From sequence record MH816966: DNA of 64,000 bases; one strand, 5' to 3'. Source of the DNA: Escherichia phage FEC19. The notes under the pieces are model-generated. The model saw nothing but the letters and a program-made list of their open reading frames with translations, was not told the origin of the DNA and searched no databases. This document shows, piece by piece, positions 1-64,000 of this stretch. Every line of letters begins with the position of its first letter. Positions within the stretch are counted from its first letter, which is position 1. The translations under genes and the position numbers were made by a program.

Positions 1-2
1 CT

Positions 3-311
3 ATCGTTACTCGCTTTACCCTCGAAAACGCAACCGCCGAAGTCCAGGGCGTTACGCTTACTTACGGCGAAATTCTCGCGAAATTCTCCGGCGTTCGCTT
101 AGGCGAAGAAATTAACGACGCGACGGTAATCGAGCAACTCGCTGCTTCTCGCTTAGAGCGCGACGAAAACGGATTCTTCGAAGTCGATGCGGAATTAAAT
201 TTATGCGGTAAAACGGCGTTTATTAACGAGTTCGAACTCGCCGTTTTAGTCAATTACGATAGCAAAGCTTATGCCTTCGCCCTCGAATTAATCGAAGACG
301 ACGAAGAGTAA
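3..311 (+). CDS. hypothetical protein, 5'-truncated at window edge, acidic C-terminus
   Basis: Open frame from window start to TAA at 309-311; CG-rich codon style unlike the bulk of the window. Confidence 0.45.
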   Translation: MVTRFTLENATAEVQGVTLTYGEILAKFSGVRLGEEINDATVIEQLAASRLERDENGFFEVDAELNLCGKTAFINEFELAVLVNYDSKAYAFALELIEDDEE

Positions 312-391
312 GAGAGGATTTTTAGAGCGTCGTGCGCGGCGCTTTAATAAAATTCTTTCGCGCCTAGCGCCCTAACAAATAGGAGTTTATT

Positions 392-1018
392 ATGGTTAGC
401 TTAAATCGCTTTTCTACTAGCGGCGACGTTATCGCAACTAAGACCGCCGACCTCGTTGCATTTTATAATGCAAATTCCGGCTCTAAGCCGATTAAGAAAT
501 TTGCGGACCGGCGGACCGCCGAGACTCGCGTAATCGCGCTAATCGAGTCCTTAAACGCGCTCGATGAGCCGTCCAACGAATCGCCCATCCCCGACGCGAA
601 GTCGCGTGAGGAAGTGTCCAGCGATGTAAAAACGCATAAGGCGCGTGCGGTCGTTAAAAAGGCCGAGCCGACTCAGGAAGAACTCGACGCGATGACCGAC
701 GAAGAGTATGAAGCATTCGTTAAAAGCGGCCTAAACGATAGTGCAAATTGCGTAGTGCAAAATGGAACTCCTTCCCATCGCCGTTCGAATAGCGAAGGTA
801 TTGCAAAAAGTTGGGATAATAAGGAAGTGGCGCAAAAGCGTCTCACCCGTAACGGCGTCATGGTCGAGGGAGTAGGCGAGTTCAAATCGGTCCGCGTAGC
901 GTTCGCCGCGCTGGGATTACCGGATAGCAAGCACATTCGCTTCCGCATGAAACTTAAGGAAGCTGGACGCTTGAACTTTGAGTTCGGCAACAAGTCCTAC
1001 ACCTTCCAGATCATCTAA
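392..1018 (+). CDS. hypothetical protein
   Basis: 208-aa ORF with AGGAG RBS at 379-383; contains two ATAGTGCAAAT-type motif copies in frame. Confidence 0.5.
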   Translation: MVSLNRFSTSGDVIATKTADLVAFYNANSGSKPIKKFADRRTAETRVIALIESLNALDEPSNESPIPDAKSREEVSSDVKTHKARAVVKKAEPTQEELDAMTDEEYEAFVKSGLNDSANCVVQNGTPSHRRSNSEGIAKSWDNKEVAQKRLTRNGVMVEGVGEFKSVRVAFAALGLPDSKHIRFRMKLKEAGRLNFEFGNKSYTFQII

Positions 1019-1023
1019 TCGAA

Positions 1024-1046
1024 TGGCGGCCCTTCGGGGTCGCTTT
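1024..1046 (+). terminator. stem-loop (TTCG loop) followed by T-run, putative intrinsic terminator after ORF 392..1018
   Basis: ggcccttcggggtc hairpin then gcttttc. Confidence 0.45.
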
Positions 1047-1068
1047 TCATAGTGCAAATTGGTGGCTT

Positions 1069-1332
1069 ATGAATACGCTTATTCTTATCGCTACGTTGTC
1101 CATCGGAAGCGGTCGCACCTTATCCCTTTACGACCATAGTGCAAATTGCGTTTACCCAACGCGCGTTGCGGCGATAGTTAATAGTGCAAATCGAATGCTA
1201 TTCGAGACTTGTTGGCGGGTTGATAACGAGAAAGGACGCATCGTCTTAGGTTATAGTGCAAATCTGCTGGTGGAGTCGTTCGACTGGACGGCTGAAGGTC
1301 GTAAATTGTTACGTAAAGTGACTAAAAGATGA
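1069..1332 (+). CDS. questionable ORF overlapping the motif array (three in-frame copies encode H/N/Y-S-A-N)
   Basis: 87-aa ORF; the DNA-level identity of the repeats suggests the region may be non-coding. Confidence 0.2.
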   Translation: MNTLILIATLSIGSGRTLSLYDHSANCVYPTRVAAIVNSANRMLFETCWRVDNEKGRIVLGYSANLLVESFDWTAEGRKLLRKVTKR

Positions 1333-1391
1333 CTTATAATAATACACTTTCTAACGCGTTTATGGTTGCAACCTTCCCAGTCGTATTACCG

Positions 1392-1431
1392 ATGGCCCTA
1401 GAAGTGGAGAAAACGTGTTCTAGGGCCATTT
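1392..1431. terminator. perfect 10-bp inverted repeat hairpin (ggccctagaa / ttctagggcc) between converging units, T-run on plus side
   Basis: Inverted repeat read directly; followed by attttat. Confidence 0.5.
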
Positions 1432-1446
1432 TATAGTGCAAATTGG

Positions 1447-1920
1447 CTAGTGGCGGGAGAATTGCTCACCCTCTTTGGCCGCCTCTCCAAAATCCTTGTA
1501 GAAATCATCCATGGAACGGCCCATTTTACTATTGCCGTTTTCATCAATCATTGTGATGCCGTAGATGATATTCAGTTCACGAATGGCATTAAGCTTGGCT
1601 GACGCCGCGACTTCTGGATCACGCACAAGCTTCACTAAATTGTGGATGGAACTCTTTACGCTCCACAATTCTTTCAATGGCATCTCTTCCATACGCTTTT
1701 TGTAGCGCATCTTGTAGTACGGATTGCGCTGAGTGCAGAGGATTCGCTGGCCAGTGTAGTTATCGGTCGCAACCTCCATGCCAAATACTAGTGCAAAAGC
1801 TGCGCGCATGTCATGTCCCTGAATAACAAGGTCAATGAACTCATCGAATAACGCCTGATTATGCTCTGCAAATCGTGGGTCTTCAAAGTCTTCAGGCATT
1901 GCTACATAATCTTGACTCAT
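1447..1920 (-). CDS. hypothetical protein (start moved to internal Met MSQDYV)
   Basis: ORF 1447..2115 trimmed; sigma70-like promoter (TTGAAT / TGTATAAT) at ~1965-1995 lies inside the longer ORF. Confidence 0.5.
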   Translation of the reverse strand: MSQDYVAMPEDFEDPRFAEHNQALFDEFIDLVIQGHDMRAAFALVFGMEVATDNYTGQRILCTQRNPYYKMRYKKRMEEMPLKELWSVKSSIHNLVKLVRDPEVAASAKLNAIRELNIIYGITMIDENGNSKMGRSMDDFYKDFGEAAKEGEQFSRH

Positions 1921-2139
1921 AGTGCAAATCCCATAGTGCAAATTAATAGTGTGAATTATACAATGATTGAACATTATATTCAAGTGCAGATTGATGTTCA
2001 AATTGGCTGTAAACGTACATAAATCATAGTGCTGAATGAATATCGGACCGTGGTGCGTGGTGTACTGTTTGATACGTATAAAAGAAATCCATCCCTTTCG
2101 CCGCTTGTTATGCAAATCAATGACTTAGCCGCAGCTGGC

Positions 2140-2450
2140 TGGTTGAAGCGTATCATGACGTATCATCCGTATCGCCGCAAGTCTTTGTTTTTATTTATAT
2201 CTTACGGATAATACGTATAAATATAAGTTTAGTATAAGTATGAGGATGTAGAAAAAAATTAATTTAAATTAATTCAAAATGGAGTTAATTGTTTTTTTCA
2301 AAGTTGTATAAAGTATAGCGGCGACGCGTATCATCCGTATCATCCGTAAGATGTACCACTGAACCCAGTCGCGGCGCACCATAGAAGTGTGTGGAGTGAA
2401 CTACGGATAGGTCCAAATCTTACGTCATTATACGCTTAAATTCTATGCGT
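2140..2450. repeat. composite intergenic element copy 1: multiple TACGGATGA/TCATCCGTA 9-mers in both orientations, AT-rich palindromic core, GCGTATAATGACGTA box
   Basis: A ~45-bp block (ataaagtat.gcgg..acgcgtatcatccgtatcatccgtaagat) is near-identical to 54420-54468. Confidence 0.8.
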
Positions 2451-2720
2451 AAGGTTAGCCAGCTAACTATATCTCCTTTTTAATTTCAAGCGGCAATCCC
2501 AGAGACGGCGCAGCCTACAGGCCCACACACCACGGTACACGCCCCAAAACCTAGTGATTCCCTCTCCAATACCACAACACCACAGTACAATATTCTTCCA
2601 AATTCGCACACATATTCAAGACACAAAAATCACGTCACAATACTCACACCCCCACCATCCTCTAATAGATTTACACAAATCAATCGCTTTATCCGATAAT
2701 AAAGACTCACAAGCAACAAG

Positions 2721-2744
2721 CAAACAAAAAGGGCCAATCGGCCC
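2721..2744 (-). terminator. intrinsic terminator after gene 2763..3215
   Basis: gggccaatcggccc hairpin; minus strand reads hairpin then tttttgttt. Confidence 0.6.
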
Positions 2745-2762
2745 TCTTAACATTAATCACTA

Positions 2763-3215
2763 TTAAAATATAAAATTCTTCACTCCAAGCCTTTTAAATT
2801 CCTTCCTTATCATCATATTAAACTTCTTCAATTTAGTTTTATTCATCCTTAAAGGATTGTAAGTGAGTACCTCTTCTATTACTTCCTTACGCATCTTTGA
2901 GCGCATATTAGTTAAGTAATAATTCTTGAACATATTAATAAGGTGATTGGCTTCCAGCTTAAGCTCAATTACTTCTTCCGATTCATCAAGCTCAAGTAAT
3001 CCTTTTTGCGTAAGAATATCTCTTAATATATTCTGGCACTTCTTGCAATCACCTTTACCTAAAAGCGAATCGATATAATCGCCGCTGACGCGCTCATCAC
3101 CGAAATATGTTGCGCGACCGCAAAGGCTTTGCACTTCTCCTTCGTCAAAGTAATGCGCACGATGGCCCCACTTCGGTATGGCCCAACCAGCGGCGATAAG
3201 CTTGTTACCCATCAC
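2763..3215 (-). CDS. hypothetical early protein
   Basis: 150-aa ORF in tightly packed minus-strand operon. Confidence 0.5.
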   Translation of the reverse strand: MMGNKLIAAGWAIPKWGHRAHYFDEGEVQSLCGRATYFGDERVSGDYIDSLLGKGDCKKCQNILRDILTQKGLLELDESEEVIELKLEANHLINMFKNYYLTNMRSKMRKEVIEEVLTYNPLRMNKTKLKKFNMMIRKEFKRLGVKNFIF

Positions 3216-3637
3216 CCCTCCTTAACGACGCGATAAGCAATGATGTCGCTGCCCTTTAACGCGCCTATATGGCCCCAGTGAAGATGGTCAGAGAGTCTTG
3301 ACAGTACTTTATCTCCTCCATTGCGCAGCTTGTATTCAACCATCTTCCCAGGCACCGGATTATTGCCACCAAACCACACGGTCCACGCTTCCTCCTTCGG
3401 CGCATCAACGTCCACGCCTATAGTAGCAACAACGTCATGCAACTGCTTAACGAGCGCCGATGCATCACGGACCTGCGAGCGTAATGCAACCAACTCGCGT
3501 TGCGCTTCACTGTATTTCGCTTCCAGCGCGGCGTAGTCCTCATATGCAACAAAACGTCCTTCGTGACTTTCTGGAACAGGAGTGATGTCGAAATCTTCTG
3601 TCGCCACATCGTATGTCAGGTCATAACGTTGTATCAT
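3212..3637 (-). CDS. hypothetical early protein; C-terminal domain paralogous to 4841..5341
   Basis: Shared C-terminal W.GG.NPVPGK...IIAYRVV motif. Confidence 0.55.
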   Translation of the reverse strand: MIQRYDLTYDVATEDFDITPVPESHEGRFVAYEDYAALEAKYSEAQRELVALRSQVRDASALVKQLHDVVATIGVDVDAPKEEAWTVWFGGNNPVPGKMVEYKLRNGGDKVLSRLSDHLHWGHIGALKGSDIIAYRVVKEG

Positions 3638-3854
3638 TTAACTTCTCCAAAATTTCAATAGCGATTTGCGTTTGCTTCTCAAGAGCAAGACGCAACATGT
3701 CAATTTGCAAGTCACGATGGGCCAGTTCAGCAGCGATGTCCGCCTTGCTGTAAAGTCCTTCATGCGTCATGGCAAAGATGTGGCGCGTATAATAGCCGCC
3801 CTCGTCGAGTTGCTCGATGTCACGCTGCCCGACTGCGTATTGCTTATCGGTCAT
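3621..3854 (-). CDS. hypothetical early protein
   Basis: 77-aa ORF, operon packing. Confidence 0.4.
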   Translation of the reverse strand: MTDKQYAVGQRDIEQLDEGGYYTRHIFAMTHEGLYSKADIAAELAHRDLQIDMLRLALEKQTQIAIEILEKLNDTTL

Positions 3855-4183
3855 GATGCATCCTTAGTTGGATAGAATTTAGGGTTGTTCTTATAGAATG
3901 CCTTGAGCCATGCCTTTGCTTCGGCGATGCTGCTGAACTCTTCCTTGGAGAGTCCGGTGCGGTCCTCGCCTGCGACCTTGAAATGGATGCGCACCTTGAG
4001 CCGAAGGTTGGTTGCTCTCGCGTAGTGGCCTTCATAGCCGTCATGGTTGAGACTTACTATCGCGGCGAGCATCTCGCAATCTTCTTTATCGGGATTGCCG
4101 CTGTAACAAGTCGGCCAGCCGCGACGTTGGAATGACCTGTATTGGCCTGTTGGCTCAGGGTCCACGTACCATTTCAATTTCAT
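3851..4183 (-). CDS. hypothetical early protein
   Basis: 110-aa ORF, start overlaps upstream stop. Confidence 0.5.
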   Translation of the reverse strand: MKLKWYVDPEPTGQYRSFQRRGWPTCYSGNPDKEDCEMLAAIVSLNHDGYEGHYARATNLRLKVRIHFKVAGEDRTGLSKEEFSSIAEAKAWLKAFYKNNPKFYPTKDAS

Positions 4184-4503
4184 TCGAATTTCTCCGTTTC
4201 TTTAATGCACTGTAACACTTCTTCAAGGCCCACTTCAACTTGAACATCGCTGTGACGCATCTCATCAATGAAGTCATCTTCACAGCGTATCGGGTTGTGC
4301 ATCGTTAATATTTCAAATACCTTGACGTGACTTACCAAAGGCAGAAGGTGCTTCCTTACTAGTTTGATCAAAACATCGTGGGAGTCTTTGTCTTTTAATT
4401 CTGATTCAATATTGTTTTCTTCACAGAAAAGTGACACAATGTCGCCATCCATGAATCCGAACTTAGATGCAAGCGAACGCGCCTGCAAGTGAAGAGTTTT
4501 CAT
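4180..4503 (-). CDS. hypothetical early protein
   Basis: 107-aa ORF, overlapping start/stop with neighbours. Confidence 0.5.
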   Translation of the reverse strand: MKTLHLQARSLASKFGFMDGDIVSLFCEENNIESELKDKDSHDVLIKLVRKHLLPLVSHVKVFEILTMHNPIRCEDDFIDEMRHSDVQVEVGLEEVLQCIKETEKFE

Positions 4504-4841
4504 TTGACCTTCTCCAATTGGAATCTTGCTTCTGGAAAGCCTGCGACAAACATGTCACGGCCCTCGACATCACGCTTCACGAACCAACGCATTCCGCTGA
4601 CTACCGTGAAGACAATTTGCCTTCCATCAATAATAAGTCCTTTTGCCTCATAAAGCAAATAAGTCTGACCGACTTTGAAGCTTAACATATCCTTGCTTGT
4701 GCTGGTGCACTTGAGCCGCCACTGGGTGAGATTTGATTCGCTTGCTTCGATGTCAACAACCTTACCGCGCAGCGACGATGTGCGCTGAAGCTCTTGCATT
4801 TGCTCGTCGAACGTGAGTTCACGGCCTTCTTGCTCTTCCAT
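4500..4841 (-). CDS. hypothetical early protein
   Basis: 113-aa ORF. Confidence 0.5.
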   Translation of the reverse strand: MEEQEGRELTFDEQMQELQRTSSLRGKVVDIEASESNLTQWRLKCTSTSKDMLSFKVGQTYLLYEAKGLIIDGRQIVFTVVSGMRWFVKRDVEGRDMFVAGFPEARFQLEKVK

Positions 4842-5341
4842 TATTCCTCCACGACGCGATAAGCAATGATGTCATAAACGCTTCCGTTGTGCTGCCACAG
4901 CCATCCTTCTGAATTGGATGAATAAGAAGACTTCTCTTCATTCCTCCACATCAACATGACCTTCTTACCAGGCACCGGATTCTTGCCGCCAGCCCATTCA
5001 ATCCAACCTTCATGAGATTCTTCGGGCTTCTTCAAGTGCTCATGCTTCTCACCGATGTGGGCGACAGGTTGACGGCTTCCGTAATAGAATGCCAACGCAA
5101 CGTCGTAGGATGGATGGGTGTTGGATAAGCAAATGTCATCACACCAAAGCTCCATGGTGCGCGACTTAAGCGTCATCATATTAGTATACCACTCGATGGT
5201 GTAGTGGTCGTTAAGGTTGCCGACAATATAGAAGTTGCGGCAAAAGTGCGCAGCGTCATCCGACTTCTCGCGGCTATAGCTTCTGATTGCGCCTGCCTTT
5301 ACAGCCATTTCCAATACTGCTTCGAGTTGTTCGATTTTCAT
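4841..5341 (-). CDS. hypothetical early protein; C-terminal domain paralogous to 3212..3637
   Basis: C-terminus WAGGKNPVPGKKV...DIIAYRVVEE. Confidence 0.55.
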   Translation of the reverse strand: MKIEQLEAVLEMAVKAGAIRSYSREKSDDAAHFCRNFYIVGNLNDHYTIEWYTNMMTLKSRTMELWCDDICLSNTHPSYDVALAFYYGSRQPVAHIGEKHEHLKKPEESHEGWIEWAGGKNPVPGKKVMLMWRNEEKSSYSSNSEGWLWQHNGSVYDIIAYRVVEE

Positions 5342-5583
5342 TTCTTTACTCCTAGTTCAATTTGATAGCCGATTGACAATTCATTTTCGCCGATGTTGAA
5401 TGCATCAACGGGCTGCGACATCACCGCCTTTAAATATACCTTCTTGCGCCGCTTTGCCTTGTACAAACAACGGTCGCCGCTGCGGTTGTAGATGTTAAGC
5501 CAGGTGCGCTTACTGATCTTATAAGGCACATGCGGCTTGATGAATAATAAACGGGCCTTAAGATTGGATGTCATAGTATTCAC
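5338..5583 (-). CDS. hypothetical early protein (basic)
   Basis: 81-aa ORF. Confidence 0.4.
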   Translation of the reverse strand: MNTMTSNLKARLLFIKPHVPYKISKRTWLNIYNRSGDRCLYKAKRRKKVYLKAVMSQPVDAFNIGENELSIGYQIELGVKK

Positions 5584-5882
5584 TTCCCTCCAAACGTTGC
5601 AACACGGATGTCGCGACGCGAAAAAGTCAGAACAGTGTCAAGGCTGCCAGCACAGGTTATGAATATATCGTCTGCAACAAGGTCATACCCGCCGACGCAA
5701 AGAATAAATGTGTCATCGCTATTCTTTAATAGCATGATTGCTGCAACACCGTCCTTTTTATTCTTAAAGAAGAATACTGGCTCACCGCCTTCTTGCGTCT
5801 CCTTGAACTCTTTAATTGCACCACAGTTCACGGCTTCTTGCAAAGCATTCAAAACCTTTTTCTTCATTGCTTCGTTACTCAT
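5580..5882 (-). CDS. hypothetical early protein (start at internal Met MSNEAM)
   Basis: AAAGGAGA RBS 7 nt upstream of ATG at 5880-5882; the longer ORF would overlap the promoter. Confidence 0.5.
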   Translation of the reverse strand: MSNEAMKKKVLNALQEAVNCGAIKEFKETQEGGEPVFFFKNKKDGVAAIMLLKNSDDTFILCVGGYDLVADDIFITCAGSLDTVLTFSRRDIRVATFGGK

Positions 5883-5910
5883 AATCAATTCTCCTTTGCT
5901 TGATGAACTA

Positions 5911-5957
5911 AGTATAATACAGGCAAATAAAAAGGCAAGCATTTAGCTCACCTTTTT
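5911..5957 (-). promoter_or_regulatory. terminator-promoter cassette copy A: hairpin plus U-run after gene 5961..6221, overlapping sigma70-like promoter (TTGCCT-16-TATACT)
   Basis: 28-bp core aaaaggcaagcatttagctcaccttttt identical to 7470-7497. Confidence 0.6.
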
Positions 5958-5960
5958 GAA

Positions 5961-6221
5961 TTAAATATTCTTCGCCTCTTCGTGGAGGCCGACCGACCTT
6001 AGTTTTCGTCGCAAGTAAGCTTTCTTTTCACTCTCCCGCCCGGCTGGAGTCACGCGCCAGCGTAATGTGTTCTCCAGATTCTTGCGTCGGTTGTGCTTGT
6101 CGAGTAGCTCTACCAGTGCCTTTGCGTCGTCGAGTGTTAATGCCACGGGCCGCGACCCATTAACGGCTTGTCGAAGCTTCCGCGCGGCAACGGCTAACTT
6201 AGTCATCGGACCTTTGTTCAC
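5961..6221 (-). CDS. hypothetical early protein (basic)
   Basis: 86-aa ORF. Confidence 0.5.
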   Translation of the reverse strand: MNKGPMTKLAVAARKLRQAVNGSRPVALTLDDAKALVELLDKHNRRKNLENTLRWRVTPAGRESEKKAYLRRKLRSVGLHEEAKNI

Positions 6222-6613
6222 GGCAACTCCTTATTCATAGGCGTGATAGACAACACCTTTACGTCTGTGATGTCACGGTTGTATTCGCGCTTGATTTGTA
6301 GAATCTGGGATTGGATGCGCGCGATAAAGTGCCACGTGATGCCTTCCTTAACGTTAATCCAGGCCGCAAGCTGAATTGAATCGATTTCACTTCTCAATGT
6401 CATCGGTCTGTAAGCAGCACTTTGTGCACCATAAGCAGGCTGTGTATCGTAAGCTGAATACTTGAATGACACCAAGAACATTCTTTCTTCAAGCTGACTC
6501 TCGCTATTAGGATTCTTATCACAATTAGCCATGTGTCGCAAGAACTCTTCATGCGGAAGATGCATCACATCGTGACAATACGGACAACGTTTCATTCTCA
6601 TTTTACACCTCAT
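6218..6613 (-). CDS. hypothetical Cys/His zinc-finger-like protein, paralog of 6603..6887
   Basis: N-terminal CPYCHDVMHLPHEEFLRHMANC motif. Confidence 0.5.
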   Translation of the reverse strand: MRCKMRMKRCPYCHDVMHLPHEEFLRHMANCDKNPNSESQLEERMFLVSFKYSAYDTQPAYGAQSAAYRPMTLRSEIDSIQLAAWINVKEGITWHFIARIQSQILQIKREYNRDITDVKVLSITPMNKELP

Positions 6614-6887
6614 GCAAGAAAGACAAAGATTTGATGCAGACTATTTCTTTTCCAGATACTTCCTTTATTGTATCCAGCAGGCTTTCATACGCCTTTTTGG
6701 TGATCACCATTTCTTTCGTGGTAACGATTCCTGTTGCGCCTGAGCCGTCGTCTGCTTCCGCGTGATAATGATAATAGTAACGCGTCGAATTTTCAGGATT
6801 AGCTTCACAAACGTTAACGTGATGTAAATATTCTTCAACAGGAAGTCGCATAGTTAACAAGCAATGTGGGCAGCGTTGCACCTTCAT
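6603..6887 (-). CDS. hypothetical Cys/His zinc-finger-like protein, paralog of 6218..6613
   Basis: N-terminal RCPHCLLTMRLPVEEYLHHVNVCE motif. Confidence 0.5.
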   Translation of the reverse strand: MKVQRCPHCLLTMRLPVEEYLHHVNVCEANPENSTRYYYHYHAEADDGSGATGIVTTKEMVITKKAYESLLDTIKEVSGKEIVCIKSLSFLHEV

Positions 6888-7120
6888 TTTGCATACTCCA
6901 TAGCATATTGCTGCAGCTTAAACGCAGCCTTTTGTAATTGTTTGTGACGTTCAAATAACGTCTCACGCTTTTCAGCAGGGCAATCGGCGCGAAGCATTGT
7001 TATGGCAACGCTTGACATAGCATTCAATAAAAACTGAAAACGAGACACCATTCTCAGCTCATTACGCTTGTTGAAAGACAGCTTACCCAGCGCGGCATTC
7101 ATAATTGCACCTCGACACAC
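6884..7120 (-). CDS. hypothetical early protein
   Basis: 78-aa ORF. Confidence 0.4.
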   Translation of the reverse strand: MCRGAIMNAALGKLSFNKRNELRMVSRFQFLLNAMSSVAITMLRADCPAEKRETLFERHKQLQKAAFKLQQYAMEYAK

Positions 7121-7416
7121 GATTCACTAGCCTTGAATCCCCAGCCTTCCAGACCGACTTCGCCGCAGTAACGCGCCATTGCACGCTCATCCAAGAACCA
7201 ACCGTGATATTGCTCTATGTACTTTGGTTTTTCTGAATAACAGTGAATGACTCCGTCGTCATCAATGGCCACGTAACGCGTGCCAGGCGCGACTGGTACA
7301 ACTACGTTTGGGTGGACGATTGGCCAAGGCTTGATGTGTACGGCTGTGTCTAACTTAACGTTTGGCACCCTTGAAAGGTCTTTGTAAGCGCCCTCGTCCA
7401 TTCCTAAGTAAATCAT
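7099..7416 (-). CDS. hypothetical early protein
   Basis: 105-aa ORF immediately downstream of cassette copy B. Confidence 0.5.
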   Translation of the reverse strand: MIYLGMDEGAYKDLSRVPNVKLDTAVHIKPWPIVHPNVVVPVAPGTRYVAIDDDGVIHCYSEKPKYIEQYHGWFLDERAMARYCGEVGLEGWGFKASESCVEVQL

Positions 7417-7448
7417 AATTCACCTCGCTTGTTAGTCTTGATGAAAAG

Positions 7449-7497
7449 AGTATAAGTATTGATAAAAGAAAAGGCAAGCATTTAGCTCACCTTTTTG
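7449..7497 (-). promoter_or_regulatory. terminator-promoter cassette copy B (TTGCCT-17-TATACT)
   Basis: Same hairpin core as copy A, directly after stop of gene 7502..7834. Confidence 0.6.
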
Positions 7498-7501
7498 ATA
7501 T

Positions 7502-7834
7502 TCATTTTACATAGTGGAGTAGGTCAATCTCTATCTCGTGCCTTGTCCTTGTTATCTTTGTATCACCCGTCCTGTGGGAGACTTGATGGAAGAAAGAGTC
7601 TTTGTGAGCGCATCGTTCAAACATCACGCTGGCAAATCTGCAGCCGCATATTGCATCAAGCTTTGCTCCGTTAGACAAAAGGTTGAATGTCAATACAGTG
7701 TTATCCATCCTTGCATTTTGCTTGATGCAGGACTTTAAGAAGGCGTAAGAATCGGCAAATGATTTGTGCCTTTTACAAATATCTTTAACCTTTTCACGCT
7801 CATGCGCGGCGAGTATCTGATCACGTGTCATCAC
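7502..7834 (-). CDS. hypothetical early protein
   Basis: 110-aa ORF. Confidence 0.5.
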   Translation of the reverse strand: MMTRDQILAAHEREKVKDICKRHKSFADSYAFLKSCIKQNARMDNTVLTFNLLSNGAKLDAICGCRFASVMFERCAHKDSFFHQVSHRTGDTKITRTRHEIEIDLLHYVK

Positions 7835-8070
7835 TGCACCTCTGTTATTCCGGTAATGCGAACGATTACGGTGTCATCTAAATTGAACTGCTGCCGCGCG
7901 ACGCGCTTGATGTCGTCCTTAAGGTCCGCAATCAACTCCCTTGTTAACACTGTACGCTCTGAGACGTCATATTGAACGTCAAAGGTATACTCGCCATAAA
8001 ATACCGCGCCATTGGGAAGTTGTACGACATAGAATGCCATGTACATTGCATTGATATAATCTTCCATCAT
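7831..8070 (-). CDS. hypothetical early protein (start trimmed to MMEDY to remove overlap)
   Basis: ATGA-type overlap with upstream stop. Confidence 0.4.
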   Translation of the reverse strand: MMEDYINAMYMAFYVVQLPNGAVFYGEYTFDVQYDVSERTVLTRELIADLKDDIKRVARQQFNLDDTVIVRITGITEVQ

Positions 8071-8414
8071 ACATTCTCCACGGGTCGACGAATGAGTTTG
8101 CGTAATCCTTCGGGCCAGACCTTCTTGATGACGGCCTTTGCTGGGCTGGATGAAAGCTTCTTCAGCTTCAATAGGACACATCCTTCATCATCGTTCGGTT
8201 GCACCTGGATAACGACTCGCGCTTGTCGGTCGATGACCATGACATCCCCAATGCGAATGTCTTTTACCAACACGCCCATCTCCTTCGTGCCGGATACGCC
8301 ATTGATGTGATCAAAACCTTTTCGCAGCGGTTTCATTATTTCTTCTCCTGCCATTTCTCTGACACGCTTCTTAATCTCTGCGCCAAACAACACTTCGTCT
8401 TTAACATGAGCCAT
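8067..8414 (-). CDS. hypothetical early protein (start uncertain)
   Basis: ORF 8067..8492 trimmed to limit overlap with 8401..8880. Confidence 0.35.
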   Translation of the reverse strand: MAHVKDEVLFGAEIKKRVREMAGEEIMKPLRKGFDHINGVSGTKEMGVLVKDIRIGDVMVIDRQARVVIQVQPNDDEGCVLLKLKKLSSSPAKAVIKKVWPEGLRKLIRRPVENV

Positions 8415-8880
8415 GGTCGAGTACCTTATAGAATTTAGTGGTGAATCGCTCATCGCCATAGTAGCGATACTTGCCGCCGCCAGTGTTATCAAACCTTACC
8501 CATTGAATTAAAGTCTGGTCAGCGTCGTGCGACACGTAAATCACCCGGCCATTAACAGGAATTGCGCCCTCTTCCGCGTCCTTGCTTATGATTGAATCGC
8601 CGTTCTTGATGTCAAATATGTCAATCGGCTTAAGGCGCGGCTTTTTATCAACATAAGTTTGAATAGGAACTCTTACGCAACGTGATTGATGATGGACAAG
8701 TCTTTCAACATGCCTTTTGGTTGGCGGTAAAATCTCGAATGACTCAACGCCTGCAAACTCGCTGTCGATAAATTTATTTATTTTCATCCTTAATGGAATT
8801 GGGACGTTACATTGACTTGTTGCTGCTAAAATAATTGCTGCTTCTGTTTTACTTAACATTAAAGGGCGATGAATGATCAT
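8401..8880 (-). CDS. hypothetical early protein
   Basis: 159-aa ORF. Confidence 0.5.
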   Translation of the reverse strand: MIIHRPLMLSKTEAAIILAATSQCNVPIPLRMKINKFIDSEFAGVESFEILPPTKRHVERLVHHQSRCVRVPIQTYVDKKPRLKPIDIFDIKNGDSIISKDAEEGAIPVNGRVIYVSHDADQTLIQWVRFDNTGGGKYRYYGDERFTTKFYKVLDHGSC

Positions 8881-9038
8881 AATTAACCTCTGATTTGTGA
8901 CACAAAACGTTTATAATGTTCTTTGGCTAAGACGCGTGCGCGCTCTTTCGTATGGCCGCTGGCTTCAAGTACGCGACGAAGCTGCTTGATTGCGTCTGCT
9001 TTACTAACCTTGTTATCGTTAAACTGAAATTTATTCAT
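8881..9038 (-). CDS. small basic hypothetical protein (51 aa, not in ORF track)
   Basis: Fills the gap exactly, with start and stop overlapping the neighbouring genes. Confidence 0.35.
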
Positions 9039-9256
9039 GCTTCACAAGCCGCCTTAATTTGACGTGGAGTAACGATGACTACTTCACCAACCAGTGACTT
9101 GTCATCTTCTTTTACCGTATCGATTCGAACGCGATAGTGATTGCGACCGCGTGAATCAGTAAGGTATTGATCCAGCTCAAGGATGGTGCCTGCGCGCATA
9201 TTCTGTCCTGACATCCAACGGATACGGTCGCCAGCCTTAAGAGTTTTCTTTCTCAT
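9035..9256 (-). CDS. hypothetical early protein (start trimmed to MRKKTLK)
   Basis: Longer ORF would overlap 9264..9542. Confidence 0.4.
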   Translation of the reverse strand: MRKKTLKAGDRIRWMSGQNMRAGTILELDQYLTDSRGRNHYRVRIDTVKEDDKSLVGEVVIVTPRQIKAACEA

Positions 9257-9263
9257 CTTCAAC

Positions 9264-9542
9264 TCACTTATAGTATTTAAACATAGCCGCGCAAAAATCC
9301 TGCATGGCATTCTTAATTTGCTTCTTGAACAACGGGTCATGCATCGTTTCAACATTCGTCTTAATCCGAACGTGACCGATAACATCAAACGCAGTTGCTG
9401 GCATCGGCTCATAGATTTCATGATCGTTCAAGATTATATCTAGTCTTGACTCAGAAATCACGGGATAATTCTTTCCAGCAGTAAACTGGTCATCAATCGA
9501 TAACGTGCACTTGACAAAGAATACTTTGTATGTAGTAATCAT
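9264..9542 (-). CDS. hypothetical early protein
   Basis: 92-aa ORF. Confidence 0.45.
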   Translation of the reverse strand: MITTYKVFFVKCTLSIDDQFTAGKNYPVISESRLDIILNDHEIYEPMPATAFDVIGHVRIKTNVETMHDPLFKKQIKNAMQDFCAAMFKYYK

Positions 9543-9748
9543 AGTGAGTCCTTCGGGCCGCAGTAGCGCCCGTCCAGGTAGCGGTCGTATTGGATTAAAG
9601 CGAATGTTTTCAACGAAAGGTTACGGCGCTTAAACAGGTGACCAGTTGATGGATTCTGCTCGTGCGCCGTTGGATAAAGGCGTGTCAGGTAGTGGATGAG
9701 GACTTGTAAAGCTCTACGTTGCTTTGTTATTCTCCCTTGTGTATTCAT
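9539..9748 (-). CDS. hypothetical early protein (alternative: overlapping ORF 9714..9938)
   Basis: 69-aa ORF; ambiguous. Confidence 0.3.
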   Translation of the reverse strand: MNTQGRITKQRRALQVLIHYLTRLYPTAHEQNPSTGHLFKRRNLSLKTFALIQYDRYLDGRYCGPKDSL

Positions 9749-9977
9749 GGTTGAATCTACCCTCTGTCAATATCCGGTCGTGGATTACTATACCAGTACA
9801 GCGCAGGCGGTTGGCATTGCTTCGCGCCTTTGCTGCTTGATGAGGATTGAACAAGCCAAACAAACTAGCCTTAAAGGCAAACTGGTAATATTTGATTAAA
9901 GTACTAAGTGCTAACTCAATCCTGTCTAAATTAATCATAATATCACCTCGTCAGAAAAGCAAATATTTTGATGATAA

Positions 9978-10625
9978 TTATCCTGTGGCCTGCATATTGC
10001 GTACATACTTCTGCTCTAATGAATAGATGAAGTCGGCGACCGTCAATCCTTTTGTGTGCCACTCATACATTGTGTAGCCTGTATTCAGGAAATAGCCGCG
10101 CACCTTGTCCATTGCTTCAGCTTCCTCCATGGAAGCCATCAGCGCGGCGACGTTATCATAAGAAGGCACAAATCCCTTCTTGCGTAGCGCATTGCGCAAA
10201 TCTTTAGTTCTGAATCCAATCTTGCACAGGTCATCACGGCCCGTTGAAGATGCAACCTTCGGCAGTGCAAGGAACTCTTTGAGGAACATCGAGATGTTCA
10301 GGTCGCCTGCATCATCAAGCTTCTGGAGTCGGTTGCGACCGCGACCCTTGAATTCACTTGCACGAGGGTGAGCGCCAAAACAATGCGCCCCTTCCAATTT
10401 AGGGTCGATGATCATCAAATCTTTGCCTACGCGCAATTCAACGTAGTAAAGGTATGTCTCATCGACAAGCTTCGTGCGTTTACAGGTGATGGAGTCCTTA
10501 TCGTACCCAAAACCACGCAACACGGTTGAAATCATCCGGTTCATTTCTTCTCCATGAACGTCACTCTCTTTGTTCAGTTCACCGAGATGTTGAAAGAATT
10601 TAGCGATGTTGATTGCTTTATTCAT
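9978..10625 (-). CDS. hypothetical protein
   Basis: 215-aa ORF; stop overlaps start of upstream NTPase gene. Confidence 0.5.
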   Translation of the reverse strand: MNKAINIAKFFQHLGELNKESDVHGEEMNRMISTVLRGFGYDKDSITCKRTKLVDETYLYYVELRVGKDLMIIDPKLEGAHCFGAHPRASEFKGRGRNRLQKLDDAGDLNISMFLKEFLALPKVASSTGRDDLCKIGFRTKDLRNALRKKGFVPSYDNVAALMASMEEAEAMDKVRGYFLNTGYTMYEWHTKGLTVADFIYSLEQKYVRNMQATG

Positions 10626-12295
10626 CAGAATTCATCCTTATCTCTTCCTAAAGAACGTTTGCGTTCAATAACCTTCTTCAAGAATTCAATATCTTCAGGG
10701 TCAGACTCGTCGCGGATAAGATACGCTAAGATAGTCATCAAATCAGAAATGTATTCCCCTGCTTCATTCTTAATCAGCGGCGTAAAGTAACCACGCTGGT
10801 TGCGATAGGTTGCAGGCTCAAATCCAAGCTTCGACATGTGCGGCGCAAGGGTACGTGAGAAAGGCGACTTGCCGCACTTAGCTCTGAATCCCATAGCGAT
10901 TGCACCACTGGTGATGTGCCAGCGTCCGCTGTGATGTCGGTCATAAGGCGCGGTGATGACGACTTCAACAAGGTCGTTGTCGACCATCTCGTCACGGATA
11001 ACGCCGCGAGCGCGTTCCATTTCGTTCTTGCTGAACTCAGTAAGCATACGAGATGTCTCACCGACAAAGGCGTTATAACCTGCTTCGCCGTGCTTCTCCA
11101 TCCACGCAGCGCACTCAGCCATCAGCTGCCAAACGTCTTCTTTCAAAGTTGAAAGGTCAGCTTGGAAGTCTTTAGACCAGTTCGGTTGCCCGTCCTTGTC
11201 GGCGAGTTGGCCAACAAAGATAGGATACACACGACGGTTGCCTGTATCGTCACGTTGCATGCCTGCGTATTCGTTGCCGTCCATGATAGCAATCCACTGG
11301 CGTGGTTTAACCTGCGTGTCTTCAAATTTGAAGTCCAGGTCATCTTCCGTCTTAGTCAGGAATGCTTTCATGTTTTCGATGTCGGCCTTTTTAAAGCCTG
11401 TCATCTCACCAACGTTCGCGATAATTGAGCGACCCGTAATAGCTCGCAAGAACGGGTTGAAGTTCTGCGCGGCCAAGTTCAACGGAATCGGTGTTGCGTG
11501 GCGGTCGTTCATAATAGCTTCGCAAAGTAGCTTACTAAAATAACTCTTCCCTGCGTTCTGGCCGCCGATGAGCGCAATGGAGATTGGCGCTTGACAGCCA
11601 GGGTTGGTCAGGCGGTTATAGAGCGATAGCCAAAAATACACACCGATTTGTCGGTTTAACTCTGTATCGAACGGTCGGAATAGCTCGATAAGGTATTTCT
11701 CGATGCGCGCAGTGCCGTCCCATTCAGGAAGCTTCTTGTAGAAGAAGTCCATCAGGTCGTCGCGCTGATAACGCATGGCCCATTCCTTATAGGATTGAGC
11801 GACCTGACGTGAGTTTGGGTTGGACAGACCTGCTGCGTCGACAGCGGCAACTATCTCTGTGACTTCCAATGTACGGTCGGTGAATGTTTCGCCGCGATGG
11901 TCGACTAAGCGTCCACGAAAAGTATCTTTGTGAGGGAATGGGACAATGCCGCTTCCCTTATCAAACAACGCGTCGAAAACCGCATAACGGTTCATGTCAC
12001 TCGTCCGGTCCGCCTGAAGAACAAAATCATCTTTCGTCGGTTTGTAGTGAGGGAACTTGATTACCTGAAGTGAGGCGAGCAAACGTGCTCTTTCAACCAA
12101 GTCTTCTTCGCCGTAGCACTCCATGCGCTCTGCATCTTTCTCAACAGCCTTATGCTGGAGGCTGATTTTAGCTCTGGTGCCTTGCTGCTCTGCCGCTTGC
12201 ATCTCTTCTGACACACCAGCGTCTTGAATTTCGTCAAAGATTGCACCAAATTCATCACCTGTATCCTCTGGAAGATTGTCATGTTCAATTGACAT
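10625..12295 (-). CDS. VirE/D5-like P-loop NTPase, putative replication helicase
   Basis: Walker A IALIGGQNAGKSYFSKLL; size and layout like phage/plasmid primase-associated helicases. Confidence 0.6.
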   Translation of the reverse strand: MSIEHDNLPEDTGDEFGAIFDEIQDAGVSEEMQAAEQQGTRAKISLQHKAVEKDAERMECYGEEDLVERARLLASLQVIKFPHYKPTKDDFVLQADRTSDMNRYAVFDALFDKGSGIVPFPHKDTFRGRLVDHRGETFTDRTLEVTEIVAAVDAAGLSNPNSRQVAQSYKEWAMRYQRDDLMDFFYKKLPEWDGTARIEKYLIELFRPFDTELNRQIGVYFWLSLYNRLTNPGCQAPISIALIGGQNAGKSYFSKLLCEAIMNDRHATPIPLNLAAQNFNPFLRAITGRSIIANVGEMTGFKKADIENMKAFLTKTEDDLDFKFEDTQVKPRQWIAIMDGNEYAGMQRDDTGNRRVYPIFVGQLADKDGQPNWSKDFQADLSTLKEDVWQLMAECAAWMEKHGEAGYNAFVGETSRMLTEFSKNEMERARGVIRDEMVDNDLVEVVITAPYDRHHSGRWHITSGAIAMGFRAKCGKSPFSRTLAPHMSKLGFEPATYRNQRGYFTPLIKNEAGEYISDLMTILAYLIRDESDPEDIEFLKKVIERKRSLGRDKDEF

Positions 12296-12349
12296 TTAAT
12301 CCTCCTGATACGGCTTTGTTATATTGTTGCATGGATATATCCTTTCAGG

Positions 12350-12381
12350 GTGCGGTAAATAAACGCCAGAAATCTGGCGTT
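12350..12381 (-). terminator. hairpin (aacgccag / ctggcgtt) with modest U-run
   Basis: Perfect 8-bp inverted repeat with aaat loop. Confidence 0.4.
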
Positions 12382-12431
12382 GTATATTAATATAGTAAAA
12401 CTCAGTTTAAAGCAATATAACTGGTGAACTA

Positions 12432-12722
12432 TCAGCAAGGAAATTGGTCAGCGTATGCCTTTCTCAATTTGTTTACTGACTGAACAGAATGAAGGTATTG
12501 GCAATCGGTGAAGATGCGGCGCAAACAATCCATAGAAGACAGGTCATCGTTAGTAACCACCAGAATCTCTTCCGAAGGGCAACCAGCTTCTTTGGCAATC
12601 TCATTAAGATTTGAGCCATTAATTTCTTCAACACGTTTCACCTCATCGATACCGTAAACATCAACGGCAACTTCGATGTCGTCATCGCTGATATTCTCAC
12701 CATAAAGAATTACAATATTCAT
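12432..12722 (-). CDS. hypothetical early protein (acidic)
   Basis: 96-aa ORF. Confidence 0.5.
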   Translation of the reverse strand: MNIVILYGENISDDDIEVAVDVYGIDEVKRVEEINGSNLNEIAKEAGCPSEEILVVTNDDLSSMDCLRRIFTDCQYLHSVQSVNKLRKAYADQFPC

Positions 12723-12823
12723 TTACTCACCCCTGCCAAATAATGTGCCATATCCAATACATATAATAGCCCCAGGATGATAACAAGGGAAATGATTAAT
12801 GTGTATTTCTTTACGGCTTTCAT
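12719..12823 (-). CDS. small hydrophobic peptide (34 aa, one predicted TM), not in ORF track
   Basis: MKAVKKYTLIISLVIILGLLYVL...; stop overlaps next start. Confidence 0.3.
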   Translation of the reverse strand: MKAVKKYTLIISLVIILGLLYVLDMAHYLAGVSK

Positions 12824-12841
12824 ATGTATCTATACCTAAAT

Positions 12842-13105
12842 TTACTGTTGAGGATCACCGATGGAGTCTGTCGCATCCCATTCAACGCGTGCTGTACGTT
12901 CTGCTGGTGGACAACCTTCTCCGGCGTAAAGCTCCACCACACCTTCGTGAGAGCAGCACTGGCACTCTACAAGGTCGCCGTCCTCCCAGGCACCTTCTTC
13001 TGCATTGCGATGCTGCCGCACCTTGATCACATCGCTTGCACAGTTAGGACAAGTCGAAAGACTGCTTGTGACGTTCCAAACGAACTCGTTGCGGAAAGCA
13101 CCCAT
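12842..13105 (-). CDS. hypothetical zinc-ribbon protein (CPNC...CQCC)
   Basis: Start trimmed to MGAFRNEF to abut upstream stop. Confidence 0.45.
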   Translation of the reverse strand: MGAFRNEFVWNVTSSLSTCPNCASDVIKVRQHRNAEEGAWEDGDLVECQCCSHEGVVELYAGEGCPPAERTARVEWDATDSIGDPQQ

Positions 13106-13106
13106 G

Positions 13107-13397
13107 CTACACCTCTTGATCTCGCTGTTGTTGAATCGCGGCTGCAGCTTCTTCAAAATTGACGGGCTCAACGGTAAATGTCGCGCTGACAGTGAAGTTG
13201 TTAATCGTCAGCAAAGTATTGAAACGCTCTGCATTCAGATTCATCGCCACGTGCGTCGACACATTAAGGATTGCACCAACGACTTCTTCCACCGCATAGC
13301 CTTTAAACAGAGGAAGAATTTCATTGACAAGCTTCAGCTCGTTCTCCACGCGAAGTTTTTGTGCTTCTTCAGTGGTCATCATTTTTGGTTCGTTCAT
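13107..13397 (-). CDS. hypothetical early protein
   Basis: 96-aa ORF. Confidence 0.5.
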   Translation of the reverse strand: MNEPKMMTTEEAQKLRVENELKLVNEILPLFKGYAVEEVVGAILNVSTHVAMNLNAERFNTLLTINNFTVSATFTVEPVNFEEAAAAIQQQRDQEV

Positions 13398-13399
13398 TT

Positions 13400-13546
13400 T
13401 TATTCCTTAACAAATTCAGAGTAGTGTTTGGCCGCAGCCGATTGGTGGTGAGCCATGACACCTTCAAGGGTGGGAAGCTCTACGTGCTTAGGTTCTAACG
13501 AATTTAACAGACCTTCAAGCTCGATGTTCAATTCTTCGCTTTGCAT
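13400..13546 (-). CDS. small hypothetical protein (48 aa, not in ORF track)
   Basis: GAGGTGA RBS upstream of ATG at 13544-13546. Confidence 0.35.
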   Translation of the reverse strand: MQSEELNIELEGLLNSLEPKHVELPTLEGVMAHHQSAAAKHYSEFVKE

Positions 13547-13604
13547 AAATCACCTCTGCTTCAGTTCATAAAATGATTATAGTTGCTAGAAAAATAAAAG
13601 CAAA

Positions 13605-14687
13605 CTATTTTATGCCACCTGCGCGACGATTTATCATATCAAGTTGATTCTCAATATAAGGCATGACTACTGCTTCAACAAAAGCGGTCCAGCCTTTCTT
13701 GCCTTCACCTTTCCGGTGACAGTCGTGAGCGCAACCGAAAACGAATTCATGTTCAGCGCCAGGGATTGGGCCTCGAAAATAAGCGCCGTATGGGTCGCCG
13801 TTGGTGTGCTCTTCACCCCAAGGACAGATGATGCGGCATTTACCTGACATGTTTTCAACCACATCGCCATCGGACCCTTCGCCCATCTTATTGCGCGCAA
13901 GGATTTGCTGGGCTATTTTATACCAAACAGCATCATATTTGTATTCGTCAACGTCGATTTGAATTTCACGCTTTTGCGGCATAACGACGTGGAAACCGAA
14001 GGCTTGGCAAATCTCTTCGATTGTGTAGCGCAAGGAATAGTCTGCATGGACAAGTCGGCAGCGGAACGGGTCGCCGTTCTCATCGACATATTTATAGGGG
14101 CCGTCGTGAGTCACACGCTTGTTGTTGATGCACCCAGGAACACGGCCCACGCGCGTCACGTCTTTAATCGTGTTGTCGCCGCCCTTCTTGAGTACCATGT
14201 TTACGAAAGACCCAAGGAATGCTTTGAACTGAATAAGATGGTCAATCGGTTCTTTAAAGAAGTACCACAGCTGATGGTTGTTCGGCGAAGTCTCGACGAT
14301 GACGGTTGGTTTTAGGCGCTCGAAAAAGAATTCCAAATCTAAATCGCCCTTTGACCCTTTACCGTGCCCAATGTCGTCGACCATCATCGCCATGCCATGA
14401 CCAAAGGCCGATTCCGTGCGCCAGTATCGCATCTCGCCTGTCTTTGGGTTGGGAGACTTACGCATTGAACTTATGCAGGCGTAACCGTTCTGATGTTGCA
14501 TCAGCGGCTTGCCAAGCTTCCAAGGCTTAGGCCAGAAGCTGCTGTTAATCTTTTTGCCGCGCTCGTCAGTCTGCACTGTTGCTTCAGGCGCAAACACGGT
14601 CATGACGCGTTCATCTTCTGGAATGCCTCTTTGGAGTTCCGTCAAAAACTCTTCGATTATTTTTGCTTCTTCTCTTAAACTAGCCAT
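13605..14687 (-). CDS. archaeo-eukaryotic-type primase (prim-pol-like) with C-terminal Cys/His zinc motif
   Basis: Ordered AEP-like motifs: MVDDIG (DxD), TSPNNHQLWYFF (sGxGxH-like), KDVTRV; C-terminal CPWGEEH...CAHDCH. Confidence 0.55.
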   Translation of the reverse strand: MASLREEAKIIEEFLTELQRGIPEDERVMTVFAPEATVQTDERGKKINSSFWPKPWKLGKPLMQHQNGYACISSMRKSPNPKTGEMRYWRTESAFGHGMAMMVDDIGHGKGSKGDLDLEFFFERLKPTVIVETSPNNHQLWYFFKEPIDHLIQFKAFLGSFVNMVLKKGGDNTIKDVTRVGRVPGCINNKRVTHDGPYKYVDENGDPFRCRLVHADYSLRYTIEEICQAFGFHVVMPQKREIQIDVDEYKYDAVWYKIAQQILARNKMGEGSDGDVVENMSGKCRIICPWGEEHTNGDPYGAYFRGPIPGAEHEFVFGCAHDCHRKGEGKKGWTAFVEAVVMPYIENQLDMINRRAGGIK

Positions 14688-14716
14688 CTTTCTTTCCTTC
14701 GGTGATCAATACCTGC

Positions 14717-14744
14717 AGTATAATATTGAGTGATACAAAGTCAA
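14717..14744 (-). promoter_or_regulatory. sigma70-like promoter (TTGACT-16-TATACT) for the primase operon
   Basis: Read from reverse complement upstream of ATG 14687. Confidence 0.5.
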
Positions 14745-14780
14745 CAATATTTACCATTTAGTTCACAATTTCGATTTACT

Positions 14781-14809
14781 TTGCTTTATACTATATCTGC
14801 AATTATACT
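14781..14809 (+). promoter_or_regulatory. sigma70-like promoter (TTGCTT-17-TATACT) for the plus-strand replication block
   Basis: Divergent from the minus-strand promoter in the same gap. Confidence 0.5.
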
Positions 14810-14847
14810 ATCAGAAAATATTTCCGCACTAACAAAGGTCGCCTGAA

Positions 14848-15174
14848 ATGAACGAAAAAGATACGAAGCAACGCGAACGTGCAACACACGTCGGCATCGT
14901 TGAGTCCTTCCTTAATACAAGACTGAATTCAAGTCTTACAATTATGCGATTCCTGGGTCAACCAGACAGAATCAAATTCATCTTTGCCGCAAATCCGGTA
15001 TCGCTTTACATCCCTGTTGAATCCATGGCGTACCTGGTGCGCGACGAGCAAGGGTGGAAGATACCAAACACGACTGTTTTCTTCAGCCACGTTGACGGTG
15101 AGATGTTTGAACGAAAAGAAGATTGCCATTTTATTCCAGTATATCTGGACCTTGAAAGCGTAGTGGAGTTATAA
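14848..15174 (+). CDS. hypothetical protein, first gene of plus-strand block
   Basis: 108-aa ORF; stop overlaps helicase start. Confidence 0.45.
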   Translation: MNEKDTKQRERATHVGIVESFLNTRLNSSLTIMRFLGQPDRIKFIFAANPVSLYIPVESMAYLVRDEQGWKIPNTTVFFSHVDGEMFERKEDCHFIPVYLDLESVVEL

Positions 15175-16358
15175 TGAACATTCCAGAATTTAATAATGAG
15201 CCAGTGATTCAGTTCAACGCGCAACAGATTGATGCCATCGAAAAGGCCGTTGCATGGTACAAGCGATTGCAGGACGGTAAAACGACGAAGCGCGTGTTTT
15301 TCATCGCTGGCTATGCAGGAACAGGTAAAACCTCTATTGCGCGTGAGATTGTGCGCCGTTGTGTCGGTGAGTACGGTGCCATTTATATTGCGCCGACCGG
15401 AAAGGCCGCCAGCCGATTGAAGCAGAAAGGGTGTCGTGGCGCGAAGACCCTTCACCAGTTCATCTATAACGTGCGCGGCGTAAATGACGACAATGAGCCA
15501 ATATTTTCGAGAAAGTCAAAGCTGGACGAAAAGCCGCATCTTGTAGTCCTTGATGAAGCTTCAATGGTTGGCGAGTGGGATACAGAGCGCCTTCTTGATC
15601 ACCGCATCCCTGTGCTGGCATTAGGCGACATTGGACAAGTCCCTCCAGTAAAAGCCGCCGCCTACTTTACTGAAGATGCCGTTGACGTCCTGTTAACCGA
15701 AATCATGCGGCAGGGGAAAGAGTCCAACATAATCCGCGCTTCCTTCTTCGTGCGACAGGGCAACCGACTTCCTCCGCGTGAATACGATGACGTAAAGGTG
15801 TTGGCTGAATCGCCGCGCGTTACCGCGCTGAAGAAATTCATGGGCGAAGATGATCAAATTATTTGTTCATATAATAGCACTAAAGATAAATGGAATTCAT
15901 TATTGCGACAAGTGAGCGGACGTATAACGCCAATGCCAGGAATCGGCGAGAAAGTTATTTGCACATTCAACCAACACGGGCCAGGATTCTGTAATGGCGA
16001 GCAAGGGATTGTTATTAGTTATGAGCCAGTGCCGGACTTTGAAAGGGATGAAGACGAGTCTAATGAAATCATGTATGTCAATTTGCGCTCGCTTACCGAT
16101 GGCAAGGATATAAAGGTTAAGATCAATCCTCTTTCCTTCTCTACTGATCAGGAAGTGCGCAAAGAGGCTCAACGCGCTGTTGGAGGTATGGACTATGGCT
16201 ATGTCATAACGGTGCACAAATCGCAAGGCAGCGAGTGGGACAATGTGTGCGTGCTGGAAGAAATCTTGCGCGGCGTTCCGTATGCCAAGATGATGTACAC
16301 AGCCATCACCCGCGCTAAGAAGAATCTGACCGTGTACCGTGATTTGAAAGCGCGTTAA
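15174..16358 (+). CDS. SF1 DNA helicase (RecD/Dda-like)
   Basis: GYAGTGKT Walker A, VVLDEASMV motif II, C-terminal ITVHKSQGSEWDNV. Confidence 0.8.
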   Translation: MNIPEFNNEPVIQFNAQQIDAIEKAVAWYKRLQDGKTTKRVFFIAGYAGTGKTSIAREIVRRCVGEYGAIYIAPTGKAASRLKQKGCRGAKTLHQFIYNVRGVNDDNEPIFSRKSKLDEKPHLVVLDEASMVGEWDTERLLDHRIPVLALGDIGQVPPVKAAAYFTEDAVDVLLTEIMRQGKESNIIRASFFVRQGNRLPPREYDDVKVLAESPRVTALKKFMGEDDQIICSYNSTKDKWNSLLRQVSGRITPMPGIGEKVICTFNQHGPGFCNGEQGIVISYEPVPDFERDEDESNEIMYVNLRSLTDGKDIKVKINPLSFSTDQEVRKEAQRAVGGMDYGYVITVHKSQGSEWDNVCVLEEILRGVPYAKMMYTAITRAKKNLTVYRDLKAR

Positions 16359-16517
16359 TGTTGACGTAAATTTACGAAAAATAAAACTGAAAATCAGTTT
16401 AATTAAAGTGGCATCGCCGCCAGAGTTTTTAGTTGCTACTGGCGGCGACTGAAGGCATAATTAAGTTATCCCAAACGGGGAATATAAAATAAACTAATTT
16501 ATTTAAGGACTGTGAAT

Positions 16518-17357
16518 ATGGCCGAAGCAATCAAAGTATTATCTAAAGAAGAAAAACAAGCAGCTGCAGCAGAACGTCGTCGCGTGGCTGAAGAAAAACG
16601 CCTGGCTAAAAAGAAAGAAGCCGAAGAAAAACGCCAGAAGCGTGAGCAGGAAAAACAAGCCAAGCGTGAAGAAGCTGCGCTGAAACGCAAGCAGGCTGCT
16701 GATGAGAAGGCTCAGAAGCGTGCTGAAGAAGCAGCGAAGAAAGCCAAAGAGCGTGCAGAAAAGGCTGCTGCTAAGAAAGCAGAGCGTGAAGCCGCTAAAG
16801 CAGCAAAAGAAATCGAAAAGGCAAAGGCTAAAGAAGAAGCCAAGCGCCTGAAAGCTGAACAAGCTGCTGCTAAGAAAGCAGAGCGTGATCAAGCCCGTGC
16901 TGCAGCGAAGGCCGAAAAAGAGAAGGCCAAAGAAGAAGCTAAAGCGAAACGCAAGGCAGAGCGTGAAGCTGCTAAGATTGCGGCTAAAGAAGCTGCAGAA
17001 AAGCAGAAAGAACAGCGTAAGAAAGAAGCTGAAGAACGTCGCAAAGCCATCGCAGAACGTAAGGCTGCTAAAAAGGCAAACGGTCAGCGTCGTGCAAAAG
17101 CAACCCACTTCATCTACACTGGCAATGGCCTGAGCCAGCCGCAAGAGCATTCCACCCGTGGACGCGTTCTGGCGGCGATCAAAGAAGGCGAAGTTGGCGT
17201 GGCGCAGTCTATCGATGAGCTGGGCGAAAAAGTTAAAGATCAACTGTTTGGCGCTTCCGTTCGCTCCTACCTGAGCAAGCTGGAAGAGATGGGCCACATC
17301 GAGTTTGTCGATGTTGAATCCAACGAAGATGCCGAAGACGGTGATCAAGCGGAATAA
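16518..17357 (+). CDS. K/A/E-rich low-complexity charged-repeat protein with small globular C-terminal domain
   Basis: ~200 aa of AEEKR/AKKAER-type repeats; ATG at 16518 preferred over GTG at 16512 (AAGGA RBS). Confidence 0.55.
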   Translation: MAEAIKVLSKEEKQAAAAERRRVAEEKRLAKKKEAEEKRQKREQEKQAKREEAALKRKQAADEKAQKRAEEAAKKAKERAEKAAAKKAEREAAKAAKEIEKAKAKEEAKRLKAEQAAAKKAERDQARAAAKAEKEKAKEEAKAKRKAEREAAKIAAKEAAEKQKEQRKKEAEERRKAIAERKAAKKANGQRRAKATHFIYTGNGLSQPQEHSTRGRVLAAIKEGEVGVAQSIDELGEKVKDQLFGASVRSYLSKLEEMGHIEFVDVESNEDAEDGDQAE

Positions 17358-17384
17358 CCTTAGGACGGTTATGCAGCGGTAATT

Positions 17385-17411
17385 GACCCACACTTGTTGT
17401 GGGTCTTTTTT
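17385..17411 (+). terminator. intrinsic terminator
   Basis: gacccaca / tgtgggtc stem followed by tttttt. Confidence 0.7.
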
Positions 17412-17489
17412 CATCTGTACTAAATAAAATGACTTGTTGCTGTAAAATAATTTAGCTATTATACTTCTCATATCACCCACAAAGGACAA

Positions 17490-18485
17490 ATGAACATGAA
17501 ACAACCTGTAATGATTATCGGCGGCGGACTGGCAGGACTTATCACCGCGTGTCACTTCCCGAACTCTGTTGTGTACGAAGCAGGGGAACGAGCGCAACAG
17601 CACAAGGCGCTGCTACGCTTTCGCAGCGAAGAAGTAAGCCGTATTACCGGAATCCCTTTTAAGGCCGTGACAGTTGACAAGGCTGTGTATTTTCGCGGCA
17701 ACTACTATCACGACCATTGCCCAATCAACCTTGCCAATATGTATTCCATGAAGGTCACCAATCAATTTGGCAGCCGTTCAATCATGAAGCTTAAGACTGC
17801 AACGCGTTATATTGCGCCTGATGACTTTTATGATCAGCTTGTCGACAAACTGGGTGACCGCATATTCTTTGATACTCCGGTTGATACTCTTTGCGGCTAT
17901 AGCGAGACGCCAATCATCAACACGTCGCCGCTGCCAGTAATGATGAAGCTTGCTGGGATTGATCAAAAGCTTGATTTCTCATTTGATAAAGCAAACATTC
18001 GCGTTTACCGCTTTAAGATTAAACGTAAGTGTGATTTGTATCAGACAATTTACTTCCCTGACTACTCCGTCAGAACTTACCGCGCATCAATTACTGGTGA
18101 CACGCTTATCATTGAAACAATTCCTTTGGTCAGCGTGAGTGAAGCTGCAGTTGAAGCCGCTGGCGGCATCACTCGTTACCGTGACATGAAGCTGCGCGCA
18201 GAAGTCGACGAAGTGTTGACAGCCTTTGGCCTCTCATGGAGTGACATTGCTCTTGAAGAAGTTGAAAAGGTCGACCAGAAATATGGCAAGATTGTCGACA
18301 TTCCGAAAGACTTGCGACACGCCCTACTCCTGCAGCTGACTATGGATTTGAACGTGTTCAGTGTCGGTCGATTTGCTACCTGGCGCAACATTTTGCTTGA
18401 TGACGTTGCCCATGACCTTGTTGAAGTTGAAAAACTCATCAAAGCAAATAACTATCAAAAATTTGCTTATATTGCTAATAAATAA
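17490..18485 (+). CDS. FAD/NAD(P)-binding Rossmann-fold oxidoreductase
   Basis: N-terminal VMIIGGGLAGLITA (GxGxxG) followed by acidic residue. Confidence 0.55.
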   Translation: MNMKQPVMIIGGGLAGLITACHFPNSVVYEAGERAQQHKALLRFRSEEVSRITGIPFKAVTVDKAVYFRGNYYHDHCPINLANMYSMKVTNQFGSRSIMKLKTATRYIAPDDFYDQLVDKLGDRIFFDTPVDTLCGYSETPIINTSPLPVMMKLAGIDQKLDFSFDKANIRVYRFKIKRKCDLYQTIYFPDYSVRTYRASITGDTLIIETIPLVSVSEAAVEAAGGITRYRDMKLRAEVDEVLTAFGLSWSDIALEEVEKVDQKYGKIVDIPKDLRHALLLQLTMDLNVFSVGRFATWRNILLDDVAHDLVEVEKLIKANNYQKFAYIANK

Positions 18486-18550
18486 TTTGCTTTCTGCTTC
18501 AATGGGCGTATACTTTAATCATTGAAGCAGAACTCATAGAGGAAACGAAA

Positions 18551-18997
18551 ATGAAACGAATCACTGGAATCGCGCTTGCCGCTACTGCTATTCTCGGCAC
18601 CATGTATATGGAAGCGACTGAAGCTGCCATCCGTACTTCCGATTCAATCGCTGTTTACGATTGCGAAGCGATGGACGGCAAGACCTCAGCAACGACTGGT
18701 GCAAAGATTACCACTTACATCGGTGTGAACGAGCAAGAAGGTCTGAATATTCAGATTCAAGGATTCACAGGGAAAGGTACCAACCGTACTCCGTGGATGC
18801 AACGTTTCACTTTCGTCCAACCTCGTTCAACTGGCGACTTTATCAATCTGATTGGTGAAAACCGTTCTGGTGCAGAAATCTTTACATCAATGAGTTCTAA
18901 TAATGAACCAAAGAAAAGTTTTCAGTTGCTTTATAACGCACAATTCGTTTATCATTGCACCTTCTCTGGTGATCAGCAACTAGTGAATTACCGTTAA
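18551..18997 (+). CDS. hypothetical protein with N-terminal signal-peptide-like segment
   Basis: MKRITGIALAATAILGTMYMEA; preceded by 11-bp perfect inverted repeat flanking TATACT. Confidence 0.45.
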   Translation: MKRITGIALAATAILGTMYMEATEAAIRTSDSIAVYDCEAMDGKTSATTGAKITTYIGVNEQEGLNIQIQGFTGKGTNRTPWMQRFTFVQPRSTGDFINLIGENRSGAEIFTSMSSNNEPKKSFQLLYNAQFVYHCTFSGDQQLVNYR

Positions 18998-19010
18998 TAG
19001 GATAATTAAA

Positions 19011-19841
19011 ATGAAAGTTGAATTAATTCGATACACCCAAGATGCACTTGACCTTTTGCTGGAAACAAAGAACACGCGCATGACTGGTAAGCCTGTCTCT
19101 GAGATGACGGAATCAGAGAAGCAAGAGCATTGGCGCTACATGCTTGATACAATCAAGTCGCCTTTTGACTTTGTGGACTATATCTTTGACATCACCGATG
19201 TTTCAAAGAATATGACCCATCAGATGGTGCGCACACGCACAGGCGCATATCAAGAACGCACCAGCCGCGCTCAGGAGTCGTCTGCATTTGATGCGATTCG
19301 TCCGAAGGCATTCTCACACCAAAATCCAGAGTTGATTGATCAATGTGAAGCATTTGGGACTGATGAAGAGCACCAGTCTTTACTTCAAAAGCAATACTTA
19401 GCAGAGAAGTGGGATGATGCGATGGCGACTATCGATGTTTTGTATCAAGAGCTTCGCGCGGCTGGCGCAGAGATTCAAGATGCACGTGCCGTGTTGCCTT
19501 CTAATATGCAAACGCATATCATGGCAAAGTTCAACTTGCGCACGCTGCAACAGATGGCGTCAAACCGCTTGTGCACGCGCACTCAAGGCGAGTATCAAGA
19601 AGTATTCCGCGCGATGGTTGCTGAAGTCCTCAAGGTGCACCCGTGGGCAAATCCATTATTACAGCCGCAATGCATCGGTATGGGTAAATGCGCGTTTCCT
19701 CGTCATGGCAAAGCCCATTGCCCTTGGTATCGTGATTGGATGGATACCACGGCACAGCAAGAAGAGTTGCGCATCCAGTTTTGGAGTGCGATGCCAATCA
19801 CCAACAATCCAGTTGCTAAAGATGGAGTATCAAAAGGATGA
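19011..19841 (+). CDS. ThyX-like protein (flavin-dependent thymidylate synthase family), divergent
   Basis: Segment DITDVSKNMTHQMVRTRTGAYQERTSR resembles the ThyX RHR-x7/8-S region but with RTR; Cys/His-containing C-terminal extension. Confidence 0.5.
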   Translation: MKVELIRYTQDALDLLLETKNTRMTGKPVSEMTESEKQEHWRYMLDTIKSPFDFVDYIFDITDVSKNMTHQMVRTRTGAYQERTSRAQESSAFDAIRPKAFSHQNPELIDQCEAFGTDEEHQSLLQKQYLAEKWDDAMATIDVLYQELRAAGAEIQDARAVLPSNMQTHIMAKFNLRTLQQMASNRLCTRTQGEYQEVFRAMVAEVLKVHPWANPLLQPQCIGMGKCAFPRHGKAHCPWYRDWMDTTAQQEELRIQFWSAMPITNNPVAKDGVSKG

Positions 19842-20710
19842 GCATTAAAAACAGCGAAATCTTAAACGTATTCGACCTTGACGGAACGCTGTTTGATGAC
19901 CGTTGGCGCTTAGACCGCATCAAGGTGGCAGGTCCGTTGTCAGACTATGATGACTATCACAGCGGTATTGGTTATGATCAGTTCTATCCTCACATTGCAT
20001 CAGCAGTAGAGTCGGCATCTCTTCGCGGTGAGGCGGTTGAATATTGGACTGCAAGGCCAGAAAAATACAGACAAGTGACTTTTGAACGTCTGGATAATGT
20101 TTTTCCTTTTGATGAATTTACAATCAAGATGAGAGACTATGGCGACAAACGTCCATCAACTATTATGAAATCTGCATGGCTATCGCACGCATTGCGGCAC
20201 GGCGATTATCGAATCATCAATGTATTCGACGACCGACAAGACGTACTCGCGCGGATGCAAGATGAAGCATTGTATTATAATTCCGTTGCTCAAAATAAAA
20301 TCGCTTTTACATTTAATCTTTGCAAGGCAGGTGAAGTGGTGCAACAATTAGCAATTGATCCAAGCGCAACAGGGCAAGAAGAGACTAAGGCTGTGGAAGT
20401 TGAACAATCTCCGGCAACTGCCGCCGATATTCTTGATGCAATGGCAGCAACCTTCCGTGAGCGCAACGCTGTCTATGGTGATAACGCTGTGATGGTAGGT
20501 CAGGTTATGCAAGTGCTTTTCCCTAATGGCGTGACGTTGAAAACGCCGGAAGACTACCACATGTGGCATCTGTTCGAGCTTAAGATTGTCAAGCTTACAC
20601 GCTTCGCAATCAGCGGCCTGAAGCACGAAGACTCTATACACGATGATGGTGTTTACAGCGCCATGTGTGAACGTCTTGTTAACGCCCATAATATTAATTT
20701 CAATAAATAG
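19838..20710 (+). CDS. HAD-superfamily phosphatase with additional C-terminal domain
   Basis: VFDLDGTLFDD (DxDGT) and NVFDDRQD motifs; ~130-aa C-terminal region of unknown function. Confidence 0.55.
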   Translation: MSIKNSEILNVFDLDGTLFDDRWRLDRIKVAGPLSDYDDYHSGIGYDQFYPHIASAVESASLRGEAVEYWTARPEKYRQVTFERLDNVFPFDEFTIKMRDYGDKRPSTIMKSAWLSHALRHGDYRIINVFDDRQDVLARMQDEALYYNSVAQNKIAFTFNLCKAGEVVQQLAIDPSATGQEETKAVEVEQSPATAADILDAMAATFRERNAVYGDNAVMVGQVMQVLFPNGVTLKTPEDYHMWHLFELKIVKLTRFAISGLKHEDSIHDDGVYSAMCERLVNAHNINFNK

Positions 20711-20775
20711 TTTACTTGTGCGTTTCGATGAGTTATATTTATCTCATCGAAACGAAGTCCAAAAAGGATAAATAA

Positions 20776-21459
20776 ATGAAAAAAGTAATTGTTGTAACTG
20801 GCTGCAATTCCGGTCTTGGTAAATCCATTTTTGACACCCTTGGCGCTTACGGTCATGAAGTTGTCGGTATTGATTTGGAGAACGGCTATGACATCCGTAA
20901 CGCGAAACAGATGAAAGAGCTTCTCTCTCAATACGACGTAGAAGGCTTGATCAACTGCGCTGGCGTCAACTCCAACAACTGGTTCGAAGATGTTAACTAC
21001 GAAGAGTTCAATCGCGTTATGCACACCAACGCCTTCTCTTTCGTCAACACGACTCAGGCCGCGCTGAAAAGTCTTATCGACAACAAAGGTTTTGTGATCA
21101 ATATCGTTTCTAACGCTGCGCATATTCCTATGACGTCCAGCTTGTGTTATAATGCTTCCAAGGCTGCTGCGCTCATGATTAGCAAGCAGATGGCTCACGA
21201 GCTTACGCCTAAATACGGGATCACGGTATTCTCTATTAGTCCTAACAAGCTACGTGGTACTGGCATGTCCAAACAAATTGAAGATGCTGTTTGCGCGACT
21301 CGCGGCTGGACTCCTGAGTATGCTGCTGAATACCAGAAAAAGGCGTTGATGAATGGATTGGAGACTGAGCCGCAAGTAATTGCTGACTTCATTCGCCATA
21401 TCTTAATTACGGGCGCATGGCGCTTTATGTCTGGTACTGATATTCCATTTGGGAAATAA
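20776..21459 (+). CDS. short-chain dehydrogenase/reductase (SDR)
   Basis: VTGCNSGLGKS cofactor motif and YNASK catalytic motif. Confidence 0.8.
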   Translation: MKKVIVVTGCNSGLGKSIFDTLGAYGHEVVGIDLENGYDIRNAKQMKELLSQYDVEGLINCAGVNSNNWFEDVNYEEFNRVMHTNAFSFVNTTQAALKSLIDNKGFVINIVSNAAHIPMTSSLCYNASKAAALMISKQMAHELTPKYGITVFSISPNKLRGTGMSKQIEDAVCATRGWTPEYAAEYQKKALMNGLETEPQVIADFIRHILITGAWRFMSGTDIPFGK

Positions 21460-21462
21460 ATC

Positions 21463-21633
21463 ATGACTATCAAAGTTGTTGTAGAAGTGATTGGCGACGT
21501 GGCAGAAGTGAAGATTGATCAAGAAGGCGTTGGATTTGAAGTAATAAGAATCGAAAACGCAAAGATTAACCACGAGCGCGTCGGTTCAATTGAGACTTAT
21601 TCCATAGAAGGCAACACAGTAATTAATCAATAA
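21463..21633 (+). CDS. small hypothetical protein (56 aa, not in ORF track)
   Basis: Fills gap between SDR and VOC genes; weak RBS. Confidence 0.3.
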   Translation: MTIKVVVEVIGDVAEVKIDQEGVGFEVIRIENAKINHERVGSIETYSIEGNTVINQ

Positions 21634-21653
21634 TATTTAATTAAGGAAACAAA

Positions 21654-22205
21654 ATGCCACATTTTAAAATTGAACAAATCGCCCTGTCAATTCCAGATGC
21701 TCAGCGCGCACAGGATTTTCTGGCTAAAATCGGCCTGACAGAATGGTTCCATGATCATGTTGTTGCTACTGGTCGCGTATTTGAAGCTGATGACTTTAAA
21801 GGTCAGCGCGGCGATTGCACCAACGAAGCTGACTTGCGCTTCAACTATCAAGCTGGCAACGGCACCGATGGCGGCGCTGGTAAGCCTCTTGAACTTGAAA
21901 TTCTTGACTACACGAAAGGCCGCAACTGGATTAACGAAAACATCGAATACATCGATGCACATGACAATCAGGTTAGCCATCTTGGTATGCACGTGACTGC
22001 CGCTGAACTTGCTGAATGGCGCAAGTTCTTTAAAGAAGAAGGCATTCAGGTTGCGCAGGAAGTTGTGACCGACTCTCACACCAACCCAAACATTGCTGGT
22101 CAGCGTCGTTACAACTATGTGATCTTTGATACGCGTGAAATCATTGGTGTCGACCTTAAGTTCATCGTGCGGTTGAATCAAGACGGTACTCCGTACACTG
22201 TATAA
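21654..22205 (+). CDS. VOC-fold (glyoxalase/dioxygenase-like) protein, putative
   Basis: Two beta-alpha-beta-like modules with His residues (HFKIEQIALSIPD, SHLGMHV); weak. Confidence 0.4.
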   Translation: MPHFKIEQIALSIPDAQRAQDFLAKIGLTEWFHDHVVATGRVFEADDFKGQRGDCTNEADLRFNYQAGNGTDGGAGKPLELEILDYTKGRNWINENIEYIDAHDNQVSHLGMHVTAAELAEWRKFFKEEGIQVAQEVVTDSHTNPNIAGQRRYNYVIFDTREIIGVDLKFIVRLNQDGTPYTV

Positions 22206-22221
22206 CGAATCGTGAATCTGT

Positions 22222-22247
22222 GGCCGTCCTAATGGGCGGCCTTTTTG
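22222..22247 (+). terminator. intrinsic terminator
   Basis: ggccgtcc taat gggcggcc then ttttt. Confidence 0.6.
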
Positions 22248-22259
22248 TAGGAGGCCAAT

Positions 22260-22802
22260 GTGTTATTTCTCCCTTATGACTTCGAAACAACCGGATTAAC
22301 CGTGCACCCGAAAGCGCCGCTTGGAATGCAGCCGCGCCCTATTGAATTTGCAGGCCTGTTGACGGATGGAAAAGAGATTCTTGAAACTTTCGAGTTCATA
22401 ATTAATCCTGAAATTGTGATTGAAGAAATCATCACAAAGATTACCGGATTAACCAATGAAGACCTTGAGTGCAATCCACCCTTTATTCATTTCGTTCCGC
22501 AACTAAAAGACATCTTCAAGAAGACTGATGCCACTATCGCGCACAACCATGCGTTCGATAAGAACATCCTTGATTATGCATTGCAGCGCGAAGGTCTTAC
22601 ACTTGGTGATGTTAATTTTCCAGAAATAAACATTTGTACAGTCGAGCAAACCTTGCCTATTTTTGGCCGAAGAGTTAAGCTTCAAGAGCTGTATGAATTA
22701 TATTTCGGAAAATATGAACAGAAGCACCGTGCATTAGACGACGTAATATTACTGCACAAAGTCTGCCAACAAATTGGCGTATATGACATCTGGAGTAAAT
22801 AA
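22260..22802 (+). CDS. dnaQ: DnaQ-like 3'-5' proofreading exonuclease
   Basis: Exo I YDFETTG, Exo II AHNHAFD, Exo III HRALDD; GTG start with strong GGAGG RBS. Confidence 0.8.
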   Translation: MLFLPYDFETTGLTVHPKAPLGMQPRPIEFAGLLTDGKEILETFEFIINPEIVIEEIITKITGLTNEDLECNPPFIHFVPQLKDIFKKTDATIAHNHAFDKNILDYALQREGLTLGDVNFPEINICTVEQTLPIFGRRVKLQELYELYFGKYEQKHRALDDVILLHKVCQQIGVYDIWSK

Positions 22803-25699
22803 TGTTTCCACAATTGAGAGTTCGCAGCGGTTACACGTTCAAAGAAGTATATGGACGGCATCCTGAAATTATAGCACGGCTCAAAGAGTTGGGCTGCGAA
22901 GTCGCGGCATTAGTTGATAACAATACATGGGGTCACGTTCGCTGGGAAAAGGAATGCCAGAAAAATGATATTAAGCCTATGTTCGGCATGGAGATTCCAA
23001 TCATCGACCCTGATGCGGACCCGAAAAAGGGATTCAAACCGAAGGCTTGGATATTGGCGCTTGACCTGAAATCCTTTTACAATGCGACCACGCTTGCAAC
23101 ACAGCGCGGCGGATTGACCCGTGCAGAGTTCGGGGCGCTGGATGGCGTCGTTAAATTCTGTGGCGGTGCCGTGGAGCTGCTGCGGCCAGAGGACTACGAT
23201 TATATAGACGTCAACCCATCATCGTTCCTTTTGGCCAAGCGCCAGGTATTGGCTCACCGCAGCAACGGAAGGCCGCTGGTTTTAACCGGATACAACCACA
23301 TGCCTTCACCTGAGCACGTTGACTTTGCTTATGCTTGGGAAGTGCGCGACACGGTTAAGCCGCACTGCATCGTTGACGCGGAAGACTTGCGCAAACAGCT
23401 TAAAGGAATCCTGACCGAAGATGAGTTGAATCAAGCAACGGCCAATGCGGTTGATATTGCAAACGGAATCGTTGGGCTTGACCTGAAGCTGCGCAAGGCA
23501 CCGATTATCCACCTTGCTGGTGACATGGTAAAGCTTGCTCGTGAGGGGATGGAGTACCGCCTCAAAGCAGGTCACATCAAAGAATGGACGCAGGAATATG
23601 AGGACCGATTCAACGAAGAGATTCACCAGATTCAGCTGAAAGATTTCGACTCATACTTTCTGGTGGTAGCGGACCTTGTACGATTTGCAAAAACAAAAAT
23701 GCTCGTCGGACCCGCTCGCGGCTCATCGGCTGGTTCACTGGTTTGTTATTGCCTCGGCATCACGGAAGTTGACCCAATCCCGTATAAGCTGCTATTTGCC
23801 CGATTCATCGACGTAAGCCGCGCCGACCTCCCTGATATTGATATTGACTTTGAGGACACCAAACGCTATATGGTGTTTGATTACCTCAAAGAAAAATACG
23901 GCGAAATGAACGTTGCAAAGCTTGGAAACATCAACACGCTTAAGGCCAACTCAGTAATGGCTCAGGTTGGTAAGAAGTTCAACATTGGATATCACGAAAC
24001 GGCCAACATTAAAAACGCATTGCTTGAATACTCATCCGGTGACGCCCGTTATGGTCACGGTCTGGAGGATACCTTTGCAACAACGACCACGGGCCAAGAG
24101 TTCGTGGCGAAATATCCTGACGCCGCGCGATGCATGGGTGACCTTGAGATTCACCCTTCTCACACTGGCGTTCATGCAGCGGGAATCATTGTGTGTAATG
24201 ACCCAATCTCTGATTACTGTACTGTAACGGCGGAAGGGATTGCGCAAATTGATAAGCCTGACAGCGAATACCTTAACCTTTTGAAGCTTGATGCGTTGGG
24301 CCTTCGTACCCTCGGCATCATTTCTGATACTGGCGTGATAGATGCTGAAACGCTGTACGGAATCAAGCTTGATGATCAAAGCGTCCTTGACATCCTTAAC
24401 GAAAACAAAATGTCAGGCATCTTCCAGTTTGAAGGTGACGCTGTACGCTCAGTAACCAACTTTGTGCACGTTGATAACTTTAACAAAATCGATAACCTGA
24501 CAGCACTTGGTCGACCTGGCCCGTTGTCATCCGGTATGGCCCAAAAATACATCGAACGCGCGGCAGGACGTGCGCCGATTGAGTACGACGTGCCGCAGCT
24601 TGAGCCGTACTTAAAAGAGACTTACGGCGTGTTCCTTTACCAAGAGCAAATCATGGCCGTGGTTAAAGAGATTGGTTCATTTGACTGGGCGAAAACATCA
24701 GCCGTGCGTAAGGCGATGTCAGGTCGTAAGGGTGAGGAATACTTTAACAAGCTTGGCGAAGACTTCGTTGCAGGCGCAATAAATAACGGCGTACCGGAAG
24801 CGGATGCAAGAAAGCTTTGGCAGGCGATGGCGACGTTCGGGTCATGGGGCTTTAACAAGTCACACTCCGTGTCATACGCGGTCGTAACCTACTGGACCTT
24901 GTGGCTTAAACGACACTACCCGTTGGAATTTGCCGCTGCTTGCTTACGCGCTGCTAAGGACGAAGACCAGACGATTGCGATATTACGTGAACTTGCGAAG
25001 GAAGGCGTGGATTATGTGCCAATCGACCCTGATCACTCTTCAATGAACTGGACCATCGCTAACGGAAAGCTAATCGGCGGCATCATGAACGCTAAAGGGT
25101 ACGGAATGGTGAAGGCGATGAAGTACATCGAAGCACGTGAAGCCGGAACCTTAACGCAAAAGCAGAAGGATGCATTGGCCAATGCTGAAGTCAAATACGG
25201 CGACCTTACAGAGATGCACACCAAGTTCGGCTGGGCATATAATGACCCATATCTTATTGGCGTCACTTCCGGCGCTTCAATACGCCAGATGAAGGAAGTA
25301 GGCGATGATGAGCGTGCAATAGTAATCGGCAAACTGACCAAGAAAGTGCTGGCAGACGAGAACGAAGCAACACGCATCCGTAAACGTCTTGAGCGCGGCA
25401 TTTACACAAAGCACGGCAAACTTAAAAAGGGTCTTCAAGCTGATGGTCGCTACGCAGAGTTTGACCAGTATGGAAACAAGCTTGAAACTCAATTCATCGA
25501 CCTTATGTGCAAGGACGATTCGACCGACTCGCCAATGCGCTTCAGGATTCGCCCAGAGAAGTTCCAGAAATACGGGAAGTACATTGCAGAGAACGTCGGG
25601 AACGGTGCATTCTTCCTGATGAAAGGCCGCAAGCTTGAAGGTATTGATATGTTCATCGTCGACGTTATCAAACAGGTGTATCCAGATGGCAACAAATAA
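22802..25699 (+). CDS. dnaE: DNA polymerase III alpha-like (DnaE family, PHP N-terminus)
   Basis: N-terminal LRVRSGYTF PHP-like start, PDIDIDFED catalytic aspartates, LLKLDALGLRTL motif; 965 aa. Confidence 0.85.
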   Translation: MFPQLRVRSGYTFKEVYGRHPEIIARLKELGCEVAALVDNNTWGHVRWEKECQKNDIKPMFGMEIPIIDPDADPKKGFKPKAWILALDLKSFYNATTLATQRGGLTRAEFGALDGVVKFCGGAVELLRPEDYDYIDVNPSSFLLAKRQVLAHRSNGRPLVLTGYNHMPSPEHVDFAYAWEVRDTVKPHCIVDAEDLRKQLKGILTEDELNQATANAVDIANGIVGLDLKLRKAPIIHLAGDMVKLAREGMEYRLKAGHIKEWTQEYEDRFNEEIHQIQLKDFDSYFLVVADLVRFAKTKMLVGPARGSSAGSLVCYCLGITEVDPIPYKLLFARFIDVSRADLPDIDIDFEDTKRYMVFDYLKEKYGEMNVAKLGNINTLKANSVMAQVGKKFNIGYHETANIKNALLEYSSGDARYGHGLEDTFATTTTGQEFVAKYPDAARCMGDLEIHPSHTGVHAAGIIVCNDPISDYCTVTAEGIAQIDKPDSEYLNLLKLDALGLRTLGIISDTGVIDAETLYGIKLDDQSVLDILNENKMSGIFQFEGDAVRSVTNFVHVDNFNKIDNLTALGRPGPLSSGMAQKYIERAAGRAPIEYDVPQLEPYLKETYGVFLYQEQIMAVVKEIGSFDWAKTSAVRKAMSGRKGEEYFNKLGEDFVAGAINNGVPEADARKLWQAMATFGSWGFNKSHSVSYAVVTYWTLWLKRHYPLEFAAACLRAAKDEDQTIAILRELAKEGVDYVPIDPDHSSMNWTIANGKLIGGIMNAKGYGMVKAMKYIEAREAGTLTQKQKDALANAEVKYGDLTEMHTKFGWAYNDPYLIGVTSGASIRQMKEVGDDERAIVIGKLTKKVLADENEATRIRKRLERGIYTKHGKLKKGLQADGRYAEFDQYGNKLETQFIDLMCKDDSTDSPMRFRIRPEKFQKYGKYIAENVGNGAFFLMKGRKLEGIDMFIVDVIKQVYPDGNK

Positions 25700-26108
25700 C
25701 CGCGAGCAAAAATACATATTCGTTCCTTTGAAGAAGCATTCAGAATCAATATTGAAGCTTCAACGAATCGAATCGATGACTGGTGATGGCGTGCCGGACG
25801 TAATCGGCACCAACCGGAAAGGTCGCGGCTTTTGGCTTGAAATGAAGTTCTTTGAATCGTGGCCTGCAAGGGCCACCACTGCACCTTTCAGAAATGCATT
25901 TGAGAAAGGTCAGTGCAGCTTTCTTTCTTCGTGGAATGATTGGAAATACCCATCATTTGTTTTGCTTAAAGTCGATTCTGAGAAGATGTTTTATTTAGTC
26001 CACCCTTCGATTGAATTAAAGCGTTATAATATTGCAGACGTTCAACGTGAGATAATCGTGAAGGGAACTATTCACCACATCATTAAGTATTTAGAGGAAT
26101 TGTCATGA
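25686..26108 (+). CDS. VRR-NUC / PD-(D/E)xK-type nuclease, putative
   Basis: PDVIG...GRGFWLEMK arrangement; start at ATG overlapping dnaE stop. Confidence 0.5.
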   Translation: MATNNREQKYIFVPLKKHSESILKLQRIESMTGDGVPDVIGTNRKGRGFWLEMKFFESWPARATTAPFRNAFEKGQCSFLSSWNDWKYPSFVLLKVDSEKMFYLVHPSIELKRYNIADVQREIIVKGTIHHIIKYLEELS

Positions 26109-27628
26109 AAACACAAGGGATGCGCCACCAGCTTCTGGCGCTTGATAAAGCAGGCCGCAGAAAATACTTTGCCTATTTCATGGAACAGGGTCTTGGTAAA
26201 ACTTGGACCGCTTTGGCAGAGTTTGAAAAGCACTTCACCGCTGGCGCGTTCGATGCCATGGTAGTCATCGCTCCAAACGGTGTCCACTCAAACTGGATTC
26301 GTCGTGAAGCGCCAGAGCACCTTTCCATCAAGTGGATTGGGCACTACTGGCGCGGCAACGATAAGATGAAAACTAAAAAGGGCAAGGCGCTTTGGGAGAA
26401 GATGTTTGCTGATCACTACCCCGAAGGCGAAGTGCCTGCGCGCATCTTCTCATTCAACATCGATACTGTCAACACACCAGTCGGTTATCAACACATCGAG
26501 TCGGTCTTGAAGAAGTACCGCTGCCTGATGATCATCGACGAATCAACGCGCATCAAGAATAACACAGCCAAACGCTCCATCAAGGTTGTGGAATTGGGAC
26601 GGCTGGCAAAGGCCCGTCGAATCCTTTCTGGCACGCCGTTGCCGCGCTCGCCTGCGGATATTTACATGCAATACCACTTCCTTGAAGCAGGATTGCTCGG
26701 CACCAAATCATTCCGTGCCTTTAACTCTGAATTTACAGTGCTGCTTGAAGCGCACGACCCAGAGATGCAAGCCATCCTCAAGAAAATCGGCGGCAATGGC
26801 TATGGGATTCCGCAAGTGCCGCGCAAAGACCAGTTTGGCCGACCGATGTACAAGAACCTTGACAAGCTTATCCGGCTGATGGAACCGCACTATTTTCGTG
26901 CAACAAAAGCAGAATACTTGCCTGACCTTCCAGAGAAGGTGTACAAGTTTATTGACTTCGAGTTGTCGCCTAAACAACGCGATGTTTACGATGAACTCAA
27001 GAATGAGTACAACTATTTGATGGAATACAAGGGCGAAGAAGAAAACGTCAAGTTTGAGATGATCGCGTCGCGCACTAAGATGAAGCAGGTGACATCCGGC
27101 TTTGTTAAGGTGTATGATGAGATGGTCTACATGGAAGACAACCCACGATTCACGGCCTTTAAGGATTATGTGGAAGGTGTGCTGGAAGATGACCCAGAGC
27201 GCAAATTCATCGTTTGGGCCATCTTTAAGGAAGAGATGAACCAGATTAAGGACTGGCTTGAGTCTGAAGGCGTGGTCACTGGTGTATACAATGGTGAAAC
27301 GTCCAAAGAGCAGCGAGAGTTCTTAATTGATGACTTCCAGAAGAATACAGTCGAGAACGGCGGAACGCAAGTCTTGGTTTGCCACGCTGCAGCGGCAGGC
27401 ATCGGCATCACTCTTACCGCCGCTGACTTGGCAATTTATTATTCTTGCAACTACGACAACGAGCTGCGCAAACAATCCGAAGACCGAAATCACCGCATCG
27501 GCACCAAATCAAGCGTGTTGTATGTTGATTTTATTGGTGTTGATACCATCGACGAAGAAATTCAGCGTTCACTCAGTATGAAGTCAATGCTTGCTGATCA
27601 CATCCTCGACGGCAAAAAGATGAATTAA
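26105..27628 (+). CDS. SNF2-family helicase/ATPase
   Basis: GLGKTWTAL motif I, MIIDESTRIKN motif II, C-terminal helicase region. Confidence 0.8.
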   Translation: MKTQGMRHQLLALDKAGRRKYFAYFMEQGLGKTWTALAEFEKHFTAGAFDAMVVIAPNGVHSNWIRREAPEHLSIKWIGHYWRGNDKMKTKKGKALWEKMFADHYPEGEVPARIFSFNIDTVNTPVGYQHIESVLKKYRCLMIIDESTRIKNNTAKRSIKVVELGRLAKARRILSGTPLPRSPADIYMQYHFLEAGLLGTKSFRAFNSEFTVLLEAHDPEMQAILKKIGGNGYGIPQVPRKDQFGRPMYKNLDKLIRLMEPHYFRATKAEYLPDLPEKVYKFIDFELSPKQRDVYDELKNEYNYLMEYKGEEENVKFEMIASRTKMKQVTSGFVKVYDEMVYMEDNPRFTAFKDYVEGVLEDDPERKFIVWAIFKEEMNQIKDWLESEGVVTGVYNGETSKEQREFLIDDFQKNTVENGGTQVLVCHAAAAGIGITLTAADLAIYYSCNYDNELRKQSEDRNHRIGTKSSVLYVDFIGVDTIDEEIQRSLSMKSMLADHILDGKKMN

Positions 27629-27702
27629 TATCAAAAATAATTTGACTTGTCACGGAAGATGAGTCATAATTACTTCATCGAAACGAAATAGAGGAATACA
27701 AA

Positions 27703-27966
27703 ATGGTACGCATCCTTGAACGTTACAAAAATGAAGCTACTGGCGCAATCGCGTTCAAACGTCTTTTGGTCAAAGAAATTGACGGTATGTTCCGCGTTGT
27801 AAAAGAGTTTGATTATGGCAACGGTGCTGGGGTGAATACCGTAATTATGCCTGGCATCAAGGCATATAAGACTTTAAAAGGCGCTGAGAAGGCTTTGGCG
27901 GCTTGGAAACCTGAACGTTATCAAATGACCCGTGTTGAAGGGCTAATGCAAGAAGGTAAAATATGA
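27703..27966 (+). CDS. hypothetical protein
   Basis: 87-aa ORF with promoter-like TTGACT-18-ATAATT upstream. Confidence 0.45.
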   Translation: MVRILERYKNEATGAIAFKRLLVKEIDGMFRVVKEFDYGNGAGVNTVIMPGIKAYKTLKGAEKALAAWKPERYQMTRVEGLMQEGKI

Positions 27967-28520
27967 GCAATATTAATTGGGAAGATGATTTGCCGCAGGT
28001 TGCTCCTGAGAGCATTCAGGAGCGTCTTGCGCGCTTAGTATCTGAATTGGCAGAGCGCCAAGAAGCTTTGACAGAGCTTGAAGATGAAGCTGATATGCAA
28101 AAGCAGCGCATCAGTGAAATCAAAACTGTTCTGCTTCCTGGCGTTATGGATGAGCTTGGCGTGTCCGAAATCAAGCTTGAAGACAAGACCAAAATCAAGG
28201 TCGAGTCAAAAGTAAACGCTTCAATCAAGAAAGAAAATGAATTGAAGGTATTCGATTGGCTTGTCAACAATGGTTACGGCGGCTTGATCAAGTCCAGCGT
28301 CACGGCTGAGTTCGGTCGCGAAGAAATCGAGCAAGCGCAAGAGATTGTTGCCGCGCTGCGTGAAGATGGTGTTGAAGCCACGTTGAAACAAGGCGTTCAT
28401 TCTGCTACACTGAAGTCGTTTGTAAAAGAACAGCTGGAAGCGGGCAATCCAGTTAGTGAAGATATTAGCGTTTTTGAATACAAAGAAGCTAAAATAACCT
28501 TGCCTAAAAGCAAAAAGTAA
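27963..28520 (+). CDS. hypothetical acidic coiled-coil protein
   Basis: 185-aa ORF. Confidence 0.45.
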   Translation: MSNINWEDDLPQVAPESIQERLARLVSELAERQEALTELEDEADMQKQRISEIKTVLLPGVMDELGVSEIKLEDKTKIKVESKVNASIKKENELKVFDWLVNNGYGGLIKSSVTAEFGREEIEQAQEIVAALREDGVEATLKQGVHSATLKSFVKEQLEAGNPVSEDISVFEYKEAKITLPKSKK

Positions 28521-28579
28521 TTTAACCTTTATCTTGAAATCAGGTTGCCACGAAACTTGATACTATAGGAAAATATCAA

Positions 28580-29440
28580 ATGTCTAAGAAAGAAACCACC
28601 GAAGTTGCAGTGAAAAACACCCAGATGTCCGCTATGGCTGATTTTGTCGACATGACCGATTTTGGCGCTGGTTTTGAAGGTGCCGATGCCGATGCGTATG
28701 CCATTCCTTTTATCGTCGTACTGCAGAAGATGTCTCCTATGGTCGACGAAGATGATCCAAAACACGTTCCTGGCGCAAAGGCTGGCATGCTTTACAACAC
28801 CGTTACTGGTGAGTTGTATGACGGCAAGAAAGGCGTGCAGATCATCCCTTGCGCATTCAAACGCACCTTCATTCTTTGGGGCGGTCGCGAGTCCGACGAT
28901 AAAGGCTTTAAAGGTGAATTCACCAAAGAGCACGTTGATGCAGAAGTCGCGGCAGGCCGCGCTGTTGAGATCAACGGTAAGGTATTCGTGCCGGACGAAA
29001 ACGGCAAGGTGCACGAGAAGAAATCTCCTTACTACGCAGATACACGCAACCACTTCGTAATTCTGTTGAACGAAGAAACTGGTGAATTTGGTAGCGCAAT
29101 GCTGTCTCTGACTTCTTCCATGATCAAGCCGTCTCGCATGCTGATGACCGCTCTGCAGCAGAAGAAAGTTCAGACTCCGCAGGGTCTGAAAACGCCGCCG
29201 ACCTTTATGAACATCGTTCGCATGGGTACTGCATCCCAGTCCAAAGACGGCAACACCTGGTCTGTTCTGAAGTTTGAGCTGGAAGGTCTGGTGCAGGACA
29301 AAGGCCTGTACGAAGTCGCCAAGGCATTCCACAACGACGTAGTGGGCGGTAACGTTAACATCGACCGCAGCAAGCAGGAAGAAGCAAGCGGTGCCGCTGG
29401 TCCTGTCAATGAAACTCCTACCGACGCAGAAGAGTTTTAA
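28580..29440 (+). CDS. putative single-stranded DNA-binding protein
   Basis: Acidic C-terminal tail ending ...TDAEEF, reminiscent of SSB tails; position in replication block. Confidence 0.35.
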   Translation: MSKKETTEVAVKNTQMSAMADFVDMTDFGAGFEGADADAYAIPFIVVLQKMSPMVDEDDPKHVPGAKAGMLYNTVTGELYDGKKGVQIIPCAFKRTFILWGGRESDDKGFKGEFTKEHVDAEVAAGRAVEINGKVFVPDENGKVHEKKSPYYADTRNHFVILLNEETGEFGSAMLSLTSSMIKPSRMLMTALQQKKVQTPQGLKTPPTFMNIVRMGTASQSKDGNTWSVLKFELEGLVQDKGLYEVAKAFHNDVVGGNVNIDRSKQEEASGAAGPVNETPTDAEEF

Positions 29441-29459
29441 TCGACAATCAAATCAACAA

Positions 29460-29485
29460 GGCTGCCGATTGGCGGCCTTTTATTT
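29460..29485 (+). terminator. intrinsic terminator
   Basis: ggctgcc gatt ggcggcc then ttttatttat. Confidence 0.55.
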
Positions 29486-29497
29486 ATCTGGTGCATC

Positions 29498-30016
29498 ATG
29501 ATAGAAAGAATTGTACCGCTCTTGAAGATTCTGGCCCTTGTTGGCGCGTTTGCCGCTGGATCATACGTTGAAGACCTGCAGCAAACCAACGCATCACTGG
29601 CCAAGGATAATCAATATCTGACATCGCTTAATGAGCGTAAGGACAAGATAAATGCACTCGAAGAGCAAATTGCATCTTTACAGGTTGAATCGGCATCGGC
29701 ATATGAGAAAGGTCGCCAGGAAGCGCAACTGGTTGCTGATGACACTATTGCTCGTTACAAGTCTGGGAATATCAAGTTGCGCGCGCAACTCAGCTGCTCC
29801 CGTGAGTTACTCAGGAGTATGCCCGACTCTGCGACCACTGGACGCCTCTCTATCCCAGAAGGAAACTGTGGACTATCAGAAGAAGATGTCAGTTTTCTTG
29901 TTCAGTTCGCCGCAGAAACAAATCGATTAAAAGAGAAAGTTAATAGCTTGATTGATACTTATAATCAGGCTAAAATAAAAATCGATCAATTCAATGCATC
30001 AAAGGAAAATAAATGA
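29498..30016 (+). CDS. Rz-like i-spanin, putative
   Basis: N-terminal TM segment, coiled-coil periplasmic region, NIKLRAQLSC resembling the Rz RRRLHIKAVC region. Confidence 0.45.
   Translation: MIERIVPLLKILALVGAFAAGSYVEDLQQTNASLAKDNQYLTSLNERKDKINALEEQIASLQVESASAYEKGRQEAQLVADDTIARYKSGNIKLRAQLSCSRELLRSMPDSATTGRLSIPEGNCGLSEEDVSFLVQFAAETNRLKEKVNSLIDTYNQAKIKIDQFNASKENK
29739..29930 (+). CDS. Rz1-like o-spanin embedded in +1 frame of the Rz-like gene, putative
   Basis: MTLLLVTSLGISSC lipobox-like signal then short Pro-containing mature part with second Cys. Confidence 0.4.
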   Translation: MTLLLVTSLGISSCARNSAAPVSYSGVCPTLRPLDASLSQKETVDYQKKMSVFLFSSPQKQID

Positions 30017-30636
30017 AACAGATTTATGCAAACATTCGCCAGTGGGCTTCTGACCGTAACATCATCCAAGGTTGCGACCTTAAGGACCAATACCCGAAGC
30101 TTATCAGCGAGTTCGGGGAGTTAACCGACCACGTTGATCAACTCCATGACCTTGTGTTCTTCGACCCTGAAATTGGATATACAGAGCAAGCCATCTGTGA
30201 CTTGCAGGCAGCAATTAAGGACGACATCGGCGATTGCCTTGTTGTGTTGACCATCCTGGCGGCGCAAAACGGTACTGAAATCGAAAACATTAATGGCGGC
30301 GGTTGTGCTGATAAAGGCGCTCACCCTCATTCATTCATCCTTCGCCTGGCAAAGACCCTTGGACGGCTTGGTGATGCTATTGCTAAGAATCAGACCATGG
30401 ATATTGACGTCACCATCATGGCCGCAGTCGATTACCTTTCCGGCGTAGCTCATGATTATGGCCTTCGCTTATCCGACTGTGCGCAAGCGGCCTACGAAGA
30501 CATCAAGGACCGCAAAGGTGTCATGTACAACGGAACGTTCATCAAATCTACTGATCCAGCTTATGAGCACTCCTGCAAAATGGTAAAGAAGCTGGAACTT
30601 GAAGACCGTGTGATCAGAGAAGTTACAGGACAATAA
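30013..30636 (+). CDS. mazG: MazG-like nucleotide pyrophosphohydrolase
   Basis: LISEFGELTDHV and DDIGDCLVVLTILA resemble MazG EExxE / metal-binding helices. Confidence 0.55.
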   Translation: MKQIYANIRQWASDRNIIQGCDLKDQYPKLISEFGELTDHVDQLHDLVFFDPEIGYTEQAICDLQAAIKDDIGDCLVVLTILAAQNGTEIENINGGGCADKGAHPHSFILRLAKTLGRLGDAIAKNQTMDIDVTIMAAVDYLSGVAHDYGLRLSDCAQAAYEDIKDRKGVMYNGTFIKSTDPAYEHSCKMVKKLELEDRVIREVTGQ

Positions 30637-30638
30637 TT

Positions 30639-31601
30639 ATGACAGCATTAAAACCAATGAAGGGTTGCCAACGTAAGCAGATTATCGAGCGCGGCGAGGA
30701 CGTGCCGCTGCCTTGCGGACTGTCATTCAAGGTCGATGGCATACGTGCAATGGCGTATGACAACTTGCCAATGGGCACTTCCGGCATGCCGTTGCGCAAC
30801 GTTCAAATCAAAAAAGAGTTCCTCTTTTTGGGTGAACTAATTCACGGACTTGATGGAGAGCTAATCGACGGCAATCCAAATGATAAGAACGTCATGCAAC
30901 AGGCCTATACTGCATGCATGAATACTGATGCAATCACTAACTTTACATGGTGGGTGTTTGATGACTTCAGCGACCCTGATCTGCCTTTTGAAAAGCGTTA
31001 TGCAAACTATCGAGCTAGAGTTGCTGAGGTCAATCAGCATCTCATCAACCATGGTCGACGCCCATTCCTTCGCGCTCTCGAATATCGAAACATCGAAAAT
31101 ATGGAACAGTACGCGGCGATGCAAATCGAAGCAGACCAGCTTGGATATGAAGGCTTGTATGGCAAGTCTTGGACGGGCAAATACAAGCATGGCCGCGCGA
31201 CGCCGAAGTCACGTGATGTGTGGAAGGACAAGCCGTGGACGGATGAAGAAGGATTGATCATAGACTTCGTTGAGATGATGGAGAACAACAACGAAGCATT
31301 CATTGACGAATTGGGTCGCACCAAGCGTTCAAAAGAGGCTGAAGGTTTAGTTGCAAAAGGATACCTTGGCTCATTCGTAGTCGTCAATCCGAAATATGTG
31401 GATGAGAAAGGTGAAATGATTCCTTTCCGCGTATCCGCTGGTTCAATGCCTATGGCAGAGAGAAAAATGCTTTGGGAGAATCGCGAGAACTATCGCGATA
31501 AATATCTAACGTATAAATTCTTTAACTTCGGCATTGTTGATGTGCCGCGCTCTGCTTTGTATAAATGCTTCCGTGATATTACCGATATGGAGTATTTTTA
31601 A
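30639..31601 (+). CDS. ATP-dependent DNA ligase
   Basis: Motif I FKVDGIRA (KxDG), DGELI, EGLYGK downstream. Confidence 0.7.
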   Translation: MTALKPMKGCQRKQIIERGEDVPLPCGLSFKVDGIRAMAYDNLPMGTSGMPLRNVQIKKEFLFLGELIHGLDGELIDGNPNDKNVMQQAYTACMNTDAITNFTWWVFDDFSDPDLPFEKRYANYRARVAEVNQHLINHGRRPFLRALEYRNIENMEQYAAMQIEADQLGYEGLYGKSWTGKYKHGRATPKSRDVWKDKPWTDEEGLIIDFVEMMENNNEAFIDELGRTKRSKEAEGLVAKGYLGSFVVVNPKYVDEKGEMIPFRVSAGSMPMAERKMLWENRENYRDKYLTYKFFNFGIVDVPRSALYKCFRDITDMEYF

Positions 31602-31676
31602 GACACTAGATAAATAATTGGTGCGGATAATCTATCGCGTTGTTTTATAGAATTTAATATACAGTGTATACATAAA

Positions 31677-31701
31677 GCCGGAAATCTCCGGCTTTTCTTT
31701 T
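31677..31701 (+). terminator. intrinsic terminator after ligase
   Basis: gccgga aatc tccggc then ttttctttt. Confidence 0.65.
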
Positions 31702-31777
31702 ATTTACCTTTCGCCTTATTTACTTTCAAAACCTTCGGCCTATACTATTAATATTCGTAATCAAAAGGTGAATTATA

Positions 31778-32320
31778 ATGAAATCGAAAACTTTAAAGAT
31801 TGTTTTGATCACCATCATGGCTATGCTGACAGTCTTGTTCTTCACCAAAAGTGCAGCGGCTGAAAGTATGTTTACGCCGCCAAATAGTAATGCCAAAGTG
31901 TTAACGAGATATTTTAACAACGGCCAATCGTTCGAATTTTGCTGGAACAAATATGATGTGATAAAGGAAAGGTTTGATAAGGAAAAGATGTGCGTAATGA
32001 ATGATCGCGGTCGCCAAGTCGTTTCGTTTGTGTTCGGAATGTCAATTGCAAAAGTTGATGCCGCTGAAATCGTTGTCAGGTATAATACATTGGACAGCGG
32101 CCTTGTCGACAAGACATACCCTGTTGCAGTAGACAGCAGGACAGGCGGCGCACTCATACTCACTCCAGAAGATAAATCAGATGTCGTTAACATGCTCATC
32201 AACAGCAAAGACGTAATCGTGTTTTATCATGTTGAAGGCGTATCAGACTACCAAATGGCCTACTATCCACTGCCCTTAAGAGATGCTTCAGGTAATGTTA
32301 AGACACAGGATGTGCGTTGA
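31778..32320 (+). CDS. secreted/periplasmic hypothetical protein (signal peptide)
   Basis: MKSKTLKIVLITIMAMLTVLFFTKSAAAE. Confidence 0.5.
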   Translation: MKSKTLKIVLITIMAMLTVLFFTKSAAAESMFTPPNSNAKVLTRYFNNGQSFEFCWNKYDVIKERFDKEKMCVMNDRGRQVVSFVFGMSIAKVDAAEIVVRYNTLDSGLVDKTYPVAVDSRTGGALILTPEDKSDVVNMLINSKDVIVFYHVEGVSDYQMAYYPLPLRDASGNVKTQDVR

Positions 32321-32547
32321 CATGGGTGGTAGTTATGCAGAAAGATTTGGAAGAAAACAAAAGGCTGAAAAAGGCTTTGACGTCTCAAATCTTGTCCCTG
32401 TTGGTAAAGCTTATTGGGGAGTCAATTAGCAACAAGGTGGCACGGGCCGCGATTGTTGGCGTGATTGGCATGGCGGGGTATTACTTCGACTTGCCAGACA
32501 TTGATACAAGTTCCGCGCCGCCAGTCCAGGTTGAAGCCGTGAAATAA
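32317..32547 (+). CDS. small membrane protein (one TM), possible holin or lysis/exclusion factor
   Basis: AAIVGVIGMAGYYF hydrophobic segment; adjacent to endolysin. Confidence 0.35.
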   Translation: MTWVVVMQKDLEENKRLKKALTSQILSLLVKLIGESISNKVARAAIVGVIGMAGYYFDLPDIDTSSAPPVQVEAVK

Positions 32548-32551
32548 ACAA

Positions 32552-32571
32552 AGGCCCATATGGGCCTTTTT
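32552..32571. terminator. bidirectional intrinsic terminator between converging blocks
   Basis: aggccca ta tgggcct flanked by A-run and T-run. Confidence 0.65.
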
Positions 32572-32572
32572 C

Positions 32573-33217
32573 TTACATAACTGCTAGTGCATCCTTGTAA
32601 CGCTTCCGTCGCAAATCCCCATGGTTAGCCGTATTCGGCGCGGCCCCGTTAATCCGCTTCACGGTCGAATCAAATGCACCCGCATCGGCAAGTGGAATGC
32701 AACCGCTGTTCTTGAAGAACCACGCTGCGCTGTCAGCGATGTATTTCGGCTCAGTCAAAATGTCAGGGTTATTCAAGGCGTCATACCCTGATTGCTTTGA
32801 ATACTCTGCATAGTTATCCTTTCCAGTCAGCTGAATGGCACCACGGCCACGGTACTTCCAACCGTCGCCAGATGCTACCGAACCATTTCCCATTCGGTTT
32901 GCATATGTATTATTGGCGATTTCCATTGGTTTACGGGCAATCGACAACGCCAAGGAGTTTGGTGCGCCACCGAAACGACCGCTGACGCTGTAACGGCTAG
33001 GCCACGTGTTGGCAAGACCCTGTGCAGAGTAGTTGAGATTTTCCACAAATGTTCTCAAGCTGCCTGTCTCTACTCCTACGTTTGCAAGGAATGCCGCGAT
33101 GGCATTCTTGCTTTTGATTCCGTAGTGCTCACAAGCCTGCTTGAAAGGGTCCACCCATTTCTCTGCGACATCCATGCTGCATCCGGTCCCTTTAGATATT
33201 ACGTTTGCATTAATCAT
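32573..33217 (-). CDS. endolysin, glycoside hydrolase family 19-like
   Basis: AIAAFLANVGVETGSL and GRGAIQLTG motifs typical of GH19 lysins. Confidence 0.75.
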   Translation of the reverse strand: MINANVISKGTGCSMDVAEKWVDPFKQACEHYGIKSKNAIAAFLANVGVETGSLRTFVENLNYSAQGLANTWPSRYSVSGRFGGAPNSLALSIARKPMEIANNTYANRMGNGSVASGDGWKYRGRGAIQLTGKDNYAEYSKQSGYDALNNPDILTEPKYIADSAAWFFKNSGCIPLADAGAFDSTVKRINGAAPNTANHGDLRRKRYKDALAVM

Positions 33218-33225
33218 AAATCACC

Positions 33226-35013
33226 TTATGCGCTTCTGTACCAGCCGTTCAAGACGACATATCGCGGCAGAGTTGAAACAGCCGTTGGGACGGACTGCCC
33301 TGCATCGCCAGTGTTACCGACCACATCGTGAGTGTGAGCGGGGAGGGTATATCCATGGCTGTGATTGCCAGCGTAATTTATATTCAACCCATGAGTGTGT
33401 GACCCAGAAGATTGAATATTGTGAACGTGGTTGCCGTTAGTTGAGGTGTTGTATTTATAGTTGTCCCAGTCGCCGCCCTTTCGACTTCCGAAGTTGTTGT
33501 GCGTCCCATCATACACGCCATACCGCGCATCATTCGTATTTGCTTCACCCCAGCTACTGTCATGGTGGTGGTTGCCTGCTGAATCCATTCCGTGCACGTG
33601 AGCACCGTTTTGACTGGTATCGCCTGTGTGGTTATGGTTGCCTGCGTCTCCAGTGGTATTGGACCATGGACCACTCTGTCGCGTAGTTATGTTCACGCTG
33701 TGATTGTGCAGAGGAAGCATGGCGGCGGTAAGAGTAACAGAGTCTGCACCTCCAGTGTCAAGACCGTTTCTTGCCGTGCCAGACGTCCTGATGACCATGT
33801 TATCAGGCAACCTGGTCCATACCTGACCGTAAGCGCCCAGTTTAGTATTTGGGTTAGTGCCATTAGTCAAGAATCGAGTCTCACCGACTTCGAATACATC
33901 ACCCATAGTTATCAACTTCGCGGCCAAAGCATCGAGTTGGCGCTTTGTGACAAACTGTTGCGGCTCACTAGCATCGACACCGATTTGCGCCGCGCCGAAT
34001 GCTTGAAGAAGACGCCAAACGGTGCCGTCATAAATAATAGTAAAAGGAAGAAGACCGACGATGGACCCTGCTGGCAGCTCGCCGCCGTCGAATCCAAGGA
34101 CTGCAACTTTGTTTGCACCAATGGTCACGGTAACAGGTCCGGTGGTCGTTACATCATTGACAATTGTCAGGCGACTACCTGCTGACGGAGGCCATGAATA
34201 ACCTGCTGGAACGGTAAGGATTATATCTTGTGCGCCTTTACCTGATGCAAGATTCGGCGTTCCAATTTGCACGTCTTGAACAGTTGCATTTTGAATCCAA
34301 GCACTCCAAGCGCCAGACGTATAAGAGCGGGTGAAAACATATCCGTTCATTGACGTGTATTGTTGCAGGGCGAAAGTCTGCGCATTAACCTGCCAAGCGC
34401 AAACCTGGAGACGACCTGCAACCTTCGTCGCACCAACCGCGTTCGGGATGTTAGAGCAGAGAGCGGCGACTGCGTCAGATTGAATAACAATAGTTGTGGA
34501 AGTCGTGATATTATCAAAGTCCACAAAGTTTGAAATCAGTCCGCGAACAAAATACGGGTTTTGCGCATCGCCGCCAGCAGGCATAGGAATATATTTTCGC
34601 GCTTCGCTAGGCAGCGTCAATTCCTGCCAAGATTCCGTTTCGCCGTTAGCTGGGACTGCGCTGGTGTTGCCGTCAACCACGCTCTGGAAAATGCGCCATT
34701 CAGGCGCTGAAGGGGTGCCAGAGTTGCTTACAACGATGGCATTTTTCGGGTATCCATCTGGCTTCAAGTCAGACGAGAAATACTGTTGAGCGCCGTGGTC
34801 CTGGATGAACATAAGGTTGTCGGTGATCAGATTCAGCAACCAGTTCATCGACTCACGTTCAACTGCTTTCGCGGCGACGTTTCCGGCTTCCAGCGCAAGT
34901 GCATAGTCAGGGGTGTAGCCGCGCTGGAAGTTCACATAACCGCTTGGACTTGCATCCGGCACCACGGATACATCACCGCTTTGCGCGAAAGGTCTGTTAA
35001 TAAGTGTTGGCAT
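33226..35013 (-). CDS. tail fiber protein with C-terminal His-rich HxH repeats
   Basis: N-terminal fiber-like region; C-terminus with many HxH/HNH triplets; GAGGA RBS before trimmed start. Confidence 0.7.
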   Translation of the reverse strand: MPTLINRPFAQSGDVSVVPDASPSGYVNFQRGYTPDYALALEAGNVAAKAVERESMNWLLNLITDNLMFIQDHGAQQYFSSDLKPDGYPKNAIVVSNSGTPSAPEWRIFQSVVDGNTSAVPANGETESWQELTLPSEARKYIPMPAGGDAQNPYFVRGLISNFVDFDNITTSTTIVIQSDAVAALCSNIPNAVGATKVAGRLQVCAWQVNAQTFALQQYTSMNGYVFTRSYTSGAWSAWIQNATVQDVQIGTPNLASGKGAQDIILTVPAGYSWPPSAGSRLTIVNDVTTTGPVTVTIGANKVAVLGFDGGELPAGSIVGLLPFTIIYDGTVWRLLQAFGAAQIGVDASEPQQFVTKRQLDALAAKLITMGDVFEVGETRFLTNGTNPNTKLGAYGQVWTRLPDNMVIRTSGTARNGLDTGGADSVTLTAAMLPLHNHSVNITTRQSGPWSNTTGDAGNHNHTGDTSQNGAHVHGMDSAGNHHHDSSWGEANTNDARYGVYDGTHNNFGSRKGGDWDNYKYNTSTNGNHVHNIQSSGSHTHGLNINYAGNHSHGYTLPAHTHDVVGNTGDAGQSVPTAVSTLPRYVVLNGWYRSA

Positions 35014-35023
35014 TGCCGTTCCT

Positions 35024-37762
35024 CTACACGATGTATTTAATTTTTGATAAAAGGGTTGATGCCCAATCACCAGTTAAGTCAGTTATGTTCATGCTTGAAA
35101 CATAACCACCAGCAGCACTTCTCGGAAAGTTTACTGTTGCTACAACATCACCATTAGAAGCAATCAATTGAATTCCAGTGGCAAGTGATCCTGGGTTTTT
35201 GATGTATATAGAAGTCGCAGTTTTCTTTGCGAAATCTTCGCTTGTTGAAATTGCAAGCGCATTCATCGTACTACCAGACACAAGCATCAAGCTTAAAATA
35301 TCAAGTTCAAGAGTCGTACCAACTTCGGTCGGCAAGTCTTTCCCTGATATCAAACCGATGCTGATGCCGCCTGTCGATCCATCCCAGGTAGAGCCTTCAA
35401 CAATCTCAGCGGCAAGGTCAATTTCGATACGTTGCAAATCACCTGCGCCTATGTTGTAGAATTTAGGGATATAGCCACCCATCCCATCCGGTACAGTTAC
35501 AAAAAGTTTTTGACCGTTAACCGTGTTGTTTTTGACTATTGCGATAAACGACAAAGGGCCAGTCAGGGTGCCAGTGTATTTAGTAGCAAGTACAGCGCGT
35601 GCATAACCGGACGCTGGCACAGTCCCTATTGTAGCGGAAAGCTTGAATGATGGGAACTGGTTGGGCACACCGCTGATTGGCGTCGCTGTGACAGTGTTTA
35701 CGCCATCCTCAATGATATTGCCAAAAGATGTACCGTCGTTTGGCTGTGTGTAGCGCCAATAGTTAGTGATTGCCGTGCGTGGTATTTCACGACCAAAGTC
35801 ATCTCTTGATGCTTTTGAGATTGAATAGTCGTTGACAAGCGCGCCGTCGACGACCTGGTTCACACCTTTCAAAGATTCAAGCTGGCGTATCACACCGTTG
35901 AAGTTGTTCAGCGGCCACTCGTTAATGCCGCCAACTCTGATGATACCGTCAGTGTTAATCCACGCAACACCTTCCGTTTCAAATCCTACGCGCGTGTCTG
36001 TTATGTCGCTGACAGTCAAATCGATATCAGATAAGTCTGCGACTTCTTGGTAAAGCTGCCATCGTATTCCGGCATTTGCTGGCAAGAATCCTTCATTCCT
36101 GTCGCCAACTAGCGTCTTAAAGTTGTCAGACAGGTTGTTGGCGAAATAAGGTCCGATGACGTATTCCATGTAATAGTCGGCGGTCGGAGGCGGCGGTACT
36201 CCATCCAGCCTGCTAACGTTCCATGAGCGTCTGATTCCATCAGTCTCTGCAATCAGCGTGGCGTTCCCTGGGTACGGGTAGCCGCCGATTGAGCCAGAGT
36301 ATGCAAGTGATGAGCCAGGTTGCATGAATGACTCGCCAACTACACCGTTTCTTGTCGTCAGCGGTCCGTTTGCACAGGAGATGTTATTGAGCGTTCCCGC
36401 CGTTACAGACAGGATTGCTGTTCCGTCAGAAGGAGGGTTTTGCGTTCCATAAAAATAAGGCTCAGGCCCATTTGGATTCTGAACAGGGTCGCAGACGCAA
36501 ATCGAGTATCCAAACAAAAGGGCATCAGACCCTTCAGGCAATTCACGAGTTTGAGTTGATCCAGCGGCAGTCGCCTTCAACTCTATTGAAAAGCTGGTAC
36601 TTACTCCAGAAGCAGCGGTTGCCGTCTGCTCTACAATCCAGATTCGATACCAATCGCCGCCAATTGCTTTTATGCCACCACGGTTTGATTCCCTTCTTAC
36701 TCCATCGAATTTGCCTTTGATGAAATAGCTCAATGACGGGTCCAAGTTGAACTGGCCAGTGACGGGGTCAAACAGCTTTCCATTACTCGATGCATCACTA
36801 TTCTCTGTAACAGAAACAGAAGCGACGTTTTCAGAAAGCACCTTTATGTAGAAGCTATAGCAAACGTTGACGCCAGCCTGCGAAGGAAGCGAAATTGATT
36901 TGGCACTTGGATTATTGGCCAAAGAATACACAGGCTCACCGCTTGAAGCCGTCTTGATGACCCTTACTGCGTTGGCAAAATTCTCTATGGCCTCGCCTGG
37001 GTAATCGCCACACAACTGCCCATAGTAATCAGGCCCACCATACTGTCTGGTATCGCCGCCGACAAGCCCTGCGCCGGAACCATTTCCCCATGAGTACCAA
37101 TCTGGGTGCGCCATCCGTGACACGGTGCCTGACACTCCGCTGATGGTCAGCCCGGCGTTGTTGCCATGGCTTAAAAGTATCTGCTTATAATCATGCTGAA
37201 TCTCAGTTGACCCCTGCCAGTCGTACAGAAGGAATGAGCCATTGGTTGATTCAGACGAAGACACCGCGCCTTGAGTATTGTCGGTCACATATGCGTAGCG
37301 TGATGAAGAGTAATCCCAAGACTCTCCACGGTTGAAAATCCACTTAAGCATGCGGTTGATACTTTCGATGCGGCCATCACTTGTAAGCGTCAGATAACGA
37401 AGCTTAAGAAGTATGCGCGCTTCTTCGATATTCTTTACAACCTTCCCGCCAGCACCAAAGAAGTTGCCGCCGATGTTGTCCGCACCTTCAAAGTTGTCGC
37501 GCGTCGGTCCAAACGCCCAGTTGTGCTCATAATTGCTTAAGTCCACAAAGTCTCTTGGTATGCAAAGAATGTCGCACCAAATATAAATTCCCATTGCATC
37601 ACAAGTGTCAATGTTAAAAATGTTATTGTACCAGTCAGTCCAAAACTGATCTTGGTATCTTTCATACCAGTCACTTTTCTTTTGCACCAAAGATGTAATG
37701 TTTGGTGCATTGTTCTGCATCCACTTAAGGTTTTGCAACAGGTTTGTGTCAAACTTTTGCAT
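35024..37762 (-). CDS. large tail/baseplate-associated structural protein
   Basis: 912-aa ORF within tail module. Confidence 0.5.
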   Translation of the reverse strand: MQKFDTNLLQNLKWMQNNAPNITSLVQKKSDWYERYQDQFWTDWYNNIFNIDTCDAMGIYIWCDILCIPRDFVDLSNYEHNWAFGPTRDNFEGADNIGGNFFGAGGKVVKNIEEARILLKLRYLTLTSDGRIESINRMLKWIFNRGESWDYSSSRYAYVTDNTQGAVSSSESTNGSFLLYDWQGSTEIQHDYKQILLSHGNNAGLTISGVSGTVSRMAHPDWYSWGNGSGAGLVGGDTRQYGGPDYYGQLCGDYPGEAIENFANAVRVIKTASSGEPVYSLANNPSAKSISLPSQAGVNVCYSFYIKVLSENVASVSVTENSDASSNGKLFDPVTGQFNLDPSLSYFIKGKFDGVRRESNRGGIKAIGGDWYRIWIVEQTATAASGVSTSFSIELKATAAGSTQTRELPEGSDALLFGYSICVCDPVQNPNGPEPYFYGTQNPPSDGTAILSVTAGTLNNISCANGPLTTRNGVVGESFMQPGSSLAYSGSIGGYPYPGNATLIAETDGIRRSWNVSRLDGVPPPPTADYYMEYVIGPYFANNLSDNFKTLVGDRNEGFLPANAGIRWQLYQEVADLSDIDLTVSDITDTRVGFETEGVAWINTDGIIRVGGINEWPLNNFNGVIRQLESLKGVNQVVDGALVNDYSISKASRDDFGREIPRTAITNYWRYTQPNDGTSFGNIIEDGVNTVTATPISGVPNQFPSFKLSATIGTVPASGYARAVLATKYTGTLTGPLSFIAIVKNNTVNGQKLFVTVPDGMGGYIPKFYNIGAGDLQRIEIDLAAEIVEGSTWDGSTGGISIGLISGKDLPTEVGTTLELDILSLMLVSGSTMNALAISTSEDFAKKTATSIYIKNPGSLATGIQLIASNGDVVATVNFPRSAAGGYVSSMNITDLTGDWASTLLSKIKYIV

Positions 37763-37768
37763 AGTTCC

Positions 37769-39040
37769 TCACACAAATTTAACGTTGATGAAGCCGCGCA
37801 TAGTATTCGCCTTATCCCAAGGGTTGGCAATCCACTCGCTGCCGTAATCGGATGGATAATTTGGCGCTGCCTGTCCGCTTTTTACTGCTGCAATTTTGCA
37901 ATCTTTAATGTACAGACCTGGATACTCGCAAGACACTGCTGAAGCAATCTCAAAAGAAGATTGAGATTGGCCCACTGCATATCCTTGCTCGCCGTTAAAA
38001 TTTCCATTACCGTAATTCAACACAGCGGCAATAATGGATTCGGCATCGGCGGTTGCGGTGCCTCTTACAACAGTAATATCGACATACAAGTCATATATGA
38101 CAGCAGTGTTGAACTTTACGAAATAAGACAGTTGCGATTCTTCGTCGACAACTTCTATTCCATCAGGCGAGTTGACTGGATCACCCTGGTTGGTAGCACC
38201 AAAGTCCCACGGCTGGCCGCCCATCTTTGCCTTGAAAATAGTCTCAGCAAAAACTTGCTTATCGAACGTTCCGCTTGCGCACACCCAGACACCGTTAGGC
38301 GTTGAAAAGGTGATGCCGCGCACCGTTCCAGGCAATCCCGTGTCGTTCTCCACGACCATCACCGATTCCACGCCGTCGACCGACATGGCGCGAGCGCGAA
38401 TAGCACCAAGCGATGCAATTCCCTGCTGGTAAAGGCGCTTAACGCGAGCGGCCTTTAACGCTCCGTCGCCCATGTATTGTGTTCCTGGCACGGTCGTCGT
38501 TTCCGACGTTGAATAAGTTCTTGACCATCCGATGACGTCATAACCTTGCACCACTGTGAACTCTTCATCAGGTGCAACAGTGAATGATCCATAGTCTTTT
38601 GACGCAAGAGTCATATTGCTTGTCTTGCCAGTCGAAGCGATTTGAACGTCTTCCAGCACATACCAGTATGTACCATTTGAATCAGTAAGAAGACTTCCAG
38701 CAGGAATTTCCAGCAGCGGCGTTCCCTCTGCAGTCACACCTTTCAGCATCGTGCTTACGTTTTTTGTGCGCTCGATACCAAGAAACGCCGCGATTGCATC
38801 AAGATATACTCCATATGAGTAGTTAGGGTTGATGAGACTTCCCAATTCGGCATTGTTCTTCATCACTGAAGTTCTTGCCAACGTCTCTGTTGCGATTAGC
38901 GTGCCTTGCGGCGTCGAAGCATCAACATCAAGCCCGACCCCTAAAGACTCAATCCATTCACCTTGAACATCAGCCAATAAATCTGCCGTGTCAATGGTGA
39001 TCACACCAGTACTTACTATGTAAGAATATTGTGCACTCAT
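37769..39040 (-). CDS. baseplate protein (gpJ-like?), putative
   Basis: 423-aa ORF in baseplate position. Confidence 0.4.
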   Translation of the reverse strand: MSAQYSYIVSTGVITIDTADLLADVQGEWIESLGVGLDVDASTPQGTLIATETLARTSVMKNNAELGSLINPNYSYGVYLDAIAAFLGIERTKNVSTMLKGVTAEGTPLLEIPAGSLLTDSNGTYWYVLEDVQIASTGKTSNMTLASKDYGSFTVAPDEEFTVVQGYDVIGWSRTYSTSETTTVPGTQYMGDGALKAARVKRLYQQGIASLGAIRARAMSVDGVESVMVVENDTGLPGTVRGITFSTPNGVWVCASGTFDKQVFAETIFKAKMGGQPWDFGATNQGDPVNSPDGIEVVDEESQLSYFVKFNTAVIYDLYVDITVVRGTATADAESIIAAVLNYGNGNFNGEQGYAVGQSQSSFEIASAVSCEYPGLYIKDCKIAAVKSGQAAPNYPSDYGSEWIANPWDKANTMRGFINVKFV

Positions 39041-39765
39041 TCTATCATATTCCCAGTTCTGTTTCCAGGCCCGTTACCGATATGCCCGTGAGTGGATACA
39101 TCAATGCCGCCGACCGTTGTGCCAGTCGGAAGCGTTGCCGTCGTTCCTTCTTTGCCTTCTATCCCACCATTGAATGTTGCTTTTCCATTTACTATCAATT
39201 GTTGATCGATAGTGGTTATCGGGGTCTTGACGTTTACTCCAGCAGACGCAGTTATGTTTATTGAGTCATCGCTTAGTGCAATTCTCACAGCGCCGCTGAG
39301 GGATTGAATTACCATTGACCCCGCATCCTCTCCGCTTATGGTGTATTTTCGGAATACATCCGGTATGAACAGTCCATCAGCGAAAGTTTTTACACGGCCA
39401 TTGGTAGGCGCGGTCGGCTTCAATTCTTCAAGGAATGTCGACAACTCGCGGTCGCCAGCGAATATCCAGCCCAAGTCGCCTTCCTTCAAAGGGAAGTTGA
39501 TCACGAATCCGCCGCCGCCGATTGCCAGTACCGGAATTGACACCAAAGGTTGACGCTCCACTGGCTTATCATCAAGACTTACGAAATGAATAACAGGTTT
39601 TATGACTGCTAAATTTTTCTTGCGGTCATAAGATATTACTTGCGCAGGAATCATGCCATCAGTGGTATACTTGCCACGGTCCAGCATTCCCTGAAGCGCG
39701 GCAAACATACTTGATTTGTCAGTTTGGTTGGGGCTTGTAAGTTGGGTTAACTTTTCTGCCATCAT
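39037..39765 (-). CDS. tail/baseplate structural protein
   Basis: AGGAG RBS before trimmed start MMAEKL. Confidence 0.45.
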   Translation of the reverse strand: MMAEKLTQLTSPNQTDKSSMFAALQGMLDRGKYTTDGMIPAQVISYDRKKNLAVIKPVIHFVSLDDKPVERQPLVSIPVLAIGGGGFVINFPLKEGDLGWIFAGDRELSTFLEELKPTAPTNGRVKTFADGLFIPDVFRKYTISGEDAGSMVIQSLSGAVRIALSDDSINITASAGVNVKTPITTIDQQLIVNGKATFNGGIEGKEGTTATLPTGTTVGGIDVSTHGHIGNGPGNRTGNMIE

Positions 39766-39822
39766 AGACTCCTTATATCTGATCAACAAATTATAATCTA
39801 TAAGGAGTCTATAAGCAATATT

Positions 39823-40344
39823 TTAGCGATTTGACTTTGATTCTTTAATGGCAGCTTCGTTTGAGTAGGCTTCATTAAGTGATTTTGCTATTAAACCATC
39901 AAACATGGCAAATGCATCACGCAGTGAATAGTATTCTTCCAACTCCTTTAAAGATGCAAGGCCGTTATTTATTAGACTTGCAACCATTGGCTCAAGATAA
40001 TTAGGCTCTACTGTCGGTGCATCAGCCAAGAATCTATTTGGAATTTTGGTGCTTTTCCAATCGCTAAGGAATCCAAAGTTGTGCTTTTTAACGGCTTCCA
40101 TCAATACTTTCAACACAAGATTAGGCGGCAAGTGATTAGGAATACTTTTCACTTCCTCACTAATTACTTTTTCAGAATTAAGCCTTACTTTGGACCCGTC
40201 ATATTTGATCACATAACATTCACTCAATAATTCAAGTGGAGTTAATATACTTATGTCATCCACCATTTCAAATGCATCTATTGCGCTAAATTGATGAATT
40301 TCATAAGTCACGCCAAACAAGTCGATTATTTTATTCTTTCTCAT
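39823..40344 (-). CDS. tail module hypothetical protein
   Basis: 173-aa ORF. Confidence 0.45.
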   Translation of the reverse strand: MRKNKIIDLFGVTYEIHQFSAIDAFEMVDDISILTPLELLSECYVIKYDGSKVRLNSEKVISEEVKSIPNHLPPNLVLKVLMEAVKKHNFGFLSDWKSTKIPNRFLADAPTVEPNYLEPMVASLINNGLASLKELEEYYSLRDAFAMFDGLIAKSLNEAYSNEAAIKESKSNR

Positions 40345-40346
40345 AT

Positions 40347-41219
40347 TTATGCCGATGGTGCAACGCCGCCCGTCACCGTAAATATATCATCACGACTCGC
40401 TAAATCATATTCAAGTTGCATGATGACAAATGTGGTGTCGTTCAAGCTTGGGTTTAAGACTGATTTGAATTTAACACCTTGTGCAAGCTTCAAATCTGCG
40501 TTATACATACAAGTGAAGTCTGCACCCCACTCGTTCCACATCGGTATTCCGACAAATTCCTCAATGACTGTAATCTGGTCTGGATTTAGAATTTTGTCTT
40601 TATCCTTAACAATTAACGTATCGTCATCAATGTATGCCGCGATGGAGTTGCGTTGATAGTTCTGGATCTCAAGCAGCAGCGCAGCAGCAACATATGTCGT
40701 TCTTCCTGGATTCACAAGGCGCTGATTATTAATCGACGTGTCGCAAATAACAGTATCGATGTCCATTTGTTTTGCAGACCATTCCACGAACTCTTTGAAA
40801 GTCGGGTTGGATGGCGCAGCTTGAGTTATGAACTTCGTTCTGTTTATTTGGTTGGTGTAACAAGTGATTCTGATGACTATATTCGGCGGCGGCGCTGTTA
40901 TCTCAACTGTCGTCACCTGTCCCTTGTATACCAAGTTGCTGCTGATTACGTTTCCCTCTCTGTATCCAGCTTCAATAGTCACGTTGACGTAGTTCGCCGC
41001 CAGCTGACCTTGATCACGCAGACGTTTGTTGAATGCCGTGAAGTTGGAAAGCAGGTACTCTCTCAAGTACCCTGTTAATCCTGCGACTTCAATCGTGGCC
41101 TTATTCTGAACGGAAAGTGCTGCCTTTTTGATTCGGCATCTAAGCATCAATCCTTCATCAAGCACTTGGCTTGTGCCATCCGGCATAAATAAGGTGACTT
41201 TAAGGATTCTCTTTTTCAA
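40347..41219 (-). CDS. tail structural protein immediately after tape measure
   Basis: 290-aa ORF. Confidence 0.45.
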   Translation of the reverse strand: MKKRILKVTLFMPDGTSQVLDEGLMLRCRIKKAALSVQNKATIEVAGLTGYLREYLLSNFTAFNKRLRDQGQLAANYVNVTIEAGYREGNVISSNLVYKGQVTTVEITAPPPNIVIRITCYTNQINRTKFITQAAPSNPTFKEFVEWSAKQMDIDTVICDTSINNQRLVNPGRTTYVAAALLLEIQNYQRNSIAAYIDDDTLIVKDKDKILNPDQITVIEEFVGIPMWNEWGADFTCMYNADLKLAQGVKFKSVLNPSLNDTTFVIMQLEYDLASRDDIFTVTGGVAPSA

Positions 41220-41223
41220 ATTA

Positions 41224-43404
41224 TCACCACTTCAAAGGTGTAGCAGTAAGGTTGTTTATGTCGTTGATATCATCTTGTTCAAGCACACGCTTAGTCTCAA
41301 TCGCCGTGCTTCTTGGGTCTTGAGCGCCGTTGACGTTGATGACAACGTTTTTCTGACCCATAGTGATATCACGCCCACCAGGTCGACTATTCGCGGAAAG
41401 GTCACTGCCGTATTTCTGGAATGCCTCAAGCTGAAATGCCGCAAGACGAGCATTCTTCATCGCTTCGGCCTGAATGTTCGGTCTTACACCTGGAGTTGAA
41501 GCCAGCTGCATGTTTTTAATATAATCCCTTTGCGTTCCAAGTTTAAGGTAAGTTTGAGCAAAGTCAATATCACCTTTGTTTACTTGTCCTTGCATCAGCT
41601 GCTCAACTGGCACGTTGAGGTATCCTGCAATAGCTTCTTGCAGCTGTCTGTATTGCACCGTTTGGCGGGATTGTCCCTGTACTGGAGCGTAGCTGCCTTT
41701 TGGCGCTTCTACTCCGCTACCGCTAAGCACTGGAGTAACTGGTGCACCTTGCGGCGCTCCCGTGGCGTATTCTCCATTCGCCTGTCGTTCGAGAGCGGCC
41801 ATTACCTTGCCAGGGTATGCACGGGTGTTCTTTCCCCATCCGCTGCGGTCATATCCGCCGTGATACATAGTCAGCGCAAGATTCCAATCGCCATTAGCAG
41901 CGGTGAAATATTCCTTGAGAAGTTGAGCGCCGCCCATAATGTTTTGTCTAGGGTCGTTGCCGTCTGTGATGCCAAGACCCTTGAAGTTGGAAGGCATTAT
42001 TTGCATCAGTCCGGTCGCGCCTGCTCCGCTTACGGCATTAGGGTTGAATCCAGATTCGACTTCTGTGACGGCCTTCATCATCGCAACAGGTATTCCATAA
42101 CGCTTGGAGGCTTCCTCATAGATTGAGTCGTAAGCGGTCGGATTGCCTGACCCCAAGTTATTGCCTACGGTCGCACCAGTACTTAGTGCTGGTGTTCCAG
42201 GTATGGCGGATTGGCCTGCGCTTCGTCCTATCTCACCAGCCCATGCAGCCCACGCTTGTCGCTCATCAATGACTCCAGCAAAGGTTGAAACGGCGCTTGA
42301 AAACAGGTTTATATCGCGAGTGAAAAGTGCTTGCGCAGAACGTTGTTCAGCCGCGTTTTGCTCCTGGTTCCTCTGGCGTTTCACATCGCCGTCGGCCATC
42401 TGCGTGATCCATCTATCAACGGCACGCTCGTGACGCTCGTTAACAGCCGCTTGTTTATCAAACGGGTGTTTCAAGTCAGCGATGAAATTGTCGACAAATT
42501 CAGACCATCCATCAGACATTCTTTGGAACATCATCTGGAATCCTTCGACTGTATCGGCAGTCTTGCTGACAAGCGTCGAGAATGCCGGCATCACGTTCTC
42601 GCCGATTACCAGTTCAATGCGTCGCCAGTCTTCTTGAATTTGGCCCATGCTGTTTCGTATCGTTTCAAGTGCGGCCTGCTGTCTTTGCAGCTTCGCGGTT
42701 TCTTCGTCGCTTATACGGGTGCTTTCTTTGACTGATTGATTTCGCTCACGAAGCGCACGGACTTCATCAGCGGTAAAACCTGCCAGAGCACCAATAGCAC
42801 GAGCGGTTTGCTCATTTACACTTCTCAGCTTTGTGCCAATTTCATCAAGCAGCTGGTTTGTGTCTTTTATGCCGCCGTTACTGTTGAAAGGACTGGTTCC
42901 CATCTTGTTAAGCAACAAGTTGTCCTTGTTCATAACATCTGGGTTGGTGTATGCGTTGAATGCGAGATTAGAAGCCTTGCTGATCAAATCCCTTGACCCT
43001 TGCGCACCAAGAACTCCGCCTGAACTCTCATTCAATTGTCGCTGTAATTGCTCCACGCCAATTGGTGAAAGTCCTGCTTCAAATCCCAGCTTCCTTTGCG
43101 CTTCGTATTCTTTTCGAACATCAACAATGGATTTGACGACGACAGCCAATCCTGCGACAACAGGAACGAGCGCGGCAAAGCGATAAGTAAGCCGCGCAAG
43201 GATTCCGTCAATAGACCCCAGTTCAGCTGTGAGAGGCTTCAGCTCACCAAACACATCTTTGAATGCTCCGGTGAAGTCTTTACCAGCGGCCTTTGCCTTT
43301 TTGTTTGTCTGATCAACCTTATCTTGCAATTGCTCAAGACGATTGATGGACTCTTTCAAGTCCACCGTATATTGAAGAACAAATTTTTCTAATGAGTCAG
43401 ACAC
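41224..43404 (-). CDS. tape measure protein with lytic transglycosylase (SLT-like) domain
   Basis: Coiled-coil N-terminal part, hydrophobic segment, TEVESGFNPNAVSGAGATGLMQIMP motif. Confidence 0.7.
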   Translation of the reverse strand: MSDSLEKFVLQYTVDLKESINRLEQLQDKVDQTNKKAKAAGKDFTGAFKDVFGELKPLTAELGSIDGILARLTYRFAALVPVVAGLAVVVKSIVDVRKEYEAQRKLGFEAGLSPIGVEQLQRQLNESSGGVLGAQGSRDLISKASNLAFNAYTNPDVMNKDNLLLNKMGTSPFNSNGGIKDTNQLLDEIGTKLRSVNEQTARAIGALAGFTADEVRALRERNQSVKESTRISDEETAKLQRQQAALETIRNSMGQIQEDWRRIELVIGENVMPAFSTLVSKTADTVEGFQMMFQRMSDGWSEFVDNFIADLKHPFDKQAAVNERHERAVDRWITQMADGDVKRQRNQEQNAAEQRSAQALFTRDINLFSSAVSTFAGVIDERQAWAAWAGEIGRSAGQSAIPGTPALSTGATVGNNLGSGNPTAYDSIYEEASKRYGIPVAMMKAVTEVESGFNPNAVSGAGATGLMQIMPSNFKGLGITDGNDPRQNIMGGAQLLKEYFTAANGDWNLALTMYHGGYDRSGWGKNTRAYPGKVMAALERQANGEYATGAPQGAPVTPVLSGSGVEAPKGSYAPVQGQSRQTVQYRQLQEAIAGYLNVPVEQLMQGQVNKGDIDFAQTYLKLGTQRDYIKNMQLASTPGVRPNIQAEAMKNARLAAFQLEAFQKYGSDLSANSRPGGRDITMGQKNVVINVNGAQDPRSTAIETKRVLEQDDINDINNLTATPLKW

Positions 43405-43407
43405 AGT

Positions 43408-43824
43408 TTACCCCTTGTTTGGAGTCTCGCCGCTGAGGAATGGCGCGATTAATCGCATCGATTCGCCAATAAATGCTGCAGCCATTTCGCCGCCAGCTTG
43501 TTCCCAGTATCCTTCACGTTCAGCGTGAGTCTCTGGGTTGATTCCGTTTTCCATCAACACTGCTTCGAAAACCAATTTCAAGTTTTCCCAGTCGCCAAGA
43601 TGGTTGTCAATAAGTGCGCCAGTGCTCAGCGGAATTTCTTGCCCGACATCAAGTTCAACCTTTGCAAAGCTTAACACTTCCATTGTGTATTCTGAACGGA
43701 ATGCAGGGTCTTTTGACATTGCAAATTCGATGAATCGGCGCTGTATGTTCCAACCTTCCATCGCAGTCATTTTGCTGATTTTAATTTCTACTTTACGACC
43801 AGTTTGTTTATTGGTGATCTTCAT
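43408..43824 (-). CDS. tail assembly protein, putative
   Basis: 138-aa ORF directly upstream of tape measure. Confidence 0.4.
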   Translation of the reverse strand: MKITNKQTGRKVEIKISKMTAMEGWNIQRRFIEFAMSKDPAFRSEYTMEVLSFAKVELDVGQEIPLSTGALIDNHLGDWENLKLVFEAVLMENGINPETHAEREGYWEQAGGEMAAAFIGESMRLIAPFLSGETPNKG

Positions 43825-43825
43825 T

Positions 43826-44386
43826 TTATATTCCTACTGTTGATTTTATTTTATTATATAACGAACTCACAGTTGTAGTCAAACTGACTGGCTCTTTAAT
43901 AGCCACGCCATTTGACGATTCATCTGCGGACTGTTTAGGGTCAAAGCTTCCTTGAATACTAAATGACGTCTGTTCAAATGTTATTACAATTGAGACTCCA
44001 TTCAGGTTTTCTTCTGACTGAGTTATTTCGACATCAGACATCGACATTTTGCTTGCAATTATGCTTCGAGAAGTTATTGAAAATGTGACTTCATCATTGT
44101 CGAATGTATTAATTATGTTTTCAATAGTCGATTGGTCGTTGCAAATTACGTTTAGCGCCATGTGCGCTGGCATTATTACTTTTGCCGCCTGTAGATTGCT
44201 TACTGAGGATGTACTTGATACTTCCACCACCTGCATCGCCGTTCCAGCAATTGGAAATTGAGTAGTTTCTGCTGGTGATGTTATTTCTGCAGACACTGGA
44301 GAAAGCCTTGTCCAGACAGGAAGCCCTGTCGACTCATTCGTTATGGTCAGAGATTGACCAGAAAGCAGAATCGAAACAAAGTCCAT
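43826..44386 (-). CDS. tail module hypothetical protein
   Basis: 186-aa ORF. Confidence 0.45.
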   Translation of the reverse strand: MDFVSILLSGQSLTITNESTGLPVWTRLSPVSAEITSPAETTQFPIAGTAMQVVEVSSTSSVSNLQAAKVIMPAHMALNVICNDQSTIENIINTFDNDEVTFSITSRSIIASKMSMSDVEITQSEENLNGVSIVITFEQTSFSIQGSFDPKQSADESSNGVAIKEPVSLTTTVSSLYNKIKSTVGI

Positions 44387-44919
44387 CAGAACATCCCCTT
44401 GATGCCATTCATCACCTTTGTTGCAACGCCAGTGACGCTGGCAGTAGTCTCTTTTATATAAGCGATGCCGCGCTCAATGACAGTGGAGTCGGCTGCTTGC
44501 GCTGTTTGAATAGACACATCCTGCTGTGTTAATATCTCGTGGAAGACCAGTTGTATGGGTTGTGAAGTTATATTGTCAGCATCTTGGCTGAGATTGTTAT
44601 TTTGCAGCACCATACGTTCAAATATTAGCCCACGAGAATTTATTGTGTATATAGTGGACCTATTTTGCAGCATCTTTGCGATTGCTTCGGACGCGCTTTT
44701 TGTCTGTGCTATTACAGTCACAGTCAATATTCTAGGCATTTTGACCCTGCCATCGACAATATAGCTTCCATCCTCCCTTTGGTTCTTGAATATCTTTGCT
44801 TGGAGTCTTATTTTAACGTTAACAATCGCCCAACCAAGCGTTGACACTTCCCCAAGGTTGAAGCTTCTTATTGTGAAGCTTCTGTTGGAAAGACTATATG
44901 ACAATAAATCGATAGCCAT
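44386..44919 (-). CDS. tail module hypothetical protein
   Basis: 177-aa ORF. Confidence 0.45.
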   Translation of the reverse strand: MAIDLLSYSLSNRSFTIRSFNLGEVSTLGWAIVNVKIRLQAKIFKNQREDGSYIVDGRVKMPRILTVTVIAQTKSASEAIAKMLQNRSTIYTINSRGLIFERMVLQNNNLSQDADNITSQPIQLVFHEILTQQDVSIQTAQAADSTVIERGIAYIKETTASVTGVATKVMNGIKGMF

Positions 44920-45416
44920 TAAATTGACCCCAATATACTCTGCACCACGCCTTTTGCAATTTGTGATGTGCTCTGTGCGCCGCCGTAGCTGGCAAACACG
45001 AATGTGTATCTGTTTGTCTTACGACGACCGGATTGCTCAATGGAGTCGCCAAGCGGACCGCTGATGATGGTCCCGTTCGAAAATGCTACTCTGCCGCCAT
45101 CAGGATATGTAATAAGCATTGATGTGACATCCTGTATAGGAAGCCACTTGAATCCGCCTTTACGAGCGGAAAGCAAAAGCTTTAGATTTATGTCGTCTTC
45201 AGTGTTTGGGATCACTGCAATGGATACGCGAACGACGGCGGCCTTGTCATAAATACAAATGCCGCCGTCATAAGTAAGTTGATAGCCTACTGATTCAACT
45301 TCCTCAATAATTAGCGAATCCTGGTCATCAGACAAAGAACTGATATTCAGCCCAACAGGAAAAGATTGGAGAGCGACAATTCTAATGCTTGTGCCAAATC
45401 CACTAATATTGACCAT
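44919..45416 (-). CDS. tail tube-like protein, paralog of 46367..46834
   Basis: N-terminus MVNISGFGTSIRIVA. Confidence 0.45.
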   Translation of the reverse strand: MVNISGFGTSIRIVALQSFPVGLNISSLSDDQDSLIIEEVESVGYQLTYDGGICIYDKAAVVRVSIAVIPNTEDDINLKLLLSARKGGFKWLPIQDVTSMLITYPDGGRVAFSNGTIISGPLGDSIEQSGRRKTNRYTFVFASYGGAQSTSQIAKGVVQSILGSI

Positions 45417-45418
45417 GT

Positions 45419-45685
45419 TTACTCCGCAGATGCAGATTTAACTGCTGCAAGAATTTCATCCTTATAAGAAAGACCTTTGATGTCAATCTCATGTTCCTTT
45501 GCATAAGCCTTCAATTCAGAGACGCTCATTGAATCAAAATCAACTTTCGATTCCACTGCCTTCTCTTCAACCTGTTCTTTCTTCTCCGCAACAGGGTTTG
45601 AAGTCTTTTTGAATAATTCCGATGCGTCTTCAAATTTTTCGCCAAATTTCATGACGCCATTAGCAAAATGAATTACTTGTGCCAT
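45419..45685 (-). CDS. tail module hypothetical protein
   Basis: 88-aa ORF. Confidence 0.45.
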   Translation of the reverse strand: MAQVIHFANGVMKFGEKFEDASELFKKTSNPVAEKKEQVEEKAVESKVDFDSMSVSELKAYAKEHEIDIKGLSYKDEILAAVKSASAE

Positions 45686-46041
45686 TATTGATTACTCACC
45701 TTTATACGTTCGCCATAAATAGTCACCACTTCAGCGGTGAATCCAAGAATACCGTTTTGGATGGTGACAGTCAATGAGTCGATTCCGGCAACGTCTGCTT
45801 TCTTCAGAATAGCATCTGCAATCGACTTTCTCGCACCGTCTTCATCAACGGGCGATTTGAAAACAGTGCCTAAATAATCGACTCCGTTTTCAACATCGTA
45901 CAAGTCTTCACCAAGTCGCATTTGATGCGCTGCCTTGATAACTTGTACCATGGCCTTTTCTCCTGACAGAATATTCAAATTTCTTCCATCAGGCAGAAAC
46001 AGGTCGTTGTTATCATTAACTTCAATCGTTAGAGTTGTCAA
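45685..46041 (-). CDS. tail module hypothetical protein
   Basis: 118-aa ORF. Confidence 0.45.
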   Translation of the reverse strand: MTTLTIEVNDNNDLFLPDGRNLNILSGEKAMVQVIKAAHQMRLGEDLYDVENGVDYLGTVFKSPVDEDGARKSIADAILKKADVAGIDSLTVTIQNGILGFTAEVVTIYGERIKVSNQ

Positions 46042-46367
46042 ATTGCAAACTCCGCTTCAGCAGTTTTCTGGAATTCAGCCAACTCAGATTCTGACATGTA
46101 ATATAAATTACAGCCGCCAGAGTTAAAATTCTCATAATCGGGTGTGCTGTCAAAAATAAAATTGCCGTACCCAATCATGAGATATTTATAAGGCACCATT
46201 GGTATACCACCAAAACAACGTACCCCCTGAATCAACAATTCGCCATTGCGGTAAACATCTGCGCACATGTGCTCAATTGCGGCGAATATGTGCAGCTGCC
46301 AATAAGCACCGTCAACGTTAAAGCTGATATTCTGGTTAGGTACGCTGTCAAGTGGTATTTGATACAT
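46038..46367 (-). CDS. tail module hypothetical protein
   Basis: 109-aa ORF. Confidence 0.45.
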   Translation of the reverse strand: MYQIPLDSVPNQNISFNVDGAYWQLHIFAAIEHMCADVYRNGELLIQGVRCFGGIPMVPYKYLMIGYGNFIFDSTPDYENFNSGGCNLYYMSESELAEFQKTAEAEFAI

Positions 46368-46834
46368 TATAAAATCTCTTGGTTGCTCACGCCAGTTTTG
46401 ACTACGTTCTCAAACTTAAAGCGATATTGACGTGTTTTTACACGACCCTGAGACTGGATGCCAGGAATTACTGAGCCAGTCGTCAAAGTGCCCTTGTTCA
46501 GTGTAATGACCATGCCAGAAGGGTAGGTCAGAATAAGGGTGATCACGTCTTTCGCAGAGTTCTTTCGCTTGCCTACACGGTTAGCCGCTGCCAGAACATC
46601 TAAGTTCACATCGCTTTCAGAAGTAGGGATGATGTTGACGCCTACTTCAAGAGGGTTGGCACGGTTCCATACTACCAGGTCACCGTTCAATCCCATTGCT
46701 GCTTCAGAGATTTGAAGATCAGGCGCGTCAATCGGATCAGCATCATCTGCGAAATCAGAAAGAGTTACACCATTTGGAAAAGTGTTTGATGCCACTAAAC
46801 GAATCGAAGCGCCAAAACCGGAAACGTTAATCAT
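46367..46834 (-). CDS. tail tube-like protein
   Basis: N-terminus MINVSGFGASIRLVA; follows large tail protein. Confidence 0.45.
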   Translation of the reverse strand: MINVSGFGASIRLVASNTFPNGVTLSDFADDADPIDAPDLQISEAAMGLNGDLVVWNRANPLEVGVNIIPTSESDVNLDVLAAANRVGKRKNSAKDVITLILTYPSGMVITLNKGTLTTGSVIPGIQSQGRVKTRQYRFKFENVVKTGVSNQEIL

Positions 46835-46881
46835 TACAGATTCCTCTCAGAGAGATGGCCGCCAGTTACGGCGGCAATTAT

Positions 46882-48420
46882 TTAGATAAGAACGTCACGA
46901 CCTTCAACGCGACGCACAGCATCATCTTTAGAGTAGATTAGCGTGTATGTTGCATAGTATTCGGTGCGCCCATCGGAAGTGGTTTCAGTATCAAAATCTA
47001 CAGTCAGCCAGTAACCGATAGTTTCAACCTGCCGCCAAGCAGTGTTGTCACCGGAAGTTTGCGTGATGTATTGTTTCTGAATCTCAGTCAGCGCCTTGCC
47101 AACAGAGATGGTGCCGTTCACTTTTGCGTTATCCACAGCAACCTGAATCATGGCTTGCACAGTCGCTTTCCCTTCTTCGTTAGCAGGGACGCGACCAAGA
47201 TTCAAGAACATGCTGAACAGCTGAGATGTAATAGCAGACTTGAGCCACATTTCGTTGGCATAAGTGTTCATATCAACTGCTGCTGTTGACCCGCCCATCA
47301 ATACGCCGCGCTGGAAGAATGCCAAGGTTTGTCCGGCCTGCTGAGTAGCACCGATGTAGTTCGCACGGTTTTGATCAGCAGTATCTGCGCGAGAGTCAGT
47401 TGAAACAGTCACGTTGCGAGTATCAAACTGATAATACATGTAGTTTTGAGTCGCATTCACAGTATTATAGTTTGTTGCCGCGAGGATTTCAGCAGGTGCT
47501 TGGTCGATGTAATCGTTGGCAAGGTTAGTTGCGCGAATCATCATGCCAACGCCTGAGTACCCTTTCAGAGCGGTGTAGTATGACCCGATATTAGCGAACG
47601 AAGTCGAGAATAAATACATGTACATATTATTCTGCGAATGAGTCCACGCTGCCACAGCGGTAATCTCTTCCAGAGTTCGGTCTGCTCCAGCGAAAAGGAA
47701 TGAGCCGAAGTTGTTGGAGATTTCCACAGATGCTGCGATTGCTTCTACCGGACTTGAAACGCCCTGGCCTGCAACGGTTACGGTGCCAGTGGTGGTCCAA
47801 CCCAACGCTTGAGACGGGTCGGTCGGTTGGCCTGTGACGTTGATAGACAGGTTGCCTGCACCAGCGGTAGACGGTGCTGCTTCCAGCGTGAACTGCTGAG
47901 TATTAGCATTCCAATACACTTCTGCATCAGCAAGTGCAGGCACCGATGTGCCACCTTCTGCTGCAAATTTAGTATTGATTGCCGTTTCCAGAAGTTCAGC
48001 AACATTTGCCAGACTTGTCGCTGCTGAAAGGTTAATTGCGTCAGTCAGGTAGTCTGTGCCATCGTAAGTGATGCTTAAGATAGCGCCAGTGAATGCCTGA
48101 AACGTAGCAAGCACTTTAGGCTCAGTATCACCGATTACCATTGCTGGAATCGCAGTCGACACAATACGCGAGAAGCTGATCGAATCAGGCGAGTTAATTT
48201 GCTTGCTGATGAATCCAAAATATAATGCTGCGCGCTTATATTCTTCGGAAGAATAACCGAAATATGATCCAACAGCATCAGCCGTTGAAAATTCTGCTAC
48301 AATGCCAGGCGGCAGAACTGTATTAGAAGTCATGACGCGAAGAGACAGTTTGCGAACTGCAACAGCCGCGCCTGCTCCGACCCCTGATACAATTTTAATA
48401 TAACGAGATTGACTGATCAC
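46882..48420 (-). CDS. major tail structural protein (sheath-like?)
   Basis: 512 aa, immediately upstream of tube-like gene; no motif confirmed. Confidence 0.4.
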   Translation of the reverse strand: MISQSRYIKIVSGVGAGAAVAVRKLSLRVMTSNTVLPPGIVAEFSTADAVGSYFGYSSEEYKRAALYFGFISKQINSPDSISFSRIVSTAIPAMVIGDTEPKVLATFQAFTGAILSITYDGTDYLTDAINLSAATSLANVAELLETAINTKFAAEGGTSVPALADAEVYWNANTQQFTLEAAPSTAGAGNLSINVTGQPTDPSQALGWTTTGTVTVAGQGVSSPVEAIAASVEISNNFGSFLFAGADRTLEEITAVAAWTHSQNNMYMYLFSTSFANIGSYYTALKGYSGVGMMIRATNLANDYIDQAPAEILAATNYNTVNATQNYMYYQFDTRNVTVSTDSRADTADQNRANYIGATQQAGQTLAFFQRGVLMGGSTAAVDMNTYANEMWLKSAITSQLFSMFLNLGRVPANEEGKATVQAMIQVAVDNAKVNGTISVGKALTEIQKQYITQTSGDNTAWRQVETIGYWLTVDFDTETTSDGRTEYYATYTLIYSKDDAVRRVEGRDVLI

Positions 48421-48432
48421 GTCGGTGTCCTC

Positions 48433-48918
48433 TTATTTAATGACTTGGCTGTTGACAGATTGCCACATAAGACTGCTGTGGATTAAAGGCTTGTCGAATC
48501 CCTTCACACGTACAGTATATCTGGCGTTTCTTTGCCACGGTCCGTTTTTAATTGATTCGACAATCTTTGCTTCCATCGCAAGCCCAATTTGACCCAATGC
48601 CTGTCTAGCGTCTATTTTACCGGAAAAAATCTTTTTAGCAATTTTATTCTCTATTTCACTGCGCTCACTAACGAATAATTCATAGGCATATCTCATGAAT
48701 GGTCTGGGTGGCACTTCTACCCTGACTGGGCCTTGTCCAAAGTTCAAAACGGCTATGTGACCAAATTCGTTAAGCCGCGCGACTTCTGAAACCAACATTC
48801 CTTCTCCACCAGTTTCTGAAGGGTATCTGGTAGAATCAAACCATCCCGCCTCGACAGTAAGACCCTTCATAGATTGAAGCGCCTTAATCTGTTTTTCTAT
48901 CATTTTTGATTTTGTCAT
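48433..48918 (-). CDS. head-tail joining / tail completion protein, putative
   Basis: Position; start trimmed to MTKSKM. Confidence 0.4.
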   Translation of the reverse strand: MTKSKMIEKQIKALQSMKGLTVEAGWFDSTRYPSETGGEGMLVSEVARLNEFGHIAVLNFGQGPVRVEVPPRPFMRYAYELFVSERSEIENKIAKKIFSGKIDARQALGQIGLAMEAKIVESIKNGPWQRNARYTVRVKGFDKPLIHSSLMWQSVNSQVIK

Positions 48919-48919
48919 A

Positions 48920-49501
48920 TTACACCGGAACGTCACCCAAATCATTATTAACAGCTCTTGCCACTGCAGGAGTATCAATTGAAATTGCGTTTCTGTGAAG
49001 TATTACCAAATCAAAAGAAGGGAATGATTCAAATTGCGACATATCATCATAAAACTTTTCATTATTATTCATGTCGATTCGATATACTGAGGCCTGATGC
49101 TTTTTGAACCAATCTCTCAGATTAGCTTTATGAGTTATGAATCTTGCCAAATAAGTCAATACGTCATTAGCAGTAGGCTTTTCTGGGTCACCAGGGACTT
49201 CTGGAAATAAGCCACTAATTTGAAAACGTGTTGCGTATATCTGATCTTCAATATCTTTAAATTTGCCGTTTACAAATTGAGACTCATCATTGACAAATTC
49301 ACTTTTCCTCATGGACCATCCAAACGGAACTGAGAATAAAAGGTTAAACCAAATTTGGTCACCAGTCGGAATGCCCTGTTGAGTCGGTTGATACTTTTTC
49401 TGGACCGGAACAGCAGAAAGGTCTGCACGACTATACGCCGCCAGACCTTCTTCAATTCGCGTTGCCAGCATGTCAATCAGGTCGACATCTGTCATATACA
49501 C
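48920..49501 (-). CDS. head-tail connector region hypothetical protein
   Basis: 193-aa ORF. Confidence 0.45.
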   Translation of the reverse strand: MYMTDVDLIDMLATRIEEGLAAYSRADLSAVPVQKKYQPTQQGIPTGDQIWFNLLFSVPFGWSMRKSEFVNDESQFVNGKFKDIEDQIYATRFQISGLFPEVPGDPEKPTANDVLTYLARFITHKANLRDWFKKHQASVYRIDMNNNEKFYDDMSQFESFPSFDLVILHRNAISIDTPAVARAVNNDLGDVPV

Positions 49502-49502
49502 C

Positions 49503-49889
49503 TCAAGTAGACACTGGAAAGCTTTGTTTTATTTCCACGGCAAGGCAAGTCGTCCAACCATCTTGGTCAAACCATGTCGTTTCATCTTCCATTTTATACG
49601 TTTTCCCACCAAACACAAAATAGTCGCCGGAAGCGTCGCGGTCAAGGTCAACAATGTCTTTGTCTACCCAGATTTTGACATAGTTCTTTTGAAGCTCCAA
49701 TCCAAGCTCGACGTATTGATTTCGAAGAACAGCCTGCACCGAAGCAAGTAGCGTGATTGGTTCTTCATAAGTGGTAACGTAGTTGCGCATTTTATCAAGA
49801 GTGCGCCCCTTGTACATGTAATATTGAATCGGTTGGCGACCGATGACCTTTGTCGCAACTCGATATAAGTTTACGCCAGGAATCCTCAC
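49503..49889 (-). CDS. head-tail connector region hypothetical protein
   Basis: 128-aa ORF. Confidence 0.45.
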   Translation of the reverse strand: MRIPGVNLYRVATKVIGRQPIQYYMYKGRTLDKMRNYVTTYEEPITLLASVQAVLRNQYVELGLELQKNYVKIWVDKDIVDLDRDASGDYFVFGGKTYKMEDETTWFDQDGWTTCLAVEIKQSFPVST

Positions 49890-50350
49890 CAGAATACCCC
49901 ACCAATTTTACGAAATCCTTCGCGCTCTGGAAGACCGCCAAACGACAAGCCGCCGACAGCCAGTGCTTGCAGAAGCGCCCAAAGCGCCATGCCATAAGGA
50001 GTACTTGAAAGCCAGTATTCCCAACCATCACTTGCAGGCGGCGCTACCTTATTCACGGTGATGTCACCGATTGTTGCACCAGTCACGAAGCCGCCTTGTT
50101 CAACTCCGTCACCAGAAGACACAGACACCTGTTGGTCTGTGGCTATGCATAAAAGATGAGCCGTCATATATTCCAATGCCAGCTCCAATTTACTGCCATT
50201 TAAAACACGACAAGGACTGTCTTGTGATTCAATAAATTCACATGCCATGTCATAGAAAACTTGAAGCGTTGTGTCAGGGAATTTTACCTGATCAGCAAAC
50301 TGTGGAAATTTTATTCTGAACTTTTCGTAATCTAATGACATGGCATTCAC
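49886..50350 (-). CDS. head-tail connector region hypothetical protein
   Basis: 154-aa ORF. Confidence 0.45.
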   Translation of the reverse strand: MNAMSLDYEKFRIKFPQFADQVKFPDTTLQVFYDMACEFIESQDSPCRVLNGSKLELALEYMTAHLLCIATDQQVSVSSGDGVEQGGFVTGATIGDITVNKVAPPASDGWEYWLSSTPYGMALWALLQALAVGGLSFGGLPEREGFRKIGGVFW

Positions 50351-50355
50351 CTTAT

Positions 50356-50820
50356 TTAAACGCGGAACAAATCATCTTCTTGTTCGCCGCTCAATTTAAC
50401 CTTGATGCGCTTGTCAGCCGTCTCACGCGTCATAGGTGCGAACGGGTCATCTGACATGCCGCGCACTTCTTTAGCGACAGCTTTATGATTGCCAACGATG
50501 TCGTGGTTAACCACTTTAACCAGACCTTTTTCAAGGTGCTGCTTGAATACGTGATGATCTTTTAAATGTTCAAAATCAGCATCGCTTACAACGGTGACGA
50601 TTCCTTCAGGAGTCCACAAAGGTGCACCATCAGCGCCTTTTGCCATTTCACCAAAGCCGGAAGTTGCCGAAGTAAGACCAGCACCGCCCTTGATCAGAAT
50701 CTGTTTGCGAATATTTGGAAGAGCGCCTGAACCAGCTTTTGCATTCGGGTTTTCTTTCACTTCCGTATAGAAAGTGTAGTTGACTGACATAGACATAGTT
50801 GAAACGATGTATTTTGGCAT
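50356..50820 (-). CDS. structural hypothetical protein
   Basis: 154-aa ORF. Confidence 0.45.
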   Translation of the reverse strand: MPKYIVSTMSMSVNYTFYTEVKENPNAKAGSGALPNIRKQILIKGGAGLTSATSGFGEMAKGADGAPLWTPEGIVTVVSDADFEHLKDHHVFKQHLEKGLVKVVNHDIVGNHKAVAKEVRGMSDDPFAPMTRETADKRIKVKLSGEQEDDLFRV

Positions 50821-50880
50821 TTTGTAGTCCTATTTATATAAGCCTCAGATAAGCCCCTACAGCCCTTGAGGTCTATTGAT

Positions 50881-50910
50881 ATGGGGCGAAGCCTTTCGAC
50901 CACGCCCCAT
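50881..50910. other. strong stem-loop (atggggcg / cgccccat) just downstream of capsid gene
   Basis: Perfect 8-bp inverted repeat; U-run only on plus side. Confidence 0.4.
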
Positions 50911-50935
50911 GTGTTTTACTGTGTAATCACAGCAA

Positions 50936-52075
50936 TTAGATACCAGTCATACGGACGACTGCGAAAGGACGCTTGAGCAGAACGCCTGCTGTTGCGTTTG
51001 CGTAGTCTTCAACGTAGCTCTTAGCACGTTTCTCAACGCCCAGAGTCATGAACTTAGTCTGAACCAGCTGGCTGAATACGGAACCATCGTCGCTTGAACC
51101 ATCAATTGAGGAATCGATGTGATCAGCGTACAGATATGCCACGTTCAGGAAAGTCGGGTCACTGCCAAGTGCGCCGTTGAGTTCCGGTGCAGATTTGATC
51201 TTCATCTTCGGATAAGTCTGGGTGATCCAGTCACGTACAGAAATACCGAAGTCGGTGGTGTTTGACAGCCAATCAATAGAGTTGGTCGGCAGCGCCAGAG
51301 TCATATCAACCTTCTCTGGATCAATCTGGTCCTGAGAGTTGACACGGATTTGACGAACCATCAAACGGATGTCTGCAGTCACCTGTTGGAAGGTCGCAGT
51401 AGCCCAGCCGGAAGTGGTGTTTGAAGTCATCGCCGCTGGCAGGTTTGGATCATTCAGGAAGCCGAACGTGCGGTTGTTCCCGTTGTACCAGCCATAGAAG
51501 CCGATTGCGTTACGCATGATTTCCAGAGATACAGCAGCCTGCTGGCGCTTGGTCTCTGCGGAGTTCAGACGCATCGCAGACGCGCGACCTTCTTCCAGCA
51601 TGCCGACTGCCATGCCCATTTCACCACGAACGATGGAGCGGCGTTCAAAGTTTACGTTCCAGCTTGCCAGAGGAATAGAGGTGAAATCACCATATTCAAC
51701 TGCGGTGCCAGCTGGTTCAACGATACCCTGAACGATTTCCGCATCTTCCCACTGACCAACGGTGTCAATACCAACCAGCTCATCGATTTTACGAGCGGCG
51801 GTCATGATTTTGACGAAGCCAGGCAGCCACTGTTGCAGGAATTGCAGCGGGGTCGGGATTGATGGCGTGGTCTGCGGCGCAGTAAACGCGGCGTCACCTA
51901 CGCGGAAAGCGCCTGCACGGTTTAAGTGCTCAATCTGATCACGCACAATCGCGGAATCAAACACAATACCGATACGAGCAAGCTGGGAAACAGCCGCGTC
52001 GGTTACGGATTGCATATCAAAAGGACGCACCTTGCTCGCTGGGAGGCGAGAGTGTGTTTGGCTAATGCGAGTCAT
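50936..52075 (-). CDS. major capsid protein, putative
   Basis: 379 aa, position after protease/scaffold, followed by stem-loop. Confidence 0.6.
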
Positions 52076-52089
52076 TATTCACCTGCCTA

Positions 52090-52707
52090 TTAACGAGTCA
52101 ATTGTACAATGGTATAAGTGGAAGACTGGACGCTTGGGCCGGAAAGGGCAATAGTCGTCGGGTCAATCACAATACCGCCTGGGATGGCAACCATGCCAGT
52201 TGGCAATGAGCCAGTATAGGCGATAATTGCACCAATAGGCAAGTTGTTCGGGTTGTTACCGCTGGAAATGCCTTTAGGTACATAAGCAAGCAGGTCGCCA
52301 TAGTTAAGCGTCTGCGGACTGGTGCTTGGGTTGAATACTTCAACTACGAGGCCCGTGCACATATCATAGAACTCGCCTTCGCTATATTGAGGCAGAACCA
52401 TGCTGGCACCCAAAGGGCCAGTAGAGTTGCCATACAGCGCGTAACGCTTGCTATTGCCGAGGATGCCGTAGTAGTTAGTGCCGCCCAGCTCAACTTCAAA
52501 GTCCTGCGCGCCCAAAGTTTTGGTTTGACCAGTACCCATTAAGGATACGTCAGTCTTAAAACCGAACACACGGCTGATGGCGTTTACGTTTGCGCCTTCG
52601 TTAGCGTTGGCAATTCGGCCTGGCTTCCCACGCTGTGGGCCGTCGCGAACGATGTCGCCAGGAAAGCCAGTTGTATATTGACGGCCTACACTAGTTTGGA
52701 AAGTCAT
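52090..52707 (-). CDS. capsid-associated structural protein
   Basis: Start trimmed to MTFQTS; lies between scaffold and capsid genes. Confidence 0.45.
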   Translation of the reverse strand: MTFQTSVGRQYTTGFPGDIVRDGPQRGKPGRIANANEGANVNAISRVFGFKTDVSLMGTGQTKTLGAQDFEVELGGTNYYGILGNSKRYALYGNSTGPLGASMVLPQYSEGEFYDMCTGLVVEVFNPSTSPQTLNYGDLLAYVPKGISSGNNPNNLPIGAIIAYTGSLPTGMVAIPGGIVIDPTTIALSGPSVQSSTYTIVQLTR

Positions 52708-52709
52708 GT

Positions 52710-54128
52710 TTATTCCCCTTTCAACCAAGCTTCAAACGCTTCGTCAGTTGCTGCAGAATCCGCAGCGGCCTTTTGTTTTGCGACTACACGCTGTTTTTGA
52801 CCGTGTTCAACGCCGCGCAGATAATTATCCACCACGTCAAACTCAGCACCATCAACGCACTTCAAGCCTAACTTTTTAGCGCCATATTTCGCTACGGACT
52901 TGGAGTCCATAGTTGCATGATCAAAGGCACCAACAACTTTAGACAGGCGCTGGTAGAGGCTATTCTTACGAGCAGAATCAGCGTAGAAAGCAGCAACTGC
53001 TGAATCAGATGCCATTGAGTGTTCCCCTTTTGCTGGACCTGGCGACGCTTTCGCCGCTTTTGTCGGTTTGTCATCTTTTTCGACCGAAGCCCCCTTTACG
53101 TTGCTGTTTTGCAGGCCGCTAACCACATCTTCAGCTTTGTCGCAAGGTGATACATCTTCAGCCTTGACTTCAACTTCTTCGTCTTTGACTTCGGCTTCAA
53201 CTTCTTCTTCATCACCTACCGCGCCACCTTTCAGTTTTGCAATAAGTGCTTCGATTTGGCTGATCAGTTGCGGAAGCTCGCCGCCAGCGTGAGATTCAGT
53301 TTCAACTTCAAACTTCTCTTCACCTTCTGGAGTCTCTTCAGCTTCTGCTTTGACTTCTGGATCAACCATCACTTCTTCACGTTCTTCGGTTGAATCCTTC
53401 TCTTCTGCTTTCACTTCAACTTCGTCCTGATGAGCAGCTTCGGTGCTCTCTTCATTCAGAAATTGTTCGAGCGCAGGGATCAGTGACTTCAGCTGTTCAA
53501 CAGCATTATCACGCGCTTTACCTTTTAACGGTTTTGGCATGTCTAAATCCTCGTTGGATGGTGTTACAGTCGTCAAACAAAGATGGTCAAAGCAACGACC
53601 ATCCAGCACCCGTGCACCTGGTACTCGACCAACGTCCACGAGAGCAATGTGGTTGCCGCGAAGAGTTGTCTGTACCACTTCATACGGCTGCCCGTCAAAC
53701 TCTCCAGACTGTATGATGAATTCACAGTCATAGCCCAAAGACAAGTCAACCTTTCCAGAATCGATGGCTTTCTTCAGACGACGGCTAAAAACTTTAAGGT
53801 CGCCGCGCATCCATGGCTTGTCATAATAAACATTGCCAGTTAGAACGCCATCAACGCCATACTCTTCGGGTGCTGTGTTATCCTCATCACCTTCGAATCC
53901 AGAAAGCATTTCGTGATTGTCGATGAAAGGGATATTTTTGAATGAATCTATCGCTTCGGGGTCTTTCACCGCTGACTCTGGGCGATAAACTTTTACGATG
54001 CGATTCGGATCACCATCAAGTCCAACCTGACCTGCAGAATAATCAAAAATGCCAAATGACGAAATGGGACAACCCACAATCGTCAAGAATCCATTTTTGT
54101 CAATTTCGCGTGCCGTTTGCATTCGCAT
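52710..54128 (-). CDS. prohead protease-like N-terminal domain fused to acidic scaffold-like region
   Basis: Long E/K/V-rich acidic repeats (EVEAEVKDEEVEVKAED) after a ~200-aa N-terminal domain. Confidence 0.5.
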   Translation of the reverse strand: MRMQTAREIDKNGFLTIVGCPISSFGIFDYSAGQVGLDGDPNRIVKVYRPESAVKDPEAIDSFKNIPFIDNHEMLSGFEGDEDNTAPEEYGVDGVLTGNVYYDKPWMRGDLKVFSRRLKKAIDSGKVDLSLGYDCEFIIQSGEFDGQPYEVVQTTLRGNHIALVDVGRVPGARVLDGRCFDHLCLTTVTPSNEDLDMPKPLKGKARDNAVEQLKSLIPALEQFLNEESTEAAHQDEVEVKAEEKDSTEEREEVMVDPEVKAEAEETPEGEEKFEVETESHAGGELPQLISQIEALIAKLKGGAVGDEEEVEAEVKDEEVEVKAEDVSPCDKAEDVVSGLQNSNVKGASVEKDDKPTKAAKASPGPAKGEHSMASDSAVAAFYADSARKNSLYQRLSKVVGAFDHATMDSKSVAKYGAKKLGLKCVDGAEFDVVDNYLRGVEHGQKQRVVAKQKAAADSAATDEAFEAWLKGE

Positions 54129-54151
54129 CCACCCTCAAATAAGTATTGTGT

Positions 54152-54180
54152 ATTATATCTAATGAAAAAAACTTAGGCAA
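54152..54180 (-). promoter_or_regulatory. sigma70-like promoter (TTGCCT-17-TATAAT) for capsid operon
   Basis: Read from reverse complement; GAGGGTGG RBS before ATG 54128. Confidence 0.55.
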
Positions 54181-54224
54181 ACAATAATTATGGTTTGAAT
54201 ATGTATAACAACCGATATAGCCGC

Positions 54225-54530
54225 GCCTTAATTAGTGTGATACGGATGATACGGATAAAATGAGGCGTATTTTTATCCGTATCGGTGTATAAGCCGCGCT
54301 ATCACTGGTGTGCTACGGATGATACGGATGATACGGATACTTTTCATATATAAGAGTTTATAAAAAAAATAAAATTAAATTAGATATATAATTTTAAATT
54401 AATTTATTTGAATTCCTATAAAGTATCGCGGCAACGCGTATCATCCGTATCATCCGTAAGATTCTTTTGAAAACAACTACTTACTTGATACGGATGATAC
54501 GTCATTATACGCGTAAAATCCTGCGGCAAT
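54225..54530. repeat. composite intergenic element copy 2 (TACGGATGA 9-mers, 13-bp perfect inverted repeat, AT-rich core, GCGTATAATGACGTA box)
   Basis: Homologous to 2140-2450; triple tandem tacggatga at ~54282-54308. Confidence 0.8.
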
Positions 54531-54545
54531 CCATTGCCAGGCGAT

Positions 54546-54683
54546 TCAGTGAATATTAAAAAGCACTCCAGCAACTAAAACGCCAATCAGCATCGAGTCG
54601 TAAACAGCCCATTTCCAAGAAAGCAAAGAGTTGCAATTAATATTTCGCACTTTAACGTAACGTGACTGAATAATCTTTTGCAT
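54546..54683 (-). CDS. small membrane protein (45 aa, C-terminal TM), not in ORF track
   Basis: AAGAGGA RBS; MQKIIQSRYVKV...MLIGVLVAGVLFNIH. Confidence 0.35.
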   Translation of the reverse strand: MQKIIQSRYVKVRNINCNSLLSWKWAVYDSMLIGVLVAGVLFNIH

Positions 54684-54693
54684 AACTTCCTCT

Positions 54694-55614
54694 TTAGTTC
54701 AACTTAATTGCGGTGATCTGTCCGTAAACGGTAGATGTCAATGCGTCTGTGCATTGATAGTTTAGATACACATTGCCAGGCGCGGCAAGAGTAATTATCT
54801 TTGTTGGAATATTGCCGCCGAAACGACCTGCAGCCCGAATGCCAGCAGACATCGTGAATGCATCATCCGTAATATCTGAATTACTTGTTGACAATTTTAC
54901 TGTAATTCCGGTATTCGCTTGAACTCCTTCTGTTGCGACAGTCAACTGACTTGCTGTCACAAGCCATTTCCCTGCAGGCAGGTTTAATGTTGCCAGATTC
55001 ACCAGAGTTGTCGGAGGATTGCTTACACTATTGCTTGTGTTTTGCACATTGCTTGCAGCAGCATTAAGAACTCCAGAACCATCAATTGATAGTGTCGTTC
55101 CTACTTTTACGCCACCCAAGGTTGATGCTGATGCAATCGGTAACGAGTATTGAGTAACACTAATTGTACCGTCACCTGCAACACTTATGCCACTTCCTAT
55201 CTTGACACCGCCGAGAACAGAAGCCGTTGCCGCTGGTAACGTGTATTGGTTGCCGCTGGATTTGACTACCTTAACGGCGACAGCATTCTTGGACCCTCCA
55301 GACTCCATGCCTATAATCACCGCTTCTCCAAAAGCGATGGTGATTGTAGATGCAGTTAAACCAGTCTGCACGTCTGTTATGTTCATTTTGGGAACTGAAA
55401 GTGTCAGATTCGGCTTGCTGGTAGAATCGCCATCATTACCGATCATAAAGAATTGACCAACTGAATTGTATCCAGACGCCAATGGCGGACTCAATGGAAC
55501 AATCAGGTTTTTATCGGATGTAAATTCTGAAACAATCGCCAAACCGTTAGCATATACAGCAGGCAATACTGGCGTTTGTCCAGATAGAGGAAACGTGCTG
55601 ATTGGTATCGTCAT
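54694..55614 (-). CDS. fiber-like structural protein with internal tandem repeat
   Basis: Repeat YTLPAATASVLGGVKIGSGISVAGDGTISV / YSLPIASASTLGGVKVGTTLSIDGSGVLNA. Confidence 0.5.
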   Translation of the reverse strand: MTIPISTFPLSGQTPVLPAVYANGLAIVSEFTSDKNLIVPLSPPLASGYNSVGQFFMIGNDGDSTSKPNLTLSVPKMNITDVQTGLTASTITIAFGEAVIIGMESGGSKNAVAVKVVKSSGNQYTLPAATASVLGGVKIGSGISVAGDGTISVTQYSLPIASASTLGGVKVGTTLSIDGSGVLNAAASNVQNTSNSVSNPPTTLVNLATLNLPAGKWLVTASQLTVATEGVQANTGITVKLSTSNSDITDDAFTMSAGIRAAGRFGGNIPTKIITLAAPGNVYLNYQCTDALTSTVYGQITAIKLN

Positions 55615-55621
55615 AATGACC

Positions 55622-56473
55622 TCAAATGATTGGTATTTTTCTGCACTTGCAGTGTATTGCCCATCCAGGAGGACCGATGTCACCCTTTTTGAACTTCAAT
55701 TCGCCGCCAACTTCCCATAGGCGCTTGTCATCAAGTTTAAATCTCATTCCGTCGACGTGTTCATGAGAGATTCGCGGCTCCTTTCCTGCTCCTGAGTGCG
55801 CCCATTCAAATTCTTCAACTCCATTCTGGCGCATTCTTTCATCGCTCAGAACGCAATACAATTTGCTTGTCTGGTCTTTGGCGATTAAGTCGACTCTCTT
55901 TGCAGAGAAGTGTTTTACGTTTCGCAGCGCCGCCTGAATGCCTGACGTGCCTTGCTGGGCTGGGTCGGGCGAAGTCAGTGAAAGCATAACTGCTTCGTAC
56001 ACTCTGTTGTGAATATCCTCGCCAACCTTGGTCACTAGAGTCGTGTTGAACGTCTCGCTTGTTCTAAGAGTGTTCTCAACGAATTTGTTATATGTGGCCT
56101 TTGGCGCTTCTATGCCTGCGGACTTAAGGCTGGCGAATGTAGCAGAAGTGGCACCCTTTTCGACCGACTTGATAAAATCAGCGGCAATCTTCGACCCAAC
56201 ACGCGCAAACGCCTTTGCCCATTTCAGCTGCAGACGTTTCATAAGAGTTTGGAATGTTGAATCAGCAGAGTCTTGCGCAAAGAACTTCTGCACCTGCTTC
56301 TTTTCAAGCCATTCTGAAATGCCTGCCTGATAGTCATCAATCATCGCATAGCAAAGACCTTTCATCTCACGACGGTAGGCCATCGCAATAGCGTTTGATG
56401 GGATTATCGGACTGCCGCGCCCGATTCTATCGGGTGAGCGGCGTTCACGTTTTTTCGAAGCTTTAAAAGCCAT
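55622..56473 (-). CDS. head morphogenesis protein, MuF/SPP1 gp7-like
   Basis: C-terminal EEFEWAHSGAGKEPRISHEHVDG motif; start trimmed to MAFKAS. Confidence 0.7.
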   Translation of the reverse strand: MAFKASKKRERRSPDRIGRGSPIIPSNAIAMAYRREMKGLCYAMIDDYQAGISEWLEKKQVQKFFAQDSADSTFQTLMKRLQLKWAKAFARVGSKIAADFIKSVEKGATSATFASLKSAGIEAPKATYNKFVENTLRTSETFNTTLVTKVGEDIHNRVYEAVMLSLTSPDPAQQGTSGIQAALRNVKHFSAKRVDLIAKDQTSKLYCVLSDERMRQNGVEEFEWAHSGAGKEPRISHEHVDGMRFKLDDKRLWEVGGELKFKKGDIGPPGWAIHCKCRKIPII

Positions 56474-56474
56474 A

Positions 56475-58850
56475 TCAACCTTGCTTCGGTGAATTAGTAG
56501 GATTATTGAGTGCTCCGTATGCTTGAGAGCAATCACCCTTCAACCACTCTTTGAATGAGTTCACATCTAATTCGTGGATTGAGTCGAATCCGTTCCAACC
56601 GTTACCAAATGATGCCTGATAAGCTTCTTTTGCTTCTTCTGCTGAATCGAATCCAAGCATGCACTTGTGTTCATCGAACTCGCCAGAGTAGTTATCGTTT
56701 TGGTTCACGATAAAGACCTTCGGCGACTTCAGATTTGTGCCAACAAAGCAGTCGACTTCATCGCCGTCCGCGCCCTTGGTGCCTTTGATGAATCCGTAGT
56801 GGTGCGGCATCTTGACTGCCCATTCACCGTCAAGGCTGTTTCCTCTACGGATGCTGTTGCGAGGATTCTCAATCCCAAGAATCAGCCCATGCAACTTCAT
56901 CTTAGGTAATGATGCTGCGTCCATCTTTCCAACGTTGTGTCGTAAGTTGACGACATTACCTTTGACGCTTGGAAGGGTAGACGGTTGCACCGACCGTGAA
57001 TCTTTTTGAGGGTCAAAATCCACATCCTGACCTTCTTTCAGGTAGTAATCCGCAATACCCTCCAGACCTTCTTTCAACTGCGTTAGGACATCAACCTGAT
57101 GGCTTGATTCATCGTCGGTATCGTCCATGTTGATTTCGACAGGCGCTCTGTCAGGGTTTTCCGCCAACTCACCGCGCGCGGCACCTTCTGGCATAATGCC
57201 TGTTTCACTGTAGAACTGGCCGCCCATCTTAACGACATCAGCTTTCGCCTGTTCAATATCGGCCTTACCTTGTAGGACTTCACCAGCAGACTTGCCAAGC
57301 AATGCCATATTCTCTGGAGACATCCCTGGTGTTTCTTCTGCCGCATCTTCCGGCAGACGGTTGTAGCCGCTGTTTTTGTCGTCTTTGATGCGGTCGCGCT
57401 CTTCATCAGGAGAAATGACGCCAGCATCAATAAGAGTTTTGCCAGTGTTGGCTCGCTTATCATTGATTTCTGCAAGTTGAGTAGCAGTAAGTGAGCCAAC
57501 TGGTTCCCATGCAACCTTAACATCGACATCCACCCCTTCTGATTTGAGAAGGATTTTGTAATGGCGGTCGAGAATTTTTGTCAGGTCATGCTGCTGGCAC
57601 GTTTCCAACTCTTCGTGATAGCTGACCATCTCGAATTCACCAGTGGCGTTAAAGCCTTTTGGCGAAGTCCCAAGCAGTTTGGTCGACGGAACTTTTGCGA
57701 TTGCGGCCACCAGCTGGTACTGGTTCATGATGATGCTGTCGAAGTCTGACAAGTTGATATCAAACTGGTCCATCTCTTCTTTTTGGCCAAGCACTTTGAC
57801 TGCATAGTTGTCGCGGTACTTGATCCACATCATCAGACGTTCTGCAAAAGACCGCTCATTGGCAATCGCCTTGTCAACGTCGGTCCGCAGCGTGGTTGTA
57901 CGCTTGGACATCGCCAGCAATGGCGCTTCGTTAGCGGTACGTTCAGCGGCATAGATGCGTTCATAAATCTGCTGAGTCAGAGGAATGCCGCCGTAAATAT
58001 AAGTTGGCTTGAGAATATCAGCTGGCTCATCATTGCGCAAGATGATGAGGTGACTTCGATGATAACGTTGTCCACTGATCACCCAGTATTCTGGATCATA
58101 GAAGTGCTGTGATGCAGGGTCGGCGGTGTTTTCAGACGTCAAAAATGGCATCATCCAATAAGGGTCGACCTGAATGATTCCCTTATAAGACCCCTTTGTC
58201 ACACCATCAATGTTAAAAGGCTTGCTGTAATATTCTGGGTCATCGCTACGCACATCAAATATGATGACGCGGATACCAAAAATATTTTTGAATCGTTCGG
58301 CTTCAACTAAGTGCTCTTTGATATTAAATTCTTTATCAATTTGCTTTAGGCGTTCGCTTGCCTGTACTGACAATTCTGACTCAGAACTGGATTTGACTTC
58401 CCATCCTTTACGGACCGCATCGCGGCCTACCATGGAACAAGCCTTGTTCACCAGCCAGTGCTGCGCGATGATGGCGCAAGCTTGATATCCGATAAATGAT
58501 TGCGATAAGTACCAGTTTTGCAACTGAATAGGTACTGTGTATGGGTTGACTTGCCCTTCTGAACTGATGTTCTTTAAGGCATTATCCATAACTTTTTTGG
58601 ATACTGTTGCGGAATCGACTGAGCGACCTTTTATGATTGCAACACCATCGCCATTAATATCAGGCTCATATAAAGGGAAGTCATCAACCGTTTTAAAGGT
58701 CGGTCGATTGCTTTCAGTCTTTTCCCAGCGTTGACCGCTGCCGCGCCTTTCAAGGCGTTCAAACGGTGCCAATGGGTCGCCTGGCGGCATCTCCGCTGGT
58801 TCGGCTTCTGGTTGCGTCTTCTCCCAGAGTTTTATGCCAAGAATTTTCAT
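56475..58850 (-). CDS. portal protein with C-terminal extension
   Basis: 792 aa between terminase and MuF; AGGTGG RBS before trimmed start MKILGIK. Confidence 0.65.
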   Translation of the reverse strand: MKILGIKLWEKTQPEAEPAEMPPGDPLAPFERLERRGSGQRWEKTESNRPTFKTVDDFPLYEPDINGDGVAIIKGRSVDSATVSKKVMDNALKNISSEGQVNPYTVPIQLQNWYLSQSFIGYQACAIIAQHWLVNKACSMVGRDAVRKGWEVKSSSESELSVQASERLKQIDKEFNIKEHLVEAERFKNIFGIRVIIFDVRSDDPEYYSKPFNIDGVTKGSYKGIIQVDPYWMMPFLTSENTADPASQHFYDPEYWVISGQRYHRSHLIILRNDEPADILKPTYIYGGIPLTQQIYERIYAAERTANEAPLLAMSKRTTTLRTDVDKAIANERSFAERLMMWIKYRDNYAVKVLGQKEEMDQFDINLSDFDSIIMNQYQLVAAIAKVPSTKLLGTSPKGFNATGEFEMVSYHEELETCQQHDLTKILDRHYKILLKSEGVDVDVKVAWEPVGSLTATQLAEINDKRANTGKTLIDAGVISPDEERDRIKDDKNSGYNRLPEDAAEETPGMSPENMALLGKSAGEVLQGKADIEQAKADVVKMGGQFYSETGIMPEGAARGELAENPDRAPVEINMDDTDDESSHQVDVLTQLKEGLEGIADYYLKEGQDVDFDPQKDSRSVQPSTLPSVKGNVVNLRHNVGKMDAASLPKMKLHGLILGIENPRNSIRRGNSLDGEWAVKMPHHYGFIKGTKGADGDEVDCFVGTNLKSPKVFIVNQNDNYSGEFDEHKCMLGFDSAEEAKEAYQASFGNGWNGFDSIHELDVNSFKEWLKGDCSQAYGALNNPTNSPKQG

Positions 58851-58956
58851 TGTTAACGCCACCTGACAGTGAAAGGGAATCAATCTATATTATAAATATT
58901 CATGTGTTTGTAAGCAAATGATATGTATGGTGATCATAAATAGTTCATAAAATATT

Positions 58957-58985
58957 TTGCTTTTGTATCATTTTGAGTTATATTT
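58957..58985 (+). promoter_or_regulatory. sigma70-like promoter (TTGCTT-17-TATATT) for opposite-strand cassette
   Basis: AT-rich gap; AAAGGAGA RBS before ATG 59013. Confidence 0.45.
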
Positions 58986-59012
58986 TAGTTAACCAAACGA
59001 AAGGAGATTGAA

Positions 59013-59429
59013 ATGAGCACAACAATTGTATTTGTCGTCCTACACAACGGCGAAGTCGTTAACGTATGCGAATATGAAGAACTGGCAAAGGCCACTGCTG
59101 CGCGATACGAAGGTGCTACTATTGACCCGTGGATTTTAGATGCGCGCAACGTCTTGCAGGCGACTTTGGATGAGTGGCTGTTGGGTCGCAAAGTCTATCC
59201 AGTAGACGACATCGACTCAATTCAAGGTGAAACAGTATATTTTGAAGATGAATGCGTTCGCGGCATCGGCAAATTTATGGGATTGTGCCCATCTTCATCC
59301 AAAAATAAATTTTATCGTATTCAAGTTGAAGAAAACGATATGTTTGACAAAGTTACGCGCTCGATTGTTCCTGACGGCGGCACTCCAATCTTTATGGCAG
59401 AATCAGACATCAAGGGGATCATCAAATGA
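59013..59429 (+). CDS. hypothetical protein in opposite-strand cassette
   Basis: 138-aa ORF with strong RBS. Confidence 0.5.
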   Translation: MSTTIVFVVLHNGEVVNVCEYEELAKATAARYEGATIDPWILDARNVLQATLDEWLLGRKVYPVDDIDSIQGETVYFEDECVRGIGKFMGLCPSSSKNKFYRIQVEENDMFDKVTRSIVPDGGTPIFMAESDIKGIIK

Positions 59430-59665
59430 GAACGTTAACCGAACTCGATGTTTTGAAAGACGTTGCAGCCGCGCTGGGCGTAGAATTATCCGAAAAGGCG
59501 ACACTAGGTGCTTTGCGTCGGGATTTACTCGAAGCTGTTGACCGCAACGATTTTGACCGTAAGTGTATGCAAAAGAAGATTCGGCAGGCGGTGAGAGCGG
59601 GTAAGCGATTCCGTGCCAGGTCGTTTGCCGCAAGAAAGCTTGACCTTCAGCACGGAATGCTTTGA
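59426..59665 (+). CDS. hypothetical basic protein in opposite-strand cassette
   Basis: 79-aa ORF; start overlaps upstream stop. Confidence 0.45.
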   Translation: MRTLTELDVLKDVAAALGVELSEKATLGALRRDLLEAVDRNDFDRKCMQKKIRQAVRAGKRFRARSFAARKLDLQHGML

Positions 59666-59668
59666 TTG

Positions 59669-61129
59669 TTAAAGGTTAGAGAAGAAGCCGGATGCTGCAA
59701 CGATTGGTTTCATCAATGCCATGATTGCTGCGTCCGCTTTGTTAGGTGATTTGACTCCACGCTTTGCCATATCCTTTTTGGATTCAACTTTGAACTTGCC
59801 AAGAACAGACGTATCTTTGCGCGGCGCTGACATCTCAAAAAGAAACGTCTCAATCTCTTCAGTAGTCCAAGCTGGAATCCCAAGTTCCGGTATACCATCG
59901 GTGTCGATTGAAATCAATTCATCAGTCGGATATACGGCTTGCCCAGTTGCATATTCGTATGTCTTTCTGAATCTCTCTGCAATTTCAGTCCACTTTTGCG
60001 CTTTTATGTTTGCGAAATGGTCTTTATTGAGTATTTCAACGTGTGGTAGCTCAAGAAAAACGTCATCAGGATCATCAACAGACCCTTGCGCGTTGAACGC
60101 ATTAAATTCGATTCTTGGAAATGATGGATTTTCATGTATTGCATACTCGTTTAGTTCATCAAACTTTGAACCAGCAAAAGCGCCGACACCGATGGCGTCA
60201 TAAGTTATGGAAGCGCCGAATGTAAGCGCATCTTTCCAAACTCCGCTTGCCGATTTCAACAATTCATCTTCCAGGCCTTCCCACGTCTTGATGCCGCGCA
60301 ATACGTTTCCTGTGACGAATGCAGTGGCGTTAAGGTCGTCGCCATCGTCCGCTACGTCAAAGCCTATACGGTTAGACCCTGACAAACTCCAGCCCAGCGT
60401 TGGGTGCTTGTGGAGATTAAGCGCGGCCTTAACGAATGCGCGGTTGATTACAGATTTGTCGCCGCCAGTCTTCGGCACGCCGCCATAAACGTGCTCTGCC
60501 TTTTTCGGGTCACGCTCGTACATGCCTGCAATAACGTCCAACATTGTTTGCGACAAGAATGGATTATCTTGCCAGTTTATCTTTTTAACAATTGCATTCT
60601 TCGGCGGTCGCATAACAAAGTTTTGATATACGAAATCGGCCTCTTCATCAGGGTTAAAGATGATCCATATTTCGGACCCTTCTTTACGTATTGTCGGCTC
60701 AATAATGTCCCACTGTTCTTCAGTAAGCGCGTGCGCTTCTTCCAGCCAAAGAACATCAACGCCTTCTGTTGATTTGATTTCATCAACGTTACGTGCGATA
60801 CCATAAAATAGAAATTCAGATTTAGTTCTTTTGTGTTCGATAGAGTTCTTTAATAAATTGAACTCATCTTTAAAATCAGAAATCTCTATTTTGTCTTTTA
60901 ATAGTGTATATACAGATTCAGAAATCTTGTTCTGGAATTGTCGAACGCAAAGGAATTTTAATTTGAAGTTTGCCGCCAAATAAATAGCAAAACCAGCGGC
61001 ATCGTGCGATTTGGAAGATGCACGACCGCCGTATATTACTTTGTATCGCGCTTTTGTCTTCCAGACTTCTTTTAAAGCAGGATTCAACTGGTACATGAAT
61101 TTCCAATTATGTGTTAATATTTTATTCAT
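59669..61129 (-). CDS. terL: terminase large subunit
   Basis: Walker A YKVIYGGRASSKS; acidic nuclease-like C-terminal half. Confidence 0.85.
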   Translation of the reverse strand: MNKILTHNWKFMYQLNPALKEVWKTKARYKVIYGGRASSKSHDAAGFAIYLAANFKLKFLCVRQFQNKISESVYTLLKDKIEISDFKDEFNLLKNSIEHKRTKSEFLFYGIARNVDEIKSTEGVDVLWLEEAHALTEEQWDIIEPTIRKEGSEIWIIFNPDEEADFVYQNFVMRPPKNAIVKKINWQDNPFLSQTMLDVIAGMYERDPKKAEHVYGGVPKTGGDKSVINRAFVKAALNLHKHPTLGWSLSGSNRIGFDVADDGDDLNATAFVTGNVLRGIKTWEGLEDELLKSASGVWKDALTFGASITYDAIGVGAFAGSKFDELNEYAIHENPSFPRIEFNAFNAQGSVDDPDDVFLELPHVEILNKDHFANIKAQKWTEIAERFRKTYEYATGQAVYPTDELISIDTDGIPELGIPAWTTEEIETFLFEMSAPRKDTSVLGKFKVESKKDMAKRGVKSPNKADAAIMALMKPIVAASGFFSNL

Positions 61130-61205
61130 ATTATAGTTTGCTTGTACAAGCTATATCAAGTAAAATTATGATTCCAGCTTAGTAGTGGATAAAGGGTGAT
61201 CTTTC

Positions 61206-61232
61206 GGCCAGATTTTTTCTGGCCATTTTTTT
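61206..61232 (+). terminator. stem-loop with T-run (ggccagattttttctggcc attttttt)
   Basis: Inverted repeat read directly; orientation uncertain. Confidence 0.35.
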
Positions 61233-61252
61233 GATTAAAATTCACAAAAAGT

Positions 61253-61280
61253 TTGCCTTTCTGAAACTCTGCGTTATAAT
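61253..61280 (+). promoter_or_regulatory. sigma70-like promoter (TTGCCT-16-TATAAT) for right-end plus-strand genes
   Basis: Consensus -10 and near-consensus -35. Confidence 0.55.
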
Positions 61281-61306
61281 CATATTAACTCAAAACCGGA
61301 GGTAAT

Positions 61307-61522
61307 ATGAAACTCATCGACCGTGCCATCAAAGCCATAGATAACCATTCCACAGCTATTGCATTTGTAATGGGATTCTGTTTTACTGCTGCGTTTGGCG
61401 ACGTTCACACATTCAAGTCTGTCATCTTGTGCTGGTCTATCTGGTCCCTCATTTCTCTGGTTTTGATTCTTCCGATGACGTGGCTTATCCTTACTTGTCT
61501 GGAATCTCAAGGTGAAGACTGA
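61307..61522 (+). CDS. small membrane protein (two hydrophobic segments), holin candidate
   Basis: 71 aa with two hydrophobic stretches. Confidence 0.4.
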   Translation: MKLIDRAIKAIDNHSTAIAFVMGFCFTAAFGDVHTFKSVILCWSIWSLISLVLILPMTWLILTCLESQGED

Positions 61523-61743
61523 TGAGACTATCAATCAAAGAGCGGGCAAAACGTCCCAAAAGGAGTGAGCCAAAAGCGAAATATACATGCGTAGGCGGTC
61601 CATTCGACGGTCAAGCGATGTGGCTTTCAAAATCTAATCCATCGACGGTTGAGTTTAGCCTTCATGGAATGCGCGGCAGATACCTGCTAAACAGAGAAAC
61701 AATCGGCAGCACATTTGTGGAGTGGAAAGAAAATGGCAAGTGA
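61522..61743 (+). CDS. hypothetical basic protein
   Basis: 73-aa ORF. Confidence 0.4.
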   Translation: MRLSIKERAKRPKRSEPKAKYTCVGGPFDGQAMWLSKSNPSTVEFSLHGMRGRYLLNRETIGSTFVEWKENGK

Positions 61744-61966
61744 ATTAACTTTAAAAGTACCAAAAGAAGTGCTAGATAAGGCATATGCAGATTCTGTAAA
61801 AGAATTGGCCGTGGTGCTTGGGATTGAAAATGAATTTAACGTTCAATTGCAATTCCTTAAGGACACGCTTCAAATTAAAGAGAATAGAGAGGCTGGAAGC
61901 GGTGCGCCTTTAGCTCTGGCAATCCTCTATACAGGTCTGATTTTGCAATCTGGAGACGAACTGTGA
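61733..61966 (+). CDS. hypothetical protein (start uncertain)
   Basis: ORF 61715..61966, internal ATG preferred. Confidence 0.3.
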   Translation: MASELTLKVPKEVLDKAYADSVKELAVVLGIENEFNVQLQFLKDTLQIKENREAGSGAPLALAILYTGLILQSGDEL

Positions 61967-62162
61967 ATCGTTGGTGCAGTTGGAAGTTGAAACGTCTTGC
62001 CTGGGCCAATGCCGCCAATTCTGCTGGCCCAATCACCGCTGGCGTTGGGTCGGTATGGGATGGCGAAGGCCGTTGGGACTCGCTGTGTGGTACGCGCCTA
62101 TTCTTTCGCGTAAAATAATTATCACCCTTCCCACTTCGGGAAGGGAATTTAAAGAGGTTATC

Positions 62163-62504
62163 ATGAACAACACTTTATCACAACTGCTAATCTGGACTAT
62201 CGCCGCTATCATCGGCACCGTCATTATGATGTCAAGCGCAAAGGCGCAAACTGATATTTGCGGCAGACTTATTTCTGAGAATGGCGAGATTTATTATGGC
62301 AACTCAAAAGGCGATTATATATCACCTGAAGTTTGCGCTCAGAAGAAGGCGGAAATGCAAAAGCAGTATCATGAAGATCAATCCATATCTCAGGCCGCGC
62401 TGATTGAATTAAGTATATCAGCCATCATCTTTCTGATCGTTTTTATGCTCATTATTAAACCAAATAATGACAGCAACCGTCATATTCCTCTCAAAAGAAA
62501 TTAA
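62163..62504 (+). CDS. membrane protein with N-terminal signal/TM and C-terminal TM
   Basis: AAAGAGG RBS 5 nt before ATG; hydrophobic segments at both ends. Confidence 0.4.
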   Translation: MNNTLSQLLIWTIAAIIGTVIMMSSAKAQTDICGRLISENGEIYYGNSKGDYISPEVCAQKKAEMQKQYHEDQSISQAALIELSISAIIFLIVFMLIIKPNNDSNRHIPLKRN

Positions 62505-62542
62505 GGCTATAATACGGTTGTCGACAAAACGAGGACCGTAAA

Positions 62543-64000
62543 ATGCCAAGGCTAATATTCAAAAACAACTTTGAGGTCGCGCTTGCTCAGCCAACGACGA
62601 CTTCAGACACCACAATTACAATCCGCTCAGGGTCGGGCTTTCCGACCTTGGCCGCAAACGAGCGTGTAGTGGCGACAATCGTCGACGCTGCAACAGGCCT
62701 CCAATTCGAAATCATCACAGTAACAGCCGTCGTTGGTGATGTCCTGACCGTTCAGCGTGCACAGGAAGGGACTGCAGCGCGTGCATGGGCGGCTGGCGAC
62801 ATGCTTTCCATTCGAACAACTGCTGCGACTTTGACGGGTACTGTCCGAAACTTTGGCGTAATTCCTAATGGAGTAAACCTTAACGCGCTGAACGGAAGCT
62901 GGTTCGGGCAGTATTACCAACTGGCTGATTCTGGGGCATCAATATCACTCAACTATCCTGTCGCACAAGCGGGAATACTTGAAGTTTTACAAACGGGAGT
63001 TTCAACGAACGGATGTGTTCAGCGATACACACCTTACAACACTAACACTGTATACCAGAGGCTGTATAATGCCATCACATCAACTTGGTCTGATTGGGTT
63101 CAAGTTTATAATACGCAAAGCGTTATACCAGTCGCAAATGGCGGTACAGGACAAACGACCATCCAAGGGATGAAGTCTGCTTTTGGATTCGGAACGGTCG
63201 CTGATCAAAACATTGTTCCCACTTCAATGGGCGGTACGGGATCAGCAGACAATGCGCAGGCATGGCTTAACATTCGTCCACAAGGGTCGACTCCGCTGGC
63301 TGGCGACCCTGTGAATGATTATGATGCCGCAACTAAGCGTTGGGTTGAGAACTTAGTAAATACTGGCACCGTTGGCCCAAGCATGAACGGTGTTATGAAC
63401 TATGGCGTCGGTGACTTCCACTTACGCGACAGTCGTGCTTATATTCAACCATATGAAGTCGTTGCTGATGGGCAGTTGTTAAACCGCGCTGACTGGCCTG
63501 AACTTTGGGCGTATGCGCAAATGCTTTCTCCTATTGCTGATGCCGACTGGCTTGCTGACCCAGCGAAACGCGGCAAGTATTCACTTGGTAATGGCACAAC
63601 GACATTCCGTGTACCAGACAGAAATGGTGTCCAGACCGGTTCCATACAAGCCTTATTTGGCAGGGGTGACGGCGGTAATTCATCGGCCAACGGAGTCGTT
63701 TCTGAGTCAGGTGCACCAAATATAACTTACTCCGCGCCGCACACAATGGTCACGTTGGCTTCTGCGCCAAGTCAGGTGGCGACTAATGGCGCTTTTCAGT
63801 CGATCACTTCTGGGGACTCTCCAGCAGCAGCAGGTTCTGGTTCAAGATTCATACAAACAAACTTTGACGCTTCTCGATCAAGCCCTGTATACGGAAGATC
63901 AGCAGCGGAAATCGTTCCGCGTAACTTTGTTGGCGTTTGGGTGATTCGTGCATCGGGTGGCTTTGTTGCCGCGAATACGACTTGGAGCGTTATTAATGGT
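62543..64000 (+). CDS. tail fiber protein with tail-collar-like domain, 3'-truncated at window edge
   Basis: Own translation: VANGGTGQTT, PTSMGGTGSADNAQAWLNIRP, DYDAATKRWVEN, LLNRADWPELWAYA...GNGTTFRVPDRNG. Confidence 0.65.
   Translation, partial: MPRLIFKNNFEVALAQPTTTSDTTITIRSGSGFPTLAANERVVATIVDAATGLQFEIITVTAVVGDVLTVQRAQEGTAARAWAAGDMLSIRTTAATLTGTVRNFGVIPNGVNLNALNGSWFGQYYQLADSGASISLNYPVAQAGILEVLQTGVSTNGCVQRYTPYNTNTVYQRLYNAITSTWSDWVQVYNTQSVIPVANGGTGQTTIQGMKSAFGFGTVADQNIVPTSMGGTGSADNAQAWLNIRPQGSTPLAGDPVNDYDAATKRWVENLVNTGTVGPSMNGVMNYGVGDFHLRDSRAYIQPYEVVADGQLLNRADWPELWAYAQMLSPIADADWLADPAKRGKYSLGNGTTTFRVPDRNGVQTGSIQALFGRGDGGNSSANGVVSESGAPNITYSAPHTMVTLASAPSQVATNGAFQSITSGDSPAAAGSGSRFIQTNFDASRSSPVYGRSAAEIVPRNFVGVWVIRASGGFVAANTTWSVING

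What the first reader, a model, noticed from the sequence alone, without database searches (positions are those of the whole stretch)
2530..2760. G-depleted, C/A-rich 230-bp non-coding tract
The plus strand between 2530 and 2760 is almost devoid of G (ccacaacaccacagtacaat...cacacccccaccatcc), giving extreme strand asymmetry next to the iteron element and downstream of a minus-strand terminator. A C-rich, G-poor transcript is the classical signature of Rho-utilisation sites; alternatively the tract could be a structured RNA on the minus strand or a DNA-level signal (packaging or origin-associated). The 70-aa ORF 2554..2766 predicted here is probably an artefact of the composition.
Basis: seen in the sequence. 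Interest (0 to 1): 0.45.

Follow-up and report, generated by a model that had tools for sequence, protein, structure and literature searches.

The report
G-poor flank of phage packaging site
The G-poor stretch is real, does not code for protein or a folded RNA, and is one arm of a strand-composition switch that brackets the site where this phage family's packaging enzyme first cuts the DNA; the switch has not been described in the papers I could search, and how it works is unknown.

Summary
Window 2517-2726 has 17 G in 210 nt, and it is the only place in 64 kb where |GC skew| exceeds 0.5.

The window is a Wifcevirus, an E. coli myophage related to PB1. The tract lies in gene-free DNA between a minus-strand terminator (2748-2727) and the boundary of the 3.7-kb direct terminal repeat (2280|2281). 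Gene 1447..1920(-), next to that boundary, is the small terminase.

The 70-aa ORF is frameshifted in seven relatives. Neither strand folds better than shuffled sequence. No promoter is predicted to read into the tract.

The tract's sequence evolves fast and is replaced in other Wifcevirus lineages, but it stays G-poor. The same layout recurs 350-580 nt upstream of the small terminase gene across the family: G/T-rich arm, A/T-rich centre, C/A-rich arm. It is seen in Pbunavirus, Serratia MyoSmar, Aeromonas Gekk3-15, Xanthomonas Carpasina, Pantoea Kyle and uncultured relatives. Mapped genome ends fall in the centre. T7 and T5 show a weaker form at their repeat boundary.

My best reading is a DNA-level flank of the packaging cut. 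The strand that would end 3' at the cut is G/T-rich. The mechanism is inferred, not shown. A Rho site is not excluded, but no transcript is predicted for it to act on.

The parts
2517..2726 (.). The G-poor, A+C-rich tract on the + strand (G+T-rich on the - strand). It is the unique-sequence arm of the composition switch around the packaging cut.
   Evidence: 17 G in 210 nt, and the only |skew|>0.5 region in the window. Nucleotide diversity is 0.04-0.11 against 0.004-0.016 in the adjacent core. The sequence is replaced but still G-poor in the CWP003, Ro157lw, F13, Eco4M-7, WFC and Bas99 lineages.
2527..2589 (+). Two direct copies of ACACCAC(G/A)GTACA (2527-2539 and 2577-2589) at the inner edge of the tract. 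An inverted, doubled copy lies at 2047-2063 on the other side of the cut.
   Evidence: Repeat family D5 and inverted pairs I5/I8. ACACCACG boxes about 50 bp apart also occur in the divergent Wifcevirus lineage, and ACACCACGG occurs in PB1 and JG024.
2668..2704 (.). Conserved island inside the tract with two small palindromes: GATTT-ACAC-AAATC (2668-2681) and CTTTAT-CCGATA-ATAAAG (2687-2704). The second resembles the TACGGATAA iteron.
   Evidence: Read from the sequence. The island is nearly invariant among ten group-A sequences while its flanks vary. Direct repeat D3 links 2671-2689 to 2108-2126.
2727..2748 (-). Intrinsic-terminator-like hairpin (GGGCC GATT GGCCC followed by a T run) that ends the upstream minus-strand operon.
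   Evidence: A terminator is annotated at the same place in phage WFH.
2554..2766 (+). 70-aa ORF: an artefact of composition, not a gene.
   Evidence: Frameshifted with stop codons in 7 of 7 relatives tested.
2140..2516 (.). Highly conserved core containing iterons (2159-2173, 2327-2350, inverted 2203-2216), nested inverted repeats centred near 2250-2297, and CCCAG-N3-CGGCGC boxes (2364-2383, 2498-2517).
   Evidence: Nucleotide diversity 0.004-0.03. A second copy of this module lies at about 54,200-54,550 and has no skewed arms.
2257..2274 (.). 18-bp perfect palindrome AATTAATTTAAATTAATT in the A/T-rich centre, next to the cut.
   Evidence: Pbunavirus carries AAATTAAT twice at the equivalent place.
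2280..2281 (.). Left boundary of the 3.7-kb direct terminal repeat, i.e. the terminase cut site. The repeat extends leftward from 2280.
   Evidence: The reverse complement of WFH 1-60 equals window 2221-2280 exactly, and the Mansfield record ends at 2281. The WFH repeat is 3701 bp at 100% identity. Mansfield was opened at a repeat boundary predicted by PhageTerm (PMC6753283). WFC and WFH carry a repeat of about 3.7 kb (PMC6563267).
1447..1920 (-). Small terminase subunit gene (TerS), the first gene inside the terminal repeat. Sigma-70-like promoters lie at 2001-1973 and 1983-1955 on the - strand.
   Evidence: 39% identity to PB1 gp79 (E 4e-40). A family profile hits PDB 7UXE 'Small terminase' at E 5.5e-65; 7UXE is E217 TerS (PMC9611059). 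Promoters.

Best explanation
Shown. The tract is non-coding DNA. It is the unique-sequence arm of a two-armed, mirror-symmetric strand-composition switch around the terminase packaging-initiation site. In this phage that site is the left boundary of the terminal repeat (2280|2281), just upstream of the small terminase gene. Read with the terminase gene on the top strand, the order is:
1. upstream operon
2. intrinsic terminator
3. G/T-rich arm (this tract)
4. conserved A/T-rich centre, where the cut is made
5. C/A-rich arm
6. promoter
7. small terminase gene

Inferred. I think the tract works as DNA, not as RNA. On both sides of the cut, the strand that would end 3' at the cut is G/T-rich. The strand that would be removed by 5'-to-3' resection, or displaced from a nick, is G-poor and almost free of self-structure. 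My proposal is that this is the zone where the concatemer end left behind by the initiating cut is processed into a 3' single-stranded tail, or is extended from a nick. That end could then be rescued by recombination or used to prime synthesis across the terminal repeat.

Unresolved. The composition could be selected for that role, or it could be the chemical footprint of repeated single-strandedness (loss of amino groups from C and A).
For: Location:
- Two independent determinations place the repeat boundary at 2280|2281 (PMC6753283, PMC6563267).
- The adjacent gene is the small terminase.

Family-wide conservation of the switch:
- The largest left-minus-right skew difference in the whole window is 0.81 (z 5.8; next best 0.40). 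In the whole PB1 genome it is 0.82 (z 6.4).
- It falls 350-580 nt upstream of the terminase gene in the window, PB1, JG024, Gekk3-15, MyoSmar, Carpasina, Kyle and uncultured contigs L035-L040.

Mapped ends fall in the centre:
- The MyoSmar PhageTerm boundary is at L027:3590.
- JG024 long reads start at 59,376 +/- 5 (PMC10913387).
- Many Pbunavirus records are opened about 600 nt upstream of the terminase gene.

Specific to the packaging copy:
- A second copy of the conserved core, upstream of the head-protease gene, has no skewed arms in this phage.
- In PB1 the only two regions with |skew| above 0.45 are those in the TerS-upstream gap, so its matching second-copy region has none either.

DNA rather than RNA or protein:
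- Both arms lie between a terminator and the terminase-proximal promoter.
- The ORF is broken in relatives.
- There is no structure signal and no Rfam match.

Composition rather than sequence:
- The tract is 5-10 times more variable than the core.
- It is replaced between lineages yet stays G-poor.
- The equivalent Pbunavirus arm is hypervariable (diversity 0.20-0.35).

Signs of a process that extends beyond the tract:
- The asymmetry is amino (A, C) against keto (G, T) bases.
- It bleeds about 300-450 nt into third codon positions of the neighbouring gene.

The G-poor strand is nearly structure-free: -0.054 kcal/mol per nt against a window mean of -0.25.

Weaker parallels: T7 has its genome-wide skew minimum (-0.55) right after its terminal repeat, and the T5 locus has its largest switch at the repeat boundary.
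Against: - No experiment bears on resection, nicking or recombination at this site. The mechanism rests on polarity and position alone.
- The arm inside the terminal repeat is weak in this phage (+ strand skew +0.14 to +0.22 in 200-nt windows, 150-nt maximum +0.44). The switch is weak in Kyle and absent in tabernarius.
- In Pbunavirus the C/A-rich arm is conserved in sequence (diversity 0.02-0.16), so the two arms need not do the same thing.
- Composition-preserving A<->C and G<->T changes are enriched in the Wifcevirus tract (21 of 55 against 22 of 112; P 0.014). This was not reproduced in the Pbunavirus arm (P 0.91).
- The tract also holds conserved islands that look like protein-binding sites, so it is not purely compositional.
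- Promoter absence rests on a sigma-70 consensus scan. Phage-specific promoters are not covered.
- SPP1, a well-studied phage that packages from a pac site, shows no such switch.
Confidence: 0.42

Rival explanations
1. Neutral mutational footprint with no function. The region is unconstrained spacer. One strand is repeatedly single-stranded near the packaging cut, or is the non-template strand of read-through transcription. That strand loses C and A by deamination and so becomes G/T-rich.
For: - The asymmetry is amino against keto bases, with A about equal to C, then T, then G, on the G-poor strand. From my own knowledge, this is the pattern ascribed to deamination in vertebrate mitochondrial DNA.
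- The tract evolves fast.
- The skew bleeds into third codon positions of the flanking gene.
- Amplitude varies between genera.
Against: - Transitions are not in excess, as a deamination-driven regime predicts. The count is 24 transitions to 31 transversions in the tract, against 47 to 18 in the neighbouring gene.
- The skew is extreme for a lytic phage.
- The Pbunavirus C/A-rich arm is both strongly skewed and conserved in sequence.
- The constrained core between the cut and the tract shows no skew.
Confidence: 0.2
2. Rho-utilisation site. Transcripts that start in the A/T-rich centre and read outward would be C-rich, G-poor and unstructured. Rho would terminate them before they run antisense into the flanking operon.
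For: - C/G ratio 4.2 with 36 YC dimers in 210 nt.
- RNA folding energy is only -11.3 kcal/mol for 210 nt.
- The outward-reading strand is the C-rich one on both sides of the centre in PB1, Gekk3-15 and MyoSmar. All these hosts are Proteobacteria.
Against: - No + strand sigma-70-like promoter is found between 2100 and 2530.
- Scans of relatives place the terminase promoter beyond the C/A-rich arm, and none finds a leftward (minus-strand) promoter from which an outward C-rich transcript could cross the G/T-rich arm.
- Depletion of T along with G is not something a Rho site needs.
- The second copy of the A/T-rich core, at about 54.3 kb, has no such tract.
Confidence: 0.18
3. Part of a replication origin. 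The iterons and A/T-rich centre would be the initiator-binding and unwinding region. The G-poor, structure-free outward-reading strands would be the tracks on which 5'-to-3' replicative helicases load and move away from the centre.
For: - Iterons, an A/T-rich centre and nested inverted repeats are present.
- In PB1, tabernarius, Gekk3-15 and MyoSmar the gene just upstream of the gap is a primase or primase-polymerase.
- The geometry fits, since the outward 5'-to-3' strand is the unstructured one.
Against: - The sign of the skew (+ then -) is that of converging forks, not diverging ones.
- The same iteron and A/T-rich module recurs upstream of the head-protease gene in two genera. That looks more like a shared late regulatory region.
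- No origin has been mapped in this family in the papers I could search.
Confidence: 0.1
4. A gene product: either the 70-aa protein (2554..2766, +) or a structured non-coding RNA on the minus strand.
For: An ORF exists in the window. Some GenBank records annotate small minus-strand ORFs at this place.
Against: - The ORF is frameshifted in 7 of 7 relatives.
- Folding z-scores are -0.40 and +0.34.
- None of 56 predicted pairs shows a compensatory change.
- There is no Rfam match.
- The sequence is replaced between lineages.
Confidence: 0.02

Closest known systems
Short-repeat arrays (CCTAAAG units) flanking the T7 terminal repeat
   Same: - They are non-coding and lie directly beside the terminal repeat.
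- The top strand reading away from the repeat is C/A-rich and G-poor. T7 nt 172-321 is the genome-wide skew minimum (-0.55).
- The genome's largest + to - skew switch lies near the concatemer junction.
- To my knowledge their function is still not settled.
   Different: - In T7 the skew comes from about a dozen copies of a heptamer. Here there is no tandem unit, only two ACACCACRGTACA boxes.
- The strongly skewed T7 tract lies just inside the genome's left end, after a 160-bp repeat. Here the strong arm lies outside a 3.7-kb repeat.
- The phages belong to unrelated families.
Multi-part packaging sites with recognition elements on both sides of the cut (SPP1 pacL-pacC-pacR, P1 pac)
   Same: - A cut site sits in a central segment.
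- Repeated, partly inverted short elements flank it over a few hundred base pairs.
- It lies next to the small terminase gene.
   Different: - SPP1 shows no sign-switching skew at pac.
- Binding of the small terminase to these elements is untested here. E217 small terminase showed no appreciable DNA binding in vitro (PMC9611059).
- The comparison with pacL/pacR and P1 pac is from my own knowledge of those systems.
Rho-utilisation (rut) sites such as lambda tR1
   Same: A C-rich, G-poor, unstructured + strand of more than 80 nt.
   Different: - No predicted transcript crosses the tract.
- T is depleted as well.
- The feature is mirrored on the opposite strand across a DNA cut site, which no rut site is known to be.
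Strand asymmetry produced by single-strandedness (mitochondrial heavy/light strands; G-rich non-template strands at R-loop-prone termination zones)
   Same: The asymmetry is amino against keto bases and of similar size. It lies downstream of a terminator, with the G-rich strand on the non-template side.
   Different: It is local (200-400 nt) and mirrored about a terminase cut in a lytic phage. There is no evidence here for R-loops or for prolonged single-strandedness. The comparison is from my own knowledge.

Membership tests
Rho-utilisation site / Rho-dependent terminator | C-rich, G-poor stretch of at least about 70-80 nt with little secondary structure in the RNA | tested here: met
   C 72, G 17 in 210 nt. 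Folding energy -11.3 kcal/mol, z -0.40.
Rho-utilisation site / Rho-dependent terminator | The stretch is transcribed in the C-rich sense from an upstream promoter | tested here: not met
   No + strand sigma-70-like promoter in 2100-2530. In relatives the arms lie between a terminator and the terminase promoter. This is a consensus scan only, and phage-specific promoters are not covered.
Rho-utilisation site / Rho-dependent terminator | Rho-dependent 3' ends downstream that are sensitive to bicyclomycin | not testable with these tools
   This needs RNA 3'-end mapping with and without Rho inhibition.
Terminase packaging-initiation region (pac site or terminal-repeat boundary) | Physical genome ends map to the site | tested here: met
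   The WFH repeat start equals window 2280 and the Mansfield end equals 2281 (PMC6753283). The tract itself lies 237-446 bp from the cut.
Terminase packaging-initiation region (pac site or terminal-repeat boundary) | Close to the small terminase gene, and conserved in position across relatives | tested here: met
   Small terminase identified. The switch lies 350-580 nt upstream of it in the other genera and uncultured contigs examined, except tabernarius. Ends in MyoSmar and JG024 fall in the centre.
Terminase packaging-initiation region (pac site or terminal-repeat boundary) | The tract itself is required in cis for cutting or packaging | not testable with these tools
   This needs deletion or recoding and a packaging or transduction assay.
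Structured non-coding RNA | Stability above shuffled controls, compensatory base changes, or a match to a curated family | tested here: not met
   z -0.40 and +0.34. 0 of 56 pairs compensatory. No Rfam match above chance.
Protein-coding gene (ORF 2554..2766) | The reading frame is kept in relatives | tested here: not met
   Stop codons after about 36 codons in 7 of 7 relatives.
Iteron-type replication origin | Repeated initiator-binding sites next to an A/T-rich unwinding region | tested here: inconclusive
   Iterons and an A/T-rich palindrome are present. But the same module recurs upstream of the head-protease gene, and the tract is not part of that module.
Chi-like recombination hotspot cluster | Enrichment of GCTGGTGG or near matches on the strand that would end 3' at the cut | tested here: not met
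   One 7-of-8 match (GATGGTGG, 2652-2659, - strand). GGTGG is not enriched over shuffles.

The most novel reading that the evidence does not exclude
Phages of the PB1/Wifcevirus family, and perhaps terminal-repeat phages more widely (T5 and T7 show weaker versions), may mark their packaging-initiation cut with a selected, mirror-symmetric asymmetry of amino and keto bases. Each DNA end made by terminase would then carry a G/T-rich 3' strand and a G-poor, structure-free 5' strand. This would act as a built-in recombination or priming zone. It would rescue the concatemer end left behind by the cut and regenerate the terminal repeat by synthesis primed from that 3' end. The signal would be defined by composition rather than by sequence.
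Probability: 0.2. Interest if true: 0.75.

Novelty: new variant of a known kind. Interest (0 to 1): 0.5.

Why it matters
- How phages with long terminal repeats duplicate the repeat during packaging is poorly understood outside T7. A composition-defined zone at the exact boundary gives a concrete place to test this by recoding, end mapping and single-strand footprinting.
- The skew switch upstream of the small terminase gene located the experimentally mapped ends in Wifcevirus, MyoSmar and JG024. It could therefore serve as a cheap sequence-only predictor of packaging start sites in this family. That would help with opening genome records consistently and with designing synthetic, rebootable genomes. 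Pbunaviruses are widely used therapeutic phages.
- The result also shows that the small ORFs annotated across this gap in several GenBank records are not genes.

Tried and rejected
- Coding ORF: rejected, frameshifted in relatives.
- Structured RNA on either strand: rejected.
- G-quadruplex on the G-rich strand: the G4Hunter maximum is 1.32 in the window, the highest in 64 kb, but only 0.56 in the divergent Wifcevirus lineage, so it is not conserved.
- Chi-like hotspot cluster: no enrichment.
- DNA bending or wrapping: no 10-11-bp periodicity in the window tract (P > 0.13). Isolated signals in the left arms of PB1 and Gekk3-15 are not consistent across arms.
- A short motif shared by all arms: no trinucleotide is consistently enriched.
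- Long C-rich 5' leader of the terminase gene: rejected. The promoters lie close to the gene, beyond the arm.
- Test for selection on composition from the substitution spectrum: suggestive in Wifcevirus (P 0.014) but not reproduced in Pbunavirus, so inconclusive.
- Transcript evidence from the 14-1 (Pbunavirus) long-read transcriptome paper: the main text says nothing about this locus and its supplements are not held.
- The E217 terminase paper could not be read.
- The other terminal-repeat boundary (WFH 3701) shows no comparable skew.
- A population-frequency test needs many Pbunavirus sequences. Only six loci could be fetched.

Full report
**1.

Window 2530-2760 contains 20 G in 231 nt, where about 52 are expected (binomial P 1.7e-8). 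The core 2517-2726 has 17 G in 210 nt. The lowest G count in any 210-nt window is 13. Thirty first-order Markov simulations of the window never fell below 24.

This is the only place in 64 kb where |GC skew| exceeds 0.5. At a 150-nt window that region spans 2494-2900, and the minimum is -0.74. T is depleted as well as G (AT skew about +0.27). The asymmetry is therefore A+C against G+T.

**2. What the window is, and where the tract sits**

The region is 94-97% identical to Wifcevirus phages of E. coli: WFH, ECML-117, Bas101, Mansfield and AV128. These are distant relatives of the PB1-like Pbunavirus phages (PMC11990801) and are now placed in the family Lindbergviridae.

The tract lies in an 840-bp gene-free gap between two minus-strand genes, 1447..1920 and 2763..3215. 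It sits directly after a terminator-like hairpin on the minus strand at 2748-2727.

Phage WFH carries an exact 3701-bp direct terminal repeat (about 3.7 kb in PMC6563267). The reverse complement of WFH 1-60 equals window 2221-2280. The Mansfield record, opened at a repeat boundary predicted by PhageTerm (PMC6753283), ends at window 2281. The physical genome end is therefore at 2280|2281. It lies beside an 18-bp palindrome (2257-2274) and inside a set of iterons and nested inverted repeats. The tract is in unique DNA, 237-446 bp outside the repeat.

**3. The neighbouring gene is the small terminase**

Gene 1447..1920(-) is 39% identical to PB1 gp79 (E 4e-40). A profile of 12 family members matches PDB 7UXE, 'Small terminase', at E 5.5e-65. 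7UXE is the decameric small terminase of Pbunavirus E217 (PMC9611059). The gap is thus the region just upstream of the small terminase gene, where packaging starts.

**4. It is not a gene and not a folded RNA**

- ORF 2554..2766 acquires stop codons after about 36 codons in all seven relatives tested, because of a 1-nt indel.
- The + strand RNA folds at -11.3 kcal/mol for 210 nt (z -0.40). The - strand folds at -41.2 kcal/mol (z +0.34).
- An alignment fold finds no compensatory change in any of 56 predicted pairs.
- Rfam gives no match above chance.

The G-poor strand is unusually free of self-structure: -0.054 kcal/mol per nt, against a window mean of -0.25 and a least-stable sampled value of -0.149.

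**5. Composition is conserved; sequence is not**

Among ten closely related sequences, the core 2251-2500 is almost invariant (diversity 0.004-0.016). The tract varies 5-10 times more (0.04-0.11).

In other Wifcevirus lineages (CWP003, Ro157lw, F13, Eco4M-7, WFC, Bas99) clear homology stops at window 2352. The sequence beyond that point is barely alignable but again G-poor, with a 150-nt minimum of 8-12 G.

A few islands persist within the tract:
- two ACACCACRGTACA boxes at 2527 and 2577, with an inverted pair at 2047-2063;
- a block with two small palindromes at 2668-2704.

**6. The same architecture recurs across the family**

PB1 has a 920-bp gap between the primase terminator and the small terminase gene. 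In that gap the top strand is G/T-rich at 58,600-58,800 (skew up to +0.77). An A/T-rich centre carrying AAATTAAT twice follows. The strand is then C/A-rich at 59,200-59,475 (skew -0.77). These are the only two regions of the PB1 genome with |skew| above 0.45.

I scored each position as the skew of the 250 nt to its left minus the skew of the 250 nt to its right. The maximum falls 350-580 nt upstream of the small terminase gene in these sequences:

| Sequence | Maximum score | Note |
|---|---|---|
| This window | 0.81 | z 5.8; next best elsewhere 0.40 |
| PB1 | 0.82 | z 6.4 |
| JG024 | 0.74 | 4-kb locus only |
| Aeromonas Gekk3-15 | 1.06 | |
| Serratia MyoSmar | 0.83 | |
| Xanthomonas Carpasina | 0.58 | |
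| Pantoea Kyle | 0.42 | weak |
| Uncultured contigs L035-L040 | 0.55-0.80 | |

Phage tabernarius does not show the switch.

Mapped ends lie in the centre of this architecture:
- The MyoSmar PhageTerm boundary is at L027:3590.
- In JG024, 36 of 161 long reads start at 59,376 +/- 5 (PMC10913387). That position lies between the two arms.
- Many Pbunavirus records are opened about 600 nt upstream of the terminase gene.

The window's tract corresponds to the G/T-rich arm that follows the upstream operon's terminator. In the window it is read on the opposite strand, which is why it appears G-poor.

**7. The zone is predicted to be untranscribed**

In MyoSmar the best sigma-70-like promoter is TTGACT-17-TATAAT at 3914-3942. 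In Gekk3-15 it is TTTACA-17-TATAAT at 2877-2905. In the window they are at 2001-1955 on the - strand. All lie close to the terminase gene, beyond the C/A-rich arm. PB1 has only a weaker match (9 of 12) in the same position. In the window, PB1, MyoSmar and Gekk3-15 the upstream operon ends in a terminator-like hairpin before the G/T-rich arm.

No rightward promoter is predicted between 2100 and 2530 in the window. This weakens any RNA-level reading, including the Rho site, although the scan covers only host-type promoters.

**8. The arms belong to the packaging copy only**

The conserved core is duplicated at about 54,200-54,550, upstream of the head protease/scaffold gene 52710..54128 (DUF2213). 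Segment 54,417-54,462 is 95.7% identical to 2307-2352. That copy has no skewed arms (skew -0.23 to +0.25).

Pbunavirus has the same duplication, upstream of gp22, and PB1 has no strongly skewed region there. The core may therefore be a late regulatory module shared by two late genes. The skewed tract goes with the genome end, not with the iterons.

**9. How it most likely works**

What is shown: the position relative to the cut, conservation of the polarity across the family, the lack of coding or RNA-structure signal, and the fast sequence turnover.

What is inferred: on both sides of the cut, the strand that would end 3' at the cut is G/T-rich. The strand that would be removed by 5'-to-3' resection, or displaced from a nick, is G-poor and unstructured. 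I propose that the tract is the zone where the concatemer end left by the initiating cut is turned into a 3' tail, or is extended from a nick. It could then be rescued by recombination or used to prime copying of the terminal repeat.

The high mosaicism on exactly this side, in both genera, fits a recombination-prone end.

Whether the composition is selected or is a footprint of repeated single-strandedness is open:
- The amino/keto character, and the bleed into third codon positions, point to a mutational contribution. The third-position skew is -0.22 in gene 2763..3215, against a background of +0.08. It is +0.38 in the last 300 nt of the PB1 primase gene.
- The lack of a transition excess, together with enriched A<->C changes in the Wifcevirus tract (P 0.014), points to selection. 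The Pbunavirus arm does not reproduce this (P 0.91).

**10. Comparison with what is known**

The nearest known thing is the array of CCTAAAG units beside the T7 terminal repeat. T7 nt 172-321 is that genome's skew minimum (-0.55), and its largest + to - switch lies near the concatemer junction. In a 6-kb T5 locus the largest switch (0.52) falls within 5 nt of the right terminal-repeat boundary. SPP1, which packages from a pac site, shows no sign switch.

The tract meets the compositional definition of a Rho-utilisation site but not the requirement of being transcribed. I found no description of these arms in the searchable literature on Wifcevirus, Pbunavirus or terminase.

**11. Verdict**

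This is a real and statistically extreme feature. Its first-choice interpretation (Rho) is unsupported, and its fallback (a packaging-associated DNA signal) fits the evidence. The novelty lies in the conserved, mirror-symmetric, composition-defined flanks of a packaging cut. The mechanism remains a hypothesis.

Noticed in passing
window 54,200-54,550: A second copy of the conserved iteron and A/T-rich core. It carries GATACGGATGATACGGAT three times, TTTAAATTAATT and 'gcggcaatcc'. Segment 54,417-54,462 is 95.7% identical to 2307-2352. It lies upstream of the DUF2213 head protease/scaffold gene 52710..54128 and has no skewed arms. Pbunavirus has the same duplication upstream of gp22. It may be a late regulatory module, which raises the question of why terminase cuts only one copy.
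   Followed up: partly
window 738-1943: Eight exact copies of ATAGTGCAAAT, all on the + strand and all inside the terminal repeat. Some lie within ORFs, and two overlap the start of the small terminase gene (1919-1929 and 1933-1943). None of 100 shuffles reached the observed count. Function unknown. It looks like an array of protein-binding sites rather than promoters.
   Followed up: partly
L012 (WFH) 3701-3840, outside the window: Just beyond the other end of the terminal repeat there are two copies of AAATTTGCAGTACAC. This resembles the reverse complement of the ATAGTGCAAAT motif. There is no strong skew at that boundary.
   Followed up: no
L046 (T7) 160-350; L047 (T5) around 3033: T7's genome-wide GC-skew minimum (-0.55) is the CCTAAAG array immediately after its 160-bp terminal repeat. 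In the 6-kb T5 locus the largest + to - skew switch falls within 5 nt of the right terminal-repeat boundary. A skew switch may be a general mark of repeat boundaries.
   Followed up: partly
window 2352 onward, and gene 2763..3215: Wifcevirus lineages split here. Homology with CWP003, Ro157lw, F13, Eco4M-7 and WFC ends at 2352, and the next gene differs too (about 178 aa against 150 aa). Bas99 and Bas98 have a third version with about 165 extra bases. This is a mosaic junction right beside the genome end.
   Followed up: partly
L002 (Bas101) 2870-3353; L015 (kaset) 399-1153: Several GenBank records annotate three to five small minus-strand 'hypothetical proteins' across this gap, while other records annotate none. 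Given the turnover and indels, they are probably not genes.
   Followed up: partly
window 1447..2115 versus 1447..1920: The longest ORF for the small terminase gene starts at a TTG at 2115 and runs through the promoter and iteron region. WFH annotates a 633-nt version. The alignment with E217 and PB1 small terminase, and with most records, supports the ATG at 1920.
   Followed up: partly
L020/L021 (PB1) 58,901-59,000 and 59,301-59,350: In seven Pbunavirus sequences the centre of the gap is nearly invariant (diversity 0.006-0.04). Part of the C/A-rich arm is also nearly invariant (0.017, at skew -0.9). The G/T-rich arm is hypervariable (0.20-0.35). The two arms are under different constraints.
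   Followed up: partly

What the first reader, a model, noticed from the sequence alone, without database searches (positions are those of the whole stretch)
5911..7497. Duplicated terminator-promoter cassette in the early operon
A 28-bp core (aaaaggcaagcatttagctcaccttttt) occurs at 5929-5957 and 7470-7497, each time immediately after a gene stop. On the minus strand it folds into a 9-bp-stem hairpin followed by a U-run, and its 3' arm supplies the -35 (TTGCCT) of a promoter with TATACT -10. This is a compact element that terminates and re-initiates transcription, a likely way to tune early gene dosage.
Basis: seen in the sequence. Interest (0 to 1): 0.45.

Follow-up and report, generated by a model that had tools for sequence, protein, structure and literature searches.

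The report
Twin terminator-promoter cassettes in a coliphage
Two near-identical ~80-base gaps in a coliphage's block of small unknown genes each look, from sequence alone, like a transcription stop hairpin fused to a restart promoter; this design is already described in T4-like phages, so the finding is real but fairly ordinary.

Summary
The repeat is real. The window is a Wifcevirus (ECML-117/WFC-like E. coli myophage), and the genes here are on the minus strand. Each copy fills a whole intergenic gap: stop codon, an 11-12 bp A-tract/U-tract hairpin whose 3' arm holds a -35 (TTGCCT), a 16-17 nt spacer, TATACT, 5 nt, CATCAAG, Shine-Dalgarno, ATG. These are the only gaps longer than 3 nt among about 24 packed ORFan genes. 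All 27 GenBank relatives have exactly two copies. Across 16 aligned genomes the -35, -10 and CATCAAG never vary and the stems almost never do. Changes fall in the loop, spacer, discriminator and 5'UTR. Gene insertions and replacements abut the cassette edges. One stray 943-bp contig carries a single chimeric cassette and lacks the five genes in between. The best reading is a composite leaky terminator plus sigma-70 promoter that also acts as a recombination linker, the PeSL design known from T4-like phages. The hairpins are already annotated as putative terminators in the WFC/WFH records. No transcript data exist, so function and "early" timing are inferred.

The parts
5883..5960 (-). Cassette 1: the whole 78-nt intergenic gap, from the stop of gene 5961..6221 to the ATG of gene 5580..5882
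   Evidence: 11 of 78 columns vary across 15 genomes, against 43 of 87 third-codon columns in the upstream gene.
5930..5957 (-). Hairpin 1: AAAAAGGUGAGC-UAAAU-GCUUGCCUUUU. The 5' arm is 5956-5946, the loop 5945-5941, the 3' arm 5940-5930. U-tract UUUUUAUUU. Predicted intrinsic terminator or attenuator.
   Evidence: Exact repeat. Folds at -13.3 to -14.7 kcal/mol, z -4.1 to -5.4, against -7.6 for the plus strand. Terminator score d = +11.4. The homologous site is annotated as a terminator in WFC.
5933..5938 (-). -35 hexamer TTGCCT of promoter 1, inside the 3' arm of the hairpin
   Evidence: TTGCCT, 16 nt, TATACT. Invariant in 16 genomes.
5911..5916 (-). -10 hexamer TATACT of promoter 1
   Evidence: Invariant in 16 genomes.
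5899..5905 (-). CATCAAG start-site motif. The predicted +1 is A5904, 7 nt after the -10.
   Evidence: Shared exactly by both copies and invariant in 16 genomes. The same TTATACTnnnTTCATCAAG core sits 16-18 nt after a near-consensus TTGACA in 9 of 46 unrelated viral contexts. A related TCATCGA context occurs at two of the three + strand promoter-like sites (20.7 kb and 27.6 kb) in the window.
5891..5896 (-). Shine-Dalgarno AAGGAG for the ATG at 5882-5880
7417..7501 (-). Cassette 2: the whole 85-nt intergenic gap, from the stop of gene 7502..7834 to the ATG of gene 7099..7416
   Evidence: 8 of 85 columns vary across 16 genomes, against 49 of 70 third-codon columns in the upstream gene.
7469..7496 (-). 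Hairpin 2, identical in sequence to hairpin 1. The loop is 7484-7480. U-tract UUUUCUUUUAU.
   Evidence: Terminator score d = +8.7. Annotated as a terminator in WFC and WFH.
7472..7477 (-). -35 hexamer TTGCCT of promoter 2
   Evidence: TTGCCT, 17 nt, TATACT. Invariant.
7449..7454 (-). -10 hexamer TATACT of promoter 2
7437..7443 (-). CATCAAG start-site motif. The predicted +1 is A7442.
7421..7426 (-). Shine-Dalgarno GAGGTG for the ATG at 7416-7414
5961..7416 (-). Five-gene ORFan module bracketed by the two cassettes (7099..7416, 6884..7102, 6603..6887, 6218..6601, 5961..6221). Its length varies among relatives: about 1.25, 1.5 or 2.7 kb between the cassettes.
   Evidence: There are no informative Pfam or PHROG hits. 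The module is absent from contig L097.
2727..2748 (-). Stronger GC-rich terminator that closes the leftward gene cluster. This is context, not part of the repeat.

Best explanation
Each copy is a complete intergenic regulatory cassette of a Wifcevirus phage. It reads stop codon, hairpin, promoter, ribosome-binding site, start codon.

Proposed mechanism:
- On mRNA coming from upstream, the 11-12 bp A-tract/U-tract hairpin acts as an intrinsic terminator of moderate, probably leaky, strength. It ends or attenuates that transcript about 7-9 nt into the U-run.
- On the DNA, the 3' arm of the same inverted repeat supplies the -35 (TTGCCT) of a host sigma-70-type promoter with -10 TATACT. This promoter restarts transcription at the A of CATCAAG (about 5904 and 7442).
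- The long leftward block of ORFan genes is thereby cut into three insulated, separately driven units.
- Because one sequence serves both as RNA stem and as -35, it is held almost invariant.

Secondary role: the conserved cassettes serve as homology patches where genes are inserted, swapped or deleted.

What is shown: the anatomy, the strand asymmetry, the conservation pattern, the junctions and the chimera. What is inferred: termination, initiation, host RNA polymerase usage and early timing.
For: 1. Repeat and fold. The exact repeat and the strand-specific fold are confirmed. The two G.U pairs pair only on the coding strand, which folds at -13.3 against -7.6 kcal/mol.

2. Position. The cassettes are the only gaps longer than 3 nt among about 24 overlapping or abutting genes from 9938 to 2763. 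The cluster ends at a separate GC-rich terminator.

3. Distribution. All 27 GenBank Wifcevirus records have exactly two copies.

4. Conservation in 16 aligned genomes. The -35, -10, CATCAAG and Shine-Dalgarno never change, and the stems change only in SP13 (one substitution) plus minor A-tract differences at the stem base. Substitutions fall in the loop (TAAAT, TATAT, TAAGT), the -35/-10 spacer, the discriminator and the 5'UTR. Variable columns are 9% and 14%, against 49-70% at third-codon positions of the flanking genes.

5. Divergence between the two copies. The spacer is fully diverged, with only 5 of 13 positions matching on my own reading of the alignment. The hairpin, -10 and CATCAAG are identical between copies. 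This fits selection on those blocks.

6. Terminator features. My implementation of a d'Aubenton-Carafa-type score is positive for both (11.4 and 8.7). It is below the operon-end terminator (17-33). WFC and WFH annotators independently called both hairpins terminators. Near-identical A-tract-GGAGAGC-loop-GCTCTCC-U-tract hairpins sit between convergent genes in Asteriusvirus jumbo phages.

7. Promoter features. The TTATACTnnnTTCATCAAG core follows a 5/6 or 6/6 TTGACA at 16-18 nt in 9 of 46 unrelated IMG/VR contexts. About 0.6 would be expected by my estimate. Two of the three + strand promoter-like sites at 20.7, 27.6 and 58.9 kb share TCATCGA.

8. Recombination.
- A 195-nt ORFan is inserted inside the 5' arm in WFC, Bas100 and SP13. 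It is flanked by a roughly 20-nt direct repeat (AAATGAATATCAAAAAGGTGA, exact in WFC; one or a few differences in Bas100 and SP13). F13 also carries this gene, but its junction was not examined.
- That ORFan has homologues in unrelated siphophages.
- A 249-nt gene is inserted at the SD-ATG edge in EC150 and CWP003.
- Three genes are inserted just upstream of cassette 1 in RCIP0319.
- At least four different genes follow cassette 1.
- Contig L097 has one chimeric cassette, cassette-2 type up to TATACTC and cassette-1 type from AGTTCATCAAG. It lacks the intervening module.

9. Match to published PeSLs. The description fits point by point (PMC2839356).
Against: - There are no transcript 5' or 3' end data for any Wifcevirus, so nothing is shown functionally.
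- The promoter match is only 9 of 12 (-35 is 4 of 6). The generic scan finds about as many such sites as in shuffled sequence (33 against 29.6), so the hexamers alone prove nothing.
- The GC core of the stem is only 7 bp with two G.U pairs (-8.7 kcal/mol), so termination may be weak.
- The stems are invariant, so there is no compensatory covariation to prove RNA pairing.
- Mosaic breakpoints occur at most other gene boundaries too. Only 4 of 27 breakpoint clusters lie at the cassettes, so the cassettes are not special hotspots.
- The chimera is one 943-bp contaminant contig in a Xanthomonas pisi draft assembly. It has no read-level check, and the direction of the event (deletion or insertion) is unknown.
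- There are only two copies per genome, against dozens of PeSLs in T4-like phages.
Confidence: 0.7

Rival explanations
1. The inverted repeat is mainly a DNA operator. A dimeric phage or host protein binds the imperfect palindrome AAAGGTGAGC-N5-GCTTGCCTTT, which overlaps the -35, and switches both promoters off (or on) together. The RNA hairpin would be incidental.
For: The palindrome overlaps the -35, the classical operator position. The 28 nt are identical in both copies and nearly invariant in all relatives, beyond what a generic terminator needs.
Against: - The two non-complementary positions are G.U pairs on the coding strand only.
- The stem is bracketed by an A-tract and a U-tract and sits right after stop codons, as terminators do.
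- Sequence invariance is already explained by the double duty of -35 plus pairing.
- The half-site occurs nowhere else in the 64 kb.
- Loop changes are tolerated.
- No candidate binding protein was identified.
Confidence: 0.1
2. Only half of the composite is functional. Either it is just a terminator and the TTGCCT/TATACT match is fortuitous, or it is just a promoter whose upstream inverted repeat does not terminate.
For: Promoter-like hexamers are no more frequent than chance in this genome. The hairpin core is modest at -8.7 kcal/mol. The WFC and WFH annotators called only terminators.
Against: - TATACT, the 5-nt offset and CATCAAG are invariant in 16 genomes and identical between copies, while the spacer between the hairpin and -10 has diverged. 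That is hard to explain without a promoter.
- The same core is paired with consensus -35 boxes in unrelated viral contigs.
- The A-tract/U-tract flanks and the strand-specific G.U pairs are hard to explain without an RNA hairpin.
Confidence: 0.12
3. The region is coding. The ATG in the hairpin loop, preceded by the SD-like 5' arm AAGGTGA, would start a short leader peptide (cassette 2) or an N-terminal extension of the next gene (cassette 1). The hairpin would gate its translation.
For: AAGGTGAGCTAAATG has the form of an RBS plus start codon. The same 5' arm does serve as the RBS of the inserted 195-nt gene in WFC-type genomes. Several relatives are annotated this way (kaset_CDS0079, Bas101_0078, Bas99_0075). 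The loop variants keep ATG or GTG.
Against: - The reading frame is not conserved. Cassette 2 ORFs run from 18 aa to more than 41 aa, and in one genome no stop falls within the stretch examined. These differences come from stop-creating substitutions and 1-nt indels.
- Cassette 1 is out of frame in WFC and RCIP0363.
- Every substitution in the spacer is non-synonymous (Ala to Val, Asp or Thr; Ser to Asn, Thr or Ile; Phe to Ser).
- Transcripts started at the cassette promoter would lack this ATG.
Confidence: 0.04
4. The repeat is a neutral recombination scar or selfish linker, kept identical by gene conversion and with no regulatory role.
For: Cassette edges are recombination junctions, and a chimeric cassette exists.
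Against: The two copies do not evolve in concert. Loop variants occur only in copy 1, and each copy keeps its own spacer across the genus. The pattern of which positions vary matches promoter and terminator logic.
Confidence: 0.04

Closest known systems
PeSLs (promoter-early stem-loops): composite promoter/terminator cassettes of T4-like phages RB49, phi1, T4/PST and KVP40/nt-1 (Arbiol et al. 2010, PMC2839356; Comeau et al. 2014, PMC4122927)
   Same: [quoted passage not shown]
- It has a sigma-70-like -35/-10 and a stem-loop containing G-T pairs. PeSL stem-loops can overlap the -35, which is one of five described subclasses.
- It ends with SD and start codon at the 3' end.
- It lies among ORFans in a variable region.
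- Indels abut the cassettes.
- The chimeric-cassette crossover maps between the -10 and the ATG, as in sequenced PeSL mini-circles.
   Different: - The host phage is a 68-kb Wifcevirus (a Pbunavirus relative), not a T4-like phage.
- There are only two copies per genome instead of dozens.
- The stem is an A/U-flanked GGUGAGC/GCUUGCC rather than the typical GGGG...CCCC.
- There is no sequence homology to published PeSLs.
- Promoter, terminator and mini-circle activities are untested here.
- Breakpoints are not concentrated at the cassettes.
Canonical Rho-independent (intrinsic) terminators, for example the A-tract/U-tract hairpins between convergent genes of Asteriusvirus jumbo coliphages
   Same: A GC-containing stem of 7 bp extended by A-U pairs, a 5-nt loop and a U-rich tail, placed immediately after a stop codon. 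The stem is about 87% identical to those in JNE01 and Ecwhy_1.
   Different: Two stem positions are G.U instead of Watson-Crick. These are the positions that turn GCTCTCC into GCTTGCC, which contains the -35-like TTGCC. A promoter follows at once, and the downstream gene is co-directional rather than convergent.
Morons of lambdoid phages: single genes carried with their own promoter and terminator (as discussed in PMC2839356)
   Same: Transcriptionally insulated accessory genes are bounded by promoter and terminator signals within a phage genome.
   Different: Moron signals are not conserved repeats and are not thought to mediate the recombination. Here the flanking signals are a conserved repeat, and the bracketed unit has five genes.

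Membership tests
PeSL (promoter-early stem-loop) cassettes | [quoted passage not shown] | tested here: met
   Conserved blocks begin at the stop codon (AAATGAATATC...) and end at the ATG.
PeSL (promoter-early stem-loop) cassettes | Contains a sigma-70-like -35/-10 early promoter | tested here: inconclusive
   TTGCCT, 16 or 17 nt, TATACT (9 of 12). The hexamers and start motif are invariant, and the core recurs with consensus -35 boxes elsewhere. Activity and timing were not measured.
PeSL (promoter-early stem-loop) cassettes | Contains a stable stem-loop placed within or next to the promoter, acting as a terminator or attenuator | tested here: inconclusive
   The stem-loop overlaps the -35. 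It folds at -13 to -15 kcal/mol with z about -4 to -5 and has a positive terminator score. Termination itself is not testable here.
PeSL (promoter-early stem-loop) cassettes | Many dispersed copies in hyperplastic ORFan-rich regions | tested here: not met
   The region is ORFan-rich and variable. However, there are exactly two copies per genome in all 27 records.
PeSL (promoter-early stem-loop) cassettes | Recombination between or at cassettes produces insertions, deletions and chimeric cassettes | tested here: met
   Roughly 20-nt direct repeats flank an inserted ORFan. Chimeric cassette in L097. Caveats: this is a single contaminant contig, and junctions are also common at other gene boundaries.
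PeSL (promoter-early stem-loop) cassettes | Resides in a T4-like (Straboviridae) genome, or shows sequence relatedness to described PeSLs | tested here: not met
   The window is a Wifcevirus. The hairpin sequence was found only in Wifcevirus-like DNA, apart from chance or terminator look-alikes.
Intrinsic (Rho-independent) terminator | GC-containing hairpin followed directly by a U-rich tract on the transcribed strand, downstream of a stop codon | tested here: met
   Annotated as such in WFC and WFH.
Intrinsic (Rho-independent) terminator | Transcript 3' ends generated in the U-tract | not testable with these tools
   No RNA data. I found no Wifcevirus transcript-level study in the papers checked.
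Rfam RNA families | A match to any curated covariance model | tested here: not met
   No hit at E <= 1 in 5000-8500.

The most novel reading that the evidence does not exclude
PeSL-type 'plug-and-play' regulatory cassettes may not be confined to T4-like phages.

In Wifcevirus, a two-copy version brackets an excisable five-gene ORFan module and acts as a landing pad for foreign genes. The hairpin's 5' arm (AAGGTGA) doubles as the ribosome-binding site of a captured gene, and the full cassette is regenerated downstream.

The dual-coded hairpin/-35 would then be an integron-like gene-capture site that guarantees both expression and insulation of whatever lands there.
Probability: 0.35. Interest if true: 0.5.

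Novelty: new member of a known kind. Interest (0 to 1): 0.3.

Why it matters
If confirmed, these cassettes define the transcription units of the ORFan (probably host-takeover) region of Wifcevirus. These phages are used against E. coli O157 and are reported to replicate unusually fast.

Confirmation would extend the PeSL concept, so far documented only in T4-like phages in the searchable literature, to an unrelated myovirus lineage.

Practical consequences:
- The cassettes would be natural, insulated insertion sites for engineering these phages.
- They flag mis-annotated ORFs in several GenBank records that start at the ATG in the hairpin loop.

The principle itself, a terminator fused to a promoter, is not new.

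Tried and rejected
- Rfam scan of 5000-8500 at E <= 1 found nothing.
- I looked for distant relatives to obtain stem covariation. Protein-seeded scans of IMG/VR with the two flanking genes returned only close Wifcevirus relatives, plus one short, weak match (19 residues at 58%, L025) that I did not follow. The hairpin pattern in IMG/VR, metagenomes and GTDB genomes also returned only Wifcevirus-like DNA, plus chance or look-alike hits in GC-rich coding regions and a Clostridia terminator. No covariation test was therefore possible, and I built no covariance model.
- The uORF or N-terminal extension reading was rejected on frame and substitution pattern.
- A search for the operator half-site elsewhere in the window found only the four arms themselves.
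- The jumbo-phage BLAST hits are ordinary bidirectional terminators, not homologous cassettes.
- Marine contigs sharing TTATACT...TTCATCAAGCAAAGG are cyanophage-like and unrelated. One search used wrong coordinates and is void. A BLAST of the L045 promoter group found nothing.
- I tested whether the cassettes are special recombination hotspots. Only 4 of 27 breakpoint clusters lie there, and most other gene boundaries also carry breakpoints. The claim is therefore limited to 'cassettes are among the junctions'.
- The conserved 3' end of gene 7502..7834 shows no significant RNA structure (z -0.3) and no convincing promoter.
- The 39-nt gap at 9939-9977 has no convincing -35.
- PHROG and Pfam scans of ten neighbouring proteins gave no functions.
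Full report
**What the window is.** Megablast of 5000-9000 finds 27 phage records, all Wifcevirus-type E. coli/Shigella myophages (ECML-117, WFC, WFH, vB_Eco4M-7, Bas98-101 and others) at 86-92% identity. The genes around the finding are on the minus strand. They form part of a long leftward block that runs from a primase-like gene (10625..12295) through about 24 small genes to 2763.

**The observation.** The 28-mer occurs exactly twice, at 5930-5957 and 7469-7496. No further copies appear with up to three mismatches, and none appear in 100 shuffles.

On the minus strand the core reads AAAAAGGTGAGC-TAAAT-GCTTGCCTTTT. It begins 3 nt after the TAA of gene 5961..6221 and 5 nt after the TGA of gene 7502..7834.

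As RNA it forms an 11-12 bp stem, not 9, with two G.U pairs. The energy is -13.3 kcal/mol for the core and -14.2 to -14.7 with flanks, with z-scores of -3.9 to -5.4. The plus-strand version reaches only -7.6 kcal/mol, because the G.U pairs become A-C mismatches.

The similarity does not stop at the hairpin. Both copies continue, after a diverged 13-14 nt spacer, with TATACT, 5 nt and CATCAAG, then a Shine-Dalgarno and the ATG. TTGCCT in the 3' arm lies 16 or 17 nt before TATACT. The repeated unit is therefore the whole intergenic gap: 5883-5960 (78 nt) and 7417-7501 (85 nt).

**Context.** From 9938 to 2763 every gene junction overlaps or is at most 3 nt apart, except for these two gaps. The cluster ends at a stronger GC-rich terminator at 2748-2727. 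None of ten neighbouring proteins has an informative Pfam or PHROG match. Rfam finds nothing.

**Comparative evidence.** All 27 GenBank relatives hold exactly two copies. The distance between them falls into classes of about 1.25, 1.5 and 2.7 kb. I fetched 15 relatives and aligned both cassettes.
- The -35, the -10, CATCAAG and the Shine-Dalgarno are invariant. The hairpin stems change only in SP13 (one substitution), with minor A-tract differences at the stem base in three other genomes.
- Substitutions fall in the loop (TAAAT, TATAT, TAAGT, in copy 1 only), the -35/-10 spacer, the discriminator and the 5'UTR.
- Variable columns are 8 of 85 (cassette 2) and 11 of 78 (cassette 1). Third-codon columns of the upstream genes vary at 49 of 70 and 43 of 87.
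- Between the two copies the spacer is fully diverged while the three functional blocks are identical. Loop variants are not shared between copies, which argues against homogenisation by gene conversion and for selection.

Because the 3' arm must be both -35 and pairing partner, this double duty explains why the stem is constrained in sequence and not only in structure. It also means there is no covariation to exploit.

**Terminator and promoter plausibility.**
- The WFC and WFH GenBank records already annotate both hairpins as 'putative transcriptional terminator, -10.10'. The method reference in that paper is ARNold.
- A d'Aubenton-Carafa-type score is positive for both copies (11.4 and 8.7). 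It is lower than for the operon-end terminator (17-33), which suggests partial termination. The formula is recalled from memory and uses ViennaRNA energies, so the values are approximate.
- BLAST with the cassette also picks up 38-nt matches in Asteriusvirus jumbo phages. These are A-tract-GGAGAGC-loop-GCTCTCC-U-tract hairpins between convergent genes, which are ordinary terminators. The Wifcevirus 3' arm differs from them at the two positions that create TTGCC.
- The hexamers alone carry no weight as promoter evidence, because such sites are as common as in shuffles.
- The core TTATACTnnnTTCATCAAG, scanned in IMG/VR, follows a 5/6 or 6/6 TTGACA at 16-18 nt in 9 of 46 non-Wifcevirus contexts, belonging to about five families. 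About 0.6 would be expected by my estimate.
- Two of the three + strand promoter-like sites in the window (20.7 and 27.6 kb, not 58.9 kb) share the related start context TCATCGA.
- The predicted starts are A5904 and A7442.

**Recombination.** BLAST breakpoints between the window and 15 relatives cluster at gene boundaries throughout the region. Four of 27 clusters lie at the cassettes, so the cassettes are junctions but not exclusive hotspots. The individual events are informative.
- In WFC, Bas100 and SP13 a 195-nt ORFan sits inside the 5' arm of hairpin 2. It is flanked by a roughly 20-nt direct repeat (AAATGAATATCAAAAAGGTGA, exact in WFC; one or a few differences in the other two). The truncated first copy supplies its ribosome-binding site (AAGGTGAtttATG), and the full cassette follows the insert. 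F13 also carries the gene, but its junction was not examined. This ORFan has homologues in unrelated siphophages ST20 (74% aa) and Yersinia P400 (41%).
- EC150 and CWP003 carry an extra 249-nt gene inserted at the SD-ATG edge of cassette 2.
- RCIP0319 has three extra genes just upstream of cassette 1.
- At least four different genes follow cassette 1.
- The hairpin pattern scan of GTDB genomes returned a 943-bp contig in the Xanthomonas pisi DSM 18956 draft that is plainly Wifcevirus DNA. Its first 556 nt match window 7992..7437 at 93%, and nt 495-943 match 5959..5506 at 80%. It contains one cassette that is cassette-2 type through TTATACTC and cassette-1 type from AGTTCATCAAGCAAAGG, with the five-gene module absent.

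The switch in that contig lies where the copies share only 7-8 nt. An assembler collapsing the 28-nt repeat would not produce it. It is still a single unverified contig, and it could represent either a deletion or the pre-insertion state.

**Comparison with known systems.** The description of PeSLs in RB49 and phi1 runs as follows: stop codon in an AT-rich stretch; sigma-70-like -35/-10; a stem-loop with G-T pairs that may overlap the -35; SD and ATG at the 3' end; association with ORFans and indels; and crossovers between -10 and ATG (PMC2839356; PMC4122927). This matches the present element feature by feature.

The differences are the phage lineage, the copy number (two, not dozens), the stem sequence and the lack of any experimental test. 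In the searchable literature, PeSLs are discussed only for T4-like phages. Wifcevirus papers report no promoter/terminator findings and no transcript-level data.

**Rivals.**
- Operator for a DNA-binding protein. This cannot be excluded, but it is disfavoured by the strand-specific G.U pairs, the A/U flanks and the absence of other half-sites.
- Coding uORF or N-terminal extension starting at the loop ATG, as some relatives are annotated. Non-conserved frames and all-non-synonymous changes contradict it.
- Only half of the composite being functional. The independent conservation of both halves disfavours it.

**Verdict.** The element is a PeSL-like composite terminator/promoter cassette in a new phage lineage. 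Part of it (the terminator) is already annotated in public records. Interest is modest.

Noticed in passing
window 738-1942: At least six copies of ATAGTGCAAAT(T) (families D3, D9 and D13), spread over 1.2 kb near the left end. The same stretch holds several near-consensus sigma-70 promoter matches on the minus strand at 2001-1955. This may be an operator-like, iteron-like or strong-early-promoter region.
   Followed up: no
window 2287-2352 and 54397-54462; also 54219-54338: A 66-nt repeat (85% identity) containing GTATCATCCGTATCATCCGTAAGAT, next to AAATTAATTT repeats. Oppositely oriented ATACGGATGATACGGAT copies lie at 54219-54338. Function unknown. They could relate to genome ends, packaging or a regulator site.
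   Followed up: no
window 20711-20760, 27642-27690, 58955-59005 (+ strand): Three intergenic sites share AATAnTTT(A/G)CTT...TGAGTyATAwTT and end in AAACGAA; two of them read ...TCATCGAAACGAA. They lie upstream of + strand genes. This looks like a second promoter family whose start context resembles the cassettes' TCATCAAG.
   Followed up: partly
window 31674-31746 (+ strand): A terminator-like hairpin AAAGCCGGAAATCTCCGGCTTT plus T-run is followed 24 nt later by TTTACT, 16 nt, TATACT. This is a non-overlapping terminator-then-promoter gap.
   Followed up: no
window 12296-12431 (- strand): A 136-nt gap before the primase-like gene holds the hairpin AACGCCAGAUUUCUGGCGUU. Its U-tract is poor, and the terminator score is negative.
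   Followed up: partly
window 3212-3637 and 4841-5341: Two genes in the ORFan block share 53-nt and 29-nt stretches at 77-93% identity, so they are partial paralogues (D7 and D14).
   Followed up: no
relatives L002, L005, L006, L009, L014 (kaset_CDS0079, Bas99_0075, Bas101_0078, AV128 WPK38449, Bas98_0076): Public annotations start ORFs at the ATG in the hairpin loop, or call roughly 30-aa ORFs across cassette 2. Frames and lengths are not conserved, and the substitutions are all non-synonymous, so these are probably mis-calls.
   Followed up: yes
L097 (NZ_JPLE01000312.1, Xanthomonas pisi DSM 18956, 943 bp): This contig is 93% identical to the window upstream of cassette 2. It is coliphage (Wifcevirus-like) DNA inside a plant-pathogen draft assembly, almost certainly contamination.
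   Followed up: partly
L057, L032, L041, L053 (IMG/VR contigs, cyanophage-like by BLAST): These contigs carry TTATACTATGTTCATCAAGCAAAGGGGAGG, the same -10/start/SD string as cassette 1. It is preceded by an 11-bp hairpin that shows compensatory changes between contigs. This may be convergent or a very widespread promoter core.
   Followed up: partly
L001, L007, L008 (WFC, Bas100, SP13), gene just upstream of cassette 2; also present in F13: The 64-aa ORFan inserted at cassette 2 has homologues in the siphophages Escherichia ST20 (74% aa) and Yersinia vB_YenS_P400 (41%). It has therefore moved between unrelated phage lineages.
   Followed up: partly
window ~7505-7590 (3' end of gene 7502..7834): The last ~85 nt of this gene are much more conserved across relatives than the rest of the gene. 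No significant RNA structure (z -0.3) and no convincing promoter were found. This may be hitch-hiking with cassette 2.
   Followed up: partly

Follow-up and report, generated by a model that had tools for sequence, protein, structure and literature searches.

Two small genes that follow one another in the window—the whole stretch of 64,000 nucleotides from Escherichia phage FEC19 (MH816966) analysed here—encode proteins that open with the same arrangement of cysteines and a histidine, raising the question of whether they are true relatives, how they came to lie side by side, and what role such a pair might serve. The DNA of the window is 83–91% identical to that of the Wifcevirus phages Ro157lw, WFC, WFH, and ECML-117, and its source phage is a Wifcevirus; the product of the downstream gene of the pair matches a FEC19 protein at 100% identity. 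The minus strand carries terminase, portal, and structural genes at 33–61 kb, the plus strand a replication module at 15–32 kb, and the minus strand again two primase genes at 10.6–14.7 kb. Downstream of the primase genes, at about 0.4–10 kb and again on the minus strand, lies an array of small uncharacterised ORFs to which both genes, here called A and B, belong. None of the ten neighbours scanned carries an annotated function, and literature searches on Wifcevirus, vB_Eco4M-7, and DUF7501 turned up nothing on A or B and no transcript data.

Within this array, A and B form part of a run of five minus-strand genes. U2 (7099..7416; 105 aa), which matches phrog_1972 (no known function), opens the run and is followed by U1 (6884..7102; 72 aa, beginning MNAALGKL), the gene directly upstream of B. 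B itself (6603..6887, stop codon included; 94 aa) is an accessory paralogue consisting of a finger and a predicted beta-beta-alpha-beta domain, while A (6218..6601, stop codon included; 127 aa) is the paralogue found throughout the genus as a core gene. D1 (5961..6221; 86 aa), whose GTG start overlaps the end of A, closes the run. The boundaries of A given here differ from those of the program-made ORF list, which places B at 6603..6887 (94 aa) and A at 6218..6613 (131 aa), both on the minus strand. The ATG of B overlaps the stop codon of U1 (ATGA) and has a GGAG Shine–Dalgarno sequence 8 nt upstream. The listed start of A at 6613, also used in the earlier note, falls inside the last codons of B, lacks a ribosome-binding site, and appears to be off by 12 nt. 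The favoured ATG at 6601 (MRMKRCPYC) lies 1 nt past the B stop codon (TAA), behind a GAGGTG Shine–Dalgarno sequence that can be read at 6606..6611 on the minus strand, within the last codons of B. The equivalent start is annotated in WFC and WFH and also in every phage lacking B (hereafter B-minus, as opposed to B-plus), where it overlaps the stop codon of the upstream gene U1 (ATGA). Given the Shine–Dalgarno sequence, the WFC and WFH annotation, and the U1 overlap in B-minus phages, A almost certainly begins at 6601.

The resemblance between the two proteins is concentrated in their first 35 residues, a finger module encoded on the minus strand at 6497..6601 in A and at 6783..6887 in B. In A the motif is CPYCHDVMHLPHEEFLRHMANC and in B CPHCLLTMRLPVEEYLHHVNVC, with putative ligands C6, C9, H23, and C27 in each (encoded within 6521..6586 and 6807..6872, respectively). 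No deviation from the ligand layout C6-x2-C9-x13-H23-x3-C27 occurs in 30 A-type sequences or in any sequence of B type; over all collected sequences of both types, the invariant positions are C6, P7, C9, L15, H23, C27, and P31. The hydrophobic positions between the ligand pairs are similarly constrained, with M13 nearly invariant, L15 invariant, and F or Y at position 20, three residues before H23. The window has 238 ORFs of 45 aa or more, of which A and B alone show the pattern CxxC...[HC]x2-4[HC].

This similarity lies far above chance. BLASTP aligns residues 1–36 of A and B with 15 of 36 identities (E 2e-10), the Smith–Waterman score is 94 as against 22.8 ± 4.9 over 5000 shuffles, and hhalign of the two families returns a probability of 96.6%, covering columns 1–35 only. 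Nor is it confined to the cysteine spacing, an outcome that would have spoken against the earlier note: with the four ligands and Met1 removed, 10 of 31 positions are identical, and the BLOSUM62 sum over the remaining positions is 54, as compared with −21 ± 12 for shuffled sequences, a value reached by none of 100,000 shuffles. Judged by their sequences, the fingers of A and B are homologous, and the CxxC...H...C module that had been recognised in these adjacent genes stands. The proposal that the genes are tandem paralogues can be upheld for these first 35 residues, whereas paralogy of the whole genes is not demonstrable by sequence; past residue ~35, the alignment score is 25 against a shuffled 21.5 ± 3.8, and 937 of 5000 shuffles reach 25.

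Structure prediction bears on both halves of the proteins. An AlphaFold2 model of A, built from a 30-sequence alignment (mean pLDDT 70), predicts a finger of two short strands (residues 4–5 and 12–13) and a helix (17–26) at pLDDT 82–89, in which the hairpin bears C6 and C9 and the end of the helix H23 and C27; this is the classical beta-beta-alpha layout. The model of B, based on a shallow two-sequence alignment and unreliable in this part (pLDDT 42–49), does not reproduce the beta-beta-alpha finger. For the C-terminal domain of A (residues 39–121, encoded at 6239..6487 on the minus strand), AlphaFold2 predicts a strand (39–51), a variable, low-confidence loop (55–67), a second strand (70–83), a helix (90–107), and a final strand (111–121). 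That of B (residues 37–91, at 6615..6779 on the minus strand; pLDDT 70–81) is predicted as strand (37–45), strand (50–57), helix (64–78), and strand (82–91), the same beta-beta-alpha-beta order of elements. In Foldseek searches of BFVD with the A model, the FEC19 protein itself comes first and B of Ro157lw (94 aa) third, in an end-to-end alignment (E 8e-3, probability 0.98). The converse search with the B model does not list FEC19 A among its best 50 matches, and the structural link between the two models is one-directional and weak. Several small uncharacterised phage proteins are matched by both models, and beyond A and B themselves the searches of BFVD with the two models recovered uncharacterised phage proteins only.

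These predictions are relevant to a rival account of the pair, in which module shuffling fused a finger-coding 5′ segment to an unrelated small gene, leaving A and B with the finger alone in common. Such an account would explain why sequence similarity between A and B stops sharply at residue 35, and it is consistent with the one relative detected outside the genus (P0033, described below), where a similar finger belongs to a different protein, one rich in lysine, as well as with signs that the A finger has itself been swapped between lineages. Against it stand the shared secondary-structure order of the two C-terminal halves, the end-to-end match of the A model to B in BFVD, and the best local alignment of the C-terminal halves, which pairs the helix end and last strand of one protein with those of the other. 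On these models the C-terminal domains are likely homologous as well, and we consider shuffling onto an unrelated gene rather unlikely, though it fares best among the alternatives.

Comparison with known families places the finger in a broad class but not in a named family. Neither A nor B has a significant family match in Pfam, PHROG, NCBIfam, or PADLOC; the best PHROG match of A is phrog_15137 (E 0.045), B has none, and NCBIfam and PADLOC return no match for either at E up to 1. When nine finger variants were compared with Pfam, all matches were below threshold and all belonged to C2HC or C2H2 beta-beta-alpha fingers (DUF7501, ZNF512_C2HC, zf-Di19, and zf-C2HC_2). The most consistent of these neighbours is DUF7501, a family of small uncharacterised proteins exemplified by Haloferax volcanii HVO_1252, which is matched by 8 of the 9 variants (best E 1.8e-5, profile positions 11–34). 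The A finger covers 24 of its 58 profile positions, however, and the scores of 17.8 bits for the finger and 14.2 bits for full-length A fall below the gathering threshold of 27, leaving A outside the family as defined. A search of all PDB sequences with the finger profile gave a best E of 0.15, which is not significant; the matches comprised thioredoxin, the nairovirus Gn finger, and glutaredoxin. Glutaredoxin was discarded as a relative, having CPYC alone in common with the finger, and the best meaningful PDB neighbour, at that same E value of 0.15, is a C2HC finger from the cytoplasmic tail of nairovirus Gn (PDB 2l7x).

With the classical-type C2HC fingers (ZNF512_C2HC, zf-C2HC_2, zf-Di19, and nairovirus Gn), A and B share the order and spacing of the ligands, as well as hydrophobic residues after the second cysteine and three positions before the histidine, and in A the predicted hairpin and helix. 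They differ from these families in having a lone, non-basic finger at the N-terminus and in being encoded by a phage, and none of the four families contains the beta-beta-alpha-beta domain. By its ligand spacing, hydrophobic positions, and predicted fold, the module may be assigned to the classical-type C2HC class, with putative zinc binding. UBZ4/Rad18-type and FOG-type C2HC fingers mediate protein–protein contacts, and they resemble those of A and B in their non-basic character and in the succession CPxC, hydrophobic residues, and H-x3-C. Membership in either group finds no support, as no UBZ or FOG finger appears among the PDB or Pfam matches at E up to 10. Like A and B, the Ogr/Delta and Ros/MucR proteins are small, come from phages or bacteria, and centre on a single zinc finger. 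The Ogr/Delta finger is of the C4 type, as opposed to C2HC in A and B, and profile searches place A and B in neither family: one of the nine fingers matches Ogr_Delta (PF04606) at E 0.049, and none matches ROS_MUCR (PF05443).

The taxonomic distribution of the two genes is narrow and uneven. With tblastn, A is detected in 27 of 27 related Wifcevirus records, B in 11; copy number among related phages, which the earlier note had proposed to survey, does vary. The 11 B-plus records represent 7 distinct phages (Ro157lw, WFH, ECML-117, ECP_WGS_SA1, WFC, Bas98, and TH35), and B is present also in the window, in one IMG/VR contig, and in one Logan contig. A word-indexed search of 5.8 billion proteins identified Wifcevirus copies only, forming 31 clusters at 90% identity for A and one for B, and IMG/VR yielded three contigs only, all from B-plus Wifcevirus. 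Querying 1.84 billion representatives with a joint A and B profile in HMMER recovered A, B, and a single outside protein, P0033, a lysine-rich metagenomic protein of 161 aa matched in its finger only (CPYCKDVIVKEEFTKHKKEC; E 3.4e-4). The 3-kb metagenomic contig that encodes it contains no annotatable gene, and its context is uninformative. A and B thus appear restricted to Wifcevirus as far as sequence searches can detect, bearing in mind that, in a library this large, more distant copies of a 35-residue domain would fall short of significance.

B, together with 1 nt, constitutes a clean 286-bp cassette with AAAATGA on both flanks, and in B-minus phages A occupies the position of B, overlapping the U1 stop codon. 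UPGMA trees built from A, U1, U2, and D1 show B-plus and B-minus genomes interleaved; A of the B-plus phages WFC and TH35, for example, differs by only ~1% from A of the B-minus phage Bas99. This interleaving suggests a presence/absence polymorphism kept up by recombination or repeated loss. Where B is present it is intact, the 94-aa ORF being preserved in 9 of the 9 B-plus genomes aligned.

Purifying selection acts strongly on both genes. Pairwise Nei–Gojobori averages among orthologues give a dN/dS of 0.14 for A (dS 0.47) and 0.056 for B (dS 0.43), as compared with 0.25 for U1, 0.27 for U2, and 0.16 for D1; values this far below 1 indicate that A and B are coding and constrained. The two fingers each have a dN/dS of about 0.10, and the sole relaxed part of A is a disordered loop (residues 52–69) at 0.41. 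The earlier note had read the divergence of the pair as a sign of diversifying selection, an idea to which these pairwise averages lend no support, dN/dS being far below 1 in every segment. The duplication is old, since silent sites have diverged as far in B as in A and the two fingers agree in their coding DNA at only 57 of 105 positions (54%), with 14 of 35 (40%) at third positions.

Variation in the A finger takes the form of at least three divergent alleles carried on otherwise near-identical proteins: the common form HDVMHLPHEEFVQHMTNC, a second allele HDVMRLSHEGFVNHMNGC in CWP003 and others, and a third, B-like allele LKTMQLSVESFMDHVASC in P0029. Divergent fingers on near-identical proteins point to exchange of the module between lineages. 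A recent conversion event between the two genes was also considered and rejected, given the 54% identity of the finger DNA and the difference between the B-like P0029 allele and the B finger of the same genome.

The genes also appear to share a transcription unit. Two identical 26-bp elements (AAAGGTGAGCTAAATGCTTGCCTTTT; none expected by chance) at 7469..7494 and 5930..5955 bracket U2, U1, B, A, and D1. Each forms a stem-loop with a T-run, and its 3′ arm supplies the −35 hexamer of TTGCCT-N16/17-TATACT. Upstream of U2, the stem-loop and T-run at 7469..7494 overlaps a sigma70-like promoter, TTGCCT-17-TATACT, at 7449..7477 (together 7449..7494, minus strand); just past D1, the second copy at 5930..5955 overlaps TTGCCT-16-TATACT at 5911..5938 (together 5911..5955, minus strand). 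Terminators are annotated at both sites in WFC and in WFH. With ribosome-binding sites and translational coupling in addition, the five genes would form one unit read from the predicted sigma70-like promoter, and a promoter of host type fits early expression of A and B, which is plausible.

Taken together, these data suggest the following explanation. A and B are real, translated small proteins, each predicted to combine an N-terminal classical-type (beta-beta-alpha) C2HC zinc finger of ~30 residues with a conserved “NP” linker and a small beta-beta-alpha-beta domain, and both would derive from one ancestral finger-bearing gene, either by an old tandem duplication or by acquiring a divergent allele from a phage relative. 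A would since have become a fixed core gene of Wifcevirus, and B a dispensable 286-bp cassette gained and lost through recombination between co-infecting relatives, with both transcribed alongside three other small genes as a unit from a host sigma70-type promoter. In the protein, zinc would keep the finger rigid, its exposed, lineage-variable surface may recognise a host macromolecule, and the C-terminal domain could provide a surface for self-association or an effector function; A and B may address related but different targets in the early takeover of the host. To this package as a whole—two-part finger proteins, old duplication or capture, and an early role in binding host proteins—we assign a probability of roughly 0.4. 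Its structural and evolutionary part, taken alone, is highly probable, while the assignment of A and B as early factors that bind host proteins is tentative and stands at clearly less than even odds.

The nature of the target is where the main functional alternative enters, namely that A, B, or both are sequence-specific DNA- or RNA-binding regulators of phage gene expression, with the C-terminal domain serving for dimerisation. Small zinc-finger activators such as P2 Ogr and the prokaryotic Ros/MucR finger work in this way, the finger reading nucleic acid, and binding nucleic acids is the main task of classical beta-beta-alpha fingers in general. The N-terminus of A is basic (MRMKR), A is conserved across the genus as a regulator would be, and the closest PDB neighbour by sequence, though not significant, is the nairovirus Gn finger noted above. 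The fingers themselves are not basic, however, with pI values of 6.9 in A and 6.2 in B (7.8 and 6.0 for the full proteins, B being acidic overall), and fingers this close to neutral make a protein target somewhat more likely than a nucleic acid, net charge being a weak argument against nucleic-acid binding. The lack of ROS_MUCR matches and the single marginal Ogr_Delta match likewise count against a regulator, as do the seldom specific binding of a lone finger by itself and the dispensability of B in 16 of 27 records. On balance we regard a regulatory role as unlikely.

A second functional alternative is that A and B are counter-defence proteins directed against components of bacterial immunity, the presence of B tracking the hosts that a phage meets. 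It draws on the mosaic character of the locus, where closely related phages with and without B, an accessory cassette in a small-gene array, are interleaved, and on the divergent A finger alleles exemplified by P0029 and CWP003. It draws also on the biology of the genus, as Wifcevirus phages replicate very fast and resist almost all tested defence systems, a broad resistance for which no protective mechanism is known (PMC11990801). On the other hand, A and B show no homology to known anti-defence or defence proteins, and strongly purifying selection is not the signature expected of an arms race. The BASEL collection offers a natural experiment here, since it contains Bas98 with B and its close relatives Bas99–101 without it. 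All four are insensitive to the tested defence systems except one type III restriction system, and no difference in sensitivity between Bas98 and Bas99–101 has been reported (PMC11990801); the comparison gives no hint of a contribution by B. A counter-defence function is, on this evidence, quite improbable. The weakest alternative, that the cysteine pattern arose by chance or that one of the ORFs is no gene, has nothing in its favour beyond small ORF size and the lack of database families, and can be dismissed given similarity that is significant even without the ligands, dN/dS of 0.06–0.14 at dS of about 0.45, ORFs intact in every genome, and ribosome-binding sites for both genes.

The preferred reading, host-protein-binding finger proteins of old common origin, can be extended further, to a Wifcevirus-restricted zinc-finger family for host takeover or counter-defence, in which the finger would recognise proteins, as in eukaryotic C2HC/UBZ-like fingers, and exchange of finger alleles, of which A has three and B a further one, would direct a common scaffold to different host proteins. 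This extension is speculative and we think it improbable; if true, a retargetable finger family might contribute to the defence resistance of Wifcevirus or to its very fast takeover. In more sober terms, A and B make up a small, lineage-specific zinc-finger family of a kind that phage genomes hold in large numbers, and the finding is modest and fairly ordinary. If confirmed, it would open a first way into 2 of the small genes, roughly 35 in number and uncharacterised, that Wifcevirus phages carry in their accessory arm.

In practical terms, the analysis yields corrected gene starts and allows the idea of diversifying selection to be set aside. Existing annotations are affected at this locus: the protein annotated in FEC19 lacks the first half of the finger, and the Bas98 annotation omits B. 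At the opposite end of A, the last residues, NKELP, are invariant, which can be attributed at least partly to the fact that D1 has its ribosome-binding site and GTG start in overlap with them.

The unit U2-U1-B-A-D1 is flanked on either side by one copy of a 26-bp stem-loop with a T-run; the two copies, on the minus strand of the window at 7469..7494 and 5930..5955, are identical in sequence. The 3' arm of each stem-loop forms the −35 element of a sigma70-like promoter (TTGCCT-N16/17-TATACT; 7449..7477 and 5911..5938, respectively). Gene shuffling in T4-type phages is mediated by promoter-stem-loop cassettes, and we take the paired 26-bp elements to be reminiscent of these. A third match to TTGCCT...TATACT occurs in the window at 52213..52242.

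Directly downstream of D1, gene content varies between phages, with differing sets of 60–160-aa ORFs (compared, for example, in related loci L005–L008 and L015–L027 at about 2150–3400 in locus coordinates, and in the window at about 4500–5960); from these sequences, the region just downstream of the five-gene unit appears to be a hot spot of accessory-gene exchange. Variation is also observed within the unit itself. U1 (6884..7102, 72 aa) and its orthologues in the related loci L001–L029 fall into two very different central alleles (...FQFLLNAMSSVAITMLRADCPAEKRETLF... versus ...FQQTHLSLIKIANKAYSLNCPEEEWKELN...) with identical ends on both sides, and the distribution of these alleles is independent of B; U1 thus resembles a mosaic gene made by recombination. 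Two A proteins, P0029 (L009, 3001..3393; Logan ERR2001076 contig) and that of CWP003 (L025, 1501..1893), combine an otherwise standard A body with strongly divergent finger alleles, about half of the positions in the P0029 finger differing from the common type. These alleles suggest that the A finger is exchanged between lineages as a module.

Public records differ from these gene models for both A and B. The public FEC19 A protein (P0003; UniProt A0A386KM45) is annotated at 115 aa and, compared with window 6218..6601, starts at the internal Met13 (MHLPHEEF...), so that the half of the finger with CPYC is missing from the annotated protein; this start appears to be a mis-call. The intact 94-aa B ORF of Bas98 is absent from the annotation of its record, where a 34-aa ORF and a 156-aa ORF are called in its place.

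On the minus strand of the window, the 166-aa protein at 4841..5341 resembles a two-part fusion: residues 1–104 give an end-to-end match to phrog_21861 (E 8e-54), and residues 105–165 have hits to several additional PHROGs of unknown function. The C-terminal segment (about residues 660–790) of the 802-aa portal or minor-head protein (56475..58883, likewise on the minus strand) matches PHROGs that carry the annotations DarB-like antirestriction, endolysin, and internal virion protein, and may be an additional capsid-carried domain.
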